DNA of 50,879 bases from Pseudomonadota bacterium (lineage in GTDB: Bacteria; Pseudomonadota; Alphaproteobacteria; Micavibrionales; UBA2020): positions 1 to 50,879 of the forward strand of contig JAZDGQ010000047.1 in the NCBI GenBank assembly GCA_043806835.1. The letters are read 5' to 3'. Below are positions 1 through 50,879 of the stretch, piece after piece. The notes below the pieces were generated by a model. It saw only the letters and a program-made list of their open reading frames with translations. It was not told where the DNA came from and did no database searches. The translations under genes were made by a program, and so were the position numbers. How positions within the stretch are numbered: position 1 is the first letter of the stretch; every line of letters begins with the position of its first letter.

Positions 1-47
1 GCCATTTTTATCTTCATACGCAAATCTTCCGAATATGGTCTTGCCAT
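1..47 (-). CDS. IS630-family transposase, N-terminal 15 codons only (partial)
   Basis: ATG at 47-45 gives MARPYSEDLRMKIKM, open to the window edge. An alternative frame from ATG at 51 (MNGKTIFGRFAYEDKNG) cannot be excluded. Confidence 0.5.
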   Translation of the reverse strand, partial: MARPYSEDLRMKIKM

Positions 48-138
48 TCATGCTGGCCTCCTTACCAGCATGAATCTTGAATCACATTCCAGCCCTCTTG
101 GGAATCCCCAATCGACTCTGCCTGTGCGAGAAACGCTC
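1..138 (-). mobile_element. 5' (left) end of a probable IS630-family insertion sequence, truncated by the window edge
   Basis: The minus strand reads TA|GAGCGTTTCTCG... (TA at 139-140, the IS630 target dinucleotide), then a TAAGGAGG SD and an ORF starting MARPYSEDLR, which resembles IS630 transposase N-termini (M-x-R-x-Y-S-x-D-L-R). The right end is not in the window. Confidence 0.55.
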
Positions 139-392
139 TAAAGGTTCTGCCGGTTTGCCGGAGTACGAAAAGGTGCTCGAAAAGCTTGTCAGGCTGACGA
201 AATCCGGGGCCGCCCCGGCACCGACGATACAGGCGAAACCGCCGGTGCCCTGAAACCGGCCATTCTGCTTCCGTTTGTTTTTTCCCTTGGAAAGTCCTGA
301 ATAAGTTCCCTCGCGCCTTGCCGGGACGGAGCGCCAAAAACTCTCCCGGCGCCGTCTGACAGGCCGGGTATCGGGAGCGCACCAGCAGACCG

Positions 393-1706
393 TCAGGAAG
401 CCACCGACTGGTTTTCCTCTTTTTTCTTTCTGGTCTCTTTGACCTCTTTGTCCCTGGTCCTTTTCTTGTCGGAGAAAACGATCTCCGGCGGCGTGTTGTT
501 GACGACGTTTTCGGCTTTCACGACGATTTCCTCGACACCCTCCATGCCCGGCAGCTCGAACATGGTGTCGAGGAGGATCAACTCGATGATCGAACGGAGA
601 CCGCGCGCGCCCGCGTTGCGCTCGATGGCGCGCTTGGCGATTTCCTTCAGCGCCTCGTCCTGGAAGACGAGCTTTGCGCCTTCCATTTCGAAAAGGCGCG
701 CATATTGCTTGACGAGCGCGTTCTTCGGCTCGATCAGTATCTTGACCAGCGCCACTTCGTCCAGGTCGTCCAGGGTGGCGATCACCGGCAGACGCCCGAT
801 GAACTCCGGTATCAGGCCGAACTTGAGCAAATCCTCCGGCTGAACCTCTTTCAGAACCTCGCCGGCGCGGCGGTCGTCCGGGCCCTTGACCTCTGCACCG
901 AACCCGATGGAGCTGGAACGCCCTCTCCGGGAGATAATTTTTTCGAGGCCGGCAAAAGAGCCTCCGCAGACGAAAAGGATGTCGGTCGTATCGACCTGCA
1001 GGAACTCCTGCTGCGGGTGCTTGCGCCCCCCCTGCGGCGGAACGCTGGCGATGGTGCCTTCCATCAGTTTGAGGAGAGCCTGCTGGACGCCTTCGCCGGA
1101 AACGTCACGCGTGATGGAGGGGTTGTCGGACTTGCGGCTGATCTTGTCCACCTCGTCGATATAGACGATCCCGCGCTGGGCGCGCTCGATGTTGTAGTCG
1201 CAATTCTGCAACAGTTTCAGGACGATGTTTTCGACGTCCTCGCCGACATAGCCGGCCTCCGTCAGGGTCGTGGCATCGGTCATGGTGAAAGGCACGTCCA
1301 GAACCCGCGCCAGCGTCTGCGCCAGCAGCGTTTTACCGCTGCCGGTCGGCCCGATCAGCAGGATATTCGATTTCGACAGCTCGATTTCGCTGCCTTTGGC
1401 CATTGTCTCGTCGATGCGTTTGTAGTGATTGTGAACCGCTACGGACAGCACGCGCTTTGCGCGCTCCTGCCCGATGACGTAATCGTCGAGAACCTTTTTA
1501 ATCTCGCGCGGCGTGGGAATCCCCTTGCCGGACTTGACGAGCTGGGTCTTATCCTCCTCCTGGATGATGTCCATGCAGAGCTCGACGCATTCATTGCAGA
1601 TAAAGACGTTCGGCCCCGCAATCAGCTTCCTGACCTCATGCTGGCTCTTCCCGCAAAAGGAGCAATAAAGCGTATTTTTTGAATCCCCCGAAGCTGTTTT
1701 GCTCAT
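393..1706 (-). CDS. clpX: ATP-dependent Clp protease ATP-binding subunit ClpX
   Basis: Zn-binding domain [19 protein letters not shown], Walker A GPTGSGKT, Walker [22 protein letters not shown] and the IGF loop. Confidence 0.99.
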
Positions 1707-1860
1707 CCCGATCTCTTTCCTTTTCAGTCGGCAGACACGATCCTCACCGTTTCAGGATAGAACAGCCGTGAAAGATTGCCAACTATTCTTAGACAGAAAA
1801 AATTCAGCGCTCTCTGGCTTTTTCATCCAATTGCCTTTAGTCTAGCACATCACCCCGTTA

Positions 1861-2295
1861 ATGAAGAGTGAACGCCGGAATATGAATAGTGATGAACTTG
1901 TAGATAATTTCAGCCTGTTCGTGGATTGGGAGGATCGCTACAACTACCTGATCGATCTCGGCGACGGTCTGCCTCTCATGGAAGACGCCCTCAAATCCGA
2001 AGAAACAAAGGTCAGAGGCTGCATAAGTCAGGCCTGGATGGTGATGGAATGGGACAAGGAGGGCAGGATGTTCCTGCTGGCAGACAGCGATTCCAGGATC
2101 GTGCGGGGGTTGATCGCCGTCCTGCGCATTATCTTCCACGGAAAAACGGCGGAAGAGACACGGAAAATCGACATCGACCGGATATTCAAAAATCTCGGAC
2201 TTGACCAGAACCTGACCCCCAACCGCCGAAACGGCTTCTATGCGATGGTGGAACGGGTCCGATCCTTCACGGCGGGAGGTATGAAATGCTCTTGA
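1861..2295 (+). CDS. sufE: SufE-family Fe-S cluster assembly sulfur acceptor
   Basis: DWEDRYNYLIDLG, VRGCISQAW (conserved Cys), ADSDSRIVRGL and LTPNRRNG motifs. The start may be 1882. Confidence 0.92.
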   Translation: MKSERRNMNSDELVDNFSLFVDWEDRYNYLIDLGDGLPLMEDALKSEETKVRGCISQAWMVMEWDKEGRMFLLADSDSRIVRGLIAVLRIIFHGKTAEETRKIDIDRIFKNLGLDQNLTPNRRNGFYAMVERVRSFTAGGMKCS

Positions 2296-2866
2296 TCAGG
2301 GTCTCGTAATACTCCTGAAAAATTCCGTTCTCAACGCTGTACCGGATTCTTATCACCTGGATGGACTGCTGCCCGGTCAGATAATGCATGGCGTTGAATA
2401 TGGGGCGGTTCCGCTCGACGGAAAACCCGGTGAGGCTCGCCCATTTCAGTCCCCCGTTTCCCTCCGAAAATGCGAGATTCCCGTCGCTCATCAGTATCTT
2501 GCTGTACCCGCTTTTGAGCACCTTCTTCATTCTTTCTTCATTCAGCCACGACAAAAATTCCTTGTCCGCCCTGAGAAAATAGATGTTGACTTCAAAGCTG
2601 TCCTCCGTGTTTATATCAACCCGCTTGAAGGTGGCGATTTCGCCGACGGCGCCATATTTGGGCGGGTTCCTCAGGTAGGGGACATCACCTTCTTCGGCCC
2701 AGATCGTTTTTACCGTTGGGGCTTCCGGAAGCGTGACGCTGTATTCCGCCTCATTGTGGGCATAATTGTAGTATGCGACTGCCTTCCCGTCTTCGCCCCG
2801 AGCCGGAACAGCAAGGAAGGCGGCGGCGAGAACCGCGCCGAAAAACATTCTTGAATAAGCCATCAT
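2267..2866 (-). CDS. Hypothetical exported protein with a signal peptide
   Basis: Start MMAYSRMFFGAVLAAAFLAVPARG at 2866, with an AAGGAG SD and an ATGA overlap with the hisS stop. The track ORF start (2980) is over-extended. Confidence 0.75.
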   Translation of the reverse strand: MMAYSRMFFGAVLAAAFLAVPARGEDGKAVAYYNYAHNEAEYSVTLPEAPTVKTIWAEEGDVPYLRNPPKYGAVGEIATFKRVDINTEDSFEVNIYFLRADKEFLSWLNEERMKKVLKSGYSKILMSDGNLAFSEGNGGLKWASLTGFSVERNRPIFNAMHYLTGQQSIQVIRIRYSVENGIFQEYYETLIKSISYLPP

Positions 2867-4317
2867 TTCAACATCTCCTTGATTGGCATTGTCCATGTGG
2901 CGGGATCCGTCGGGGTTTGTTTCCCGCTCGTCATATTCTTGACTTCGTGGGGTTGTCCGTCGCTGAAAGGCGGGAACCACACATAGGGGATACCCTTGCG
3001 GCTGGCGTATTTGAGCTGGTCGGGGATTTTCTTCGCCGCATGATACAGTTCGACGTTGAAACCACGCGCGCGCAAATCCTGCGCAGTTTTGGAGGCTTCG
3101 GCGCGACGCTCCTCGGACGGGAGAATGACCAGAACCTGCGTCGGAGATTTTTGTCCGACCGGCAATTTGCCTCTCTCATGCAAATAGGTGAACAACCGCG
3201 AGAACCCGATGGAAATACCGACGCCGGGAAGTTTCCTGCTGATGTACTGGCTGGCCAGATCGTCATACCTCCCACCGGAGCAAATAGAACCGTAACTCGT
3301 ATTATCGAAGAACATGGTCTCATAAACTGTGCCAGTGTAATAATCGAGGCCACGGACGATAGATAGATCCGCTATTATTTCGCCTTCGGGGATATGTGCG
3401 AGCGCATTTAATACAAAAATCAACTCCTTTTTCCCTGCCTCGAAAAGGTCGTTGCGTGTAAAAATAAGTTTATCCAGTTTTTCTTCTAGAATGTCCGGAT
3501 TTCCGGCTTTTATACAAGTTAATTGCCCGATTTGTTCAAAAAGCTTGCCACCTTTTGAGGGCAACTCTAAATTATGTTCGTGACATATACGCACGATTGA
3601 ATCATTGTAAGCGGAGGCGGATTTTTCTCCTTTATCAATTGCCCTCATAACATCCGTGAGAAGTTTCTCATCTTTTACGCCGATAGCGTTCAGATAACCC
3701 GCCAGAAGTTTCCGGTTATTAATTCTTATCAGGAATTTTTCCGTCTCCATCCCCGGCAATCCCTTCAGCACCTCCCAAATGATTGCGGGCATTTCGGCAT
3801 CAAAGTGCAAAGGCAGACTGTCGGCGTTCACAACATCAATGTCGCACTGGGTGAATTCGCGGAAGCGGCCTTTCTGCGGACGCTCGCCGCGCCATGATTT
3901 CTGCATCTGGTAGCGCTTGAAGGGAAAGACCAGCTCGTTGAAATGCTGCGCGACATACCGCGCCATCGGCACCGTCAGATCGAAGTGTAGGGCGAGGCGG
4001 GCATCAGAAAAGCCAGAGCCATCACCATGACCTGCGCCATCAGCAGATCCCCCACCATAACCAGAGCCATCACCAAAACCAACAGAGCGGTCATCCTGCA
4101 AGCGGTGCAGCGTATAAATCTCTTTTTCCGTTTCGCCGCCCTTGGCCAGCAGCGCCTCGACTTCCTCGACGGCGGGAGTCTCGATGGAGCAGTAACCGTA
4201 GCTCTCGAACACCTTGCGGATTTTGTCCATCCATTGCAGTTCGACGGCGCGATACTCCGGCAGCCACTCCGGAAAGCCGCTGATCGGTTTTGGTTTATAG
4301 ATTTTCTGGTCGGACAT
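2863..4317 (-). CDS. hisS: Histidine--tRNA ligase
   Basis: ISGFPEWLPE, LHFDLTVP, RGERPQKGRFREFTQCDID, RGLDYYTG, GGRYDDL and the anticodon-binding domain. Likely start is ATG 4317. Confidence 0.97.
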   Translation of the reverse strand: MSDQKIYKPKPISGFPEWLPEYRAVELQWMDKIRKVFESYGYCSIETPAVEEVEALLAKGGETEKEIYTLHRLQDDRSVGFGDGSGYGGGSADGAGHGDGSGFSDARLALHFDLTVPMARYVAQHFNELVFPFKRYQMQKSWRGERPQKGRFREFTQCDIDVVNADSLPLHFDAEMPAIIWEVLKGLPGMETEKFLIRINNRKLLAGYLNAIGVKDEKLLTDVMRAIDKGEKSASAYNDSIVRICHEHNLELPSKGGKLFEQIGQLTCIKAGNPDILEEKLDKLIFTRNDLFEAGKKELIFVLNALAHIPEGEIIADLSIVRGLDYYTGTVYETMFFDNTSYGSICSGGRYDDLASQYISRKLPGVGISIGFSRLFTYLHERGKLPVGQKSPTQVLVILPSEERRAEASKTAQDLRARGFNVELYHAAKKIPDQLKYASRKGIPYVWFPPFSDGQPHEVKNMTSGKQTPTDPATWTMPIKEMLK

Positions 4318-4353
4318 CCCTGCTCCAGGCTCACTTGTAATATTTAAACACAC

Positions 4354-4382
4354 CGTCATGCCCACTCTACGCGGGGATGACG
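4354..4382. repeat. REP-like GTCAT...ATGAC hairpin between cobT and hisS
   Basis: cgtcatgccc-actctacgc-ggggatgacg: 9 of 10 arm positions pair. Confidence 0.5.
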
Positions 4383-4416
4383 CGATCCGGTATTATTGCA
4401 AAAAAAACGGCTCCTA

Positions 4417-6213
4417 TCAATGAATCCGTTTCTTCCTTTCGGGGGGCTTCTCCTCGAACAGTTCCGCCAGCTTTTCGGTAATGACGCCGCCAAGCTCTTC
4501 GGCATCGACGAGAGTGACGGCGCGGCGGTAATAGCGGGTAACGTCATGCCCGATGCCGATGGCGACAAGCTGAACCGGCGTTTTGGTCTCGATCCAGCCG
4601 ATGACCCGGCGCAGGTGTTCTTCCAGATAATTGCCCCGGTTGGCGGACAGGGTGGAGTCGTCGACCGGCGCGCCGTCCGAAATCACCATCAGGATCTTGC
4701 GCTGCTCAGACCGCGCCATCAGGCGGTTGTACGCCCAGAGGAGCGCCTCGCCGTCGATGTTTTCCTTTAATAACCCTTCCCGCAACATCAGCCCCAGACC
4801 GGTGCGCGCGTGCCTCCACGGGCTTTCAGCGTCTTTGTAAATGATATGGCGCAGATCGTTCAGCCGCCCCGGACCGGAGGGCTTGCCTGCGGCGAGCCAC
4901 TTCTCGCGCGCACCGCCGCCCTTCCAGGCGCGGGTGGTGAAGCCGAGGATTTCCACCCGCACGCCGCATCTTTCAAGGGTACGGGCGAGAATGTCAGTGC
5001 TCATCGCGGCGATGGTGATCGGGCGACCCCGCATCGAGCCGGAATTGTCGATCAGGAGCGTGACGACCGTATCGCGGAATTCCGTATCGGTTTCCTGCTT
5101 GTATGTGACGGGATGCCAGGGATTGGCAACGATGCGGCTGAGGCGCGCGCTGTCGAGAATCCCCTCTTCCAGGTCGAAGTCCCACGAACGCGTCTGCTGC
5201 GCCATAAGCTTCCGCTGCAACCGGTTGGCCAGGCGGGTGATGACTCCCTGCAACCGGACAAGCTGCCCGTCCAGCAGCCGCCGGAGAGTCTTCAATTCAT
5301 CGGGATCGCATAAATCCCCCGCTTTGACCGCTTCATCGAAGTGCGTCGTGTAAATCCTGTAATCGCCGAAGAACGGGCAGGCAGCATCCCCGGGGGCGTT
5401 GCGGCGACGGATTTCTTCGGCCTCCGCCGACTCCTCAGCGCACTCATCCCTCTCCTCCGGATCACGGACGTCGGACAGACCGGCATCCTCCCCCTCCTGT
5501 TCGCCCATGCCGGAGGGCTGCGGGCTTTTGGACTCGGCTTTCTCGTCAGATTTTTTCTCGTCGCCGTGTTCCGGCGGCGGGGGTTCGGCGGGCGCGCACG
5601 CCATGCCCATCCGTTCGATGACCTGACGGGCGAACACGGAGAAAGCCTCCTGATCGCGCAGCGATTTTTTCAGCAGTTCCATGCCGCCGTCGCCGAGACG
5701 CTCCCGAATCCACGGCTCCCGGACGTTCATAATCTTCCTCGCTTCTTCCGGCGTCCCGCGTCCGGTGAAGGTTTCGCGGGCGAAAAACCGCAGCGCCACA
5801 GCGAGCGGCGCGTCGTCCGTGTTTGCAACCTGATTCAGGTTTTTCCGCAGCACAGCCCCGATGTTGGCCGCGGCGCCAGGATAGTGCTCCGTCCCAACGG
5901 CCTCGATCCGCGCCTCCTCCAGCGCATCAAAAGCCGCCCGCGCCTCCGGATCAGCTGGCGCGGAACGTTGGTAGATCGCCTCGTCATGATAGTGAATCCT
6001 CAACGCGCCGCCGTCCGCCAGTCCGCGTATATGCTGCGTCAGGTCGTCGTCCATCTGTCCCGGCAAAGACGGAAGCCGGATGTTTCTGCCGGTCAGCTCC
6101 GCGACATACTCCCCGAAAACGACTTCAACGTCGTCACGCCCCGACAACGCCCGCGCCGTCGATTCCGTTGCGTGCTTGAAGTTTTCCACAGGGTCGCGGG
6201 TATCGGTTGCCAT
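4417..6213 (-). CDS. cobT: Cobaltochelatase CobT-like subunit with a C-terminal vWA domain
   Basis: CobT N-terminus ([22 protein letters not shown]), acidic linker, [15 protein letters not shown] motif, [11 protein letters not shown] and [11 protein letters not shown]. Confidence 0.93.
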
Positions 6214-6220
6214 GTTGAAT

Positions 6221-6330
6221 TGTCATCCTGGCTTTTCAAAAGTTGTTTGATCAGCCTCTCTTTGGATTTCTTTCAAGAATTCCGGCCTTCTGAACCTTGT
6301 TTCATTATTTTTTGAATCCTCCTGGATGAA
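6221..6330. repeat. Degenerate REP-like composite element
   Basis: Starts TGTCATCCTG (6221-6230) and ends CCTGGATGAA (6321-6330), an imperfect inverted arm; intergenic between pheT and cobT. Confidence 0.3.
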
Positions 6331-6337
6331 AAATATT

Positions 6338-8779
6338 CTATCCTCTCAGCGCCCCGCCCGTCTGCTTTTGCACGCTCCCGATGATTTTGGCGGAGAGCGC
6401 GGCGATGTCCTCGTCGGTGAGGGTTTTTTCGACGGGTTGCAGCGTCACGGCGAGGGCGACGGATTTCTTTCCGGGCTCCACGCCCTTCCCCGTGTAGACG
6501 TCGAAGATCTCCACGCCGGAAATCAGGGATTTATCCGTATCCCGGAGGACGCGGACGAGCTTCCCGGCCTCGACCGTCTGATCGACGATAAACGCGAAGT
6601 CGCGCAGAACCGGCTGGAACGGCGAAGGCTTCAGCAGTTCCCGGCGCGGCCCCTTCCTTTTCGGCGATGGGATATTTTGCAGGAACACTTCAAATCCGAC
6701 AAAAGCTCCATCACGTTTTCCACCAAAAGCCGAAGAAAAATCTTCTGAGAATGCTGATGCCGATTTTGGTAGTACCCTAGGATGAAACTCTCCGAAATAC
6801 GCCAGCACCGCGGGGCCGAGGCGCAGCACGCCCGACCGTCCCGGATGATACCATTCCGGCGCGTCCGCGGTGATTTGTAGGCTGCCTGTGTTGACGCCGC
6901 AGGCTTCCAGCACCGCCAGAGCGTCCGCCTTGGCGTCCATCGCGTCCGCACTTCGGGCGGGGCGCGACCAGTGGCGCGGTTCGGCATTGCCGCTCCGCAC
7001 GCCCCCCGCCACGGTCAGCTGGCCGTCGTATTCGGGCGATTTATAAACGCCGCCGACTTCGAACAGCGCGGCGTCGGGGATGCCTCGATCCGCGTTCTTC
7101 CCCGCCGCCTCGATCAGGTTCGGCAGGATCGACGGGCGCATGACCGCGAGATCGGCGCTGATCGGGTTGACGAGCGTAAGGGCTTTCTTGTTCTGGTGGA
7201 GTTGCGCTCCGAACAGGTCGGCTTTCGCGTCATCCATGAACGACCATGTGACTGTTTCATACAGCCCGCGTCCGGCAAGGATATGACGCGCGGCCACCAC
7301 CCGCTTTTGCAGGGGGCTCAGCGCCGCGCGTTTTTCGCCAGGCTCCCTGACGACGGGCACTGCTGGAATATTGTCGTAGCCGTCGATCCGCAGAATTTCC
7401 TCGACGATATCGGCAGCACCCTCGACGTCATGGCGCCAGCCGGGAGTCTTGACCGCCCATGCCTTGCCGGAGGTCGCGACGGTGAAGCCGAGCGCGTTCA
7501 GGATTTCCAGCTGCCGAGCCTCGGACAGGTCGCTGCCGCCCAGAAGTTTCAGGCGTTCCGGCGCATAGAAGATGGTGCGGGAGATGTCGGGCGTTTTCCC
7601 CGCGCCGGAAAGCTCGCTCGCTTCCCCGCCGCACTGTTCAAGGATCATCTCCGTGGCGATTTCGGCTCCGTCCTCCGTGAATCCAGGATCGATCCCGCGC
7701 TCGAAACGGTAGCGGGCGTCGCTGTCGATCTGGAGTTTCTGGCCGGTTCTGGCAATGGAGGCGGGGGAGAAATAAGCGCACTCCAGATAAACATTCTTCG
7801 TATCCGCATCGACGGCGGAAGAAACGCCACCGATGACGCCGCCGAGCGCCAGCACGCCGGAGTCGTCGCAAATGACGACCATCCCGTCGTCCAGATCGTA
7901 AGTTTTATCGTTGAGGGCTTCGAGTTTCTCGCCCTTCCGGGAGAGTTGCACATGGATATTGCCCTTCAGTTTATCCGCATCGAACACATGAAGCGGGCGG
8001 TTGAGGCCGAGGGTCATGTAATTCGTGATATCGACCAGCACCGAGATCGGCTTCTGCCCGACTGCTTTCAAATGATCTTGCAGCCATTTCGGGGACGCGC
8101 CGTTTTTCACGCCCCGGATATACCTGCCGATAAACAACGGGCAGGTTTGCGTGTCCTCCAATATGACGGACACCGGATTTTTGAACTTCCCGGCGACGGT
8201 TACGGCTTTTGGAGGCTTCAGCGTACCGATGCCCGTGGCCGCAAGATCGCGGGCGATGCCGTAGACACTGGCGCAGTCGCCGCGGTTGGGAGTCAGGTTG
8301 ATTTCGATGACCGGATCGTTCACCCCAAGCGCGTCAGCGGCGGGAGATCCCGTGACGGCGCTGTCCGGCAGTTCGATCACGCCTTTATGTTCCTCGGAGA
8401 GCAGCAGTTCGCGTTCCGAACACATCATGCCGTTCGATTCCTGACCCCGGATCAGCGTTTTCTTGAGCGTCATGTCGGAGCCAGGGATATAACTTCCCGC
8501 AGGCGCGAATACGCCTTTCATTCCCGCATGCGCGTTCGGCGCGCCGCAGACGACTTTCAGCTTTTCTTTGCCCGTATCGACGATCAGGCATTGCAGCTTG
8601 TCCGCGTCCGGATGTTTTTCCGCCGACACGATGTGACCTACGACAAAGCCTTTGAAAGTGCTGGCGCGGTCTTCGATGCCTTCCACCTCAAGCCCGATGG
8701 CGGTCAGTTTCTGCGAGATTTCGTCGAGCGTCGCAGCGGTGTCGAGATACCATTTCAGCCAGGATAACGGGAATTTCAT
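6338..8779 (-). CDS. pheT: Phenylalanine--tRNA ligase beta subunit
   Basis: MKFPLSWLK, HPDADKL, VVCGAPN, TPNRGDC, RFERGID, HPGRSG and a C-terminal FDX-ACB domain (RDFAF...KKSVA). Confidence 0.98.
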   Translation of the reverse strand: MKFPLSWLKWYLDTAATLDEISQKLTAIGLEVEGIEDRASTFKGFVVGHIVSAEKHPDADKLQCLIVDTGKEKLKVVCGAPNAHAGMKGVFAPAGSYIPGSDMTLKKTLIRGQESNGMMCSERELLLSEEHKGVIELPDSAVTGSPAADALGVNDPVIEINLTPNRGDCASVYGIARDLAATGIGTLKPPKAVTVAGKFKNPVSVILEDTQTCPLFIGRYIRGVKNGASPKWLQDHLKAVGQKPISVLVDITNYMTLGLNRPLHVFDADKLKGNIHVQLSRKGEKLEALNDKTYDLDDGMVVICDDSGVLALGGVIGGVSSAVDADTKNVYLECAYFSPASIARTGQKLQIDSDARYRFERGIDPGFTEDGAEIATEMILEQCGGEASELSGAGKTPDISRTIFYAPERLKLLGGSDLSEARQLEILNALGFTVATSGKAWAVKTPGWRHDVEGAADIVEEILRIDGYDNIPAVPVVREPGEKRAALSPLQKRVVAARHILAGRGLYETVTWSFMDDAKADLFGAQLHQNKKALTLVNPISADLAVMRPSILPNLIEAAGKNADRGIPDAALFEVGGVYKSPEYDGQLTVAGGVRSGNAEPRHWSRPARSADAMDAKADALAVLEACGVNTGSLQITADAPEWYHPGRSGVLRLGPAVLAYFGEFHPRVLPKSASAFSEDFSSAFGGKRDGAFVGFEVFLQNIPSPKRKGPRRELLKPSPFQPVLRDFAFIVDQTVEAGKLVRVLRDTDKSLISGVEIFDVYTGKGVEPGKKSVALAVTLQPVEKTLTDEDIAALSAKIIGSVQKQTGGALRG

Positions 8780-8780
8780 G

Positions 8781-9845
8781 TTATACGCCCTCCATCGGGA
8801 CGAAGCCGTAGTGTTTCAGCCAGCGCAGGTCGGATTCAAAAAACGTCCGCAGGTCGGGGATGCCGTACTTGAGCATGGCGATGCGCTCGATCCCCATGCC
8901 GAAGGCGAAGCCCTGATATTCCTCCGGATCGATGCCGCAGTTCTTCAGGACGTTCCGGTGCACCATGCCGCAGCCGAGAATCTCCATCCAGCTTTTTCCC
9001 GCGCCGATCCTGAATTCACCGTTCTCGCGGGAGCAGCCGATATCCATTTCCGCCGACGGCTCGGTGAAAGGGAAGAAGCTGGGTCGGAAGCGGGTCGGAA
9101 GCTCGTCCGCCTCGAAGAAAAGCTTGCAGAACTCGATCAGGCAGCCTTTCAGGTGTCCCATGTGGGCGGTCTTGTCGATCAATAAACCCTCAAGCTGATG
9201 GAACATCGGCGTGTGGGTTATGTCGTAGTCCGAGCGGTAGGTCTTGCCGGGGATGATGACGCGGATCGGTGGTTTCTGCGTCTGCATCACATGAACCTGA
9301 ACCGTGGAGGTGTGCGTGCGGAGCAGCCGCTTGGCCGCATCGCCCGTTTTCCCCGCCACGTCGGGCAGGTAAAACGTGTCGTGCATCTGCCGCGCCGGAT
9401 GCCCGGAGGGGAAGTTCAGCGCCGTGAAGTTGTGGAAGTCGTCCTCGATCTCCGGACCCTCGGCGACGCTGAAGCCCATGTCGGCGAAGATAACGGCCAC
9501 TTCCTCCATCGTCCGGCTGATCGGGTGGATCGCGCCCTGCGGCCAAGGGCGCGGCGACAGCGTCATGTCGATCTTTTCGTTTTTCAGGCGATCCTCAAGC
9601 GCGCCCCGTTTGAGCACGGCGGCGCGGGACTCGATTTCCGCCGCGATCTCGTCCTTCAGACAGTTCAGCTCCTGCCCCATCTGCCTGCGTTGTTCTGGAT
9701 CAAGGCTTCCGAGAGTCTTCATCATGTCGGTGACCTTGCCCTTCTTGCCGAGGGCGGTCACCCGCGCTTCCTCCAGCGCGGCGATGTCGTTGGCGGCTCT
9801 GACGGTCTCCACCAGTTCCTTTTTCAGGGATTCCAGAGTGCTCAT
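8781..9845 (-). CDS. pheS: Phenylalanine--tRNA ligase alpha subunit
   Basis: [38 protein letters not shown] and [10 protein letters not shown]. Likely start is ATG 9845. Confidence 0.98.
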
Positions 9846-9855
9846 ATTCTCCATC

Positions 9856-10173
9856 CTACGGTTCAATGCCGGGAGCCAGCGTCACGCGCAGGCCGTCCAG
9901 CGTTTCATTCAGCAAAATCTGGCAGGACAGGCGGGAATTGTCCCGCACCTCGAACGCATCGTCCAACTGGCCGGTCTCCTCCGGCAGGGGAGGATGCAGC
10001 TTGCCCGTCCAGAGGTCGTCCACATAGACGTGGCAGGTGGCGCAACTGCACGCCCCGCCGCATTCGGCCTTGATCGGCAGGCCGTGGTCGCGGATGACTT
10101 CCATCAGACGCCAGCCCTCGATCCCCTCGAGCGCGTGTTTTCTCCCCGCGCGATCCGTCACATAAACCATCAT
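9856..10173 (-). CDS. fdx: 2Fe-2S ferredoxin, adrenodoxin/Fdx type
   Basis: [12 protein letters not shown] and SRLSCQ give the four cluster-binding Cys. Confidence 0.93.
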
Positions 10174-10958
10174 GTGCCCCCCCTGTCACGCCGGGAGCTG
10201 AGGATCTGCTTCAACGCATAAGCGACGGAGGCATTCAGCAGCGTCACGGCGATCAGGGACACCGGCGCGCTCAGCACGATAAAAACGCTTTGTTCCATCG
10301 TGGTCAGCGGAGCCGCTGCAACCAGATCCGCCGACTTTCCGGTAAAAGCCGCCAGAAAAACCTGAAACAGGAAAATCAGAGGAAAAAGGCAGACAATCCC
10401 CATACCGATCAGCCGGAGCGAAAACATCATGCCCTCCGTCCGCCGCAGGACGGGGCGGATCGGATGGTGGACGGCGGCCAGAATCGGCGCCACGCCGAAC
10501 CGAACGCCCCAGACTATCCCTCCCATGACAAAAATCCCTCCCAGAGTAAGCGGCCAGTTGGCGCCCCACTGGTCTGACTTCGTCGCCGCCATAAGGCTGA
10601 CGGTCGCAACCGTTATGCCCATGTTGAACAGAAGATAAACAATCACGGACGCCTGCATGGCCAGCCTGCGGTCGGCACGCCAGGCATCGTCAGGCGGCAG
10701 ACGATTCATCCTTTCTCCCAGAAGAAGCAGGCGCATCTCCAGAAACACAAACCACGCAAACAGCACTGTCACCGGAAGATTCCATAAATAATCCTCTATC
10801 GAAGATGTCGCCTTGATCCCGAACAGAGGGATCGACGAGACGACAATTTGCGCCATCATAGGAATAAATCCAGCCTTCAGGAGATAGAGCCACTCCCTCC
10901 CCGTGAAAATATAGGCATTCCTGACGGCCTCGAAAATATTGAAACGACTGTTGTTCAT
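10170..10958 (-). CDS. Hypothetical multi-pass membrane protein
   Basis: About six hydrophobic segments; its stop overlaps the fdx start (coupled); TATAAT at 10993-10988 upstream on the minus strand. Confidence 0.8.
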   Translation of the reverse strand: MNNSRFNIFEAVRNAYIFTGREWLYLLKAGFIPMMAQIVVSSIPLFGIKATSSIEDYLWNLPVTVLFAWFVFLEMRLLLLGERMNRLPPDDAWRADRRLAMQASVIVYLLFNMGITVATVSLMAATKSDQWGANWPLTLGGIFVMGGIVWGVRFGVAPILAAVHHPIRPVLRRTEGMMFSLRLIGMGIVCLFPLIFLFQVFLAAFTGKSADLVAAAPLTTMEQSVFIVLSAPVSLIAVTLLNASVAYALKQILSSRRDRGGT

Positions 10959-11044
10959 TCGTCCATTCTGACCCCGATTTCACCGGAATTATAGAAGCAG
11001 CAGTATTACAAAAAAAGACATTTAATTCTCGTCGGATATTTGTA

Positions 11045-11073
11045 TTGACAGAATGCCTTCTATTGGCTCGCAT
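11045..11073 (+). promoter_or_regulatory. Possible sigma70 promoter facing an intergenic region with no annotated gene
   Basis: Perfect TTGACA at 11045-11050, a 17-nt spacer and a weak -10 (TCGCAT). Confidence 0.35.
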
Positions 11074-11375
11074 TCCCGTCGTATCCGCGAATGGTGCGGA
11101 AATGTCAGATTCTCAGATGGAAAACATCCTTTATCCGCCCGGAGATCCAAGCGACGGATCGCATCAGAGATACGGGTTCACCACTGCCGAAAAAAATATC
11201 CGGCATCATGGCCTCCGTGAAAACCTTGAGGCCATAGGACAAGGGCGCATTTGATGTCCCATCAGGGGCATTCCCCGCCGTTTGCCATTCGACCTCTTTT
11301 GTGTAAACGGCAGGACGGCAGACCGCCAAACGGGAATCCTCCGGGATATTCTGACACCGGACAACACGAACCCTG

Positions 11376-12380
11376 TTATAGATTCAGATTCCCTTGCTTG
11401 TTTTCAGGCTTTTTCTCCTGCCGAGGAGACGCTTCCTGCGGGAGGAATTTGCTGGCTTCGGCGGGGAAAAACGTCTTGTTCATATCCGCCTCTGCTTCTT
11501 TCCACTTCTTGTATATCTCGTCCTTCTCCGTCACGGAAAGACCTATGATGGTGATCGGAACGCATCCGGCACCGGGCTGGACCCCTCCCTCCTGCTGCTT
11601 GCGTTCAGAGATTTTTTGCTCTATCTGAGCGGAGAGCCAGAGCATTTCCTTTTGTTTCCGGCTTCCACCATCCACGCTGATCTCTGTCCAGCCGCGCACT
11701 CTCGCGATTTCCACCAGCTCGTCGGCATATTTCTGACTGAACCCTTTTTGGGAGCCGGTGATGCGTTCAATGCCCTCCTTTTCGTCACGGATCAGGCTAA
11801 ATTCGTTTGTGCTGCCAGGGGGCGTTGATTTCGCAACCGGATGGCTTTCTTTTTCAGTCCCCTTGAACAGGGATTTCAGGGAGCCGATGTTTTCCTTCAC
11901 GGCGTTCTTTGACATGCCCGCAAGCCCGGCTACGGCAAGACCGCTCGCGACCACTCCGGCGGTCGTATACACGAACGCCTCGGCCAACAAAGACCCAAGA
12001 GACGGCAGGAAAGGCATGAGCGGCCTCATAATGCCGCCAATCGCGCGCAACTCTCCGGGTACGGGCGTGGGCAGAACGGACAGGATCGGAGCCAGAGCGT
12101 CTCCAAAGGGCAGGTACGGCGCCAGCGGCACCAGCACAAAGAGAGCCTGAGCCGCAATGTAGACAAGGGCTCCTGCCGCCAGCGGCGCGGCGACACCGAG
12201 AAGACCTCTTTTTAAAATTTTCGTCCCCAAGCCGTCATCCGGCTTCACTTTCAGGGCGTCCCCGATTCCGACTCCCCATCGATACGGGGGAAATTTCATC
12301 AAAATGCTGTTTAAACCCATGATATGATCCTGCTTTTGAGACTCCAAACCGTATGGTAACATGATTCTTGGACGATTCAA
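11376..12380 (-). CDS. Hypothetical membrane-anchored protein with an LPD7-like C-terminal domain
   Basis: Hydrophobic N-terminal half. ELVEIARVRGWTEISVDGGSRKQKEMLWLSA matches the LPD7 pattern (..A..RGW..I.V.G...F...AW..A) by eye. Start uncertain (12380 or 12320). Confidence 0.75.
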   Translation of the reverse strand: MNRPRIMLPYGLESQKQDHIMGLNSILMKFPPYRWGVGIGDALKVKPDDGLGTKILKRGLLGVAAPLAAGALVYIAAQALFVLVPLAPYLPFGDALAPILSVLPTPVPGELRAIGGIMRPLMPFLPSLGSLLAEAFVYTTAGVVASGLAVAGLAGMSKNAVKENIGSLKSLFKGTEKESHPVAKSTPPGSTNEFSLIRDEKEGIERITGSQKGFSQKYADELVEIARVRGWTEISVDGGSRKQKEMLWLSAQIEQKISERKQQEGGVQPGAGCVPITIIGLSVTEKDEIYKKWKEAEADMNKTFFPAEASKFLPQEASPRQEKKPENKQGNLNL

Positions 12381-12449
12381 ACCATGATTGTGATATTTCC
12401 CTTAAAAACATCACTCCGGCACACACCAAAATCCGGTTATCATCACAAG

Positions 12450-12473
12450 ATACCGGCTTTCGCCGGTATGACG
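12450..12473. repeat. REP-like hairpin
   Basis: ATACCGGC-TTTC-GCCGGTAT is a perfect 8-bp stem followed by GACG; it belongs to the ...ATGAC family. Confidence 0.55.
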
Positions 12474-12688
12474 GCGTTGGCTCTCCCTCCTGTTTGCCGC
12501 CATGAACGCAACGAAAAATCTCCTTTGTTTTCACAAGGACGCCTTCCTCGCGCAGCCTGTCTCCGCGAAGGCGGGGGCTCGGAACGACACAAAAGATGGT
12601 TTTCAGCAGACTGCTATACATCAACCCTGATTTGTGCTGCTATCAGAAAGGCCGTTTGTCCCGGATTCAACTCAGAAAGGAAAAAACC

Positions 12689-13021
12689 ATGAAAAGATTT
12701 CTTTTTGCCGCCCTCCTCCTTGTTTCCACGCCGGCAATGGCGGAAGACTTTGCGGCGCCCACAGCCCCCCCACCGAATCAGGCCGCAGCTGCGAACGAGA
12801 TAGCCGCCGGGCCAAAGATGAGCTTCGAGGAACGCAAGGCCAAAGTCCTCAAGCGCATGGATGAGCGCATCGCCGATATACAGAAAAGTCAGGCCTGCAT
12901 TCAGGCTGCTGAAACCCCGGAAGCTCTGGAGACATGCTTCCCGGACACGGGAAAACTCCGTCCCATGATGGAGGGACGGGGCGGACGGGGCGGACGTGAC
13001 GACATGCCCGTGCACGAATAA
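12689..13021 (+). CDS. Small exported helical protein with two Cys
   Basis: AGAAAGGA SD; signal peptide MKRFLFAALLLVSTPAMA; coiled-coil FEERKAKVLKRMDERI...CIQAA...C. Confidence 0.8.
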   Translation: MKRFLFAALLLVSTPAMAEDFAAPTAPPPNQAAAANEIAAGPKMSFEERKAKVLKRMDERIADIQKSQACIQAAETPEALETCFPDTGKLRPMMEGRGGRGGRDDMPVHE

Positions 13022-13050
13022 AAGCCCGTCGAATCAGCTGTCGTCCGGGA

Positions 13051-14112
13051 TCATTTTGACTCCGGTGGAATTGTGGCAAAGAGTCTTTTTCTAAGCCGGA
13101 AAGCCACGCTCACGAGAGAAATAAGCACTGGCACTTCCACCAATGGCCCGATGACCGTGGCGAAGGCCACGGGGGACGCGAGTCCGTATGCGGAAATGGC
13201 GACCGCGATGGACAGCTCGAAATTATTGCTGGCGGCGGTAAAGGCCGCCGCCGCCGTCTTGCCGTAGTCCGCGCCGACGGCCTTGCCCATCCAGAAACTG
13301 ACGAAAAACATTATCAGGAAATAAATCGCCAGCGGTATCGCGATGCGCACGACGTCCAGGGGAAGCTGCAGGACCATGCCCCCCTTGAGACTGAACATCG
13401 CAAAAATCGTAAACAACAAAGCTACCAGCGTGAGGGGGTTTATTTTCGGCAGGAACACCCGTTCGTACCATTCCCCCCCCTTCTTCCCGATCAGGATCTT
13501 GCGCGTCAGGAAGCCGGCAACACATGGAATGCCGAGATAAATAAAAACGCTCTCCGCAATCGTCGCAAAACTCACATCGATGATCTTCCCCGCAAGGCCG
13601 AACACGGGCGGCAGCACGCTGAGAAACAGCCAGGCGTAAACGCTGAAAAAAAGAAGCTGAAAAACGCTGTTGAAGGCCACCAGCGCGGCGGCATACTGAT
13701 TGTCCCCCTCCGCCAGATGGTTCCAGACGATGACCATGGCGATGCATCTGGCGAGGCCGATTAAAATGAGTCCCGTCATGTATTCAGGGTAATCGTGCAG
13801 GAACAGGACGGCCAGACCAAACATCAGGAACGGGCCGACGAGCCAGTTCTGGACAAGCGAAAGCAGGAGGATCTTCCAGTCCTTGAAAACCAGCGGCAGC
13901 TCCTCGTATCTCACGCGCGCGAGCGGCGGAAACATCATGAGGATCAGGCCGATGGCGATGGGCATGTTCGTCGTGCCGACGGACATGCCGTTCAGAAACG
14001 CCAGCGCACCCGTGAACGCCGATCCGAGAGCGACCCCGCCCGCCATCGCCAGAAAAATCCAGAGCGTCAGGAAACGGTCGAGAAACGAAAGCCGACGTGC
14101 GCCTTCTGTCAT
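13051..14112 (-). CDS. acr3: ACR3-family arsenite efflux transporter
   Basis: [29 protein letters not shown] (the conserved Cys), [12 protein letters not shown] and [10 protein letters not shown]. Confidence 0.96.
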
Positions 14113-14134
14113 GACTGGCCCTTTAAAATCAAAT

Positions 14135-14560
14135 TCAGCTCTTATTCACCTCAACGCGATATACGGCGTTCCATGCCTCGCATCCCGCCGCACGGCCGGT
14201 CGCATGCCGCATGGCGCGGCTCCCCGCATCCCACGACTCGGGAGAAGGAGGCGCGCCCTCCATGTGTCTCTCCTCAAGTTTCACCGGAGCCGCCGCTATT
14301 GCCGCCGCCCACGCCGCCGCCCACGCCGCATCCCACGCCGCATCCCATGTCGCATCGCTCGTCGCGGGGGGAGCCGTATTCATCGCCGTCTCCATCTCCG
14401 CCGCCCACGCTTTGCGACCTTCTGCGGGATTGCTTGCGCGATACCCCACGGCGGCGCGGCTGGCGGCATCCCACGCAGCGTCCCACGCCGCCACCCAAGC
14501 CGTGCGACCCTCCGCGCTCAACGCCGCCCGGCAGATGTCTCTTTTCTCAACCATACGCAA
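14135..14560 (-). CDS. Hypothetical Trp/Ala/Asp repeat protein (WDAA repeats)
   Basis: Open frame containing [10 protein letters not shown] and [16 protein letters not shown]; GAGG upstream; 22 nt upstream of acr3 on the same strand. Start is TTG 14560 or ATG 14554. Confidence 0.55.
14304..14351. repeat. 12-bp tandem repeat, 4 copies (second 3-copy cluster at 14466-14501)
   Basis: gccgcccacgcc gccgcccacgcc gcatcccacgcc gcatcccatgtc. Confidence 0.85.
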
Positions 14561-14767
14561 AACGCCTCGTGCGAATGAACACCCTCAAACGAACTATACC
14601 CTTATAACCATGTCATTCAAACCGGAATTTTTACATGCCCCATTTATAGAATTCAGAACCGGAAAGAAGAAAAAATAGAGACTGGATCATGATGTCTCCG
14701 TTGTAAACCGGAGCAAGACGGATTACAAATGAGGATCCGCGAAGTGTCACAATCTGCCGGAGGATAA

Positions 14768-15379
14768 ATGCCCTCCCTGAAAGAGATCGTCCCCGCCGCC
14801 CTGACGCCTTTGGTGAATGCCAATATGGCGGGGCTGGTCATCGGGGCAATGTGGGTGGGAACGGCGATGCAGTGGCCGGTCATCGGGATCGGCATTGTCG
14901 TTGCCTGTTTCTCCTCCTACATCATTCCCCTCCTGATGATCCCCGTCGGGGTGTTTTCCCACTTCCTGATGGTCTACAAGGGAAAGAAACAGAAGGACAG
15001 GGAACAATTGATGTTCGTCCTGAGCGTTTCCTACATCCTGCTGTTCCTGACGCTGTGGTGCGTGGGCATTTTTGAATTTGTGACAACCCGCGTCAGTCCG
15101 GACGCCGCCCGGGCGGCAGGGCTGGTATGGGCGGATTCCGTCGCGATGCTGCCCCTGCTGATGTGGATAAACCGCGACCGTGGGAATATTTTCATCATGA
15201 CCCTGGTCGAAACCGCCCAGATCGCCCTCCTGCTGCTTTCCGCAATCAGGTTCGTCGGGATTGAGACATCCTTCTGGTCGTCTTCTGCGGTTTTTGGCGG
15301 CCTCCTGTCCCTTGTGGCGGTTCTGCTGGCTGCCCGCGAGAGAGAGTCCCTGAAAAACCCTGCGGGAGATCCGCATTAA
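14768..15379 (+). CDS. Hypothetical multi-pass membrane protein
   Basis: GGAGG SD directly upstream; about six hydrophobic segments. Confidence 0.8.
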   Translation: MPSLKEIVPAALTPLVNANMAGLVIGAMWVGTAMQWPVIGIGIVVACFSSYIIPLLMIPVGVFSHFLMVYKGKKQKDREQLMFVLSVSYILLFLTLWCVGIFEFVTTRVSPDAARAAGLVWADSVAMLPLLMWINRDRGNIFIMTLVETAQIALLLLSAIRFVGIETSFWSSSAVFGGLLSLVAVLLAARERESLKNPAGDPH

Positions 15380-15391
15380 CCATCTGTTAAC
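15376..15391 (+). promoter_or_regulatory. CtrA-binding consensus TTAA-N7-TTAAC
   Basis: TTAA CCATCTG TTAAC; both half-sites read TTAACC. Confidence 0.6.
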
Positions 15392-15414
15392 CGACAGGTG
15401 ATACCCTGAAGGTT

Positions 15415-15501
15415 AGGGGTTTTCTGTTTCCCCTGGATTCGGCTTTTTATTTGTGCCTCCTCACAACACCTTCACGCCGCCCTTTATGGGCGGTTTTTTT
15501 T
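15415..15501 (+). ncRNA. Candidate trans-acting sRNA with three hairpins and an anti-SD loop
   Basis: AGGGG/CCCCT hairpin, TTGTG-CCTCCT-CACAA hairpin, then a GC terminator with T8; no ORF in the interval. Confidence 0.5.
15476..15501 (+). terminator. Intrinsic terminator
   Basis: CCGCCC-TTTAT-GGGCGG followed by eight T. Confidence 0.8.
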
Positions 15502-15628
15502 GGTGTACGGTTTCTTCCGTCTTTGGAATCACTCTTTGTCCTTGAGGAATTCAAAGGTTAATATTTCTTAAATCCTTTATTGCTAAAATGGACGGTGCAC
15601 CACCTTTTTTCAGCAGGAGAATGAAAAT

Positions 15629-15799
15629 ATGCAGACTTCCCACCTCAAAGCCCTTAAGGAGAAGCATGAAAAACTGGAACGAAGCATTCACAAGGAGACG
15701 ACCCACCCGGCGCGCGACGCCACGCTGATTGAAAAGCTGAAAAAGGAAAAACTGCGTCTCAAGGAGAAAATCGAGCGCGTTAAAAAAACGGGCGGGTAG
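15629..15799 (+). CDS. DUF465/YdcH-like small coiled-coil protein (56 aa, below the ORF-track cutoff)
   Basis: MQTSHLKALKEKHEKLERSIHKE...LIEKLKKEKLRLKEKIERV; CAGGAG SD 9 nt upstream. Confidence 0.85.
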   Translation: MQTSHLKALKEKHEKLERSIHKETTHPARDATLIEKLKKEKLRLKEKIERVKKTGG

Positions 15800-15808
15800 C
15801 GCAGGCTT

Positions 15809-16744
15809 TCATCCCCCCTCCGGGCAGAGTTTTTTATAAACATCCGTCACCGGCACATCTTCCAGGGTCTCCGCCTGGATGGTCTGCGCCGACTTTCCGA
15901 CCGGCGCGGACTGTTCTGGGCTGGAAGCCCTCGTGCAGAACAACGCCACCGTCGGACACCCCGCCAGAGCCGCCAGATGCATCGGCCCCGTATCGTTGCC
16001 GACCGCGCCAGCCGCATCGCGCGCAAGGGCAGCGATATCGTACAGCGACGTCCGCCCGGAAAGATCGGCGATGCCGGGACAGGCTTTCACCACGCAGGAG
16101 ATCGTCTCCGCCTCCGCTTTCGTGCCGATCACGGCGACGTTGTATCCCTCTCTCATCAGCTTCAGGCCGAGCGCAGCGTAGCGCAAGGCAGGCCAGCGTT
16201 TTTCCGGACGCGCCGGAGCCGAGCCAGGAATAAGCAGGATGTATGGCTTCTTCAGGCCGAAGGAGCCAGCGTCCGACTGCATCCACGAAATATCGGGGAG
16301 CCGCACGTCCAGCCCGGCGACTTTCAGGATTTCCTGATGGCGCGTGAAGGCGTGGAGGCTGCGCCAGTCCGGATTGGCGTAGAACAAAGGCGATCCTGCG
16401 ATCACCCCCGACCACTCCGGCTTCTTCAGGAACAGGCGGCAATAAACGGCCGTGCGGTCGTTCAGTTGCAGATCGTAGACGCGCGTGAAACGGCCTCCGT
16501 TGAAAAGGCTGAACAGAAAATACCATCGGCGGATTTCGTAGAACTTCGGGCGGCTGTCGATGATGATATCGTTGAAATATCCGCTCCGCTCCGCGATGTC
16601 CAGAAAAGGCCGGGTGGTGAGCAGCGTGATATGCGCGTCCCTGTGATGACGTCGAATCGCCTCCATCGCCCCCAGCGCGAGAATGAAGTCTCCAAGGGCG
16701 CTGAGCTTGATGACGAGAATTTTTCCCGTTCCGGCTGTATTCAT
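15809..16744 (-). CDS. Glycosyltransferase family 9 (LPS heptosyltransferase-like)
   Basis: ILVIKLSALGDFI, EKRWP and VGNDTGPMHLAA. Start is 16744 or 16774. Confidence 0.92.
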   Translation of the reverse strand: MNTAGTGKILVIKLSALGDFILALGAMEAIRRHHRDAHITLLTTRPFLDIAERSGYFNDIIIDSRPKFYEIRRWYFLFSLFNGGRFTRVYDLQLNDRTAVYCRLFLKKPEWSGVIAGSPLFYANPDWRSLHAFTRHQEILKVAGLDVRLPDISWMQSDAGSFGLKKPYILLIPGSAPARPEKRWPALRYAALGLKLMREGYNVAVIGTKAEAETISCVVKACPGIADLSGRTSLYDIAALARDAAGAVGNDTGPMHLAALAGCPTVALFCTRASSPEQSAPVGKSAQTIQAETLEDVPVTDVYKKLCPEGG

Positions 16745-16935
16745 GATCGCGCCCGACACCCCTTTCGCCCCCATCCTGCCCTGAAAATCGCTTCAAAATC
16801 GGCATGTTAGCAGCCATAACGGCCAGATCCAACAATTTCCCCGAGAAGTGTTCATAATTCTTGTGCGGAGGGTACTTCAGTGATAGCATTATACAGTCCG
16901 TCAAAACTGTGCAAGAAAGTTTATGGGAGCTTTTT

Positions 16936-18708
16936 ATGGGAAACGATCCGGGATATATGAATCCTATTATGAGAGATAGAGCTAAAATTGTAAGAGAAAA
17001 GCATAAACCCAAGGAATTAAAAGAAGGTCAAACTCCAGATCACGGAGAAAAAGTCAAGAATGCCCGCAAAAATGCTTTCCAATCCGCAGCCGGTGACGAC
17101 ACTTCCGCAGCTTCCGGAAAAGACAGGAAAAAAGCCCTGACAAAAGCCCGGAAGATGTTTTCAGAGTTCACGGAAAATACAGAGAAAATCAAACTGGGGA
17201 AAATAAGGCCGTACGTTGCTGCAATAGACGATAAAGGGATAATTGTAAGAGGCGATGCGGTCAAGACCGTCGTGGAGACCATCAGCACCCTTCTCCGGGA
17301 GGCAGGAGAAAAAGACGCTTCGGCGCTCTCCGCCAGCGGAAAGGCGAACGTCCTTTCCGTCGCCGCCAGGGAAGCATACGTGGAGAGCGCGCGCGTGCGC
17401 CTCGACCGGTTGAATGCTCTTTCAGAAGACCCGCAAAAGCCGGAAGCCCCACAGACCGTGAAAGCGATTGAATCAAAGGTAAGGAAAATAAACGACCTTC
17501 TTGCCGCCGCCGGAAATGCCCCCTGCAAGCTCGATTCGGCGGGAGGGGATCCCGATACGAGAATTGTCGCGGAAGCCGCCGTTTATGCGAACGGGAGGAG
17601 CGCGTGGCTGAGGATGACCGAACTCGCGCAGATCGGCAAATTCATGGAGGCCGCCGAGAGGGTGGCCAAAAAAAAGAATGACCCTGGAATCATAGAGGCT
17701 GCTAAAGGCAGACTCGAAGAAGGAGTCACGGATACCGTCTTTCACACGGTGATGGAAACGGACAATAACCTTATAACGGCAAAAAGTCTGGCCAGGCAGC
17801 ACAATCTTCCGGACATACCGTTGCCGGACGACGCCACGAAAAAGCTCTGCAAAAAAGCCCTGGAATATTTGTATTCCGTCGCCGAACAGAGTGAAGCATG
17901 GACGGAGATCATCATCGCGCCGGGGTTTGAAAAATACACGAAGCCGGACAAGGAATTGCCGGCCGGCGCCAAGGAAAAGAGGTCTCTTTTCAAAGGGCTC
18001 CTGGACACGCCGACTTTTTTTACAGGAGAAGCACCAACGGCGCAGGAGATTAAAGCGGAGGTCAATTCCACGACGACCGCGCAGAGCGGTACATTCTGGC
18101 GGATCGAAGAGAAAAAAGCCTCTCTCAATGAGAAAACCATCGGGGAAAGACTGGAGCCTTTTAAGGAAAGGCTTGACGCCCTTAAGGGCAGGGTTGTTAA
18201 AAACAGCGACTTTGATGCCGTCTGCGCGGAATTCGGATACGACCTGAAAAGCATCAAGTTTACCCCGCAGGAAATCGACGATAAACTCGCCGTGGCGCAC
18301 GGAAAAAGAAAAGATTTTCCTCAACCGGCGGCATATCTGTCACTTGAAACCGCTCAGAAAGTGCTGCTTCCCGCCTTTTCGTTTGATTTGGAAAAGGGTG
18401 TCTACGAAATCGATGGCAAAAAGGCGGGGGGCGTGCTTGCCAGAGGCAGGCTGCTTGAAGACAAACTGAAGGAGCATGATGGCGAGATGTACACTGAAAT
18501 CCGCCCCGAGATAAGAAGGAAGGCGATCCTTTTAGGTGACCCTGAAATTATCAAGGCTCTCGTGACGGCGGCGGAAAGGTGCCCGGATTGCAGCGATAAA
18601 GTCGGTTCGGGAAGCCTGATGGAGATGAGCAAGGCTTACGCCGTCGTCCGGGAATCCGTGAATAAGAAAGCAGTAGGGGTTAAAAAACCGTCTCCGAAAC
18701 CCGCCTGA
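16936..18708 (+). CDS. Large Lys/Ala/Glu-rich orphan protein (about 590 aa)
   Basis: Long ORF filling the gap between divergent and convergent genes; GGGAG SD before ATG 16936; no recognisable catalytic motif. Confidence 0.8.
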   Translation: MGNDPGYMNPIMRDRAKIVREKHKPKELKEGQTPDHGEKVKNARKNAFQSAAGDDTSAASGKDRKKALTKARKMFSEFTENTEKIKLGKIRPYVAAIDDKGIIVRGDAVKTVVETISTLLREAGEKDASALSASGKANVLSVAAREAYVESARVRLDRLNALSEDPQKPEAPQTVKAIESKVRKINDLLAAAGNAPCKLDSAGGDPDTRIVAEAAVYANGRSAWLRMTELAQIGKFMEAAERVAKKKNDPGIIEAAKGRLEEGVTDTVFHTVMETDNNLITAKSLARQHNLPDIPLPDDATKKLCKKALEYLYSVAEQSEAWTEIIIAPGFEKYTKPDKELPAGAKEKRSLFKGLLDTPTFFTGEAPTAQEIKAEVNSTTTAQSGTFWRIEEKKASLNEKTIGERLEPFKERLDALKGRVVKNSDFDAVCAEFGYDLKSIKFTPQEIDDKLAVAHGKRKDFPQPAAYLSLETAQKVLLPAFSFDLEKGVYEIDGKKAGGVLARGRLLEDKLKEHDGEMYTEIRPEIRRKAILLGDPEIIKALVTAAERCPDCSDKVGSGSLMEMSKAYAVVRESVNKKAVGVKKPSPKPA

Positions 18709-18730
18709 GAGCCCTATCTTTGTTCTTTCC

Positions 18731-18755
18731 GGCCCACGTTCTTGCGTGGCCTTTT
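18731..18755 (+). terminator. Possible intrinsic terminator of the orphan gene
   Basis: GGCCCACG-TTCTTG-CGTGGCC (one bulge) then TTTT. Confidence 0.35.
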
Positions 18756-18793
18756 CTCTTCTGCCGTTTTTCAGGGGAAATTTTGCGCGGAAA

Positions 18794-21772
18794 TCAGGGC
18801 ATCGGCGGCGCGGTCCCTGCGTCTCTCGGCATCATTTCCAGCATCTGCATTTCCTGCATAATTTTTTCGACGTCCCACCGGAGATCCGGGGAAGGCTGCG
18901 GAGAAGGCGCGGGAGATTCCTTTTTATCCTCTGGCCCGGACGGCTTGTCTTCTTCATCCAGCCGGTTCAGAATTCCCTTGATGGCGTTTTTGTCCGGCGG
19001 CGGTGAAAGTGCGGATGCGGGCGGTGGGGCAGGATTCCTTTTGAGGATAAACTTCCCGACCGGCTTTCCGTCCACCGTATAATCGGGCATTTCGGACGTG
19101 CGCCGCACTTTCAGAAGCGGAAAATCTTCCGGCTGATTCAGATGAAGATCGCCCGAAACGTCATATTTGCCCGTTTTCACATCCGCCGATCCGGTCACAG
19201 ACATATCTCCGCGCGCGCCCGGGAGCTTCAGCGTTTCAATGATGAACCTCCCGTCGTCAATTCTGAACGATCCGTAAACATCCCTGTACACCGTCGCGCC
19301 GTTCTTGCGGAAGATATCGTCGATGACCTGCTGAAGATTCTCCGGCACTCCGGTCAGCAGGCGCACCGCATCGCCCAGCTTGTCGAAATTGAACCGCTCG
19401 ACGATCAGTGTGTCTGTCCTGACGCCAATCCCTCCCGCAAGGGTGGACAGAGTATTTTTCGGGGATTTCAGGTCAAAATCCACATCCCCTCCCTTCAGAG
19501 AGAAAACGCTGAGACCCGTCTTCTTTTTCAGCAGGTCGAGATCAGCCTGCCTCAGGCTCCCTTTGAAACTGGACGACCAGCGTGAGCCTTCCTGCCGGAT
19601 GAACCCCATATCCGCCTTCAGCTTCCCGCCGAAGGCCTCCCCCTCCAGACCTGCAATCATCACGGAAGAGGGCGTTGCCTCCATCGTCAAGACCGGATTG
19701 GAAATATTCTGCCCCTGCCATGCCAGTTCCTCACCCCGTATCTTCAGGGAAAGCTCGGGCGCGGCGGACGGATATCCCGCCAGCCATTTATCAAGGTCAA
19801 ATTTTTTCACGGTCATGTCAGCGGCGTATTTCCCGCCGTCCGCCGTTCCCCTGAGCGCTATATCACCGCCGCCGGCATTGCCCTTTGCCGTGAAATCATA
19901 TTTCAGGGCACCCCCCCTGACCTCTCCTCCGATGTCGAAATTCTCCCACGTCAGCAGCGGCGGGAGAGCAACGCCGAGAACCTTGGCCGCGTCTGCGGAT
20001 TTTCCGGCCTTCAGGGTGTAGGAGACATCCATCCCCGATACCGGAAGCAGCGCCGCAAAGCGTCCTTTCACCGTAAAAGCGTCCTTGTCCGACAGGCTGC
20101 CTTTCAGTTCCCGAACATCGATCCCCTGCCCGTCGATTTTACCTTTGAAGGACATGTCCGGAATCCTGGCGCCGTTCCGGACATAATTTTTTGCTGTAAG
20201 CTCCATATCCGCGTCGGAATTCATGATCCTCCGGAGGAACCCCTCATAGGCCGCCGCCGGAAAAGAGGAGGGGTCCCAGTCGGAGAAGTGAAGTTTTGCG
20301 ACGAAATTCGGCTTTGATGCCGAACGATCCACGTTCAGAACCCCGGAAACTTTCGCCTTGTCCCCGACGACGGCGTCTATATTGAAAAAGCTGATCCTTG
20401 AGGGCGACACCAGAAGCCCGCTGGACAATGTGAATTTTTTGACGAGGCCGGTATCGCTCAGAGACCTGAAAATGCTGTTATCGTCAGGGCCGAGGGCGTT
20501 AACCAGTTTTCCCAGATCCTCCGTGAGGATCTGAACCGTTTTATAATCGGCGCTGTCCGTCGCGGGCGTCATCACGCCTGAAAGCCTGATCTGCGAATGA
20601 CCGGGCAGGCTGACCTGTGCCGATTTGATCGTCCATGCCTTCTGGTCGAACGTCGCGGAAATATCCGCAGTTCCCAGCTTCCTCCCGTCCCAGAGGATAT
20701 TTTTACCTTTGAACTGCAAACTTCCGTCAAACGCGCCCGGCACGTCCACGTACGAGCCGTCGGATTTATCCGTGACCGCGAGGTTGTCTCCCTCCAGGTC
20801 GAAATCAACGGAGGGCTTCCCGGGGCGGAAGAAAGACGCGGTAATTCCTCCCCGCAAATTCCCCTCCTTCCCGAATTTCGCCTTGATGTCGCTCAGGACG
20901 AGATGGGCTTTTCCGTACTCCTGGATCTTCAGCATGCAAGTGATCTCGGCGGTCTCGCGCATAAAGCCGAACCTGTTCAGGGAATCGACATCGAGAAGGC
21001 TGCCCAGACTGCCCTGCGCGACGGTCATTTCTCCCTGAACATCGAAGCCGGATTGCAGATCCATGACGCCGTCAAACGTGACCCTGGGCAGCGGCTCCCC
21101 GCCGGGCGTAAGGGAAATATGGACGGGGACGGGAGCCACAGCGTCATACGCTCCTGTGTTCAGGACGATTTTCACCGGCAGATTCCGGTGCTTCATGCCA
21201 CCGGTGACGCGATAGGGCCCCAGCAGCGTGTCCGCAGCCACGGAAAAATCGAGATTTTCGATTCTCCCCGCCACTCCGGTAAACCGGTTCAGGTAATTGA
21301 CCGTCCCGTTCGTGACCGTCACGCGGTTGAGCCGCACCGCCGACGGCGCGATGCCGGAAACAACCGGCGGCTTTCCCTTCAGGATCGCCGCCCAGCTGGT
21401 GGCCCTGCCGTCTTCGAGAACCTCAAGGTTCAGGACAGGCTCGACGAGATTGATGTCCTCGACCTCGACCCTCCCCTCCAGAAGGGGCGCCAGACCGATG
21501 CGTATCTTCAGCCGTTTCAAAGCCATAAACGGCCCGGATTTCGCGCCTTCGATGTTCGATATCGTCACCGTTTCCAGAACGATTTCAGGCTGCGGGATGA
21601 TTTTGAAGGAAATATTCCCGGCCACGTCGATCCGGCGCTGCAGATAAGGAGACACCTGCGCCAGAATTTTGTCCTTGTGAGGGTTCCAGTCGATAAAGCC
21701 CGGCGCAACCAGACCTACTCCCGCCAGAAACAGGCTCAAGAAAAACAGTACCGAAACGATACGTTTCATCAT
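18794..21772 (-). CDS. asmA: AsmA-family protein (probable lipid-transfer bridge)
   Basis: N-terminal anchor followed by PGFIDWN..K..I..Q....L.R.I.V.G.ISF...PQP, typical of AsmA, and long beta-rich repeats. The start at 21772 overlaps the lpxB stop (ATGA). Confidence 0.85.
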   Translation of the reverse strand: MMKRIVSVLFFLSLFLAGVGLVAPGFIDWNPHKDKILAQVSPYLQRRIDVAGNISFKIIPQPEIVLETVTISNIEGAKSGPFMALKRLKIRIGLAPLLEGRVEVEDINLVEPVLNLEVLEDGRATSWAAILKGKPPVVSGIAPSAVRLNRVTVTNGTVNYLNRFTGVAGRIENLDFSVAADTLLGPYRVTGGMKHRNLPVKIVLNTGAYDAVAPVPVHISLTPGGEPLPRVTFDGVMDLQSGFDVQGEMTVAQGSLGSLLDVDSLNRFGFMRETAEITCMLKIQEYGKAHLVLSDIKAKFGKEGNLRGGITASFFRPGKPSVDFDLEGDNLAVTDKSDGSYVDVPGAFDGSLQFKGKNILWDGRKLGTADISATFDQKAWTIKSAQVSLPGHSQIRLSGVMTPATDSADYKTVQILTEDLGKLVNALGPDDNSIFRSLSDTGLVKKFTLSSGLLVSPSRISFFNIDAVVGDKAKVSGVLNVDRSASKPNFVAKLHFSDWDPSSFPAAAYEGFLRRIMNSDADMELTAKNYVRNGARIPDMSFKGKIDGQGIDVRELKGSLSDKDAFTVKGRFAALLPVSGMDVSYTLKAGKSADAAKVLGVALPPLLTWENFDIGGEVRGGALKYDFTAKGNAGGGDIALRGTADGGKYAADMTVKKFDLDKWLAGYPSAAPELSLKIRGEELAWQGQNISNPVLTMEATPSSVMIAGLEGEAFGGKLKADMGFIRQEGSRWSSSFKGSLRQADLDLLKKKTGLSVFSLKGGDVDFDLKSPKNTLSTLAGGIGVRTDTLIVERFNFDKLGDAVRLLTGVPENLQQVIDDIFRKNGATVYRDVYGSFRIDDGRFIIETLKLPGARGDMSVTGSADVKTGKYDVSGDLHLNQPEDFPLLKVRRTSEMPDYTVDGKPVGKFILKRNPAPPPASALSPPPDKNAIKGILNRLDEEDKPSGPEDKKESPAPSPQPSPDLRWDVEKIMQEMQMLEMMPRDAGTAPPMP

Positions 21773-22944
21773 GTTCCGACTCCCGTCTTGTCTATGACAG
21801 ATAGTACGGCTTTGGCGGCCTTCTGGCCAGGGCTTTCGGGGTCTCCGAGGCCGATCTTGATGAGCGCCTCGCGAAAATACATAAGCTGAGATGCGCGGGC
21901 GTCCCTGCGCTCCAGAAGTTCGAGGATCTCCTTCGCCATCGTCTCCACCTCGCACCGCTCCTGCAGCAGTTCCGGCACGACAGGGCGCTCCAGAAGAATA
22001 TTGACAAGATTCACATAAGGAGTCTTGATCAGCCACCGGGCCAGACAGGCTGAAATCGGGTTCACCCTGTAGGCGATGATATGCGGCGTATCCGTGATGG
22101 CGAGTTCCAGCGACACGGAGCCGGATGCCGCAAGCGCGGCCGTGCTCGCTGAAAAACAGTCGAATTTTTCCTCGTTCCGGTCGATCAGGATCGGGTTGAT
22201 GCCCTTGCCCGCGAAAAACTTCTCAAGATGCTTTCTCAGATGCGGCAGCGTCGGCACGACGATGACCGTATCCGGTCTGCGCCGCAGCACGATGGCCGCC
22301 GTCGCGCAGAATTTCTTCAGCAGACGAGAAACCTCGCTCATGCGGCTTCCGGGCAGCAGGCACAGGATCGGCTGCGTTTCCTTGATGCCGTGTTTCCAGA
22401 GGAAATATTCGCCGTTCCCCCGCTGCGACAGACGCTCCACGACCGGGTGCCCGACGAAAGTGGACGCCAGCCCGTGCCTCTCGAAATAGGGGGGCTCGAA
22501 CGGAAGCAGCGTCAGCATATGATCCAGGAACCGCGCCACTTTTTTGGCGCGCCCCGGCCTCCATGCCCAGACGCTCGGCGCGACGTAGTGGATGCACGGA
22601 ATGGTTTTCGTTTTCGATTTCACCCTTTTGACGACCCGGAAGCAAAAATCCGGGGAGTCGATTGTGACGACGGCGTCCGGCCTCGTCTTCAGTATCTCGC
22701 GGGACGTCTGCCGGATGCGCGCAAGGATATGAAACAATTTCGGCAGCACCTCGGCGATGCCCATGATGGAAATCTCTTTCATCGGAAAAAAGCTCGTCAG
22801 CCCCTCCTCCGTCATGAGGCTTCCACCGACGCCGAAAAACTCCGCATCCGGATGCTGTCCCTTCAGGGCGTGCATCAGGCTGGCGCCAAGAAAATCCCCC
22901 GACGCTTCCCCGGCGACCAGAAATATGCGGAGAGGGCGGTTCAT
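21769..22944 (-). CDS. lpxB: Lipid-A-disaccharide synthase
   Basis: VAGEASGD, IDSPDF, HYVAPSVWAWR, FVGHP, LPGSR and ASGSVSLE. Confidence 0.97.
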   Translation of the reverse strand: MNRPLRIFLVAGEASGDFLGASLMHALKGQHPDAEFFGVGGSLMTEEGLTSFFPMKEISIMGIAEVLPKLFHILARIRQTSREILKTRPDAVVTIDSPDFCFRVVKRVKSKTKTIPCIHYVAPSVWAWRPGRAKKVARFLDHMLTLLPFEPPYFERHGLASTFVGHPVVERLSQRGNGEYFLWKHGIKETQPILCLLPGSRMSEVSRLLKKFCATAAIVLRRRPDTVIVVPTLPHLRKHLEKFFAGKGINPILIDRNEEKFDCFSASTAALAASGSVSLELAITDTPHIIAYRVNPISACLARWLIKTPYVNLVNILLERPVVPELLQERCEVETMAKEILELLERRDARASQLMYFREALIKIGLGDPESPGQKAAKAVLSVIDKTGVGT

Positions 22945-23756
22945 GGCGCTTTGAATCCTGTTATAAAAAGCCCGAGCCTGTCGGCGGCGGAGACCACGTC
23001 CTCGCGGTCTAGCAGCAGGGAAGCTCCCGCTTCCGCCGCAATCCCTTCCAGCCCCGCCTCATAGGCGTGACGGAGGGTGCGAAGACCGATGGCCGGCAGA
23101 TCCATGCGCCTGTCCTGCTGCGGCTTGCAGGTCTTGACCAGCACGCCGCCGCGCCCCTTGCGGCGCAATCCCCCGCACCGTTCCAGCAGCGCGTCCGTGC
23201 CTTCCACGGCTTCGACGCCGAGCACGATTCCCTGCTGGACGACCGCCGCCTGCCCGACATCCAGCGATCCCAGAGCCTTGACGACCCTGAAGCCGTATTC
23301 CACGTCGGCTTTATTTTCGGGAGAAGGCTGTTTTTTGGTCAGAACGCCTTCGGGCGTGATAAGAGCAGGCTCGATTTCATGCGCCCCGACCAGTTTGAAT
23401 CCGTCTTTCTCCAGCTCCGCAGCAACGGCGCGCAGGAGGGAGTCATCCCCGAACGCAGCCATTCCCAGCCGCGCAAAAACCTGCAACGTGCGCCAGTCCG
23501 GTTTCATCTCCATCAATCCGGGACGCCGCACAGAACCCGCCATAACCAGCGTATCAACATTTTCCGCCTTGAGGACGCCGACGGCCTCCCCGATGGCACC
23601 AATTCTGCACCAGCGGTGGGGAACGTCATTGAGAATTTTTTTATCCGCCTGACCCAACAGCGCCAGCACGAAAAACGGTCTGCCGCCACGCTGACATGCT
23701 TCGATAAGCTTTTTAGGAAGGCCGCCGCCGCCAGCTATGATTCCGAGACGCGACAT
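22941..23756 (-). CDS. lpxI: UDP-2,3-diacylglucosamine hydrolase LpxI
   Basis: LGIIAGGGGLP, DVGQAAVV, VEAVEGTDALL and QDRRMDLPAIG; sits between lpxA and lpxB. Confidence 0.95.
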   Translation of the reverse strand: MSRLGIIAGGGGLPKKLIEACQRGGRPFFVLALLGQADKKILNDVPHRWCRIGAIGEAVGVLKAENVDTLVMAGSVRRPGLMEMKPDWRTLQVFARLGMAAFGDDSLLRAVAAELEKDGFKLVGAHEIEPALITPEGVLTKKQPSPENKADVEYGFRVVKALGSLDVGQAAVVQQGIVLGVEAVEGTDALLERCGGLRRKGRGGVLVKTCKPQQDRRMDLPAIGLRTLRHAYEAGLEGIAAEAGASLLLDREDVVSAADRLGLFITGFKAP

Positions 23757-23760
23757 GGGC

Positions 23761-24561
23761 TTATCCGCCGGAAGTTATGGGCTGAAGGAGCGACCGCCCC
23801 TCCTTCGCCCTGATGAAATCGATCATGCGCATGACGGCCTGCTCGTCCCTGTAGTCGTTGGCCACTTTTTCCGTGCGCTCCGCGAGGGTTCCACCCCCCT
23901 CGAACAACATCTTGAACGCCTTCATCAGCGTCTGCACCTCCGCCTTGGCGAAACCGCGCCGCTCCAGGCCGATGTAGTTGAGCCCCGCGAGGTGCGCTCT
24001 CTCCCCTTTGACAAGCCCGAAGGGGATGACGTCATATTCCACGCCGGACATGCCGCCGATCATGGCGTAAGAGCCGATGCGGACGAACTGATGCACCGCC
24101 GCCAAGCCCCCGATGATCGCGAAATCGCCGACTTCCACATGTCCCGCCAGCGTCGCGTTGTTGGCCATGACGACGCTGTTCCCGACGATGCAGTCATGGG
24201 CGACATGGGACGCCGTCATGAACAGGGAACCGTCGCCGACGACCGTCTTCATCCTGCCGCCCTCGGTGCCGGGATTCATGGTGACGTGCTCGCGGATTTT
24301 GTTGTTCCTGCCGATCAGCAGTTCCGACTTCTCGCCCTTGTATTTCAGATCCTGCGGCGCATGGCCGAGCGACGCGAAGGGAAACACCACCGTTCCTTCT
24401 CCGATGGAGGTGCGCCCCTCGATAACGACATGGGATTTGAGTTCGACCCCGTCTCCGAGCCGGACTTCCGCGCCGACCACGCAGTAGGGGCCGATGCTGA
24501 CGCCGGCGCCAAGCTCCGCGCCCTTTTCAACGATGGCCGTCGTATGAATCCGCGCCGTCAT
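23761..24561 (-). CDS. lpxA: Acyl-ACP--UDP-GlcNAc O-acyltransferase
   Basis: IHTTAIV, hexapeptide repeats, PQDLKYKGE and HVAHDC. The start at 24561 overlaps the fabZ stop. Confidence 0.97.
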   Translation of the reverse strand: MTARIHTTAIVEKGAELGAGVSIGPYCVVGAEVRLGDGVELKSHVVIEGRTSIGEGTVVFPFASLGHAPQDLKYKGEKSELLIGRNNKIREHVTMNPGTEGGRMKTVVGDGSLFMTASHVAHDCIVGNSVVMANNATLAGHVEVGDFAIIGGLAAVHQFVRIGSYAMIGGMSGVEYDVIPFGLVKGERAHLAGLNYIGLERRGFAKAEVQTLMKAFKMLFEGGGTLAERTEKVANDYRDEQAVMRMIDFIRAKEGRSLLQPITSGG

Positions 24562-25010
24562 TCCACACCGTCCATAATCATCGCGGTGATGCACGCTTCC
24601 GCGCACAGAGCCGCGCCGACCTTCGCCTCGCACCGGAACTTCCAGACATTGCGGCGGTTTTGCTCTTTTTTGACGTGGATATGCAGCGCATCCCCCGGCA
24701 TCACGGGCTTCCTGAACTTGGCGGCCTCAATCCCCATGAAGTAGACCAGCTTCCCCTCCAGCGCGGAACCGGCCGAATGCACGACGAGCGCCGCCGAAGT
24801 CTGCGCCATGGCCTCGATAATCAGCACACCCGGCATCACGGGAGCCCCGGGAAAATGCCCCTGAAAAAAATTTTCGTTGATCGTCACGTTTTTGAGACCC
24901 ACGGCGCTCTCGTTCGGCACGACCTCCAGCACCCTGTCAATCATCAGGAAAGGATAGCGGTGCGGGATCATCTTCATGATGCGCCTGATATCGATCACGC
25001 CGCCGGTCAT
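24558..25010 (-). CDS. fabZ: 3-hydroxyacyl-ACP dehydratase
   Basis: [13 protein letters not shown] and [22 protein letters not shown]. Confidence 0.98.
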
Positions 25011-26038
25011 GTTTCATCCCCCTTTTTTTTCGATGCCAGTTTCGCAAGCAGCGCCGCCTGCCGCATCCCCTGCTTCATCGGGACGGCGGGGGAGCCCATG
25101 CATTTCATCCCCTCCGGAACGTCCCGCATGATGCCGGACTGGGCAGCAATTTGAACGCCGGAACCGATCCTGATATGCCCCGCCACGCCGGTCTGGCCGC
25201 CGATCATCACATGGTCGCCGACCTGCGTGCTGCCGGAGATGCCCACCTGCGCCACGATCACGCAATATTTTCCGATCTTCACATTATGGCCGATCTGAAC
25301 GAGATTATCGATGCGCGTCCCCTGCCCGATCACCGTGTCCGGCCCCGCGCCGCGATCAATCGTCGTGTTAGCGCCAATCTCGACATCGGATTCGATGATG
25401 ACACGCCCCAGTTGCGGGACGCTCGTAAATCCAGAGGCATCCATCGCGAAGCCGAAGCCCGGCCTGCCGATACAAACCCCCGGATAAAGCCGCACACCGG
25501 AACCGATCAGCGCGTGCGTGATATAGGCGTGCGACCCGATATCGCAATCATCCCCGATTTCAACACCTTTCCGGATCACCGCCTGCGCCTGTATCCGGCA
25601 GCGGTCGCCGATCCTGACGTCCGCACCGATAATGACACCGTCCTCGATCACGCACTCCACACCGATCACGGCGGAAGCATCAATCAAAGCCGTCGGCGCA
25701 CGAAAAGCCGCCGGAGCCTCAGGCGGATAGAACGCCCGCGCCGCAATCGCGTATGCCTTATACGGATTTTCGTTCATCAGGCACACCGTCGCCGCAGGAG
25801 AAAACTCCGCCAGTTCCGGACGCACGAAACAGGCTCCCGCCCGCGTCGTCTTGAAAGCCTCTATGTATTTTTTATTGTCAAGGAAGCTCAGATGCGTTTT
25901 TTCAGCCGTTTCCAGGGGAGCAACATCGGTCACGACCTCCCCCGCCCGGGACGGATCGGACAACGCCGATCCCGTCATTTCCGCGAGTTGTCCTAAACGA
26001 AAATGCCCCGCAAGGGTGAAAAAACGCCGGTCTGCCAT
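25007..26038 (-). CDS. lpxD: UDP-3-O-acylglucosamine N-acyltransferase
   Basis: MADRRFF, hexapeptide repeats, PGFGF, VPQLGRV, TTIDRG and [10 protein letters not shown]. Confidence 0.97.
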
Positions 26039-26047
26039 CTTGCCAAC

Positions 26048-26668
26048 TTATTTCTTCTTGCCGCTTTTGACGGCGGAAGCATTTTCCGGCGCGGCAGCAG
26101 GCCACTCGACGGGGAATTTTGCCGCAGTTTTATTCAGCCTCTCGATGACGATGTCCGTCATATCAAAACCGGGCACGGAAAGCATCACCGCATCCTGAGT
26201 AAAAACGACCGAGTATCCCTTTTCCCTGGCGACATCAGCGACGATTGCAGCCGCCTTGTCGCGCAGATTTTTCATGGAATTGTTAAACGCCTCATCCAGT
26301 ATCTGCTTGCGGTCGTTGACAAGTTTTTGCCCGGCGGCGACTTTTTCCTCGAACTCCCTGCGCTTCTTGTCAAACTCATTCTTGGAAAAAGTGTCTTTCA
26401 GCTTCTCGATCTCCTGCCCGGCGGCGCGCAGGGCTTCCTCTTCTGCGGAAATCTGTACCTGATACTCCTTGCGCCTGCCGTCAAGCTGGCTGAAAATATC
26501 TTTCGCGGCGGATGTCGTCTGCATGACCTTGCTCATGTCAATCACCCCGAAACTCTGCACGACAGGCACAGGTGTCGGTGTCGGCTCGTCTGCGGCCAGC
26601 GCCGGCAGGGCGAACCCGGCCATCGCCGCGATGCCCGCCAGCAGAATTATCCTTTTCATCGTCTTCAT
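26048..26668 (-). CDS. skp: OmpH/Skp periplasmic chaperone
   Basis: Signal peptide, GVIDM..V, coiled-coil and DMTDIVIERLN; located between bamA and lpxD. Confidence 0.9.
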   Translation of the reverse strand: MKTMKRIILLAGIAAMAGFALPALAADEPTPTPVPVVQSFGVIDMSKVMQTTSAAKDIFSQLDGRRKEYQVQISAEEEALRAAGQEIEKLKDTFSKNEFDKKRREFEEKVAAGQKLVNDRKQILDEAFNNSMKNLRDKAAAIVADVAREKGYSVVFTQDAVMLSVPGFDMTDIVIERLNKTAAKFPVEWPAAAPENASAVKSGKKK

Positions 26669-26702
26669 TTTTTTCCTCGTTTGTTGACTGTTGCCGGTTG
26701 TT

Positions 26703-28982
26703 CTAGAATCTCGTGCCGAAACTGAACCTGAACTGCTGCACCTTGTCGAAGCTTTCCCTCAGCACCGGCCTTGACAGATCGATCCGTACGGGGCCTAAGG
26801 GCGAACGCCATGAAATCCCGCCGCCGGCGGCCATGCGCACGCTGCTCACATCCTGAATCCCGCCGCCGGAATCATCCAGCGTCCAGAGATCCCCGACATC
26901 GGAGAAAACGTGCGCCCGAAGCCCCAGATCCTCCGGAAGACCCGTCGGAAAATCAAGCTCGACAGACCCGCGCCAGAAGCGGTTGCCCCCGAGGGCGTCA
27001 TCGCTGCCAGAATCGCGGGGGCCGATGCCCGAATCCGCAAAGCCGCGCAGGGTATCCCCGCCCATGTAAAAGCGCTCGTTGATCCGCACCGTTTCGCCGC
27101 CCCAGCCGTGAATATATCCGACCTCGCCCAGCAGGCTGAGAACCCATTTGTCCACGACGGGGTAATAGTACGTTCCCCCGACACGGGCCTTGGCGTAACG
27201 CGCCTCGCCGCCAAGGCCGGCGACCTCGGTATTGATGCGGCCGATGAACCCTTCAGTCGGGGCAAGCCTGCTGTCCCTCGTGTCATAGATCAATGTCTGC
27301 GCGACGGCGGAGGTATCCCGCTTCCCCTCCTGCTGCTGGATGTAGAGAGAAGCCGTCGCCAGAACGTCGGTAATCTCGTTCCTCTCATACCTGTAATTCA
27401 GATTCTGACGCCATCTTTCCGACAGAGGATACCCGAGGCGCAGCCCCCCCCCCGACCGGCGGCTGTTGTAGGAACTCTGATCCTGGAGATCCTGCGTCAC
27501 GTGGAACAGATCGATCCCGGCACTCAGATCCCGTTTCAGGAAATAAGGCTCGGTAAAGCTGAAATTGAATTCGCTCTTCTTCGAAGCCAGCATCGAGGAC
27601 AACTGCAACTCCTGCCCCTTGCCGAGAAAGTTTCTCTCCTTGATCCGGAAGTCTGCCAGAGGGCCGTCCGTCGTGGAATATCCTGCCCCCACCGAAAGCT
27701 CCCCGGTTGACTTTTCATCGACCCTCACGTCGATGTTCGTCCTGTCGGGAGAACTGCCGGGACGCGGCCTGACTTCCGCCTTCTCGAAGAATCCGAGATC
27801 CCTGATCTGCTGCTCGGATTTTCTGATTCTGGAAGCATTGAAGGGATCCCCCTCCACCAGCTTCATCTCCCGGCGGATCACCTCGTCCAGAGTACGGGTA
27901 TTGCCGCTGATGTTGATGTTTTCGATGAAGGTCTTCTGCCCGTCATTGACGGTGAAAACGATGTCGACCGTCCGCGCGGGGCGGTTGCGGGTCACTGCCG
28001 GCTGAACGTCCACGAAAGCGAACTGGAGGTTGCCCAGCTCGTTCGTCATCCGGGTGATCGTGTCTTCTATCTCCCCCGCCCTGTACCAGTCGCCGGGTTT
28101 GAAAGCGACCGTGTCCTTCACGCGCGCCGCATTCAGCTCCGGAATTTTGCTCCGGACATCGACTTTGCCGATTTTGTACCGGTTCCCCTCCTCGACGGAG
28201 AACGTCACCAGGAAATCCTTGCGGTCCGGCGACAGCTCCGCGATCGCCGTGTCCACGCGGAAATCGGCGTACCCGTGCTCCAGATAAAATTTCCGCAGCA
28301 ATTCCTGGTCATAGGCGAGACGGTCGGGATCGTATTTGTCGTCCGACGTCCAGAACCTGTACCAGCGATCCTCCCGGCTGCGGATGACCTTCTGCAACTG
28401 CCCGTCGCTGTAGCGCCTGTTGCCGATGAAGCTGATGCGGGAAATCAGCGTTTCCGGACCTTCGCTGATTTCAAAAATCAGATTCACGCGGTTCTGGTCC
28501 ATTCTGATGATCTTGGGATCGACCACAGCCGAAAAACGCCCGGTCACCCGGTATATTTCCTGCACCCTCTCCGCATCCGCCAGGACTCTGGCGCGCGTCA
28601 GCACCTGCCGCGGCTTCAGCTGAAGCTCCGCCTGAAGATCCTCGGACTTTATCTTCTTGTTCCCCTCGAAACGGATTTCGTTGATAATCGGATTCTCCGT
28701 CACCGTCACCACGAGAGCCTGCCCCTGCTGGCGGATCGACACATCCGCAAAAAGCCCCGTCGCGTAAAGACTTTTCAGTGCGCGATCCAGCAGCGCCTGA
28801 TCGAACGGATCCCCATTCTGGAGATCGATGTAAGAGAGCACCGTCGCCGCCTCGATCCTCTGGTTGCCTTCCACCCTGATCTCGCGGATGACGTCGGCGG
28901 CAAAGGCCGCAGAGGCGAAAAACAGCACCGCCCCCAGCAGAAAGGCGACCGCAAGTTTCTGGAACATCAGGGATTTTTTCAT
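26703..28982 (-). CDS. bamA: Outer-membrane protein assembly factor BamA
   Basis: POTRA repeats (IRVEGNQRIE, IRFEGNKKI, ISGNTRTLDEVIRRE), LRGF motif and C-terminal FSFGTRF. Confidence 0.98.
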   Translation of the reverse strand: MKKSLMFQKLAVAFLLGAVLFFASAAFAADVIREIRVEGNQRIEAATVLSYIDLQNGDPFDQALLDRALKSLYATGLFADVSIRQQGQALVVTVTENPIINEIRFEGNKKIKSEDLQAELQLKPRQVLTRARVLADAERVQEIYRVTGRFSAVVDPKIIRMDQNRVNLIFEISEGPETLISRISFIGNRRYSDGQLQKVIRSREDRWYRFWTSDDKYDPDRLAYDQELLRKFYLEHGYADFRVDTAIAELSPDRKDFLVTFSVEEGNRYKIGKVDVRSKIPELNAARVKDTVAFKPGDWYRAGEIEDTITRMTNELGNLQFAFVDVQPAVTRNRPARTVDIVFTVNDGQKTFIENINISGNTRTLDEVIRREMKLVEGDPFNASRIRKSEQQIRDLGFFEKAEVRPRPGSSPDRTNIDVRVDEKSTGELSVGAGYSTTDGPLADFRIKERNFLGKGQELQLSSMLASKKSEFNFSFTEPYFLKRDLSAGIDLFHVTQDLQDQSSYNSRRSGGGLRLGYPLSERWRQNLNYRYERNEITDVLATASLYIQQQEGKRDTSAVAQTLIYDTRDSRLAPTEGFIGRINTEVAGLGGEARYAKARVGGTYYYPVVDKWVLSLLGEVGYIHGWGGETVRINERFYMGGDTLRGFADSGIGPRDSGSDDALGGNRFWRGSVELDFPTGLPEDLGLRAHVFSDVGDLWTLDDSGGGIQDVSSVRMAAGGGISWRSPLGPVRIDLSRPVLRESFDKVQQFRFSFGTRF

Positions 28983-29023
28983 GCTTTTCTTGCCGGTTTG
29001 ATTGGGGTCTATGAATCTTGAGC

Positions 29024-29365
29024 CTAGGATATCAGGTCTTTGAGGTAAGCCTCCACATTTGGGCAGAACTTGATAATACCAAGAATAACAATAGAGATAC
29101 CAAGATTGATGCCAAGATCAAACCAAAAAGACTCTAAGCCGTTGAATAGGGTGTCGTACACGAGGGTCAGAATAACAAGAAAGATGAAAAAAAACACGCC
29201 CGACATCAGAAGAGAGATCAGTTTTTCAAATATCCGGATGTGTTTTTTTACAGTTTTGTTGCCAGTTTCGTCGCTGGTCTGATTATCGGGGTCTATGATG
29301 ACATTTATTTCCTTGATGATTTTATCAGTTGCGGGGTTCTGTCCTTTATCAAATCCGTTCGCCAT
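29024..29365 (-). CDS. Small AT-rich two-TM hypothetical protein inserted between rseP and bamA
   Basis: 113-aa ORF, 35-42% GC in hand-counted 60-mers, two hydrophobic helices; the C-terminus resembles that of RseP. Confidence 0.6.
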   Translation of the reverse strand: MANGFDKGQNPATDKIIKEINVIIDPDNQTSDETGNKTVKKHIRIFEKLISLLMSGVFFFIFLVILTLVYDTLFNGLESFWFDLGINLGISIVILGIIKFCPNVEAYLKDLIS

Positions 29366-29462
29366 ATTATATTCACCATAAGGTCCCTAATGATATTTGT
29401 TCATACGCTGAACGACACTAGGTTATCAGGCTTTTGAGATAGGAAAACACTTTGAGCTGGAC
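29024..29462. repeat. Imperfect direct repeat of the rseP 3' end (29024-29069 vs 29418-29462)
   Basis: Hand alignment gives 33/46 identical, 20 of the first 24, both copies anchored on the TAG stop; ATAATACCAAG is also shared further in. Confidence 0.7.
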
Positions 29463-30623
29463 GAGATCATTCCACGTCGCAAACAGCATAATACCAAGTA
29501 AAGTCGCCAAGCCAACCCTTAAAGCATATTCCTGAAAGCGGTCACTCATCGGCTTTCCTTTGAGTGTTTCCATAGCATAGAACGTCAGATGTCCTCCATC
29601 CAATATGGGAATAGGGAGGAGGTTAATCAGCCCAAGATTAACTGACAGGAGCGCCGTAAAAGTAACCAGAGCCGTAAACCCCTGCTGGGCAAAATCCCCC
29701 GCATAGGCGCCGATCCGCAGGATACCTCCCAGTTCGTCGGCATCGCGAGTACCCATAAGAATCTGCCCGATGGCTTTCAGCGTATCGGCGGAAATCTCCC
29801 ACACCGTCTTGAACGACGCCGCAAAAGCGGAGACAGGGGTATGCTGTTTCATCGCAAAGGGCTTGGACGGGCTGATAACCCCGATCCTGCCCCGCTGACT
29901 CTTGAAGCCGAAACGATCCGTATCCTCCACCAGCACCGGCGTGACGCGCACGATCACAGGCTGATCGCTCCACTGATCTTTGCCTGTCGAATGCACCAGC
30001 GTGATGTCGATTGCCTTGTTCAGGCTGATGGCCGTGTACTGCGCCATATCCTGAAAGCGCTCGATCAGACGTCCGTTCATCGCGAGAATTTTATCGTCCG
30101 GCAGAATGCCCGCCTTTTCCGCCGGGGAACCAACCACCAGCTTGGCCACGATTGGCGGCGTATAGGGCTGCCCGCATATCGCATACAGAGCCGTCAGGAT
30201 GATGATGGCGAAAATGAAATTGACAGCCGGCCCCGCGACGATAATGGCGGAACGCTTTGCGACCGGTTGCGTGAAAAAAGCCACTTTCTTTTCTTCTTCC
30301 GTAAACGGACGTTTACGATCTCCCTCCTCGACCTCGTCTCTATGTTTAACGCTCGCCGGATCCGTGTCCCCGAACATCTGGACATACCCCCCCAGAGGCA
30401 CCCAGCTGAATTTCCAGCGCGTACCGGCCTTGTCTGTCCAACCAAAAATCTCCGCGCCGAAACCGATGGAGAACATTTCGACTTTCACCCCGCACAGCCG
30501 CGCAATGATGTAATGACCCCATTCATGGACAAACACCAGAATGCTCAGAACCACCACAAAAGGAAGAATATAAGTTGTCAGAAAATCCGCCGGTGTGGTG
30601 AGGAATTTTTGCAGCATCTCCAT
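29418..30623 (-). CDS. rseP: RIP metalloprotease RseP
   Basis: HEWGH, PLGGYV, PDZ domain and NLLPIPILDGGH. Confidence 0.97.
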   Translation of the reverse strand: MEMLQKFLTTPADFLTTYILPFVVVLSILVFVHEWGHYIIARLCGVKVEMFSIGFGAEIFGWTDKAGTRWKFSWVPLGGYVQMFGDTDPASVKHRDEVEEGDRKRPFTEEEKKVAFFTQPVAKRSAIIVAGPAVNFIFAIIILTALYAICGQPYTPPIVAKLVVGSPAEKAGILPDDKILAMNGRLIERFQDMAQYTAISLNKAIDITLVHSTGKDQWSDQPVIVRVTPVLVEDTDRFGFKSQRGRIGVISPSKPFAMKQHTPVSAFAASFKTVWEISADTLKAIGQILMGTRDADELGGILRIGAYAGDFAQQGFTALVTFTALLSVNLGLINLLPIPILDGGHLTFYAMETLKGKPMSDRFQEYALRVGLATLLGIMLFATWNDLVQLKVFSYLKSLIT

Positions 30624-30675
30624 TTAAAAAAGCCTTTCCCGAATTTTTTATCATTCTGAGTTTTTCAGCAACCGA

Positions 30676-31866
30676 TCAGTCTACTCCTGCAACAACCTTC
30701 TCCGCAATACGCCGCGCATCGAGATCAAGCCGAAAAACGTCCTGAATGCCCGACATGGACTGAACAGGCACGATTTGCAGGACTTCCCCGACAACACGTT
30801 CTATTTCGGAAAAATTCAGCCTGCGGGACAAGAATGCCCCTACCGCCACCTCGTTGGCGGCATTAAACACAACGGGAGCACCGGAGCCCGCCTGTAAGGC
30901 CTGCCGCGCCATTTTCAGCACAGGAAACCTTTCCGGATCGACGGGCTCGAATGACATGCTGAAGCTGTTTGACAGATCAAGAGTATCGCCGGTCGTCCTC
31001 ATGCGCTCCGGCCACGCCAGAGTATGCGCTATGGGCGTTCGCATATCCGGCGCTCCCATTTGCGACAATACAGACCCGTCAATGTACTCCACCATTGAAT
31101 GAACGACAGACTGCGGGTGGATCAATACGTCAATCTTCCCGGATTCAAGCTGAAAAAGATAGCTCGCCTCAATGATTTCCAGAGCTTTGTTCATCATCGT
31201 GGCGCTGTCGACGGAAATCTTCGCGCCCATCGACCAGGTGGGATGCTTCATGGCCTGCTCCGGCGTCACATCCCGCAATTCCTCCCGCGTCCTCCGCAGG
31301 AACGGCCCGCCCGATGCCGTCAGAACGATCCGCCTGATCTGCGTGTGCTGCTTTGCGTTCAGAACTTGAAAAACCGCATTATGCTCACTATCGACGGGGA
31401 GAAGGGTCGCCCCGTGTTTTCGCACCGCCTCCATCATGAACGATCCGGCGCAGACGAGGGATTCTTTATTCGCGAGAGCCACCGTGGTTCCCTGCCGGAT
31501 CGCCTCCAGGGTCGCCTCAACCCCTACGGCTCCCACAATCGCCGCCATCACCCAGTCCGCCGGAAGCCCCGCCGCCGACACGACAGCCGCTTGTCCGGCC
31601 TCGGCCATGACGGACGTCCCTTCCAGAGCCGCCTTTAAATCGCCGTACAGCGACTCGTCGGCGATGACGGCGACTTCGGCATGGAGATCCCGCGCCTGCC
31701 TTGCAAGAAGTCCGACATTTTTATGGGCAGTCAGTGCGCGTATTTTGAATTTTTCGCGATGCCCGGAAATCAGGTCAACGGTGCTGCGCCCCACGGAGCC
31801 AGTGGAGCCGAGGATCGTGACGGTTCTTGGAGGCGCGTCCGGAGAAAGGAGGGGGGATGTTTTCAT
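30676..31866 (-). CDS. dxr: 1-deoxy-D-xylulose-5-phosphate reductoisomerase
   Basis: ILGSTGSVG, LANKESLV, PVDSEHNA, HPTWSMGAKISVDSATMMNK and NAANEVAV. Confidence 0.98.
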   Translation of the reverse strand: MKTSPLLSPDAPPRTVTILGSTGSVGRSTVDLISGHREKFKIRALTAHKNVGLLARQARDLHAEVAVIADESLYGDLKAALEGTSVMAEAGQAAVVSAAGLPADWVMAAIVGAVGVEATLEAIRQGTTVALANKESLVCAGSFMMEAVRKHGATLLPVDSEHNAVFQVLNAKQHTQIRRIVLTASGGPFLRRTREELRDVTPEQAMKHPTWSMGAKISVDSATMMNKALEIIEASYLFQLESGKIDVLIHPQSVVHSMVEYIDGSVLSQMGAPDMRTPIAHTLAWPERMRTTGDTLDLSNSFSMSFEPVDPERFPVLKMARQALQAGSGAPVVFNAANEVAVGAFLSRRLNFSEIERVVGEVLQIVPVQSMSGIQDVFRLDLDARRIAEKVVAGVD

Positions 31867-32580
31867 TTAAGATTTAAGAAGGAACGCCAGCATTCCAAAA
31901 ATCAACGACACCATCAACAACGCATCAATGCGGTCAAGAATGCCGCCGTGGCCGGGGATAAGGGTGCCCGTGTCCTTAAGGCCGTAGCGCCGCTTGAAAA
32001 CAGACTTCAGCAGGTCGCCCGCCTGGCCAAACATGCCAAGGACGAAACCCATGGCAAAATAATAATACCCCGTCCCGGACTGATCGCCAATCGTGATGAT
32101 ATGAAACTTTGACAAAACCCACGGATGCCAAAACGCCGCCGCAACGATCCCCGCTCCAACACTGCTGCCGATGAAACCAGACCAGGTTTTATTGGGGCTG
32201 ATCTTCGGCGCCAGTTTCGGCCCGCCGATGGCCTTTCCCGTGAAATAAGCAAAAGTGTCGCTTGCCCAGACAACCAGCAACAGCATCAACATGGTATGAA
32301 GCCCCTGCGTAGTGTCATTCCGCAACCATACCATGCTGCCGATGGAAAGGCTGATATAGGCGCAGCCTGAAAGAAGGAAAATCGCGCGATGTTTTTTTTC
32401 GTTCAGGACCATCCGCATCCATTCATAAAGTCCCGCCCCGGCAGCCGCTATCATCAGCAAAGCAAACGGGATGCCTCCCAGATAAATAACAGCCAGGACG
32501 ACGGGGGCAAAAATCAGGGCAGACTTCACTCGAGTCTTGAGTGAGCTGTCGATTTTTTTCTGGATAGTTTCCTCCGTCAT
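31867..32580 (-). CDS. cdsA: Phosphatidate cytidylyltransferase
   Basis: WASDTFAYF, KLAPKISPNKTW and PGHGGILDRID. The start at 32580 overlaps the uppS stop. Confidence 0.96.
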   Translation of the reverse strand: MTEETIQKKIDSSLKTRVKSALIFAPVVLAVIYLGGIPFALLMIAAAGAGLYEWMRMVLNEKKHRAIFLLSGCAYISLSIGSMVWLRNDTTQGLHTMLMLLLVVWASDTFAYFTGKAIGGPKLAPKISPNKTWSGFIGSSVGAGIVAAAFWHPWVLSKFHIITIGDQSGTGYYYFAMGFVLGMFGQAGDLLKSVFKRRYGLKDTGTLIPGHGGILDRIDALLMVSLIFGMLAFLLKS

Positions 32581-33305
32581 CCCTGCATCTCCTTTGTCCG
32601 GGAAGCCCCGCCGTAGCGGCGGTCGCGGCTGCTGAAGAAGGCGACGGCCTCCTCCATGTCTTTTTTGGAAAAGTCCGGCCACAGCGTCCCTGTGAAATAA
32701 AGCTCCGCGTAGGCAAGCTGCCATATCATGAAATTGCTGATCCGGCTTTCGCCGCTGGTGCGGATCATCAGGTCGGGATCGGGGATGCTTCCGGTCATGA
32801 GATGCCGGGAAAAAGTATCCTCGTCGATTTTTTCGGGATCGACGGCGCCCGCTTTCGCCTGTCGCGCCAGTTCCCGCGCGGCGAACAGGATATCCTGCCG
32901 CCCGCCATAGCTGAGCGCCAGCACCACGGTGATTTTGCCATTGCCTTCGGTGAGTTTTTCGGCGTTTTCGATCAGCTGCACGATGTCCTGCGACAGCCGC
33001 GTCCTGTCCCCGATCACCCGCAGCCGCACCCCGCGCTCATGCAGCCCTGCGGTTTCCTTTTTCAGGTAATACCGCAGAAGATCCATGAGATCGCCGATTT
33101 CCCCGGCGGGACGGTTCCAGTTTTCGGAGGAAAAGCCGAACAGCGTCAGGTACGGAATACCAATGTCTATGGCGGATTCCACGGCGACTCTGGCCGCCAC
33201 GGCGCCTTTCCTGTGACCCTCGACGCGGTTCAGGCCGCGCGCCGCCGCCCAGCGTCCGTTACCGTCCATGATGATGGCGACGTGCGCTGGAACATTCATC
33301 GGCAT
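32577..33305 (-). CDS. uppS: Isoprenyl transferase (undecaprenyl diphosphate synthase)
   Basis: HVAIIMDGNGRWA, FGFSSENWNRP, RTSGESRISNF and WPDF. Start at 33305 (or 33299). Confidence 0.97.
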   Translation of the reverse strand: MPMNVPAHVAIIMDGNGRWAAARGLNRVEGHRKGAVAARVAVESAIDIGIPYLTLFGFSSENWNRPAGEIGDLMDLLRYYLKKETAGLHERGVRLRVIGDRTRLSQDIVQLIENAEKLTEGNGKITVVLALSYGGRQDILFAARELARQAKAGAVDPEKIDEDTFSRHLMTGSIPDPDLMIRTSGESRISNFMIWQLAYAELYFTGTLWPDFSKKDMEEAVAFFSSRDRRYGGASRTKEMQG

Positions 33306-33850
33306 CAAACCTGCCTGATTTCCTGCTCCTTGTGAGCAAGCGTATCGTCGATTTTCTTGATCCAGATATCCGTCATTTTCTGGATCTTGTCTTCCGTCTT
33401 CTTCATTTCGTCTTCGGACAGCTTGCTTTTCTTGGCGCTCTCCATGCCCTCGCGGCGGATATTGCGCACGGCGACCCTGGCCTGCTCGGCGTACCTGGCC
33501 GCCACCTTGGCCAGCTCCACCCGGCGCTCTTCGGTCAGACCCGGCAGGGGCACGCGGATGAGCGACCCGGCAGGCTGCGGATTTAAGCCAAGACCAGCGT
33601 TTGAAATCGCCTTTTCCACGGCTTTGGTGTTGTTGGCGTCCCATACCTGCACGGTCAGCAGGCGCGGTTCCGGCGCATTGACGGAGGCCACCTGATTGAG
33701 AGGCATCCTGCTGCCGTAAACCTCAACGACAACGCCGTCCAGCAGACCGGCGGAAGCGCGTCCCGTACGCAGGCCACCGAACTCCTTGCTCAGCACATCG
33801 AAAGAACCCTGCATCCGGCGGTCAAATTCGCCCAGATCCATATCCGTCAT
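33305..33850 (-). CDS. frr: Ribosome recycling factor
   Basis: LRTGRAS, VQVWD, LTEERR and [10 protein letters not shown]. The start at 33850 overlaps the pyrH stop. Confidence 0.97.
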
Positions 33851-34578
33851 CTTGAACCCTCCTCCTTCATCACGACAGTGCATTCCCCACGGCCCTGCAT
33901 CAGTTCGGCGAAGGCTCCCGGACGCTTGATGGAGAACACGATCACCGGAATGTCGTTTTCGCGCGCCAGAGAAATGGCGGCGGCGTCCATGACGCCCAGA
34001 TCCTTCGACAGGACTTCCAGATAGGTGAGCCTGTCGATTTTCTTGGCGTCCGGAAATTTCGCGGGATCGGCCTCGTAGATACCGTCCACCTTGGTGCCCT
34101 TGAGCAGCGCGTCGCAGCCCATCTCGGAAGCGCGCAGCGCCGCCGCCGTGTCGGTCGTGAAGAACGGATTGCCCGTTCCCGCCGCGAAGATCACCACCCT
34201 GCCCTTTTCCATGTGGTGCATGGCGCGGCGGCGGATGTAGGGCTCGCAGACCGTCGGCATGGGGATGGCGGACAGGACGCGCGTGTCGAGACCCAGCTTT
34301 TCGAGGGCGTTCTGCATGGCGAGGGAATTGATGACCGTGGCAAGCATCCCCATGTAGTCGGCGGCGGCGCGATCCATCCCGACGGCGGCTCCGGAAACGC
34401 CGCGAAAAATATTTCCGCCCCCGATCACCAGGCATACCTCGACGCCTATCCCGGCGACTTCCTTCACATCCTTCGCGATGCGGGCGACCATGCCGGGCTC
34501 AATGCCGTAGTCCCCTTCCCCCATCAGGGTCTCGCCCGATATCTTCAGAAGAACGCGCTTGAACCGCGGTTTCGGCAT
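33847..34578 (-). CDS. pyrH: UMP kinase
   Basis: [25 protein letters not shown] and [16 protein letters not shown]. Confidence 0.98.
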
Positions 34579-34603
34579 CTTTATAAAACTCCCTACCTCT
34601 GCG

Positions 34604-35527
34604 TCACCCCGCCGCCATCTTCGCGACTTCGGACGCGAAATCGCCGGCCTTTTTCTCGACGCCTTCGCCAAGTTCGTAACGGATAAAACCCGCGATCTTC
34701 ACGGAAGACCCGACTTCCCTGCCCACTTTTTCAAGCACAGACGAAATCTTGCTCTCGCCGTCGACGACGAAGGTCTGCTCCAGCAGGACGGCCTGCTCGT
34801 AGAACTTGCGGAGGCTGCCCTCGACCATCTTTTCGACGATCTCGGCGGGCTTGCCGCTTTGCCTGGCCTTGTCCGCGTAAACGGAACGCTCGCGCGCGAC
34901 GGTGTCTTTGCTCAGGGAGGCGACATCCAGCGATTCAGGACGGGCAGCAGCAATATGCATCGCCAGCTGGCGGCCAAGCGCGGAAAGCCGCTCGACGCTC
35001 CCGGACGACTCAATCGCCGCCAGAACGCCGATCTTGCCGCGGTTCGGCGCTGCGGCATTGTGGACGTAGGTGGCCACGACGCCCTGACCGACCATCAGAA
35101 GCTGCATCCGGCGGAGAGCCATGTTCTCGCCGATCGTGGCGATCAGCGCCGTCAGCGCCGCCTCGACGGTGCCGCCGTCCAGGCTGGCAGCCTTCAGCTC
35201 CTCGATGGTGCCGATTTTATCCCTCAGCGCCAGATCGGTGATCTGCGCCAGAAAATTCTGGAAGTGCTCGTTGCGCGCCACGAAGTCTGTTTCGGCGTTG
35301 AGCTCGATCACGACCGCCGCGTTCCCCCTGGAAGCGACGCCGATCAGCCCCTCCGCAACCGTCCGGCCGGACTTTTTCGTCGCCGTGGCAAGCCCTTTCT
35401 TGCGGAGATGATCCATCGCCGCCTCCACGTCGCCTTTGGTCTCGGTAAGGGCCTTTTTGCAATCCAGCATGCCCGCGCCGCTTTTCTCGCGAAGCTCTTT
35501 TACGAGAGTTGCGCTGATTTCCGTCAT
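34604..35527 (-). CDS. tsf: Elongation factor Ts
   Basis: [27 protein letters not shown] and MHIAAA.P. Confidence 0.98.
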
Positions 35528-35553
35528 TTTTTTATGTTCCTTTTTTTCGAGGG

Positions 35554-36345
35554 TCAACCCGCCGCCACCGAGACTTTCAGTTCCACGGCCCCATCCAGAT
35601 TTTCAGGGGCCGGATTGGCGGAGGCACCGACATCCACACCCGAAGCAGAGACTTCCGCCTGCAGCCCGTCCAGAACGGCCTCCGCGAACAGGTCGCAGTA
35701 GGTGTTGATGGCGCGGGTGGCGTCGTCGTTGCCGGGGATCGGAAAATCAATGCCGTCCGGATCGCAGTTGCTGTCAACGACGGCGAACACGGGAATGCCC
35801 AGCTTGCGCGCCTCCAGAATGGCGTTGGCTTCCTTGTTGGTGTCGATCACGACCATCGCGTCGGGAAGGCCGCCCATCTCCTTGATTCCGCCAAGCGCTT
35901 TTTCGAGCTTGTCCTTCTCGCGGGCGAGGCTGGTCTGCTCCTTCTTGGTCAGCGCGTGCTTGATCTCCTCGTTGTTGAGCATTTCATCGACAGTGCGCAG
36001 GCGCTTGATGGAGGCGGAAATCGTGCCCCAGTTCGTCAGCATCCCGCCGAGCCAGCGGTAGTTCACGTAGTACTGGCCGCAGCGCTTGGCCGTCTCCGCG
36101 ATTTTCTCGGACGCCTGCCGCTTCGTGCCGACGAAGAGGACGCGGCCGCCGCTGGCCGCGATATCACGCACATTTTTCAGAGCATGGTGAAGCATCGGCA
36201 CCGTCAGCTCGAGGTTGATGATATGAATTTTATTCCGTTCGCCGAAAATATAGGGCTTCATTTTCGGGTTCCAGCGGCGGGTATGGTGGCCGAAGTGAAT
36301 CCCGGCCTCCAGAAGCTGGCGCATGGTGAATACAGGCATCGTCAT
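35554..36345 (-). CDS. rpsB: 30S ribosomal protein S2
   Basis: [35 protein letters not shown] and PGNDDA. Confidence 0.99.
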
Positions 36346-36649
36346 AGGTGCAAGTCCCTTCCTCGGTTTAACCTCTGCAGGCAATCAGTCCGTCTCCGGA
36401 CACCGATGCGGTTTTTAAAAACCGGCACTGGCCTGCATGTGAATTGGCGGCCTCCCGAACCATTCGGGAGCCTCGCCTAGCACTCCTTCATAGTGGATCT
36501 CCCTTAATTTTGCAAAGAGAACTTCAGGAAATACCTGAATATTATGGCGCACAAGCCTTGGACTTTGCTTATTATTATTTTCATAATATCAATTTCATGG
36601 TCCGTTCCCAATTCAGGCAGAAAAAGTCTGCTCCGCCGATTATCACTTT

Positions 36650-37345
36650 CTAACTTCCCTTCTTCTCCCGCCACAAAGCGTCCTTGATTCCGTCGAGCAG
36701 GGCTTCGTGCGCCTTGAGTTCTTCCGCCGAGGGCGGGAAGGCGCGGACGGGGCGTTTCTGGCGTTTGATCCGGGCGTTCAGCTGCTGCGATTGCTGGGCG
36801 GCAATCTCGCTCCCGAGACCGAGGCCGTGCTGACGCCCGCCGATCAATTCCAGATAGACTTCAGACAGGAGTTCGGCATCAAGCAGCGCGCCGTGGAGCT
36901 TCCTCTCCGAGTTGTCGATCTTGAAGCGGCGGCAGAGCGCGTCGAGGTTGGCGGGCTGTCCCGGAAATTTCTGCCGCGCCAGGGGCAGCGTGTCGATCAC
37001 CCTGTCCATGGAGAGACTCCTGAAGCCGGCAGCCTTCAACTCCGCATTGATGAACTTCATGTCGAATTCGGCGTTGTGGATGACGAGAACGGCGTCTCCG
37101 ATGAACTCGAGGAAGGCGTCCACCTTTTCGGTGAACAGGGGATGCTCTTTAAGAAATTCGGCGGTCAGGCCATGCACGCGCGTCGCGTCCGGCGGAACGT
37201 CCCGCATCGGGTTCAGATAGGTCTGAAACACACTTCCGGTCGCCAGGTGATTGACCAGCTCCAGGCAGCCGATCTCGACCAGCCGGTGGCCGTCAACCGG
37301 GTCGAGACCCGTCGTTTCCGTATCGAGGACGATCTCGCGCTCCAT
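36650..37345 (-). CDS. dnaQ: DNA polymerase III epsilon subunit
   Basis: IVLDTETTG, HNAEFD and HGALLDA (ExoI-III motifs). Confidence 0.97.
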   Translation of the reverse strand: MEREIVLDTETTGLDPVDGHRLVEIGCLELVNHLATGSVFQTYLNPMRDVPPDATRVHGLTAEFLKEHPLFTEKVDAFLEFIGDAVLVIHNAEFDMKFINAELKAAGFRSLSMDRVIDTLPLARQKFPGQPANLDALCRRFKIDNSERKLHGALLDAELLSEVYLELIGGRQHGLGLGSEIAAQQSQQLNARIKRQKRPVRAFPPSAEELKAHEALLDGIKDALWREKKGS

Positions 37346-37348
37346 GCC

Positions 37349-37783
37349 TTAATCCATTATAAAAGAGGCTTTGACGGCTTTAACGATCTGCTCTTTGCGC
37401 GATTTTACGCTGTGCAGGGATTTTTTAAAACGATCCATCAGTCCATCGTCCGGAGCCGCCACCTTCTTGCCGTCTTTATAGCGCTCTGCGCTTACCGGCT
37501 TGCCGTCCGCGTGATGCTCTACGCAAATCAGATTTCCATTGCTGTCGAACGTCAGAAGGGCGGGTTCGCCCTTCTCGCCGTCGGTGCGTTTGCCTTTTCT
37601 GCGGCGCGCAACGTTTAAAACGCCGCCCGCCGCCAGGATCGCCGCGACGCGCGCCTCGCCTTCTTTATCAATGACATCCGGATGTTTATCCATCTCTTCA
37701 GAAAAAACAAATGTCTTTCCTATCAAAATAACCTGATAGGCATTCCGGCCTTCCCCGCAGGAGATTTCAATTTTCTGTGACAT
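37349..37783 (-). CDS. Hypothetical protein with a MORN-like beta-hairpin segment
   Basis: GKRTDGEKGEPALLTFDSNGNLICVEHHADGK...YKDGK; ends 3 nt before the dnaQ start. Confidence 0.65.
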   Translation of the reverse strand: MSQKIEISCGEGRNAYQVILIGKTFVFSEEMDKHPDVIDKEGEARVAAILAAGGVLNVARRRKGKRTDGEKGEPALLTFDSNGNLICVEHHADGKPVSAERYKDGKKVAAPDDGLMDRFKKSLHSVKSRKEQIVKAVKASFIMD

Positions 37784-37928
37784 AACTAAATACCTTCTTC
37801 ATCCAAATATTGTTCACAAGTTTAACTGTATTATCTTTCCCTTTGCATCTAAACAAAGGAATTCAATGATTGACGAATGCCTTATGGATATTTTCGCATT
37901 ATAGCAGGGCACTTCTAAAAACCCCCGC

Positions 37929-38028
37929 TGTCATTCCGATGGCTGCATGGTGTAGGCACATGCCATGCAGCGAGGAATCTTCTCAATGAATTCAAGGGCG
38001 AAGATCCCTCGCTGCGCGCGGGATGACA
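37929..38028. repeat. REP-like composite palindrome of the GTCAT family
   Basis: TGTCATTCCG/CGGGATGACA (9/10) and GCAGCGAGGAATCT/AGATCCCTCGCTGC (13/14) inverted arms, plus an internal GCTGCATGG/CCATGCAGC 9-bp stem. Confidence 0.8.
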
Positions 38029-38065
38029 ATGGAAGGGAGGTTTTTAGAAGTGCCCATAAGCAAGT

Positions 38066-38092
38066 AAAAAAAGCCGCAGCAGGATTCCGGCT
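38066..38092 (-). terminator. Possible intrinsic terminator after coaE
   Basis: Minus strand AGCCG-N11-CGGCT followed by a T run. Confidence 0.4.
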
Positions 38093-38094
38093 CC

Positions 38095-38736
38095 TTATCT
38101 GGCGTAATCCCCGAAAGCCCGAATCATTTTTTTTTTTGCCTTCAGCTTGCCGACGATCTGCCTCAACTGTTCGCGCATGTCGTCAAGGCTTTTATCCGTA
38201 TCGACCACATAGTCCGCCCGTTTGCGTTTTTCCGCGTCCGGAAGCTGCCCGGCCACGATGCGGTCGAATTTTTCGGAGGTCATGTTGGGGCGTTCCAGCA
38301 CGCGCCTGCGCTGCACGTCCGGGGAAGCCGAGACGCACAGGGTGACGTCGACGCGCTTTTCCCAACCGGTTTCGAAAAGCAGAGGGATGTCGAGCGCGAC
38401 GATCCGGTGCTTTTCCTTTTTCATCCTCTCCATGAAGGCCTCGCTCTCCTCCCACACCATCGGGTGCAGGATTTCTTCCAGCGCCTTCTTTTTCCGATGG
38501 TCTTCAAACACGCTCCGCCCCAGTATCTGGCGATCGATATACGACTCTCCGGCGGCGTTCGTTTTCAGGGCTTCGGGGAATTTTTTCCCGACGGCAGGCA
38601 CGGCTCTTCCGTTCGCCTTCAGGAGATCATGCACGGCGGCGTCCGAATCATGGACGGGAATGCCCATGTCGCGCAGCATCTGCGCCGCCGTCGATTTTCC
38701 CATCCCGACGGATCCCGTGATTCCGATGACGATCAT
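38095..38736 (-). CDS. coaE: Dephospho-CoA kinase
   Basis: IGITGSVGMGKST, ILHPMV, DIPLLFE and KRKRADYV. Confidence 0.97.
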   Translation of the reverse strand: MIVIGITGSVGMGKSTAAQMLRDMGIPVHDSDAAVHDLLKANGRAVPAVGKKFPEALKTNAAGESYIDRQILGRSVFEDHRKKKALEEILHPMVWEESEAFMERMKKEKHRIVALDIPLLFETGWEKRVDVTLCVSASPDVQRRRVLERPNMTSEKFDRIVAGQLPDAEKRKRADYVVDTDKSLDDMREQLRQIVGKLKAKKKMIRAFGDYAR

Positions 38737-39569
38737 GCAATGTCCTTCCTCATTTCATTGTAAAGCTCCGGCGTGACGGCGGGATCGACGCCGAACCAGT
38801 GCTGAAAGCCGAGCCGCCCCTGATGAAGCAGCATCGGCAGCCCTTCCACCGCCGGATTGCCTCGCCGCCGGGCCTCCGCGAGCAGAGGCGTCGTCAGGGG
38901 ACGGTAAACGATGTCGCAGACCGCCGCCGCCTTCGGCAGGAAGGAAAGGTCTATCTCCATCGGAGGATTCCCCATCATGCCGAGGCTTGTGCAGTTGACC
39001 AGCAGCGTTGCGCCCTCCAGCGCGGAGGCGCGGTTCTCCCAATCAACAATCGTCGCTTCTTTCATCTTGAAAGCCGAGATTACCTTCTCCGCTTTTTCCC
39101 GCGTGCGGTTGACGAGAACGAAATGTGTCGCGCCCGCACCCCGAAGGGAGGCGATGATGCCCCGCGCCGCGCCGCCCGCGCCGAGAATGACGACGCGCGC
39201 GCCGTCCCATCCCGGATGCTGCGCCTTCAGGCTCTCCATGAAGCCGAATCCGTCGCTGTTGTAGCCTGTTTTTTTCCCGCCGCGGAAGACGACCGTATTG
39301 ACCGCGCCGGACATCAGGCAGCTCTCGTCATGTTCGTCCATCGACGAAAGGGCGATCTCCTTGAGAGGCAAAGTCATGTTGCAGCCGGCGAACCCACGCT
39401 CCATCAGGGTATCCAGTGCCTGCGGCAGATGCTCCGGAGTCACGGCCATGGACGTATAAGCCCCGTTGATGCCGTACTTTTTGAGCCAGAAGCCGTGCAG
39501 CTTCGGCGACAGGGAATGGGAAACGGGGAAGCCCAGCACGCAGGCGCGGATCGGATTTTCGTCGCTCAT
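38733..39569 (-). CDS. aroE: Shikimate dehydrogenase
   Basis: HSLSP.LH, NMTLPLK, GAVNT, NSDG.GF, LGAGGAAR and MLLHQG. The start at 39569 overlaps the upstream stop. Confidence 0.96.
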   Translation of the reverse strand: MSDENPIRACVLGFPVSHSLSPKLHGFWLKKYGINGAYTSMAVTPEHLPQALDTLMERGFAGCNMTLPLKEIALSSMDEHDESCLMSGAVNTVVFRGGKKTGYNSDGFGFMESLKAQHPGWDGARVVILGAGGAARGIIASLRGAGATHFVLVNRTREKAEKVISAFKMKEATIVDWENRASALEGATLLVNCTSLGMMGNPPMEIDLSFLPKAAAVCDIVYRPLTTPLLAEARRRGNPAVEGLPMLLHQGRLGFQHWFGVDPAVTPELYNEMRKDIA

Positions 39570-40396
39570 TCCTTCCCCTTCGTCTTTTCGCGGTGGGCAT
39601 TCAGCAGGCTCAGAATCTCCGCCGCAGTTTCTTCGATCGAGCGGCGGGTGACGTCGATCACCGGCCATCCGTGCTGCGTGTAGAACCGCCGCGATTCCCT
39701 TGTCTCCTCCTGCACCTTGTCGGCCTCGAGATAATCCGTCTCGCGGCGCTCCCCCAGATGCCGGAGGCGGTTGCGCCGCACCTCGATCAGCCTTTCCGGC
39801 GTTGCCGTCAGCGCCACGAACATTGGTTTTTTCAGCCCCAGGACGCGGTCGGGGAACGGGATTCCCGGCACGTAGGGGACATTCGCCGCCTTGATGCCGC
39901 GATTGGCGAGGTAGACGCACGTCGGCGTCTTGGAGGTGCGCGACACCCCGACCAGAATGACGTCCGCATGGCCGAGGTCCTGATCGCTTTTCTGCCCGTC
40001 GTCGTGGTGCAGCGCGTAATCGACCGCGTTCATGCGCGCGAAATATTCCGCGTTCAGCTTGTGCTGAAGCCCCGGCTCGGCCAGGCTCTGCTTGCCGAAA
40101 TAGCCGCTCATCAGCTCGAGAACGGGATGCAGGATCGAGAGTGCCGGGACGCCCATCTCCTGACAGTGCTTTTCCAGCGTTTGGGCAAGCCCGTCATCGA
40201 CCATCGTGTAAAGCACAAGCCCCGGATGCCCGTGTATCTTTTCGAGCACCCCCTGCAACTGCTTCTGCGAGCGCACCAGCGGCCAGAAATATTGCTCCGC
40301 GTCGACCCCCTCGAACTGCGCCAGGCAGGCCTTGACCACGCTGTTCAGCGTTCCGCCCGTGGAGTCCGAGATCAGGTGCAGATGGAATGTGTTCAT
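39566..40396 (-). CDS. ppsR: Pyruvate,phosphate dikinase / PEP synthase regulatory kinase-pyrophosphorylase (DUF299)
   Basis: HLHLISDSTG, HDDGQ, GVSRTSKTP and IDVTRRSIEETAA. Confidence 0.95.
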   Translation of the reverse strand: MNTFHLHLISDSTGGTLNSVVKACLAQFEGVDAEQYFWPLVRSQKQLQGVLEKIHGHPGLVLYTMVDDGLAQTLEKHCQEMGVPALSILHPVLELMSGYFGKQSLAEPGLQHKLNAEYFARMNAVDYALHHDDGQKSDQDLGHADVILVGVSRTSKTPTCVYLANRGIKAANVPYVPGIPFPDRVLGLKKPMFVALTATPERLIEVRRNRLRHLGERRETDYLEADKVQEETRESRRFYTQHGWPVIDVTRRSIEETAAEILSLLNAHREKTKGKE

Positions 40397-40553
40397 AATG
40401 GTTCCTATCCCCGGAGGGATTTTAGCGGATTTTCTTCTGACATTTCAGGATTTTTGCAACATATTGCCGGAAAAACAACCGACCATCCCTAAAAACCCCT
40501 GTTCAGGCCGGGCAAGCCCTGCATCAGGCTTATCCGTAGTCGGGGCCAGGAAC

Positions 40554-41096
40554 TCAAGCCGTGCCGACCGTCTGGTCTTTTTCGCCCAGATGGTCCTTTT
40601 CACCCGGCTTGTCTTCAACCTTCTGGGCTTCGGCTTGCTTGCGTTTCATTTCATTTATGTAAATTGTCTCGAAACTGATCGGGGTCAGGTACAACGGTGG
40701 ATATCCGCCCTGCGACGTCTGGCCGGCGACGATTTCGCGGACAAACGGAAACAGCAGTTTCGGCACCTCGACCATCAGAACCGCCTGCTGGCTTTCCTTC
40801 GGAATGTTGTTCAGTGCCACCAGCGCGCCGTAGTGCAGGTCGATGATGAAAGCCATCCGGCCGTCCTGCTTGTTCTTGGCCTCGATGCGGAAATGCAGGC
40901 TGCTTTCGAAGGCGTTGTCCTTGATATGCTGCTGAGCCAGAAAAATCTGCACGCTGGTTTCCGGCGGCGGCCAGCCGCTGACGAGGCTTTCCGGAGCGTG
41001 CGGGTTTTCAAACGAAAGATCCTTCACATATTGCGCGATCACCTGAATGCTGGGTTCCGCTTTCTGCATGGGGGGGGCGCTTTTTTGATCGGGCAT
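40554..41096 (-). CDS. secB: Protein-export chaperone SecB
   Basis: AQYVKDLSFENP, YGAL, EVPKLLFPFVRE and GGYPPL.L.PI.F. Confidence 0.96.
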   Translation of the reverse strand: MPDQKSAPPMQKAEPSIQVIAQYVKDLSFENPHAPESLVSGWPPPETSVQIFLAQQHIKDNAFESSLHFRIEAKNKQDGRMAFIIDLHYGALVALNNIPKESQQAVLMVEVPKLLFPFVREIVAGQTSQGGYPPLYLTPISFETIYINEMKRKQAEAQKVEDKPGEKDHLGEKDQTVGTA

Positions 41097-41176
41097 GATT
41101 TATTCCTTCTTTTGCTCAGGGGATTCTGCCAAGAAAAAAGGGGCTTGCCAAGAAAAACGATTTGTTGCCATAAGAT

Positions 41177-41656
41177 TTATTCGTCGTTTCCGTTCCTGTC
41201 CTCAACACGCATGAAGTCCCCTTCTATCGTTTTTGAGGCGACTCCCCCGCGTTCTTCATGATAGTACCAGGAAGCCGCGCCCTTTGCGTTCCTGCTGAAA
41301 TTATCCAGAATGCCCTTATACCGCACCTTGAGAAAACTGAAAATTCCATGCCGCACAGGCGTTATAAGCAGGGGAACCGCCAGAAAATCGCTTATAAATC
41401 CGGGAAAAATCAACAGCAAAGCACCGATCATCATGCAAATTCCATCGAACATCTCCTCAAAGGGATAAATGTCGGCATCGACGGATTTTCTGACTTTCTG
41501 CAGGGTCTGTCCGCCCATCGCGGCCAGAAGGGAGAACCCGCCGACTGCCGAACCGATCACCCACAGAAGGGACATGCCCACGCCGATTTTCCCGCCGATC
41601 ACGATAAAACCGGCGATCTCCAGCAGGGGCAACGCAATCGTCAGAAAAAGAACCAT
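41177..41656 (-). CDS. fxsA: FxsA-family membrane protein
   Basis: LPLLEIAGFIVIG, GALLLIFPGFISD and a terminal TIEGDF; adjacent to secB. Confidence 0.92.
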   Translation of the reverse strand: MVLFLTIALPLLEIAGFIVIGGKIGVGMSLLWVIGSAVGGFSLLAAMGGQTLQKVRKSVDADIYPFEEMFDGICMMIGALLLIFPGFISDFLAVPLLITPVRHGIFSFLKVRYKGILDNFSRNAKGAASWYYHEERGGVASKTIEGDFMRVEDRNGNDE

Positions 41657-41769
41657 TTCAGAATAACTCCGTATGAGGTACGTTTACGTTTATTTCCCGA
41701 CTCCAATCATGTAGTAGAAGTATTGAAATTGGCATAGAATTATTTGTATAAGGGCTGAATGAAGAAGGG

Positions 41770-42453
41770 ATGCAAGTGTATCTGGATATTCTCATTTTTG
41801 GCGTCATCGCGGGGTTCCTGATTTACCGCCTGAATTCCGTTCTGGGAACACGGCGCGGGGATGAACGTCCGCGCCCTAACCCCTTCGCCACCCCTGAAAT
41901 ACCACCGCGTCCGATTCTGGCCTCCCTGCCACCGAAACCCCTGACCGGACAAAAACCCCTTCGTCAGGCGGATGGCTTCGGGCAACTGATCGACGCGGAA
42001 GCGAACAAGGATGGCCGGATCGAATCCGGACTCGAAGAAATCGCCGCCGCCGACCCTTCTTTCGAACTGGAGCATTTCATGGCGGGCGCCGGATATGCTT
42101 TCGATGCGATTGTGGCGGCGTACGGCGCGGGCGACCGCGACAGCCTGAAGTCCCTGCTGAGTCCGAAGCTCTATGCCGATTTCGAGGCCGGCATCAGGGC
42201 ACGGGAAGAACAGGGTCCTCTTCAGAAAACGGAGGAAAGCCGCATCAGGGCGGCGCGCATCGTCGAGGCGCATCTGGGGGGCACCATGGCCTATATCACC
42301 GTCGATTACGATGTGGAGCAGATGACCGCCGGCGGCGACAAAGCCGATACCGACACCATTTCCAGCGTCAAGGATATCTGGACATTCACCCGCGACATCA
42401 GATCTTCCGATCCCAACTGGATTCTCATCGAGACCCGCACGGCGGGGGAATGA
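41770..42453 (+). CDS. Tim44/TimA-domain membrane protein
   Basis: N-terminal anchor, LG.RRG.E, FMAGA..AF..IV.AY..GD...L..LL and WTFTRDIRSSDPNW.L..T. Confidence 0.93.
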   Translation: MQVYLDILIFGVIAGFLIYRLNSVLGTRRGDERPRPNPFATPEIPPRPILASLPPKPLTGQKPLRQADGFGQLIDAEANKDGRIESGLEEIAAADPSFELEHFMAGAGYAFDAIVAAYGAGDRDSLKSLLSPKLYADFEAGIRAREEQGPLQKTEESRIRAARIVEAHLGGTMAYITVDYDVEQMTAGGDKADTDTISSVKDIWTFTRDIRSSDPNWILIETRTAGE

Positions 42454-43673
42454 TGCGTCTTCCGCAAATCCTCGCGGCGGGAGCTGTCTGCCTGCTTCTG
42501 GCCGGATGCACCGGCGTTTCATGGACAGCACCGAAAAAAGCCGATGACCGGCTTACCCTGAAAGAAAGTTCTTTTCATCAATTGCCGGGCTGGAATTCCG
42601 ACGCCCAGAAACAGGCGCTCGTCCCGCTGCGAAAATCCTGCGCGCGTGTCCTCAAAAAAGATTCCGGCGCCGGTTTCGGCATCGGCGGATTTGCGGGAAC
42701 CTCCGCCGCGTGGCAGGACATCTGCCGGAAATTGGCCGGCGCCCCGCCGCCGACAGACGCGGAGGCGCGCCGGTTTTTCGAAGATCACTTCACGCCCTAC
42801 GAGGTCTGGGGGGTGAAGGGGCGGGACGGCCTGTTCACCGGATATTACGAACCGATCCTGCGCGGCTCTTTTAAAAGGCATAAACCCTTCCTGATCCCGA
42901 TTTACGGACGCCCGGCTGACCTGATTTCGGTGAACCTGGGGGACTTCAGGCCGGAACTCAAAGGGGAAACCCTTATGGGCCGCGTCGAAAAGAAAAAGCT
43001 CGTCCCTTATTACAAACGCACCGAAATTGAAAAAGGCGCCCTGAAGAAAAAGCACGCGGAAATCGTGTGGGTCGATGGCGCGGTCGATGCCTTTTTCCTG
43101 CACATTCAGGGTTCCGGCCAGATACGGATGGACAATGGCCGGATCGTGCGCGTCGGCTATGCCGCCCAAAACGGACAGCCCTACACAGCGATAGGCCGGG
43201 AAATGATGCGGCAGGGCTTTCTGGAGAAAGGGAACGTCTCCATGCAATCCATCCGCGACTGGCTGGAGAAAAACCCCGGCAGGGCCGCCGACGTGATGAA
43301 CCTGAATACGTCCTATATTTTCTTCAACAGGCTGAAAAAGGGCGACGGGCCCCTGGGCGCGGAAGGCGTTCCTCTGACGCCCCGCCGCAGTCTGGCGGTT
43401 GACCGGAAGAAAATCCCCTACGGCGTTCCGGTATGGCTGGATGCCGACGAGCCCGACGGGAAAGACCGTTTGCAACGACTGATGATCGCGCAGGACACCG
43501 GCGGCGCGATCACCGGCGCGGTGCGCGGCGACTTTTTCTGGGGCTCCGGAAAAGAAGCGGCGCATAAAGCGGGGCTGATGAAAAGCAAAGGACGGTCATG
43601 GATTCTCCTGCCTAAATCAGTGCAGGTGCCGGAAGAAAAAATACGGATTTCCGACCCCGGATATAATCAATGA
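42450..43673 (+). CDS. mltA: Membrane-bound lytic transglycosylase A
   Basis: Lipobox LLAGC, FTGYYEP, FFLHIQGSG, SLAVD and AQDTGGAITG..RGDFFWGSG. Confidence 0.96.
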   Translation: MMRLPQILAAGAVCLLLAGCTGVSWTAPKKADDRLTLKESSFHQLPGWNSDAQKQALVPLRKSCARVLKKDSGAGFGIGGFAGTSAAWQDICRKLAGAPPPTDAEARRFFEDHFTPYEVWGVKGRDGLFTGYYEPILRGSFKRHKPFLIPIYGRPADLISVNLGDFRPELKGETLMGRVEKKKLVPYYKRTEIEKGALKKKHAEIVWVDGAVDAFFLHIQGSGQIRMDNGRIVRVGYAAQNGQPYTAIGREMMRQGFLEKGNVSMQSIRDWLEKNPGRAADVMNLNTSYIFFNRLKKGDGPLGAEGVPLTPRRSLAVDRKKIPYGVPVWLDADEPDGKDRLQRLMIAQDTGGAITGAVRGDFFWGSGKEAAHKAGLMKSKGRSWILLPKSVQVPEEKIRISDPGYNQ

Positions 43674-44494
43674 TAAATGACACGCAGAAAGCGTTCGGCG
43701 CCTACGCGCTCAAGGGGTATCAGAACAGGCTGCTCCACAGGGCGCAGACCGTTCCGGCCAGCTGGGTGGGGCGGCGGGCGGCGCTGCTGCTGCGCAAAGC
43801 CGTGATGCTCGGCAATCCGCCGGTCGTCGATACGGTGGTCGATGGCCTGAAACTGCGCCTCTACACGCTGGACAACGTGTCGGAGCGGAAATTCCTGTTC
43901 ATGCCGCAGTTCTTCGACAGTTACGAACGCGGCCTCCTGAAGGAAAGGCTGAAATCCGGAGATATTTTCGTGGATGTCGGCGCCAATGCCGGCATTTATT
44001 CCCTGACGGCGGCGGCGTTGGTGGGCGATGCCGGAAAGGTCATCGCTATCGAGCCAAATCCGGTCGTGATGGAAAGGCTGACATTCAACGCCGCGCTCAA
44101 CGGCTTCAGTGAAAGGATCGCGGCGGAGCCCTCCGGCGTTTCCGATGCTGAGGGCGTTTTCGATCTGACCCTCGACGACAGGAACCTCGGAGGCAGCAGC
44201 CTTGTGGCAACGCGATCCTCCCGCAAGATCAGTGTGCAGTGCCATAAGCTGCTCTCCCTCATGGAGAGGCATCAGATATCAGGGATCGGCGCGCTCAAGA
44301 TCGACATCGAGGGCGCGGAGGACAAAGCGCTGATCCCGTTCTTCGCGGAAGCGCCCAGCAGCCTTTGCCCCAAACTTCTGATCCTCGAAAATTCCCCCGG
44401 CGACTGGAAGGCGGATCTGCCGTCCGCGCTGAAAAACGCCGGATACCGGCTGATGAAGGTCACGCGCATGAATCAGGTGTGGGAGCTGGCCTGA
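43670..44494 (+). CDS. FkbM-family SAM-dependent methyltransferase
   Basis: FVDVGANAGIYS, AIEPNP and LKIDIEGAE. Confidence 0.92.
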   Translation: MINDTQKAFGAYALKGYQNRLLHRAQTVPASWVGRRAALLLRKAVMLGNPPVVDTVVDGLKLRLYTLDNVSERKFLFMPQFFDSYERGLLKERLKSGDIFVDVGANAGIYSLTAAALVGDAGKVIAIEPNPVVMERLTFNAALNGFSERIAAEPSGVSDAEGVFDLTLDDRNLGGSSLVATRSSRKISVQCHKLLSLMERHQISGIGALKIDIEGAEDKALIPFFAEAPSSLCPKLLILENSPGDWKADLPSALKNAGYRLMKVTRMNQVWELA

Positions 44495-44688
44495 CCGAGG
44501 TTTTTTGTTTGTTATCCTTGTCAGGTTTCATGACACTTTTAAGACACTCGACAGATTCTTTAAGCGGGTCGTCCGTCTTGACGTCCGGCTGGAGGGGAGT
44601 GCCGTTACCAACAGTCTTGTCGTGGTTCATCATCAAGCGCGCGGGTTAAACAGGCCTTGGGGTCAAAGGACTCTGATTCCGCCATAAC

Positions 44689-44940
44689 TCATATTCCGAA
44701 ACGCTTCACGACTGCACCCCCGGATTTTGCTTTTGATGCCATAGGCACAATTCCAGGCCGGCCGGATTGATGTTTTTTCACTTCAGTTTCCTCTCTGAGA
44801 TCCTCTTCTTCCTTGAGCTTTTTCTTTTTGAGAAAATCCTCATCGTCCTTGCGCTTTTTCTTTTCGAGAAGGGCCTCGGCGGCCTTGATCTTTTTGGCCT
44901 GTTCGGCGTTCTGTGCGCCTCCTCCTTTATGTTCTGACAT
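44689..44940 (-). CDS. Small highly charged (K/E-rich) hypothetical protein
   Basis: 83-aa ORF with a GAGGAG SD 7 nt upstream of the ATG. Confidence 0.65.
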   Translation of the reverse strand: MSEHKGGGAQNAEQAKKIKAAEALLEKKKRKDDEDFLKKKKLKEEEDLREETEVKKHQSGRPGIVPMASKAKSGGAVVKRFGI

Positions 44941-45118
44941 CGTTTTTCTCCTCTATTTTTAAGATATATGAATATCGTAACAATAACTGCTTTCTACGCG
45001 GCCTACAAATTAAAAAACATAACCATTTAGTATACATTGATTTTTTAAGAATCAGAGGCGACTCTCAGGGAACCCCTGAACAAGTCTCTTGCGATATGAG
45101 GAACGGCATAATTAAGTC

Positions 45119-46045
45119 CTACCCGATCTTCTCCGGCGGCGGAACTTTGCCGAGGTTCTTTTCGATGTCATCCCTGAAGGGGATGCCGTCCTGTGCCCCC
45201 AAACCCAGGCAGGAAAGGGCGGCGCCGACGCTGGAATGACGCAGCGCCCGGAGCCAGTCCTGATCCGTCTGAAGGCACGCCGCGAAAATTCCGCAAAATG
45301 TGTCCCCCGCGCCGGTCGTGTCCACGGCCTCGACCGGCAGGGGCGCTACGGCATAGAGATCGCGCCCTCTCGCAGCGACAGATCCCTTGGCATCCAGCGT
45401 AATGATGCAGCTCAGAGCGCCCTTCTGCGCGATCAATCCGGCCAGCAAGCGCGGATCGTTTCCCTGGATGCCGAGGTTCCTGGCAAGCTGCGCGGCCTCG
45501 ATCTCGTTGACAATCAGGTAATCGATGTTCTTCAACTCCTCCGGCTCCAGGTTTCCGGCGGGCGACGCGTTCAGGATGGTGACGGATCCTCTGGCGCGCG
45601 CACGGGAGAGAACTGAAAAAGTCTCTTTCGGCGTCACTTCCATCTGGGCGAGAACGATGTTTCTTGGAGTCAGGATTTCATCCGGCACCTGATCCGACGT
45701 GGCTTCCAGATTGGCGCCGGGAGCGACGATGCAAAAATTTGCGCCCTGCGCATCAACAGCAATTGTGGCGCAGCCGGTCGGCCGGTCGGAAATGCCGATG
45801 CCGGTGGTCAGGATGCTCTGGTGCTTCAGGTTGCTGACGCAGCGGCGTCCGAAGGAATCATCCCCGACCTTCCCGACCACGGCCACTTTCGCGCCAGCCC
45901 GCGCCGCCGCCACGGCCTGAGTGGACCCCTTGCCTCCCGGACTGCCCAGATAATCGCTCGTGCACAGCACCGTCTCACCGGGCTTCGGGAAGCGCTCCAC
46001 CGGCATCATCATATCGATATTCAAGGATCCAAAGACGACAATCAC
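45119..46045 (-). CDS. rbsK: Ribokinase (PfkB family)
   Basis: VFGSLNID, GGKGSTQAVAAARAG, VGDDSFG and DTTGAGDTF; GTG start. Confidence 0.92.
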   Translation of the reverse strand: MIVVFGSLNIDMMMPVERFPKPGETVLCTSDYLGSPGGKGSTQAVAAARAGAKVAVVGKVGDDSFGRRCVSNLKHQSILTTGIGISDRPTGCATIAVDAQGANFCIVAPGANLEATSDQVPDEILTPRNIVLAQMEVTPKETFSVLSRARARGSVTILNASPAGNLEPEELKNIDYLIVNEIEAAQLARNLGIQGNDPRLLAGLIAQKGALSCIITLDAKGSVAARGRDLYAVAPLPVEAVDTTGAGDTFCGIFAACLQTDQDWLRALRHSSVGAALSCLGLGAQDGIPFRDDIEKNLGKVPPPEKIG

Positions 46046-46202
46046 CCTGTATAAATCCCCCGCCGCATATGATATTGCTTAAAATGTCCGTTTCAGCTTA
46101 AATCCAGGCTGAATAAATTACCACAGTCTTGATCCTGAAGGAGAGAAGTCTTATATTATGCCAAGCCAGAGCTTTTTGCAAAATCTCCAGCATGACGAAA
46201 CG

Positions 46203-47141
46203 ATGACAGAATTGCATACCAGTACTGATAATATTCCGGCAGAAGCGCAAAACTGCGTTCTGATGATCGGAAATTTTGACGGCATCCACCTCGGTCACCG
46301 CGCCCTGATCGGGAAAGCGCGCGATCTGGCTGCGGAGGCGCGGGCGCCTTTGGGGATCATCACCTTCGAACCCCATCCCCTCCGGTTCTTTCAGCCGGAG
46401 TCGGAGCCTTTTCGCCTGACCCTGTTGCCGATGAAAAAGAGACTGCTGGAGGGGCTCGGCGTGAATCATCTCTTTGTCGTTGAATTCAACCGGAAATTTT
46501 CCCTGATGGACGGGAATGAGTTTATCGAAAGCCTTCTGACGCAACGCCTGAAAGCGATGCATCTCGTCGTGGGGGGGGACTTCGCCTTTGGCCGGGAAAA
46601 ATCGGGAACGATCAAGGATCTCGAAGGCGCCGCCGCTGACGGAAAATTCGGACTCAGCATCGTGAAACCCGTCCTGTCAGCGCAGGGGAAACCGTGCTCC
46701 TCGACTGTCATCCGGAAGCTGCTGCGGAAGGGGAGCCTCCGGGACGCGGAAAAACTTCTCGGCTGGCCCTGGCAGATCGAAGCCTCCATTGTTCCCGGGG
46801 ACAGGCGCGGACACAGCCTCGGTTACCCAACCGCCAACCAGAACATCCCGGAATACGTGCGCATCCCCTACGGGGTTTACGCCGTCCGCGTGAAAATAGA
46901 GGGTGAATCCTTATGGAGGGACGGGGTGGCCAATTTCGGCATCCGTCCGATGTTCAAGACTCCGCAGCCAATTTTCGAGACTTTCATTTTTGATTTCACG
47001 CTCGACATTTATGGAAAAATAATGCGCGTCCAGCCCGTCCGGTATCTGCGTCCGGAACTTTCCTTTCGGGGAATCGACTCCCTGATCGCCCAAATGAAAG
47101 AAGATTGCATCGCGGCCAAGGCTGTGCTGAAATCCTCCTGA
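46203..47141 (+). CDS. ribF: Bifunctional riboflavin kinase/FAD synthetase
   Basis: IGNFDGIHLGH, TFEPHP, SSTVIR, G..LGYPTAN and LRPE..F. Start is 46203 or 46158. Confidence 0.97.
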   Translation: MTELHTSTDNIPAEAQNCVLMIGNFDGIHLGHRALIGKARDLAAEARAPLGIITFEPHPLRFFQPESEPFRLTLLPMKKRLLEGLGVNHLFVVEFNRKFSLMDGNEFIESLLTQRLKAMHLVVGGDFAFGREKSGTIKDLEGAAADGKFGLSIVKPVLSAQGKPCSSTVIRKLLRKGSLRDAEKLLGWPWQIEASIVPGDRRGHSLGYPTANQNIPEYVRIPYGVYAVRVKIEGESLWRDGVANFGIRPMFKTPQPIFETFIFDFTLDIYGKIMRVQPVRYLRPELSFRGIDSLIAQMKEDCIAAKAVLKSS

Positions 47142-47169
47142 GAATGACAGCCATAAAAAAGGGAACAAA

Positions 47170-47745
47170 ATGACGCAACCCCCCTCCGCCGGAAGGTATT
47201 TCATTCTTGGATTTGTCATCATATGCGCCATCATCCTTGCCGACCAATACACAAAATGGCTGGTGACGGAGGCCATGCTGCGCCCGGATGGACCGATAGG
47301 CGGGGATTTCATGAACTGGGTCACGACCCGGAAGAGAATCGAGCTTTTCAGCAACGAACGGGAAAATTTCAAAACCATCGTGCTGACGCCGTTCCTGAAC
47401 CTTGTGATGGTCTGGAATCATGGCATCAGCTTCGGCATCATGAACACGGGCTCTCCCAACATGGCGCTGACGTTCGTCGCCATTTCCCTGATGATCTCGA
47501 TACTGATGATCCTCTGGCTCGCGCTGACCGACCGGAAAGCGGTGGCCTTTCCCCTGAGCCTGATTGTCGGCGGGGCGCTGGCGAACGCCATAGACCGTGT
47601 GCGGTTCGGCGCAGTCGTTGACTTCATCGACGTTCACAGCGGCACACATCACTGGCCGGCGTTCAATGCCGCCGACAGTTTCATCGTCATCGGGGCGGCG
47701 GTTCTGATGTGCACGACTTTGTTCGGTGAAAAAGAAAAGATATAG
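47170..47745 (+). CDS. lspA: Lipoprotein signal peptidase
   Basis: DQYTK, VWNHGISFG, GGALANAIDR, VVDFI and WPAFNAADSFI. Confidence 0.96.
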   Translation: MTQPPSAGRYFILGFVIICAIILADQYTKWLVTEAMLRPDGPIGGDFMNWVTTRKRIELFSNERENFKTIVLTPFLNLVMVWNHGISFGIMNTGSPNMALTFVAISLMISILMILWLALTDRKAVAFPLSLIVGGALANAIDRVRFGAVVDFIDVHSGTHHWPAFNAADSFIVIGAAVLMCTTLFGEKEKI

Positions 47746-47763
47746 AAAATAAAGGAAAGAACG

Positions 47764-48321
47764 ATGAGATCCGAAAACAAGTTGCTGCTGATTGCGCCGA
47801 TTCTTGCCGTGGCGCTGTCCGCCTGCGCGTCCGTCAAGAGTGAACTGGGCGTGGGACGCAATTCCCCGGACGAATTCATGGTGGTCAAGCGCGCACCTCT
47901 GACCCTGCCTCCGGAATACACGCTGCGCCCTCCCGTGGCTCCCGACAAAACCAGGACAAATGAAGAGGCCGCGGGGAAAGCCAGGGATGCCCTCATGGGA
48001 AAAACAAAAGGTTCCGTGACGAAAGGCGCAGCGGAAACGGCCATGCTGGACAAGGTCGGCGCGGAAACGGCCAACCCGGATATCCGCAGGATGATCGACG
48101 AGGATAACGGGTATATTTCCATCGAGAGCCGCACCGTCGCCGACAAACTGATTTTCTGGAACGACGAGCAGCTCTCTCCGGACAATGCCCCATCCTCGGT
48201 CGTGGATCCAACGGCCGAAGCAGAGCGCCTGAAGAAAAATCAGGTGGAGGGCAAGCCGGTCAACGAGGGCATCGTACCCGTGATTGAGAAGAAAAAAAGC
48301 ACCCTCGACAGGATTTTCTGA
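47764..48321 (+). CDS. DUF3035-family lipoprotein
   Basis: Lipobox LSAC and PDEF.VV.RAPLTLPPEY.LRPP; follows lspA as in other alphaproteobacteria. Confidence 0.88.
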   Translation: MRSENKLLLIAPILAVALSACASVKSELGVGRNSPDEFMVVKRAPLTLPPEYTLRPPVAPDKTRTNEEAAGKARDALMGKTKGSVTKGAAETAMLDKVGAETANPDIRRMIDEDNGYISIESRTVADKLIFWNDEQLSPDNAPSSVVDPTAEAERLKKNQVEGKPVNEGIVPVIEKKKSTLDRIF

Positions 48322-48361
48322 GAATCCCCGAAGCGCTGTACGTTTTTTTTAAAAGCTCCCG

Positions 48362-48394
48362 CCGCTTTTTCCCTCTCTCAGAGGGAGAGGGCGG
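48362..48394. terminator. Hairpin between convergent genes (possible bidirectional terminator or REP remnant)
   Basis: CCCTCTC...GGAGAGGG arms flanked by CCGC/GCGG. Confidence 0.3.
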
Positions 48395-48400
48395 TTGGCG

Positions 48401-49444
48401 TCACGCCGTGCGCACACAATTGCGCCCGTCTTTCTTGGCCTCGAAAAGCGCGGAGTCTGCGCGTTCGATGAAGGAGACGGGGTCTTCTCCTTCAAGGTAT
48501 TCCGCCGCCCCGACGGAAATCGTGATGGCCCCGAGGTTCTTGTCCCTCGACCTGTCGATCAGCTCCTTGTTTTCAACCCCCCGACGCAGCATCTCCGCGA
48601 CCTGGCATCCCGCCCTGATTGGCGTCGAAGGCAGCAGGATCGCGAATTCCTCTCCGCCGTAACGAGCGACGGTATCCCGTCCCTTGACATTGCCGATCAG
48701 CGTGCGGGCGACGAGGCGCAGAACCTGATCCCCGACAGGGTGACCGTAAGTGTCGTTGAATTTCTTGAAAAAATCGATGTCCACCATCAGCAGAACGAGC
48801 GGGGTCTTGCCGATCTCGGCTTCATCGATGTCGGCGGCGATCTGCTTGTCAAAGGCCCGGCGGTTGGAAATGCCCGTCAGTCCGTCCGTCGTGGCCTCTT
48901 TTTTGGCGCTTTCCAGATATTCCTTGAGCTCCGTGACCCGCTTGGAGGAGTCGCCCAGCTGCGCTTCCAGCTCCTGGTTCTTCTGCAGCATTTTTTTTGT
49001 ATCCCTGAGCATTCCCGACACGAGATTGCCCAGTTCCTTGATGCCCATATCTTTCGGAAGCTTTCCCGTCAGATCTCCGAGCGATTCGCCGTACTCCGAA
49101 GTCGCAAGCTTTGCAGATCCCAGAGCCCGGGCAAGATCGGCAATGGAACTCTGAACCTGGTTGTTCACTTTGAGAATCGCGCTGTCATGCACGTTGGTGC
49201 TCAGATACCTGTTGTAGATTTTCTGGCAGGAGCTTTCGTCGATTTCCCCTTCGTGATTCTCGATTGCGCGCACAAGTTCCGGATCCTTGTCGAAATACCG
49301 GTACCACAGCTCGTAAAACTGCGGGGACGACCTCATCGACAACTGGTCGATTTTCCTGAGCGTTTTATCCGTCAGAAGGCGGGATTTTTTTAAGATTTTA
49401 GAGCTCGCCGCCGCTCCGGCGGATTGCTCTCGTCTGTCAGACAT
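48401..49444 (-). CDS. Diguanylate cyclase: coiled-coil N-terminus plus GGDEF domain
   Basis: DGLTGISNRRAF, DIDFFKKFNDTYGHPVGDQVL and RYGGEEF. Likely start is ATG 49444. Confidence 0.95.
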   Translation of the reverse strand: MSDRREQSAGAAASSKILKKSRLLTDKTLRKIDQLSMRSSPQFYELWYRYFDKDPELVRAIENHEGEIDESSCQKIYNRYLSTNVHDSAILKVNNQVQSSIADLARALGSAKLATSEYGESLGDLTGKLPKDMGIKELGNLVSGMLRDTKKMLQKNQELEAQLGDSSKRVTELKEYLESAKKEATTDGLTGISNRRAFDKQIAADIDEAEIGKTPLVLLMVDIDFFKKFNDTYGHPVGDQVLRLVARTLIGNVKGRDTVARYGGEEFAILLPSTPIRAGCQVAEMLRRGVENKELIDRSRDKNLGAITISVGAAEYLEGEDPVSFIERADSALFEAKKDGRNCVRTA

Positions 49445-49654
49445 TTCAGGCCTCCGTTGTAATATCCCGTAATGAAAAAACTCCGCGAACCTGTCCCGGA
49501 CACATTGTGCAAATCCCTTGCATGTTATCATAAATCCCATGGATTCCTACAGGGTTCTCCCTCCGGAAAACTTCCGGACAAAAACCGCAAAAAGCATCAG
49601 GACAACAGCATGCCGCCATAATGATTATGGCCATTGAAGGGCGCCCTACCGGAT

Positions 49655-50879
49655 CACGGTAATCGCTTGAATCCGTAAACTTTCTGGACATCGGCAGAGA
49701 GGTATGATTCCTTCAGGACAGAGAGAGCCCAACCGAAGGAGGATTGCCGATGGGGAAACTGCAACGCATTGAATTTCTTGATTACTTTGAAGATATGGAA
49801 GACCCGCGCCAATGCGCGAAGGTGTTGTATCCTCTGGACGAGATTTTGCTTTTAAGCCTGTGCGGGGCGATTTCCGGCTGCGAGGATTTCACGGATATTG
49901 CGGAGTATGGGGAGGAGAAGCTGGAGTTTTTGCGGACATTGCTGCCGTTTACACGAGGCATTCCGTCGCACGACACGCTGAACGACCTGTTTCGCGATCT
50001 GGACGCGGCGGCTTTCGGAAAGATTTTTACAGCATGGACGGCAAGTCTGTCGGCGCATGTTCCGGGTCTGGTGAGCATCGACGGCAAGACGTTGCGGGGC
50101 AGCCGGGACGGCGTGAAAGGCCCGCTGCATCTCGTATCAGCATGGGCGGGCGAACAGCGACGCGTGCTCGGTCAGGTGGCGACGAGCGAGAAAAGCAACG
50201 AGATTACCGCCATTCCCGAACTGCTGGATATGCTGATGCTTAAAGGCGCGATCGTTACGATAGACGCGATGGGCTGTCAAAAAAACATCGCGGATAAAAT
50301 CCGCGAACGGGGCGCAGATTACATTCTGGCGCTGAAGGGCAATCATGGCAACCTGCATGACGACGTGAAGACGTTCTTCGAAAGCGGCGACGGCAAGGCG
50401 CTGCCCGTGCATGAAACGGTCGATGCCGATCACGGCAGGATCGAGACCCGCCGCTACAGCATGACGGATGAGATTGGGAGCTTATTGACCGCAACCCCGG
50501 CTGGCGCGATCTTGGCAGCATCGGCATGGTCGAGAGCTGTGCCGAGAAAAACGGCGTCACCACGCGGCAAGTCAGGTTTTATCTCTGCTCCCTTGCGGCA
50601 AACCTGCTGATCTTCGCCGCCGCCGTGCGCGGACACTGGGGCATCGAGAACTCCCTCCACTGGGTGCTCGACGTCACCTTCCGCGAAGACCTCTGCCGTA
50701 TCCGCAAGGATCACGCGCCGCAAAACTTCGCCATCATCAGGCATGCCGCCATCAATATCATCAACAAATCCAAGGGCAAACGATCCGTCAAAACCTCAAG
50801 AAAGCGGGCGGGATGGAACAACGACGCCCTTCTCGCCATTCTCACATCGTGAGTTTTCTTAACTCAAGCGATTCCCGTG
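49655..50879 (+). mobile_element. ISAs1-family insertion sequence
   Basis: 16-bp terminal inverted repeats with one mismatch: CACGGTAATCGCTTGA (49655-49670) and TCAAGCGATTCCCGTG (50864-50879). The window ends exactly at the right IR. Confidence 0.93.
49744..50852 (+). pseudogene. ISAs1 transposase split by a single-base frameshift near 50476-50478
   Basis: DPR...K..YPL.EIL, PSHDT, SIDGKTLRGS, KSNEITAIP, TIDAMGCQK and HGRIETR are in frame 1; VRGHWGIENSLHWVLDVTFRED is in another frame. Confidence 0.88.

What the first reader, a model, noticed from the sequence alone, without database searches (positions are those of the whole stretch)
15376..15501. CtrA-boxed sRNA candidate presenting a CCUCCU anti-Shine-Dalgarno loop
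Seen, in order: a perfect TTAA-N7-TTAAC (15376-15391) overlapping the upstream stop codon; a hairpin AGGGG-TTTTCTGTTT-CCCCT (15415-34); a U-rich linker GGCTTTTTAT; a hairpin TTGTG-CCTCCT-CACAA (15451-66) whose loop is exactly the anti-SD; and a strong terminator (15477-15501). Known: CtrA is the alphaproteobacterial cell-cycle regulator, and alphaproteobacterial sRNAs such as AbcR and the cuckoo RNAs use CCUCC loops to block ribosome-binding sites. Inference: a cell-cycle- or attack-phase-regulated trans-acting sRNA of about 85 nt. It could alternatively be a 3'-UTR-derived sRNA of the membrane gene.
Basis: partly seen in the sequence, partly recalled or inferred. Interest (0 to 1): 0.72.

Follow-up and report, generated by a model that had tools for sequence, protein, structure and literature searches.

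The report
Conserved CtrA-box small RNA, anti-ribosome-site seed
This is very probably a real, previously uncatalogued small regulatory RNA gene of Micavibrio-like alphaproteobacteria. It sits behind a strictly conserved binding-site motif for the cell-cycle regulator CtrA and exposes a sequence that can mask ribosome-binding sites, so it is a new example of a known kind of regulator rather than a new kind.

Summary
The window holds one TTAA-N7-TTAAC, against 0.04 expected by chance.

The unit (promoter, RNA, terminator) is conserved in 39 of 42 sampled genomes of the window's family, which is made up of Micavibrio-like MAGs. It is also present in a second family of the same order.

- **Promoter:** all 37 distinct promoters keep TTAA-N7-TTAA (one has ATAA in the second half), then 10-11 nt, then a TAnnnT -10 box. 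The spacer bases vary freely. Most genera outside the window's own also carry a second box exactly 32 nt upstream.
- **RNA:** the 5' hairpin shows compensatory changes at all five pairs. The core UUCAUCUGUGCCUCCUCGUGA is nearly invariant and mostly unpaired. It is antisense to an ideal Shine-Dalgarno sequence plus AUG. The neat CCUCCU hairpin loop is the window's own variant.
- **Genome:** ctrA and hfq are both present.
- **Rfam:** no match reaches a gathering score. BjrC1505 scores 17.5-25 bits against a threshold of 50, but it shares the same promoter geometry and a GCCUCC hairpin just before its terminator.

Expression is only suggested by low-depth contigs in metatranscriptomes. The transcription start is not mapped and no target was found.

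Verdict: a real small RNA, and a new member of a known kind (CtrA-driven anti-Shine-Dalgarno sRNAs). The mechanism is inferred.

The parts
15376..15391 (+). CtrA-type box TTAACCATCTGTTAAC (TTAA-N7-TTAA plus the TTAACCAT form), in the -35 position of the promoter. It overlaps the stop codon of the upstream ORF.
   Evidence: one match in the window, 0.04 expected. Both half-sites and the 7-nt spacing are conserved in 37/37 distinct promoters while the spacer bases vary.
15402..15407 (+). Predicted -10 box TACCCT (family consensus TATTCT, general form TAnnnT), 10 nt after the box.
   Evidence: The box-to--10 distance is 10 nt in 24 and 11 nt in 13 of 37 promoters; TATTCT occurs in 27 of 37. Its function as a -10 box is inferred.
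15413..15416 (+). Predicted transcription start (inferred, not mapped). It would give an RNA of about 86-89 nt.
   Evidence: It lies 6-9 nt after the -10 box, where conservation of the transcribed part begins (GAA..UAGG). RNA-library contigs in relatives do not resolve the start.
15415..15434 (+). Stem-loop 1 (AGGGG / CCCCU, 10-nt loop).
   Evidence: In relatives the stem is AGGAAC/GUUCCU, UGAAC/GUUCA, GAGC/GCUC or GAGCG/CGCUC. All 5 model pairs show changes on both sides, 88.6% of cells are paired, and 0/500 shuffles reach the observed values. The stem-loop is absent in three short forms (L003, L011, L015).
15435..15450 (+). U-rich single-stranded linker (GGAUUCGGCUUUUUAU), a possible Hfq site.
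   Evidence: Relatives have GGAAUUUUGA here. hfq is present in the genome. Hfq binding is inferred.
15451..15466 (+). Seed region: UUGUG-CCUCCU-CACAA. The anti-Shine-Dalgarno CCUCCU is at 15456-15461, in a 5-bp hairpin in this genome.
   Evidence: The family core UUCAUCUGUGCCUCCUCGUGA is nearly invariant. CCUCCU has a mean unpaired probability of 0.26-0.99 across the 23 sequences, at least 0.67 in 19 of them and 0.40 in the window. The stem is compatible with the data but not proven by covariation.
15477..15501 (+). Intrinsic terminator: CCGCCC-UUUAU-GGGCGG plus U8.
   Evidence: It is conserved in all homologues, with 97.8% of cells paired and occasional compensatory changes. There is no T-run on the opposite strand.

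Best explanation
The stretch 15376-15501 is a complete small-RNA gene.

**Promoter.** The -35 region is replaced by a CtrA-type box (TTAACCATCTGTTAAC). Ten nucleotides later comes a TAnnnT -10 box (TACCCT). This promoter would drive an RNA of about 88 nt that ends at a strong intrinsic terminator.

**RNA.** It has a 5' stem-loop, a U-rich linker and an accessible seed, UUUGUGCCUCCUCACAA. In relatives the seed reads UUCAUCUGUGCCUCCUCGUGA. That is the antisense of a Shine-Dalgarno sequence, a 5-nt spacer and an AUG.

**Most likely mechanism.** Phosphorylated CtrA activates transcription, so the RNA accumulates when CtrA is active; by analogy with Caulobacter this is the motile, non-replicating cell type (own knowledge, not tested for this lineage). 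The RNA, probably helped by Hfq, then pairs with ribosome-binding sites of target mRNAs and blocks translation initiation.

**Shown here:**
- the sequence elements themselves;
- their conservation across two families of the order;
- compensatory changes in stem-loop 1;
- the presence of ctrA and hfq in the genome.

**Inferred:** the transcription start, CtrA binding, Hfq dependence, trans action and the direction of regulation.

**My own odds:** real, separately transcribed sRNA 0.85; CtrA control 0.65; repression by anti-SD pairing 0.55.
For: **Conservation**
- blastn finds the 3' half in 17 of 41 relatives.
- Covariance model R1 finds the unit in 39 of 42 genomes of the family, and in four genomes (G043, G047, G056, G069) of a second family. 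Three of them show the same promoter; the G069 contig ends before it.
- An exact-pattern scan of 185,579 species returned 31 stretches: 28 Micavibrio-type or unclassified alphaproteobacterial MAGs (several mislabelled) and three chance hits.

**Promoter**
- In 37 of 37 distinct promoters the first TTAA, the 7-nt spacing and a TAnnnT 10-11 nt downstream are kept; the second half-site is TTAA in 36. The spacers vary.
- A second TTAA-N7-T(T/G)AA box lies exactly 32 nt upstream in 22 of 37.
- The same geometry is seen in promoters of the known sRNA BjrC1505 in other orders.

**RNA-level selection**
- Stem-loop 1 has changes on both sides at 5 of 5 pairs. 93.9% of cells are paired overall, against 35-58% when partners are slid, and 0 of 500 shuffles reach this.
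- G-U pairs are valid only on the + strand.
- The seed is unpaired in most ensembles.

**Genome**
- A ctrA orthologue scores above the curated cut-off and hfq is present.
- 26 of 29 TTAA-N7-TTAA sites in the genome lie outside long ORFs. Some precede a single-domain response regulator, mraW and a pilin-like gene.

**RNA libraries**
- Short contigs covering a relative's copy occur in metatranscriptomes and in one transcriptome.
Against: - **Expression:** there are no expression data for the window's organism.
- **RNA-library contigs:** the contigs for relatives have depth 2-6. They start 5-45 nt upstream of the predicted start and could be DNA carry-over or assembly breaks at the edge of the conserved block.
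- **Targets:** none identified. The best TIR duplex energies for the real seed (-36.1 kcal/mol) are no better than for flank-shuffled seeds (-36 to -40). No near-perfect second site exists in 26 genomes.
- **Seed variant:** the window's seed has lost the anti-AUG (UAU instead of CAU).
- **Hairpin 2:** it has no significant covariation, and a rival stem fits as well.
- **CtrA binding:** it is assumed from the motif alone.
- **Possible leader role:** in several relatives the next gene's ribosome-binding site follows the terminator within 15-45 nt. This leaves room for a leader-type role.
Confidence: 0.6

Rival explanations
1. It is a cis-acting 5' leader or attenuator of the downstream alpha/beta-hydrolase (and DUF465) genes. 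The CtrA-type promoter would drive those genes, the terminator would set read-through, and the anti-SD would act in cis on the hydrolase ribosome-binding site.
For: - The hydrolase follows on the same strand in nearly all genera, and DUF465 follows it in several.
- In L011, L009, L013 and L002 the hydrolase start lies about 15-45 nt after the U-tract, with no room for a promoter of its own.
- One RNA-library contig runs 33 nt and another 68 nt past the terminator.
Against: - The window has lost the hydrolase but keeps the RNA gene intact, 127 nt before DUF465.
- In L006, L012 and L020 an opposite-strand gene sits between the RNA and the hydrolase.
- The 17-20-nt core is invariant while the hydrolase ribosome-binding sites differ.
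- The terminator is strong: 6-7 G-C pairs plus U8-9.
Confidence: 0.12
2. It is a real sRNA, but the TTAAC-N6-TTAAC box is bound by a regulator other than CtrA, or is only an unusual -35 element. It would then not be a cell-cycle output.
For: - No binding data exist.
- The genome encodes at least three further full-length OmpR-type response regulators.
- The Pfam check of genes next to other boxes gave only modest regulon-like hits: a receiver domain, MraW and a sub-threshold pilin motif.
Against: - TTAA-N7-TTAA and TTAACCAT are the established CtrA motifs in Alphaproteobacteria (own knowledge). A CtrA box is described upstream of the CcnA transcription start (PMC8959179).
- ctrA is present and has a near-consensus box of its own upstream.
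- There are two phased boxes 32 nt apart.
Confidence: 0.15
3. It is a 3'-UTR-derived sRNA processed from the mRNA of the upstream membrane protein (14768-15379).
For: The box overlaps that gene's stop codon and the genes are co-oriented. Homologues of this gene lie upstream in the window's genus.
Against: - A complete promoter is conserved between the stop codon and the RNA.
- Outside the window's genus the upstream gene is an unrelated Na/Pi-cotransporter/PhoU protein that ends 94-175 nt upstream, yet the RNA is the same.
Confidence: 0.04
4. It is a small protein gene on the minus strand. The reverse complement of the family core reads GAGGAGG-CACAG-ATG, a perfect ribosome-binding site and start codon.
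For: The reverse complement in most relatives has SD plus ATG.
Against: - The window has ATA instead of ATG.
- The downstream frames differ through indels (12 to more than 19 codons, unrelated peptides; read).
- No promoter fits between the hairpin and the SD.
- The G-U pairs of stem-loop 1 and the U-tract work only on the + strand.
Confidence: 0.02

Closest known systems
BjrC1505 / SmelC671 (sm84) / ReC71 sRNA family (Rfam RF02356) of Hyphomicrobiales
   Same: - It has the same promoter geometry. TTAAC-N6-TTAA(C), then 10 nt, then TAnnnT (once TATTCT itself) is visible in most of the hits I inspected.
- It has a single GCCUCC(C/U) motif in a weak 4-bp, wobble-rich hairpin just before a GC-rich terminator.
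- There are weak reciprocal hits. RF02356 scores 17.5 bits on the window and 25.1 bits on L010. My model R1 scores 13-23 bits on BjrC1505 loci at the right place.
   Different: - All scores are far below the 50-bit gathering score.
- The seed context differs: UGUGCCUCCUCGUG against GACGCCUCCCUGUU.
- One 5' hairpin, or none, instead of two.
- The neighbours differ, and no DUF1465/rcdA gene exists in this genome.
- The papers I read that mention this family do not give it a function beyond a predicted target, and PMC3927594 does not mention CtrA at all.
CcnA of Caulobacter crescentus (PMC8959179)
   Same: [quoted passage not shown] It uses a C-rich loop (CCCC) that pairs with G-rich ribosome-binding regions of mRNAs, and so feeds back on the cell cycle.
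   Different: - CcnA is 182 nt and lies inside the replication origin.
- It frees the ctrA RBS and sequesters the gcrA one.
- No sequence similarity was detected.
- The window's seed pairs with the ctrA TIR of its own genome over only about 5 nt (my reading).
Anti-SD sRNAs of alpha-rhizobia: AbcR1/2 and the 'cuckoo' family SmelA075/SmelA099 (CCUCCUCCC loops; PMC3927594)
   Same: They have an exposed CCUCC-type anti-Shine-Dalgarno seed, a terminator with a U-tail, and probable Hfq dependence.
   Different: - Those RNAs carry two to four hairpins, each with the longer CCUCCUCCC loop, and have other promoters.
- No Rfam match for them appears here.
- Here the motif occurs once and extends into an anti-start-codon stretch.

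Membership tests
BjrC1505 (Rfam RF02356) | Covariance-model score at or above the curated gathering score (50 bits) | tested here: not met
   17.5 bits on the window. The best relative scores 25.1 bits and the others are not reported at E<=1. There is no match in the own genome at E<=0.001.
BjrC1505 (Rfam RF02356) | CtrA-type box at the 5' end of the model, followed by a -10 box | tested here: met
   Genuine members show TTAAC-N6-TTAA(C)-N10-TAnnnT. The window and all relatives show the same. This may be the general geometry of CtrA-activated promoters, so it is weak evidence of common descent.
BjrC1505 (Rfam RF02356) | GACGCCUCCCUGUU hairpin directly before the terminator | tested here: inconclusive
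   Here the sequence is UGUGCCUCCUCGUG/CACA. The position and stem length are the same and the letters differ. R1 aligns the two regions at 13-23 bits.
BjrC1505 (Rfam RF02356) | Location upstream of rcdA (claimed only in earlier notes of this scan) | tested here: not met
   No DUF1465 (PF07323) gene is found in this 97%-complete genome. The neighbours are a membrane protein or Na/Pi-PhoU upstream, and an alpha/beta hydrolase and DUF465 downstream.
CcnA (Caulobacter) | CtrA box in the promoter | tested here: met
   Met at sequence level only. The CcnA feature is taken from PMC8959179.
CcnA (Caulobacter) | Gene lies within the replication origin; C-rich loop pairs with the ctrA and gcrA 5' UTRs | tested here: inconclusive
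   The origin was not located. The own ctrA TIR (AAGGAGUGCGGCCAUG) offers only about 5 contiguous pairs to the seed. gcrA was not examined.
Hfq-dependent trans-acting sRNA (general class) | Own promoter, intrinsic terminator with U-tail, conserved accessible seed, hfq in the genome | tested here: met
Hfq-dependent trans-acting sRNA (general class) | Discrete transcript and at least one base-pairing target | tested here: inconclusive
   Only low-depth contigs in RNA libraries of relatives. The target search does not rise above shuffled controls.
Cuckoo / alpha-r14 anti-SD sRNAs | Several hairpins, each with a CCUCCUCCC loop | tested here: not met
   A single CCUCCU; no Rfam hit.

The most novel reading that the evidence does not exclude
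The Micavibrio-type RNA and the BjrC1505 lineage would be diverged descendants of one ancient alphaproteobacterial gene: a CtrA-activated small RNA whose anti-SD (here anti-SD plus anti-AUG) seed damps translation of a set of mRNAs whenever CtrA is active. In these putatively predatory bacteria it would help shut down growth-phase protein synthesis in the free-swimming attack stage. It would be the functional counterpart of Caulobacter CcnA in lineages where no CcnA homologue is known.
Probability: 0.25. Interest if true: 0.7.

Novelty: new member of a known kind. Interest (0 to 1): 0.5.

Why it matters
Micavibrio-like bacteria are obligate predators of other bacteria (own knowledge; the lifestyle of this MAG is not shown). 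I found no paper in the searchable library on their small RNAs or on CtrA control in them.

A small RNA wired directly to the CtrA motif, with two phased boxes and an invariant seed, is a concrete and testable handle on how their life cycle is coupled to translation.

It also adds an independent lineage to the few sRNAs with a CtrA box in their promoter (CcnA; BjrC1505 by promoter sequence only). This strengthens the idea that an RNA arm is a regular part of the CtrA regulon.

It does not reveal a new mechanism.

Tried and rejected
- **Rfam.** Nothing reaches a gathering score in the window. Permissive scans give only sub-threshold hits. Those to suhB/mmgR, 'Betaproteobacteria toxic sRNA' and anti-hemB rest on the terminator alone, or on it plus a short UGCCUCC seed match.
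- **RNAalifold on a MAFFT alignment.** It predicted only the terminator, because the 5' part was misaligned. A model-guided alignment was needed.
- **Hairpin 2.** The loop-presenting stem (90.4% of cells paired) and the rival GUGA/UCAC stem (89.0%) are both compatible. Neither is supported by covariation, because the core hardly varies.
- **Targets.**
  - RNAduplex over all GGAG-type sites was dominated by GC-rich coding sequence.
  - An ungapped complementarity scan gave nothing convincing.
  - For 2,097 crude gene starts, the real seed did no better than 10 flank-shuffled seeds.
  - An 18-mer search in 26 genomes found no second site with fewer than 2 mismatches (one 2-mismatch site, in G003); all 0-1-mismatch matches are the RNA genes themselves.
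- **Expression.** No public run holds the window's own sequence. Contigs from RNA libraries of relatives could not define the RNA ends.
- **rcdA synteny,** suggested by earlier notes of this scan, is absent.
- **My guesses that two box-adjacent genes are fliL and flaG** were not confirmed by Pfam.
- **Minus-strand small ORF** was rejected (see rival explanations).

Full report
**1.

- TTAACCATCTGTTAAC at 15376-15391, overlapping the TAA stop of the + strand ORF 14768-15379;
- AGGGG/CCCCT at 15415-15434;
- the U-rich linker at 15441-15450;
- TTGTG-CCTCCT-CACAA at 15451-15466;
- a CCGCCC/GGGCGG terminator with eight T at 15477-15501.

The window contains one TTAA-N7-TTAAC, where shuffles give 0.04. 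The 2.1-Mb genome contains seven TTAAC-N6-TTAAC. The terminator is the best call of the pattern scan. The stretch folds better than its shuffles, z = -2.9.

**2. It is a conserved gene, not a chance cluster of motifs**

- blastn of the 141-nt stretch found its 3' half in 17 of 41 relatives.
- An exact pattern (TGTGCCTCCTC, a gap, GCGGTTTTTTT) scanned over one genome for each of 185,579 species returned 31 stretches. Three are chance hits. The other 28 are MAGs labelled Micavibrio sp., Alphaproteobacteria, Proteobacteria, 'Bdellovibrionales', Rhodospirillaceae/Rhodospirillales, plain 'bacterium', and one mislabelled Patescibacteria. 'Bdellovibrionales' is where NCBI still files Micavibrio.
- A covariance model of the 3' module (R1) found the unit in 39 of 42 sampled genomes of the window's family. 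It also found it, at 35-45 bits, in four genomes of a second family of the same order. Three of those show the same promoter; the fourth contig ends before it.
- Weaker hits in two further families are a different RNA or lack the box.

**3. Promoter anatomy**

In all 37 distinct promoter sequences:
- the first half-site is TTAA (37/37);
- the second is TTAA (36/37; once ATAA);
- the spacing between them is always 7;
- the seven spacer bases vary;
- the base after each half-site is mostly C;
- a TAnnnT hexamer (TATTCT in 27) follows after 10 nt (24 cases) or 11 nt (13 cases).

This places the box at about -38 to -23. From my own knowledge, CtrA boxes of CtrA-activated Caulobacter promoters lie in this position, overlapping the -35 region.

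In 22 of 37 promoters a second, slightly degenerate box (TTAA-N7-T(T/G)AA) lies exactly 32 nt upstream, about three helical turns. The window's genus lacks this distal box, because the upstream ORF runs right up to the proximal one.

The genome encodes a CtrA orthologue at 398.7 bits, above the 350-bit cut-off of NF045991; of 14 control genomes only Caulobacter passes that cut-off. Upstream of ctrA itself lies GTTAACCAAGATTAAT.

Of the 29 TTAA-N7-TTAA sites in the genome, 26 lie outside long ORFs. Some precede a single-domain response regulator, mraW and a pilin-like gene. This is only modest support for a CtrA regulon.

**4. RNA anatomy**

Transcripts would start shortly after the -10 box (GAA.CUAGGAAC in most relatives). 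They would be about 65-115 nt long, and about 88 nt in the window.

*The 5' stem-loop varies in sequence but keeps pairing.* Stems seen are AGGAAC/GUUCCU, AGGGG/CCCCU in the window, UGAAC/GUUCA, GAGC/GCUC and GAGCG/CGCUC. On a model-guided alignment of 30 distinct sequences:
- all five pairs show changes on both sides;
- 88.6% of cells pair, against 35-58% for the whole structure (both helices) when partners are slid;
- no shuffle out of 500 reaches the observed values.

The caveat is that this alignment was fitted to the structure, and a few rows, including the window's, are one register off. Three lineages lack the stem-loop altogether.

*The core is nearly invariant.* It reads UUCAUCUGUGCCUCCUCGUGA. 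Its complement is GAGGAGG-CACAG-AUGAA, that is a Shine-Dalgarno sequence, a 5-nt spacer and a start codon. The window's version, UUUAUUUGUGCCUCCUCACAA, keeps the anti-SD but not the anti-AUG.

*How the seed is presented.* In single-sequence ensembles CCUCCU has a mean unpaired probability of 0.26-0.99; it is at least 0.67 in 19 of 23 sequences and 0.40 in the window with my assumed start. The window's clean 5-bp hairpin is its own variant. Elsewhere a wobble-rich stem with a bulge (AUC-U-GUG/CGU-GAU) and a rival GUGA/UCAC stem are both about 90% compatible, and neither is supported by covariation. Where the rival stem is broken (the window, L003, L015), two of the three (the window and L015) strengthen the loop-presenting stem by G-U to G-C or U-G to U-A changes; L003 does so only partly (my reading).

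hfq is present.

**5. Context and rivals**

Outside the window's genus the order is Na/Pi-cotransporter-PhoU gene, RNA, alpha/beta hydrolase, and in several genomes DUF465, all on one strand. Inside the genus the upstream gene is the 203-aa membrane protein. In the window the hydrolase is missing, so DUF465 follows after 127 nt.

- *3'-UTR origin:* this arrangement rules it out, because a different upstream gene goes with the same promoter.
- *Leader or attenuator of the hydrolase:* in some relatives the hydrolase ribosome-binding site follows the U-tract within 15-45 nt, so a leader role cannot be dismissed for the ancestral arrangement. Against it, the RNA persists unchanged where the hydrolase is lost (the window) or separated by an opposite-strand gene (L006, L012, L020).
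- *Minus-strand micro-ORF:* rejected. The window has no ATG, the frames are not conserved, and the G-U pairs and the U-tract work only on the + strand.

**6. Expression**

No public run holds the window's sequence. Copies from two other genera are held by metatranscriptomes and by one transcriptome.

Short contigs of 151-190 nt cover them:
- L002: 1393-1552, 1398-1558 and 1403-1591;
- L013: 1437-1607 and 1492-1631.

Several end in or just after the U-tract, which fits termination there. However, they begin 5-45 nt upstream of the predicted start, at the edge of the conserved block, and their depth is only 2-6. DNA carry-over or assembly breaks explain them equally well. The transcription start remains a prediction.

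**7. Targets**

Nothing convincing was found.
- Duplex scans of the own genome are dominated by GC-rich sequence.
- Over 2,097 crude gene starts the real seed does no better than flank-shuffled seeds.
- No near-perfect second site exists in 26 genomes.

One lead: in three genomes of another genus, the spacer before an icmD/dotP-like gene, next to an icmJ/dotN-like gene, contains two blocks almost identical to the reverse complement of the RNA. The protein names are my reading, and Pfam gave no hit. The window's genome has the gene but not the complementarity.

**8. Comparison with known families**

*Rfam.* It holds nothing that reaches threshold.

*BjrC1505 (RF02356)* is the nearest. It scores 17.5 bits on the window and 25.1 bits on one relative, against a gathering score of 50.

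Earlier notes of this scan claimed that BjrC1505 has a CtrA-box promoter. I checked this on 27 loci from other orders. Most of the hits I inspected do show TTAAC-N6-TTAA(C), 10 nt and TAnnnT, followed near the 3' end by GACGCCUCCCUGUU and a terminator. My model R1 hits several of these loci at the right place, but weakly, at 13-23 bits.

So the two RNAs work alike and may share ancestry. The window's RNA still fails the membership test, and the rcdA synteny reported in those notes is absent here.

Published work treats BjrC1505/SmelC671 as a conserved rhizobial sRNA. One preprint confirms it by Northern blot and cites a predicted target, acetolactate synthase. PMC3927594 does not mention CtrA at all.

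[quoted passage not shown] It is the closest functional analogue, but it is longer, lies within the origin of replication and is unrelated in sequence.

**9. Verdict**

This is a real, conserved small-RNA gene that is absent from Rfam and that I did not find described for this lineage. It has a CtrA-type promoter and an anti-ribosome-binding-site seed.

It is a new member of a known kind. The mechanism (CtrA activation, Hfq-assisted translational repression) is inferred from anatomy and analogy. Expression, transcription start and targets remain to be shown.

Noticed in passing
own genome, contig C138:2113-2144 and about 350 nt downstream (outside the window): A second promoter has the same geometry (TTAACTTCCTGTTAAC-N10-TATTCT-GGAAC). 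It is followed by a 67-aa ORF (MTDVSGTSYQ...) and a terminator. The ORF's TIR, GGAGGGUCACAGAAAUG, resembles the complement of the family seed.
   Followed up: partly
L130:3181-3260 (G019:C1, about 635.2 kb); also L131 and L132: In three genomes of another genus, the spacer between tandem icmD/dotP-like small membrane genes, beside an icmJ/dotN-like gene, holds two blocks nearly identical to the reverse complement of the sRNA: GGCGGGGTGAA-ACGTCACG, and GCACAGATGAA over the start codon. This could be a target or the evolutionary source of the sRNA. The blocks are absent from the window's genome.
   Followed up: partly
own genome, contig C7 about 22840-22990, minus strand: The 5' UTR of the icmD-like gene is built of repeated ACUA / CUAGGAAC units (GTTAACTAGGAACTAGGAACTACACTAAG...). 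CUAGGAAC is also the conserved 5' start of the sRNA in relatives.
   Followed up: no
L084, L092, L099, L101 (families f5/f6 of the same order): A different conserved promoter-to-terminator unit (ttatgtaaattaa[ag]aatataagg ... ctggtacccgtaaa ... terminator), without a CtrA box or CCUCC. It is probably another uncatalogued small RNA.
   Followed up: no
window 15559-15599: TTAATATTTCTTAAA, then 11 nt, then TAAAAT lies in front of the DUF465 gene (15629-15799). It looks like a degenerate CtrA-type promoter; the two perfect TTAA halves are spaced by 6, not 7.
   Followed up: no
L049:1403-1420 (own genome C45, about 75 nt before ctrA): GTTAACCAAGATTAAT (TTAA-N7-TAAT, containing TTAACCA) lies upstream of ctrA. 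This is compatible with autoregulation.
   Followed up: no
L002:2568-2639: A sub-threshold Rfam match to the Leu_leader family (31.9 bits against a gathering score of 50), resting on a strong terminator about 1 kb downstream of the relative's sRNA.
   Followed up: no

What the first reader, a model, noticed from the sequence alone, without database searches (positions are those of the whole stretch)
29024..29640. Gene-regenerating insertion at the rseP 3' end: a new ORF ends in the old rseP terminus
Seen: rseP ends LLGIM...QLKVFSYLKSLIT* and the inserted ORF ends ILGII...PNVEAYLKDLIS*. The DNA at 29024-29069 and 29418-29462 is 33/46 identical (20 of the first 24), with a shared ATAATACCAAG; a +1 and a -22 nt difference restore the frame. 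The ORF and the present rseP tail are both AT-rich. Known: integrative elements often target a gene's 3' end and supply a replacement copy. Inference: about 400 bp entered by recombination, replaced the rseP tail, and the displaced tail was captured as the C-terminus of a new two-TM protein inside the essential rseP-bamA operon. No integrase is present, so this is either a remnant or a recombination-driven cassette hotspot.
Basis: partly seen in the sequence, partly recalled or inferred. Interest (0 to 1): 0.65.

Follow-up and report, generated by a model that had tools for sequence, protein, structure and literature searches.

The report
Duplicated rseP-bamA junction made orphan ORF
The extra ~415 bases between the essential genes rseP and bamA are not foreign DNA but an old, diverged tandem duplication of the gene junction itself, which left both genes intact and created a still-open 113-codon hybrid ORF (BamA signal peptide plus RseP tail): a known kind of event, and a clean traceable origin for an 'orphan' gene.

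Summary
The last 24 nt of the 113-codon ORF (29024-29365, minus strand) match the last 24 nt of rseP at 20/24. No other of 16,541 ORF ends in this genome exceeds 16/24. The 11-mer ATAATACCAAG and the 33/46 figure also check out. The rseP-bamA gap is 435 nt here, against 2-110 nt in 47 relatives.

The interpretation needs replacing. A second duplicated block lies inside the "insert". Bases 29186-29298 (ORF codons 23-60) are a diverged copy of 28917-29014, which is the native spacer, the bamA start and the BamA signal peptide (score 41; shuffles 18.4±2.4; 0/2000). The order is rseP-tail, spacer', bamA-head', rseP-tail', spacer, bamA. That is the signature of a tandem duplication across the gene junction, not of an integrative element.

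The ORF is the join-point chimera and keeps both parental reading frames. The present rseP tail is native. Its sequence and its low GC are shared by all relatives. Two pieces, of 119 nt and 102 nt, remain untraced.

The ORF has no homologue anywhere. It predicts a two-helix membrane protein.

Also noted: a strongly conserved promoter-like element inside the rseP 3' codons.

The parts
29418..30623 (-). rseP (site-2 protease, 401 aa), intact
   Evidence: Peptidase_M50 E=6.9e-67 plus PDZ. Full-length orthologues are present in all 41 relatives searched.
29418..29498 (-). Parental rseP 3' end (core CTTGGTATTAT to the TAG stop, 81 nt). This copy still serves rseP.
   Evidence: Tail sequence is conserved in relatives. 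Identity to G002 is flat along the gene.
29488..29515 (-). Promoter-like element inside rseP codons 370-379: TTGGCT, 16-nt spacer, TGgTATTAT. Candidate promoter for the downstream genes.
   Evidence: Found by the consensus scan. TTGGnn-16-TATTAT sits at the same codons in 17/23 family sequences while the spacer varies. It is built from rare codons: TTA 2%, AGG 11%, GGT 12%.
29299..29417 (-). X1: 119 nt of untraced origin. It holds the ORF's GGTGA ribosome site (29373-29377), the ATG (29363-29365) and codons 1-22.
   Evidence: No significant similarity to rseP, bamA, the other blocks or the rest of the genome.
29186..29298 (-). Copy of the native spacer, the bamA start and the BamA signal peptide. 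It is now ORF codons 23-60, and the former ATG reads GTA (Val39).
   Evidence: Local score 41 against 18.4±2.4 for shuffles, 0/2000. Three-way alignment with G002. Score 49 and 48/65 identical to the G002 bamA head. Repeats D1 and D4.
29084..29185 (-). X2: 102 nt at the duplication join point (ORF codons 61-94), origin untraced. It contains TTGGCA-16-TATTGT (29088-29115).
   Evidence: No significant match to rseP or bamA. Promoter-like hit.
29024..29083 (-). Degenerate second copy of the rseP 3' end, supplying ORF codons 95-113 and the TAG stop.
   Evidence: 20/24 and 33/46 identity and the 11/11 core. Unique among 16,541 ORF ends. Closest to its own genome's rseP tail, 24/33.
29024..29365 (-). 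ORF113: join-point chimeric ORF of 113 codons. Predicted membrane protein with two hydrophobic helices (about 49-70 and 79-100).
   Evidence: Translation. Hydropathy, GC1/2/3 of 0.44/0.26/0.50, and a 120-codon open frame with p=0.013 against shuffles. No homologue found.
28983..29023 (-). Native rseP-bamA spacer (41 nt) that still serves bamA. It is the parent of the spacer copy.
   Evidence: TCATAGACCCC is shared only by the two window copies and is absent from relatives' spacers.
26703..28982 (-). bamA (759 aa), intact. Its first 22 codons (28917-28982) are the parent of ORF codons 39-60.
   Evidence: Omp85 E=4.9e-78 plus 5 POTRA domains. Alignment.

Best explanation
Origin. After this lineage split from its closest sampled relative (G002), about 270-280 bp spanning the rseP-bamA boundary were duplicated in tandem. 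The unit ran from somewhere in the last ~30-35 codons of rseP, through the spacer, to at least codon 22 of bamA.

As always when both breakpoints of a tandem duplication lie inside adjacent genes, three things followed. The upstream gene kept the first copy of its tail. The downstream gene kept the second copy of its head. A chimera of bamA head plus rseP tail was created between them.

The copies have since diverged to about 64-75% identity. About 110 nt (X1) were added to the proximal spacer copy. The bamA-derived ATG was lost. The frame now opens at a new ATG (29365) behind a GGTGA ribosome site, so the former spacer is read as codons 23-38.

How it most likely works (inferred, not shown). 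There is no terminator-like site between rseP, the ORF and bamA, so the ORF is co-transcribed with the operon and/or from the conserved promoter-like element in the rseP 3' end. It would be translated into a small inner-membrane protein. The BamA signal peptide, now internal and without its cleavage site, would serve as a signal-anchor helix, with the basic KTVKKHIRIFEK on the cytoplasmic side. The rseP-derived segment would supply the end of the second helix and the tail. It is best seen as a lineage-specific proto-gene of unproven usefulness.

Sub-claim odds: origin by junction duplication about 0.85; the ORF is translated about 0.55; it has a selected function about 0.35.
For: Two independent duplicated blocks lie in collinear order.
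- The rseP tail copy is unique among 16,541 ORF ends, and 3/1000 shuffles reach its free-alignment score.
- The copy of spacer plus bamA head scores z of about 9, with 0/2000 shuffles reaching it. It is corroborated by alignment to the G002 bamA head.

Both parental frames are kept in the chimera: MKKSLMFQKLAVAFLLGAVLFF ~ VKKHIRIFEKLISLLMSGVFFF, and YLKSLIT* ~ YLKDLIS*.

The TCATAGACCCC spacer motif and the TAG stop are shared only by the two copies in this genome. This places the event in this lineage.

rseP and bamA are intact. The site is empty in 47 relatives.

The spacing of the spacer and signal-peptide copies (272-284 nt) gives a coherent unit length.

Support for a coding ORF: the 120-codon open frame has p=0.013 against shuffles and the GC pattern is codon-periodic. 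Only 5-16% of simulated neutral sequences stay stop-free at 20-35% substitution. No terminator-like site lies between the genes.
Against: X1 (119 nt) and X2 (102 nt), about half of the gap, match nothing. The history is therefore more complex than a single duplication.

The spacing of the tail copies (394-415 nt) differs from that of the head copies (272-284 nt). A secondary insertion of about 110 nt is needed to explain it.

With no homologue, dN/dS cannot be computed, and the open-frame statistics are only moderate.

This is a single MAG.
Confidence: 0.6

Rival explanations
1. Same origin by junction duplication, but the ORF is a neutral, decaying scar that is not a functional gene. What selection retains in the distal copy is DNA or RNA function for bamA, namely the duplicated promoter-like boxes and the leader and ribosome site in front of bamA. 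The frame is open by luck.
For: The rseP 3' end carries a nucleotide-level conserved TTGGCT-16-TGgTATTAT element. The core TGGTATTAT and a TTGGCA-16-TATTGT site survive in the distal copy, 90-130 nt upstream of bamA. The open-frame evidence is only moderate: p=0.013, and 5-16% of neutral simulations stay open. No homologue exists to show constraint.
Against: Both parental frames and the stop codon are preserved across about 30% divergence and several indels. The ORF has acquired a new ATG with a well-spaced GGTGA site. The promoter function is itself untested.
Confidence: 0.3
2. A small integrative or recombination-driven element entered the rseP 3' end and brought a replacement tail. The displaced host tail was captured by an element-borne ORF. 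What remains is a remnant without its integrase.
For: Direct repeats of a gene's 3' end flank a low-GC, lineage-specific stretch. This is the layout of elements such as e14 in icd (own knowledge).
Against: The 'cargo' contains a copy of the neighbouring spacer plus the bamA head. No recombinase domain is present. There is no second copy in the genome and no match in phage or plasmid records or in PHROGs. The present rseP tail is orthologous and not imported. No relative has any cassette at this site.
Confidence: 0.05
3. Assembly artefact. Either two related populations were concatenated end to end (a false duplication), or a chimeric 400-bp insertion arose in a MAG contig.
For: The genome is a 145-contig MAG. 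Reads could not be examined.
Against: The internal copies are degenerate and cannot be the working gene ends of another organism. The tail copy lacks the invariant TWNDL.Q motif. The bamA-head copy lacks ATG and is not followed by POTRA sequence. The copies are only 64-75% identical, unlike assembler-made repeats. Both flanks have the same GC and synteny.
Confidence: 0.04

Closest known systems
Join-point fusion genes of spontaneous tandem duplications in bacterial chromosomes (classical Salmonella/E. coli duplication genetics; own knowledge)
   Same: Both breakpoints lie inside adjacent co-oriented genes. Both parent genes stay intact. The novel joint fuses the 5' end, ribosome site and signal peptide of the downstream gene to the 3' end of the upstream gene.
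   Different: Laboratory and most natural examples are recent, near-identical and unstable. This one is old (about 64-75% identity) and fixed in the assembled genome. It has grown by about 110 nt, has lost the parental start codon, and now translates former intergenic DNA.
Gene-regenerating integrative elements, e.g. prophage e14 in icd, and tRNA/tmRNA-targeting islands (own knowledge)
   Same: The 3' end of a gene is present twice as a direct repeat around lineage-specific DNA. The upstream gene keeps a working end.
   Different: There is no integrase and no mobile-element cargo. The repeats are only 70-83% identical. The intervening DNA contains a copy of the downstream neighbour's head, which site-specific integration does not make.
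Bacterial ORFans of chimeric or mixed origin (review: PMC12315717, citing Watson et al. 2021 and Vakirlis & Kupczok 2024)
   Same: The ORF is lineage-restricted and has no protein-level homologue. Its pieces derive from pre-existing genes of the same genome plus formerly non-coding DNA.
   Different: Here the parents are the two immediately flanking essential genes. The homology is detectable only by local DNA comparison, not by any protein search.
bamA (yaeT) as a separately regulated transcription unit behind rseP in E. coli (sigma-E core regulon, PMC1312014)
   Same: There is a candidate promoter for bamA and the downstream genes lying within the rseP 3' coding region.
   Different: The element here looks sigma-70-like with an extended -10, not like a sigma-E site. 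It is defined only by sequence conservation in one alphaproteobacterial family. No transcription start data exist.

Membership tests
Tandem-duplication join-point chimera | Two duplicated blocks (3' end of the upstream gene, 5' end of the downstream gene) in collinear order a-IG-b-a'-IG'-b' | tested here: met
   Tail copies at 29418-29498 and 29024-29083. Spacer plus head copies at 29186-29298 and 28917-29014. Each is significant on its own.
Tandem-duplication join-point chimera | Both parental genes remain intact | tested here: met
   RseP is full length with M50 and PDZ domains. BamA is full length with Omp85 and 5 POTRA domains.
Tandem-duplication join-point chimera | The chimeric frame reads each fragment in its parental frame | tested here: met
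   VKKHIRIFEKL... aligns codon for codon with MKKSLMFQKL..., with two compensating 3-nt indels. YLKDLIS* matches YLKSLIT*.
Tandem-duplication join-point chimera | One constant repeat period for all duplicated markers | tested here: inconclusive
   The head markers are spaced 272-284 nt apart and the tail markers 394-415 nt. A later gain of about 110 nt (X1) is needed to reconcile them.
Tandem-duplication join-point chimera | Absent from outgroups (derived state) | tested here: met
   The gap is 2-110 nt in 47 relatives and one relative is rearranged.
Integrative element with gene-regenerating att site | Recombinase/integrase gene or a remnant of one | tested here: not met
   ORF113 is the only substantial same-strand ORF. 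Pfam gives only sub-threshold low-complexity hits and PHROGs gives none.
Integrative element with gene-regenerating att site | Cargo of foreign origin, related to other mobile DNA | tested here: not met
   113 nt are a copy of the adjacent spacer plus bamA head. Nothing was found in phage or plasmid records, genome contigs or metagenome contigs.
Integrative element with gene-regenerating att site | The gene-proximal tail is element-derived (replacement) | tested here: not met
   Identity to G002 is flat along rseP, and the low-GC 3' end is shared by all relatives.
Sigma-70-type promoter (element in rseP codons 370-379) | -35 and -10 hexamers at fixed spacing, conserved while the spacer varies | tested here: met
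   TTGGnn-16-TATTAT in 17/23 family sequences, 16 of them with a TGn extension. Codons 373-374 in the spacer vary.
Sigma-70-type promoter (element in rseP codons 370-379) | A transcription start about 7 nt downstream | not testable with these tools

The most novel reading that the evidence does not exclude
ORF113 is a selected small membrane regulator of its own parents. Its first helix is a stranded BamA signal peptide, which is the class of substrate that site-2 proteases such as RseP clear from the membrane. It also carries an RseP-like end. Made in fixed ratio with RseP and BamA from the same transcript, it could act as a decoy substrate or partner that tunes RseP activity or envelope-stress signalling. 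This would be a new regulator born from a junction duplication inside an essential operon.
Probability: 0.05. Interest if true: 0.7.

Novelty: new member of a known kind. Interest (0 to 1): 0.35.

Why it matters
The origin of bacterial lineage-restricted ('ORFan') genes is still debated (PMC12315717). Here an ORF with no hit in searches of billions of proteins can be traced, base by base, to its two flanking essential genes plus a translated former spacer.

This shows that junction duplication followed by divergence can make a protein-level orphan. It also shows that local DNA comparison with the neighbours can reveal such origins when protein searches cannot.

The locus is also a natural case in which an essential operon (rseP-bamA-skp-lpxD) has tolerated a new cistron. 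As a by-product, the analysis points to a conserved promoter-like element embedded in rseP codons. If the ORF proves to be a neutral scar, the finding is an ordinary mutational relic.

Tried and rejected
- **Homologue searches for ORF113.** All were negative or spurious. They covered an order-wide six-frame search, the word-indexed 5.8-billion-cluster search, an exhaustive HMMER search of 1.84 billion representatives, genome contigs and metagenome contigs, exact look-ups, phages, plasmids and PHROGs, and Pfam.
  - The two HMMER hits are repeat proteins that match a short motif many times over (ESFWFDL x9; HIRAFYF x5).
  - The Pfam hits (DUF3671, Dsc3_C) are below cut-off.
  - The best genomic hit, G002:C187, lies antisense to a methyltransferase-like gene and has 4 stops.
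- **ORF body as a diverged copy of the RseP C-terminal domain.** No support from profile or global alignments.
- **X1 and X2 against rseP, bamA, each other and the genome.** Nothing found.
- **Import of the rseP 3' end from a low-GC relative.** The identity profile is flat.
- **Known RNA family or terminator in the gap.** None.
- **Wider junction survey in metagenomes with a conserved 32-mer.** No contigs in metagenome contigs. Genome contigs returned only the genus representatives already in hand, plus the second contig of G010.
- **AlphaFold2 single-sequence model.** All-helical, pLDDT 73, pTM 0.30. It was judged too uninformative for a fold search.
- **TRF.** It does not see the diverged ~280-nt repeat.

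Full report
**Context.**
All genes discussed here lie on the minus strand. In order they are dxr (30676-31866), rseP (29418-30623; Peptidase_M50 plus PDZ), a 113-codon ORF (29024-29365), bamA (26703-28982; Omp85 plus five POTRA domains) and skp/ompH. The genome is a 2.1-Mb, 145-contig MAG. Its genus relatives are deposited as Alphaproteobacteria or Rhodospirillales MAGs from groundwater, lakes and palsa.

**Checking the observation.**
The identity is 33/46 with one 1-nt gap, and 20/24 at the very end. ATAATACCAAG occurs at 29073-29083 and 29488-29498. The stop-to-core distances are 49 and 70 nt.
- I compared the last 24 nt of rseP, in fixed register, with the last 24 nt of every stop-to-stop ORF of at least 60 codons in the genome (16,541 ORFs). 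The ORF scores 20. The next best scores 16, and the bulk lie at 4-9.
- A free local alignment of the 435-nt gap against rseP scores 33, against 21.3±2.5 for dinucleotide shuffles, with 3/1000 reaching the observed score.
- At protein level the signal is weak (BLASTP E=0.76). hhalign against a 19-sequence RseP C-terminal profile aligns only residues 103-113 with the last 11 profile columns.
- The duplicated rseP end is therefore real, but it is short, about 60-80 nt.

**Is the stretch lineage-specific?**
I measured the distance from the rseP stop to the bamA ATG in 28 relatives and in 20 more. It is 2-110 nt, mostly about 20-60 nt, in 47 genomes. One genome of another family (G046) has a rearranged neighbourhood. 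In the window the distance is 435 nt. No relative carries any cassette at this site, which argues against a hotspot.

**Is the present rseP tail a replacement?**
No. The tail LLGIMLFATWNDLVQLKVFSYLKSLIT is the family consensus. The GC of the last 200 nt of rseP is depressed in every relative (0.42-0.55), whatever the genome GC. DNA identity to the sister species G002 is flat along the gene, at 0.75-0.88 per 25 codons, with no jump at the 3' end.

**The decisive result.**
- The repeat finder showed two further direct repeats between the 'insert' and the DNA just downstream of it (D4, 13/14 identical, spacing 284; D1, spacing 272).
- I aligned 29084-29417 against the native spacer plus the first 300 nt of bamA. 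This gave a 113/98-nt local alignment scoring 41. Dinucleotide shuffles gave 18.4±2.4 with a maximum of 36, and 0/2000 reached 41.
- The matching segment, 29186-29298, is a copy of 28917-29014. That region comprises 32 nt of the spacer, the bamA start codon and the signal peptide.
- Codon for codon, BamA MKKSLMFQKLAVAFLLGAVLFF corresponds to ORF residues 39-60, VKKHIRIFEKLISLLMSGVFFF, with two compensating 3-nt indels.
- The copy aligns even better with the bamA head of G002 (MKKSRIFQNL...; score 49, 48/65 identical). This is independent confirmation of homology. It also suggests that the copy kept ancestral states that the working bamA has since changed.
- The motif TCATAGACCCC in the spacer is shared only by the two copies in this genome. 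Both tail copies use TAG, where nearly all relatives use TAA or TGA (one distant relative, L025, also uses TAG). The event therefore happened within this lineage, after the split from G002.

**Anatomy of the gap.**
In gene orientation the order is:
- rseP tail (parent)
- X1, 119 nt, no match
- spacer' plus bamA-head', 113 nt
- X2, 102 nt, no match
- rseP-tail', 60 nt
- spacer, 41 nt
- bamA

The collinear order a-IG-b-a'-IG-b is what a tandem duplication produces when one breakpoint lies in the 3' part of rseP and the other in the 5' part of bamA. The ORF is the join-point chimera, bamA 5' fused to rseP 3'. The 272-284-nt spacing of the head markers is a plausible original unit length. The larger spacing of the tail markers (394-415 nt) implies that about 110 nt (X1) were added later to the proximal spacer copy. 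X1 and X2 match neither parent, nor each other, nor anything else in the genome. X2 sits at the joint and may be filler or parental sequence diverged beyond recognition.

**Artefact?**
Reads could not be examined. Even so, an assembler-made duplication or an end-to-end join of two populations is unlikely, for three reasons.
- The copies are only 64-75% identical.
- The inner tail copy lacks the invariant TWNDL.Q residues of RseP.
- The inner head copy lacks ATG and is not followed by POTRA sequence.

Neither inner copy could be a working gene end of another organism.

**Is the ORF a gene?**

Evidence for:
- The stop-to-stop frame of 120 codons is longer than in 98.7% of dinucleotide shuffles of the gap.
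- GC1/GC2/GC3 are 0.44/0.26/0.50, which is codon-periodic. The low GC stems mostly from an Ile/Leu/Phe/Lys/Asn-rich composition.
- Both parental frames and the parental stop are preserved despite about 30% divergence. In a substitution-only simulation, 5-16% of sequences stay open at 20-35% change.
- A new ATG lies 7 nt after GGTGA.
- No terminator-like site separates the ORF from rseP or bamA.

Evidence against or missing:
- No homologue exists anywhere, so constraint cannot be measured.
- There are no expression data.

The protein has a hydrophilic N-terminal region of about 45 residues ending in KTVKKHIRIFEK. It has two hydrophobic helices (about 49-70 and 79-100), an acidic loop between them and a short tail. 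This suggests an N-in/C-in hairpin (inference). AlphaFold2 without an alignment gives only a long helix (pLDDT 73, pTM 0.30).

**A by-product.**
rseP codons 367-379 read GCT TTA AGG GTT GGC TTG nnn nnn TTA CTT GGT ATT ATG in the genus and in two further genera, even in genomes of 0.61-0.62 GC. In this genome TTA makes up 2% of Leu codons, AGG 11% of Arg codons and GGT 12% of Gly codons. The conserved letters form TTGGCT, a 16-nt spacer and TGgTATTAT. The hexamers and their spacing are kept in 17/23 family sequences while the spacer codons vary. That is the conservation pattern expected of a promoter. bamA is known to be separately regulated behind rseP in E. coli (sigma-E core regulon, PMC1312014). 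The distal tail copy keeps TGGTATTAT, and a TTGGCA-16-TATTGT site lies next to it. A rival view follows: part of what is preserved there may be a bamA-proximal promoter or leader rather than coding sequence.

**Comparison with known systems, and verdict.**
The event belongs to the well-known class of join-point fusions made by tandem duplications. Other agents of this scan have described similar chimeras in other genomes. Those notes are leads, not evidence. This case differs in three ways. It is old. It has lost the parental start codon and recruited former spacer as coding sequence. It produces a protein-level orphan, a gene category whose origins are still debated (PMC12315717). I rate it a new member of a known kind, of modest interest.

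Noticed in passing
window 29488-29530 (minus strand; rseP codons ~364-379) and the same codons in L002-L013 and L020-L023: A stretch of rseP is conserved at nucleotide level across three genera using rare codons (TTA, AGG, GGT, ATT). It forms TTGGCT-16-TGgTATTAT with a variable spacer, and is a candidate promoter for bamA-skp-lpxD embedded in rseP.
   Followed up: partly
L011 (G016), L060 (G310), L065 (G312): In three family members the conserved amphipathic RseP tail (...QLKVxDYVKxLIS) is replaced by an unrelated hydrophilic Lys/Thr/Ser-rich tail (e.g. NCETCFTKNKDKTTP, MYNAKSSKAPVTTTKKN). The rseP 3' end is therefore evolutionarily labile in this family.
   Followed up: no
L079 (G046:C314:8500-13800): In one genome of a neighbouring family, rseP is followed 4 nt later by a 170-aa signal-peptide protein instead of bamA, with uppS-cdsA on the opposite strand. 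This is a local rearrangement of the otherwise universal dxr-rseP-bamA order.
   Followed up: partly
genus-level loci L002-L012: GC content of the rseP locus ranges from 0.43 (G002, the closest relative at 87% RseP identity) to 0.62 within one genus. This is a large compositional divergence among close relatives.
   Followed up: no
whole genome (G000): The genome has 118 tracts of at least 400 nt with GC at or below 0.42, against a mean of 0.569. Earlier first-stage notes report AT-rich in-frame inserts with short direct repeats in hisS (4003-4086) and pheT (6689-6793) of this window. Local duplication followed by AT-biased decay may be a recurrent theme here.
   Followed up: no
window 29176-29202 / 29235-29261: A 27-nt imperfect inverted repeat (78% complementary) pairs the A-run of the former bamA start copy with the T-run at the end of the signal-peptide copy. 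The parental bamA head has the same A-run/T-run arrangement.
   Followed up: no
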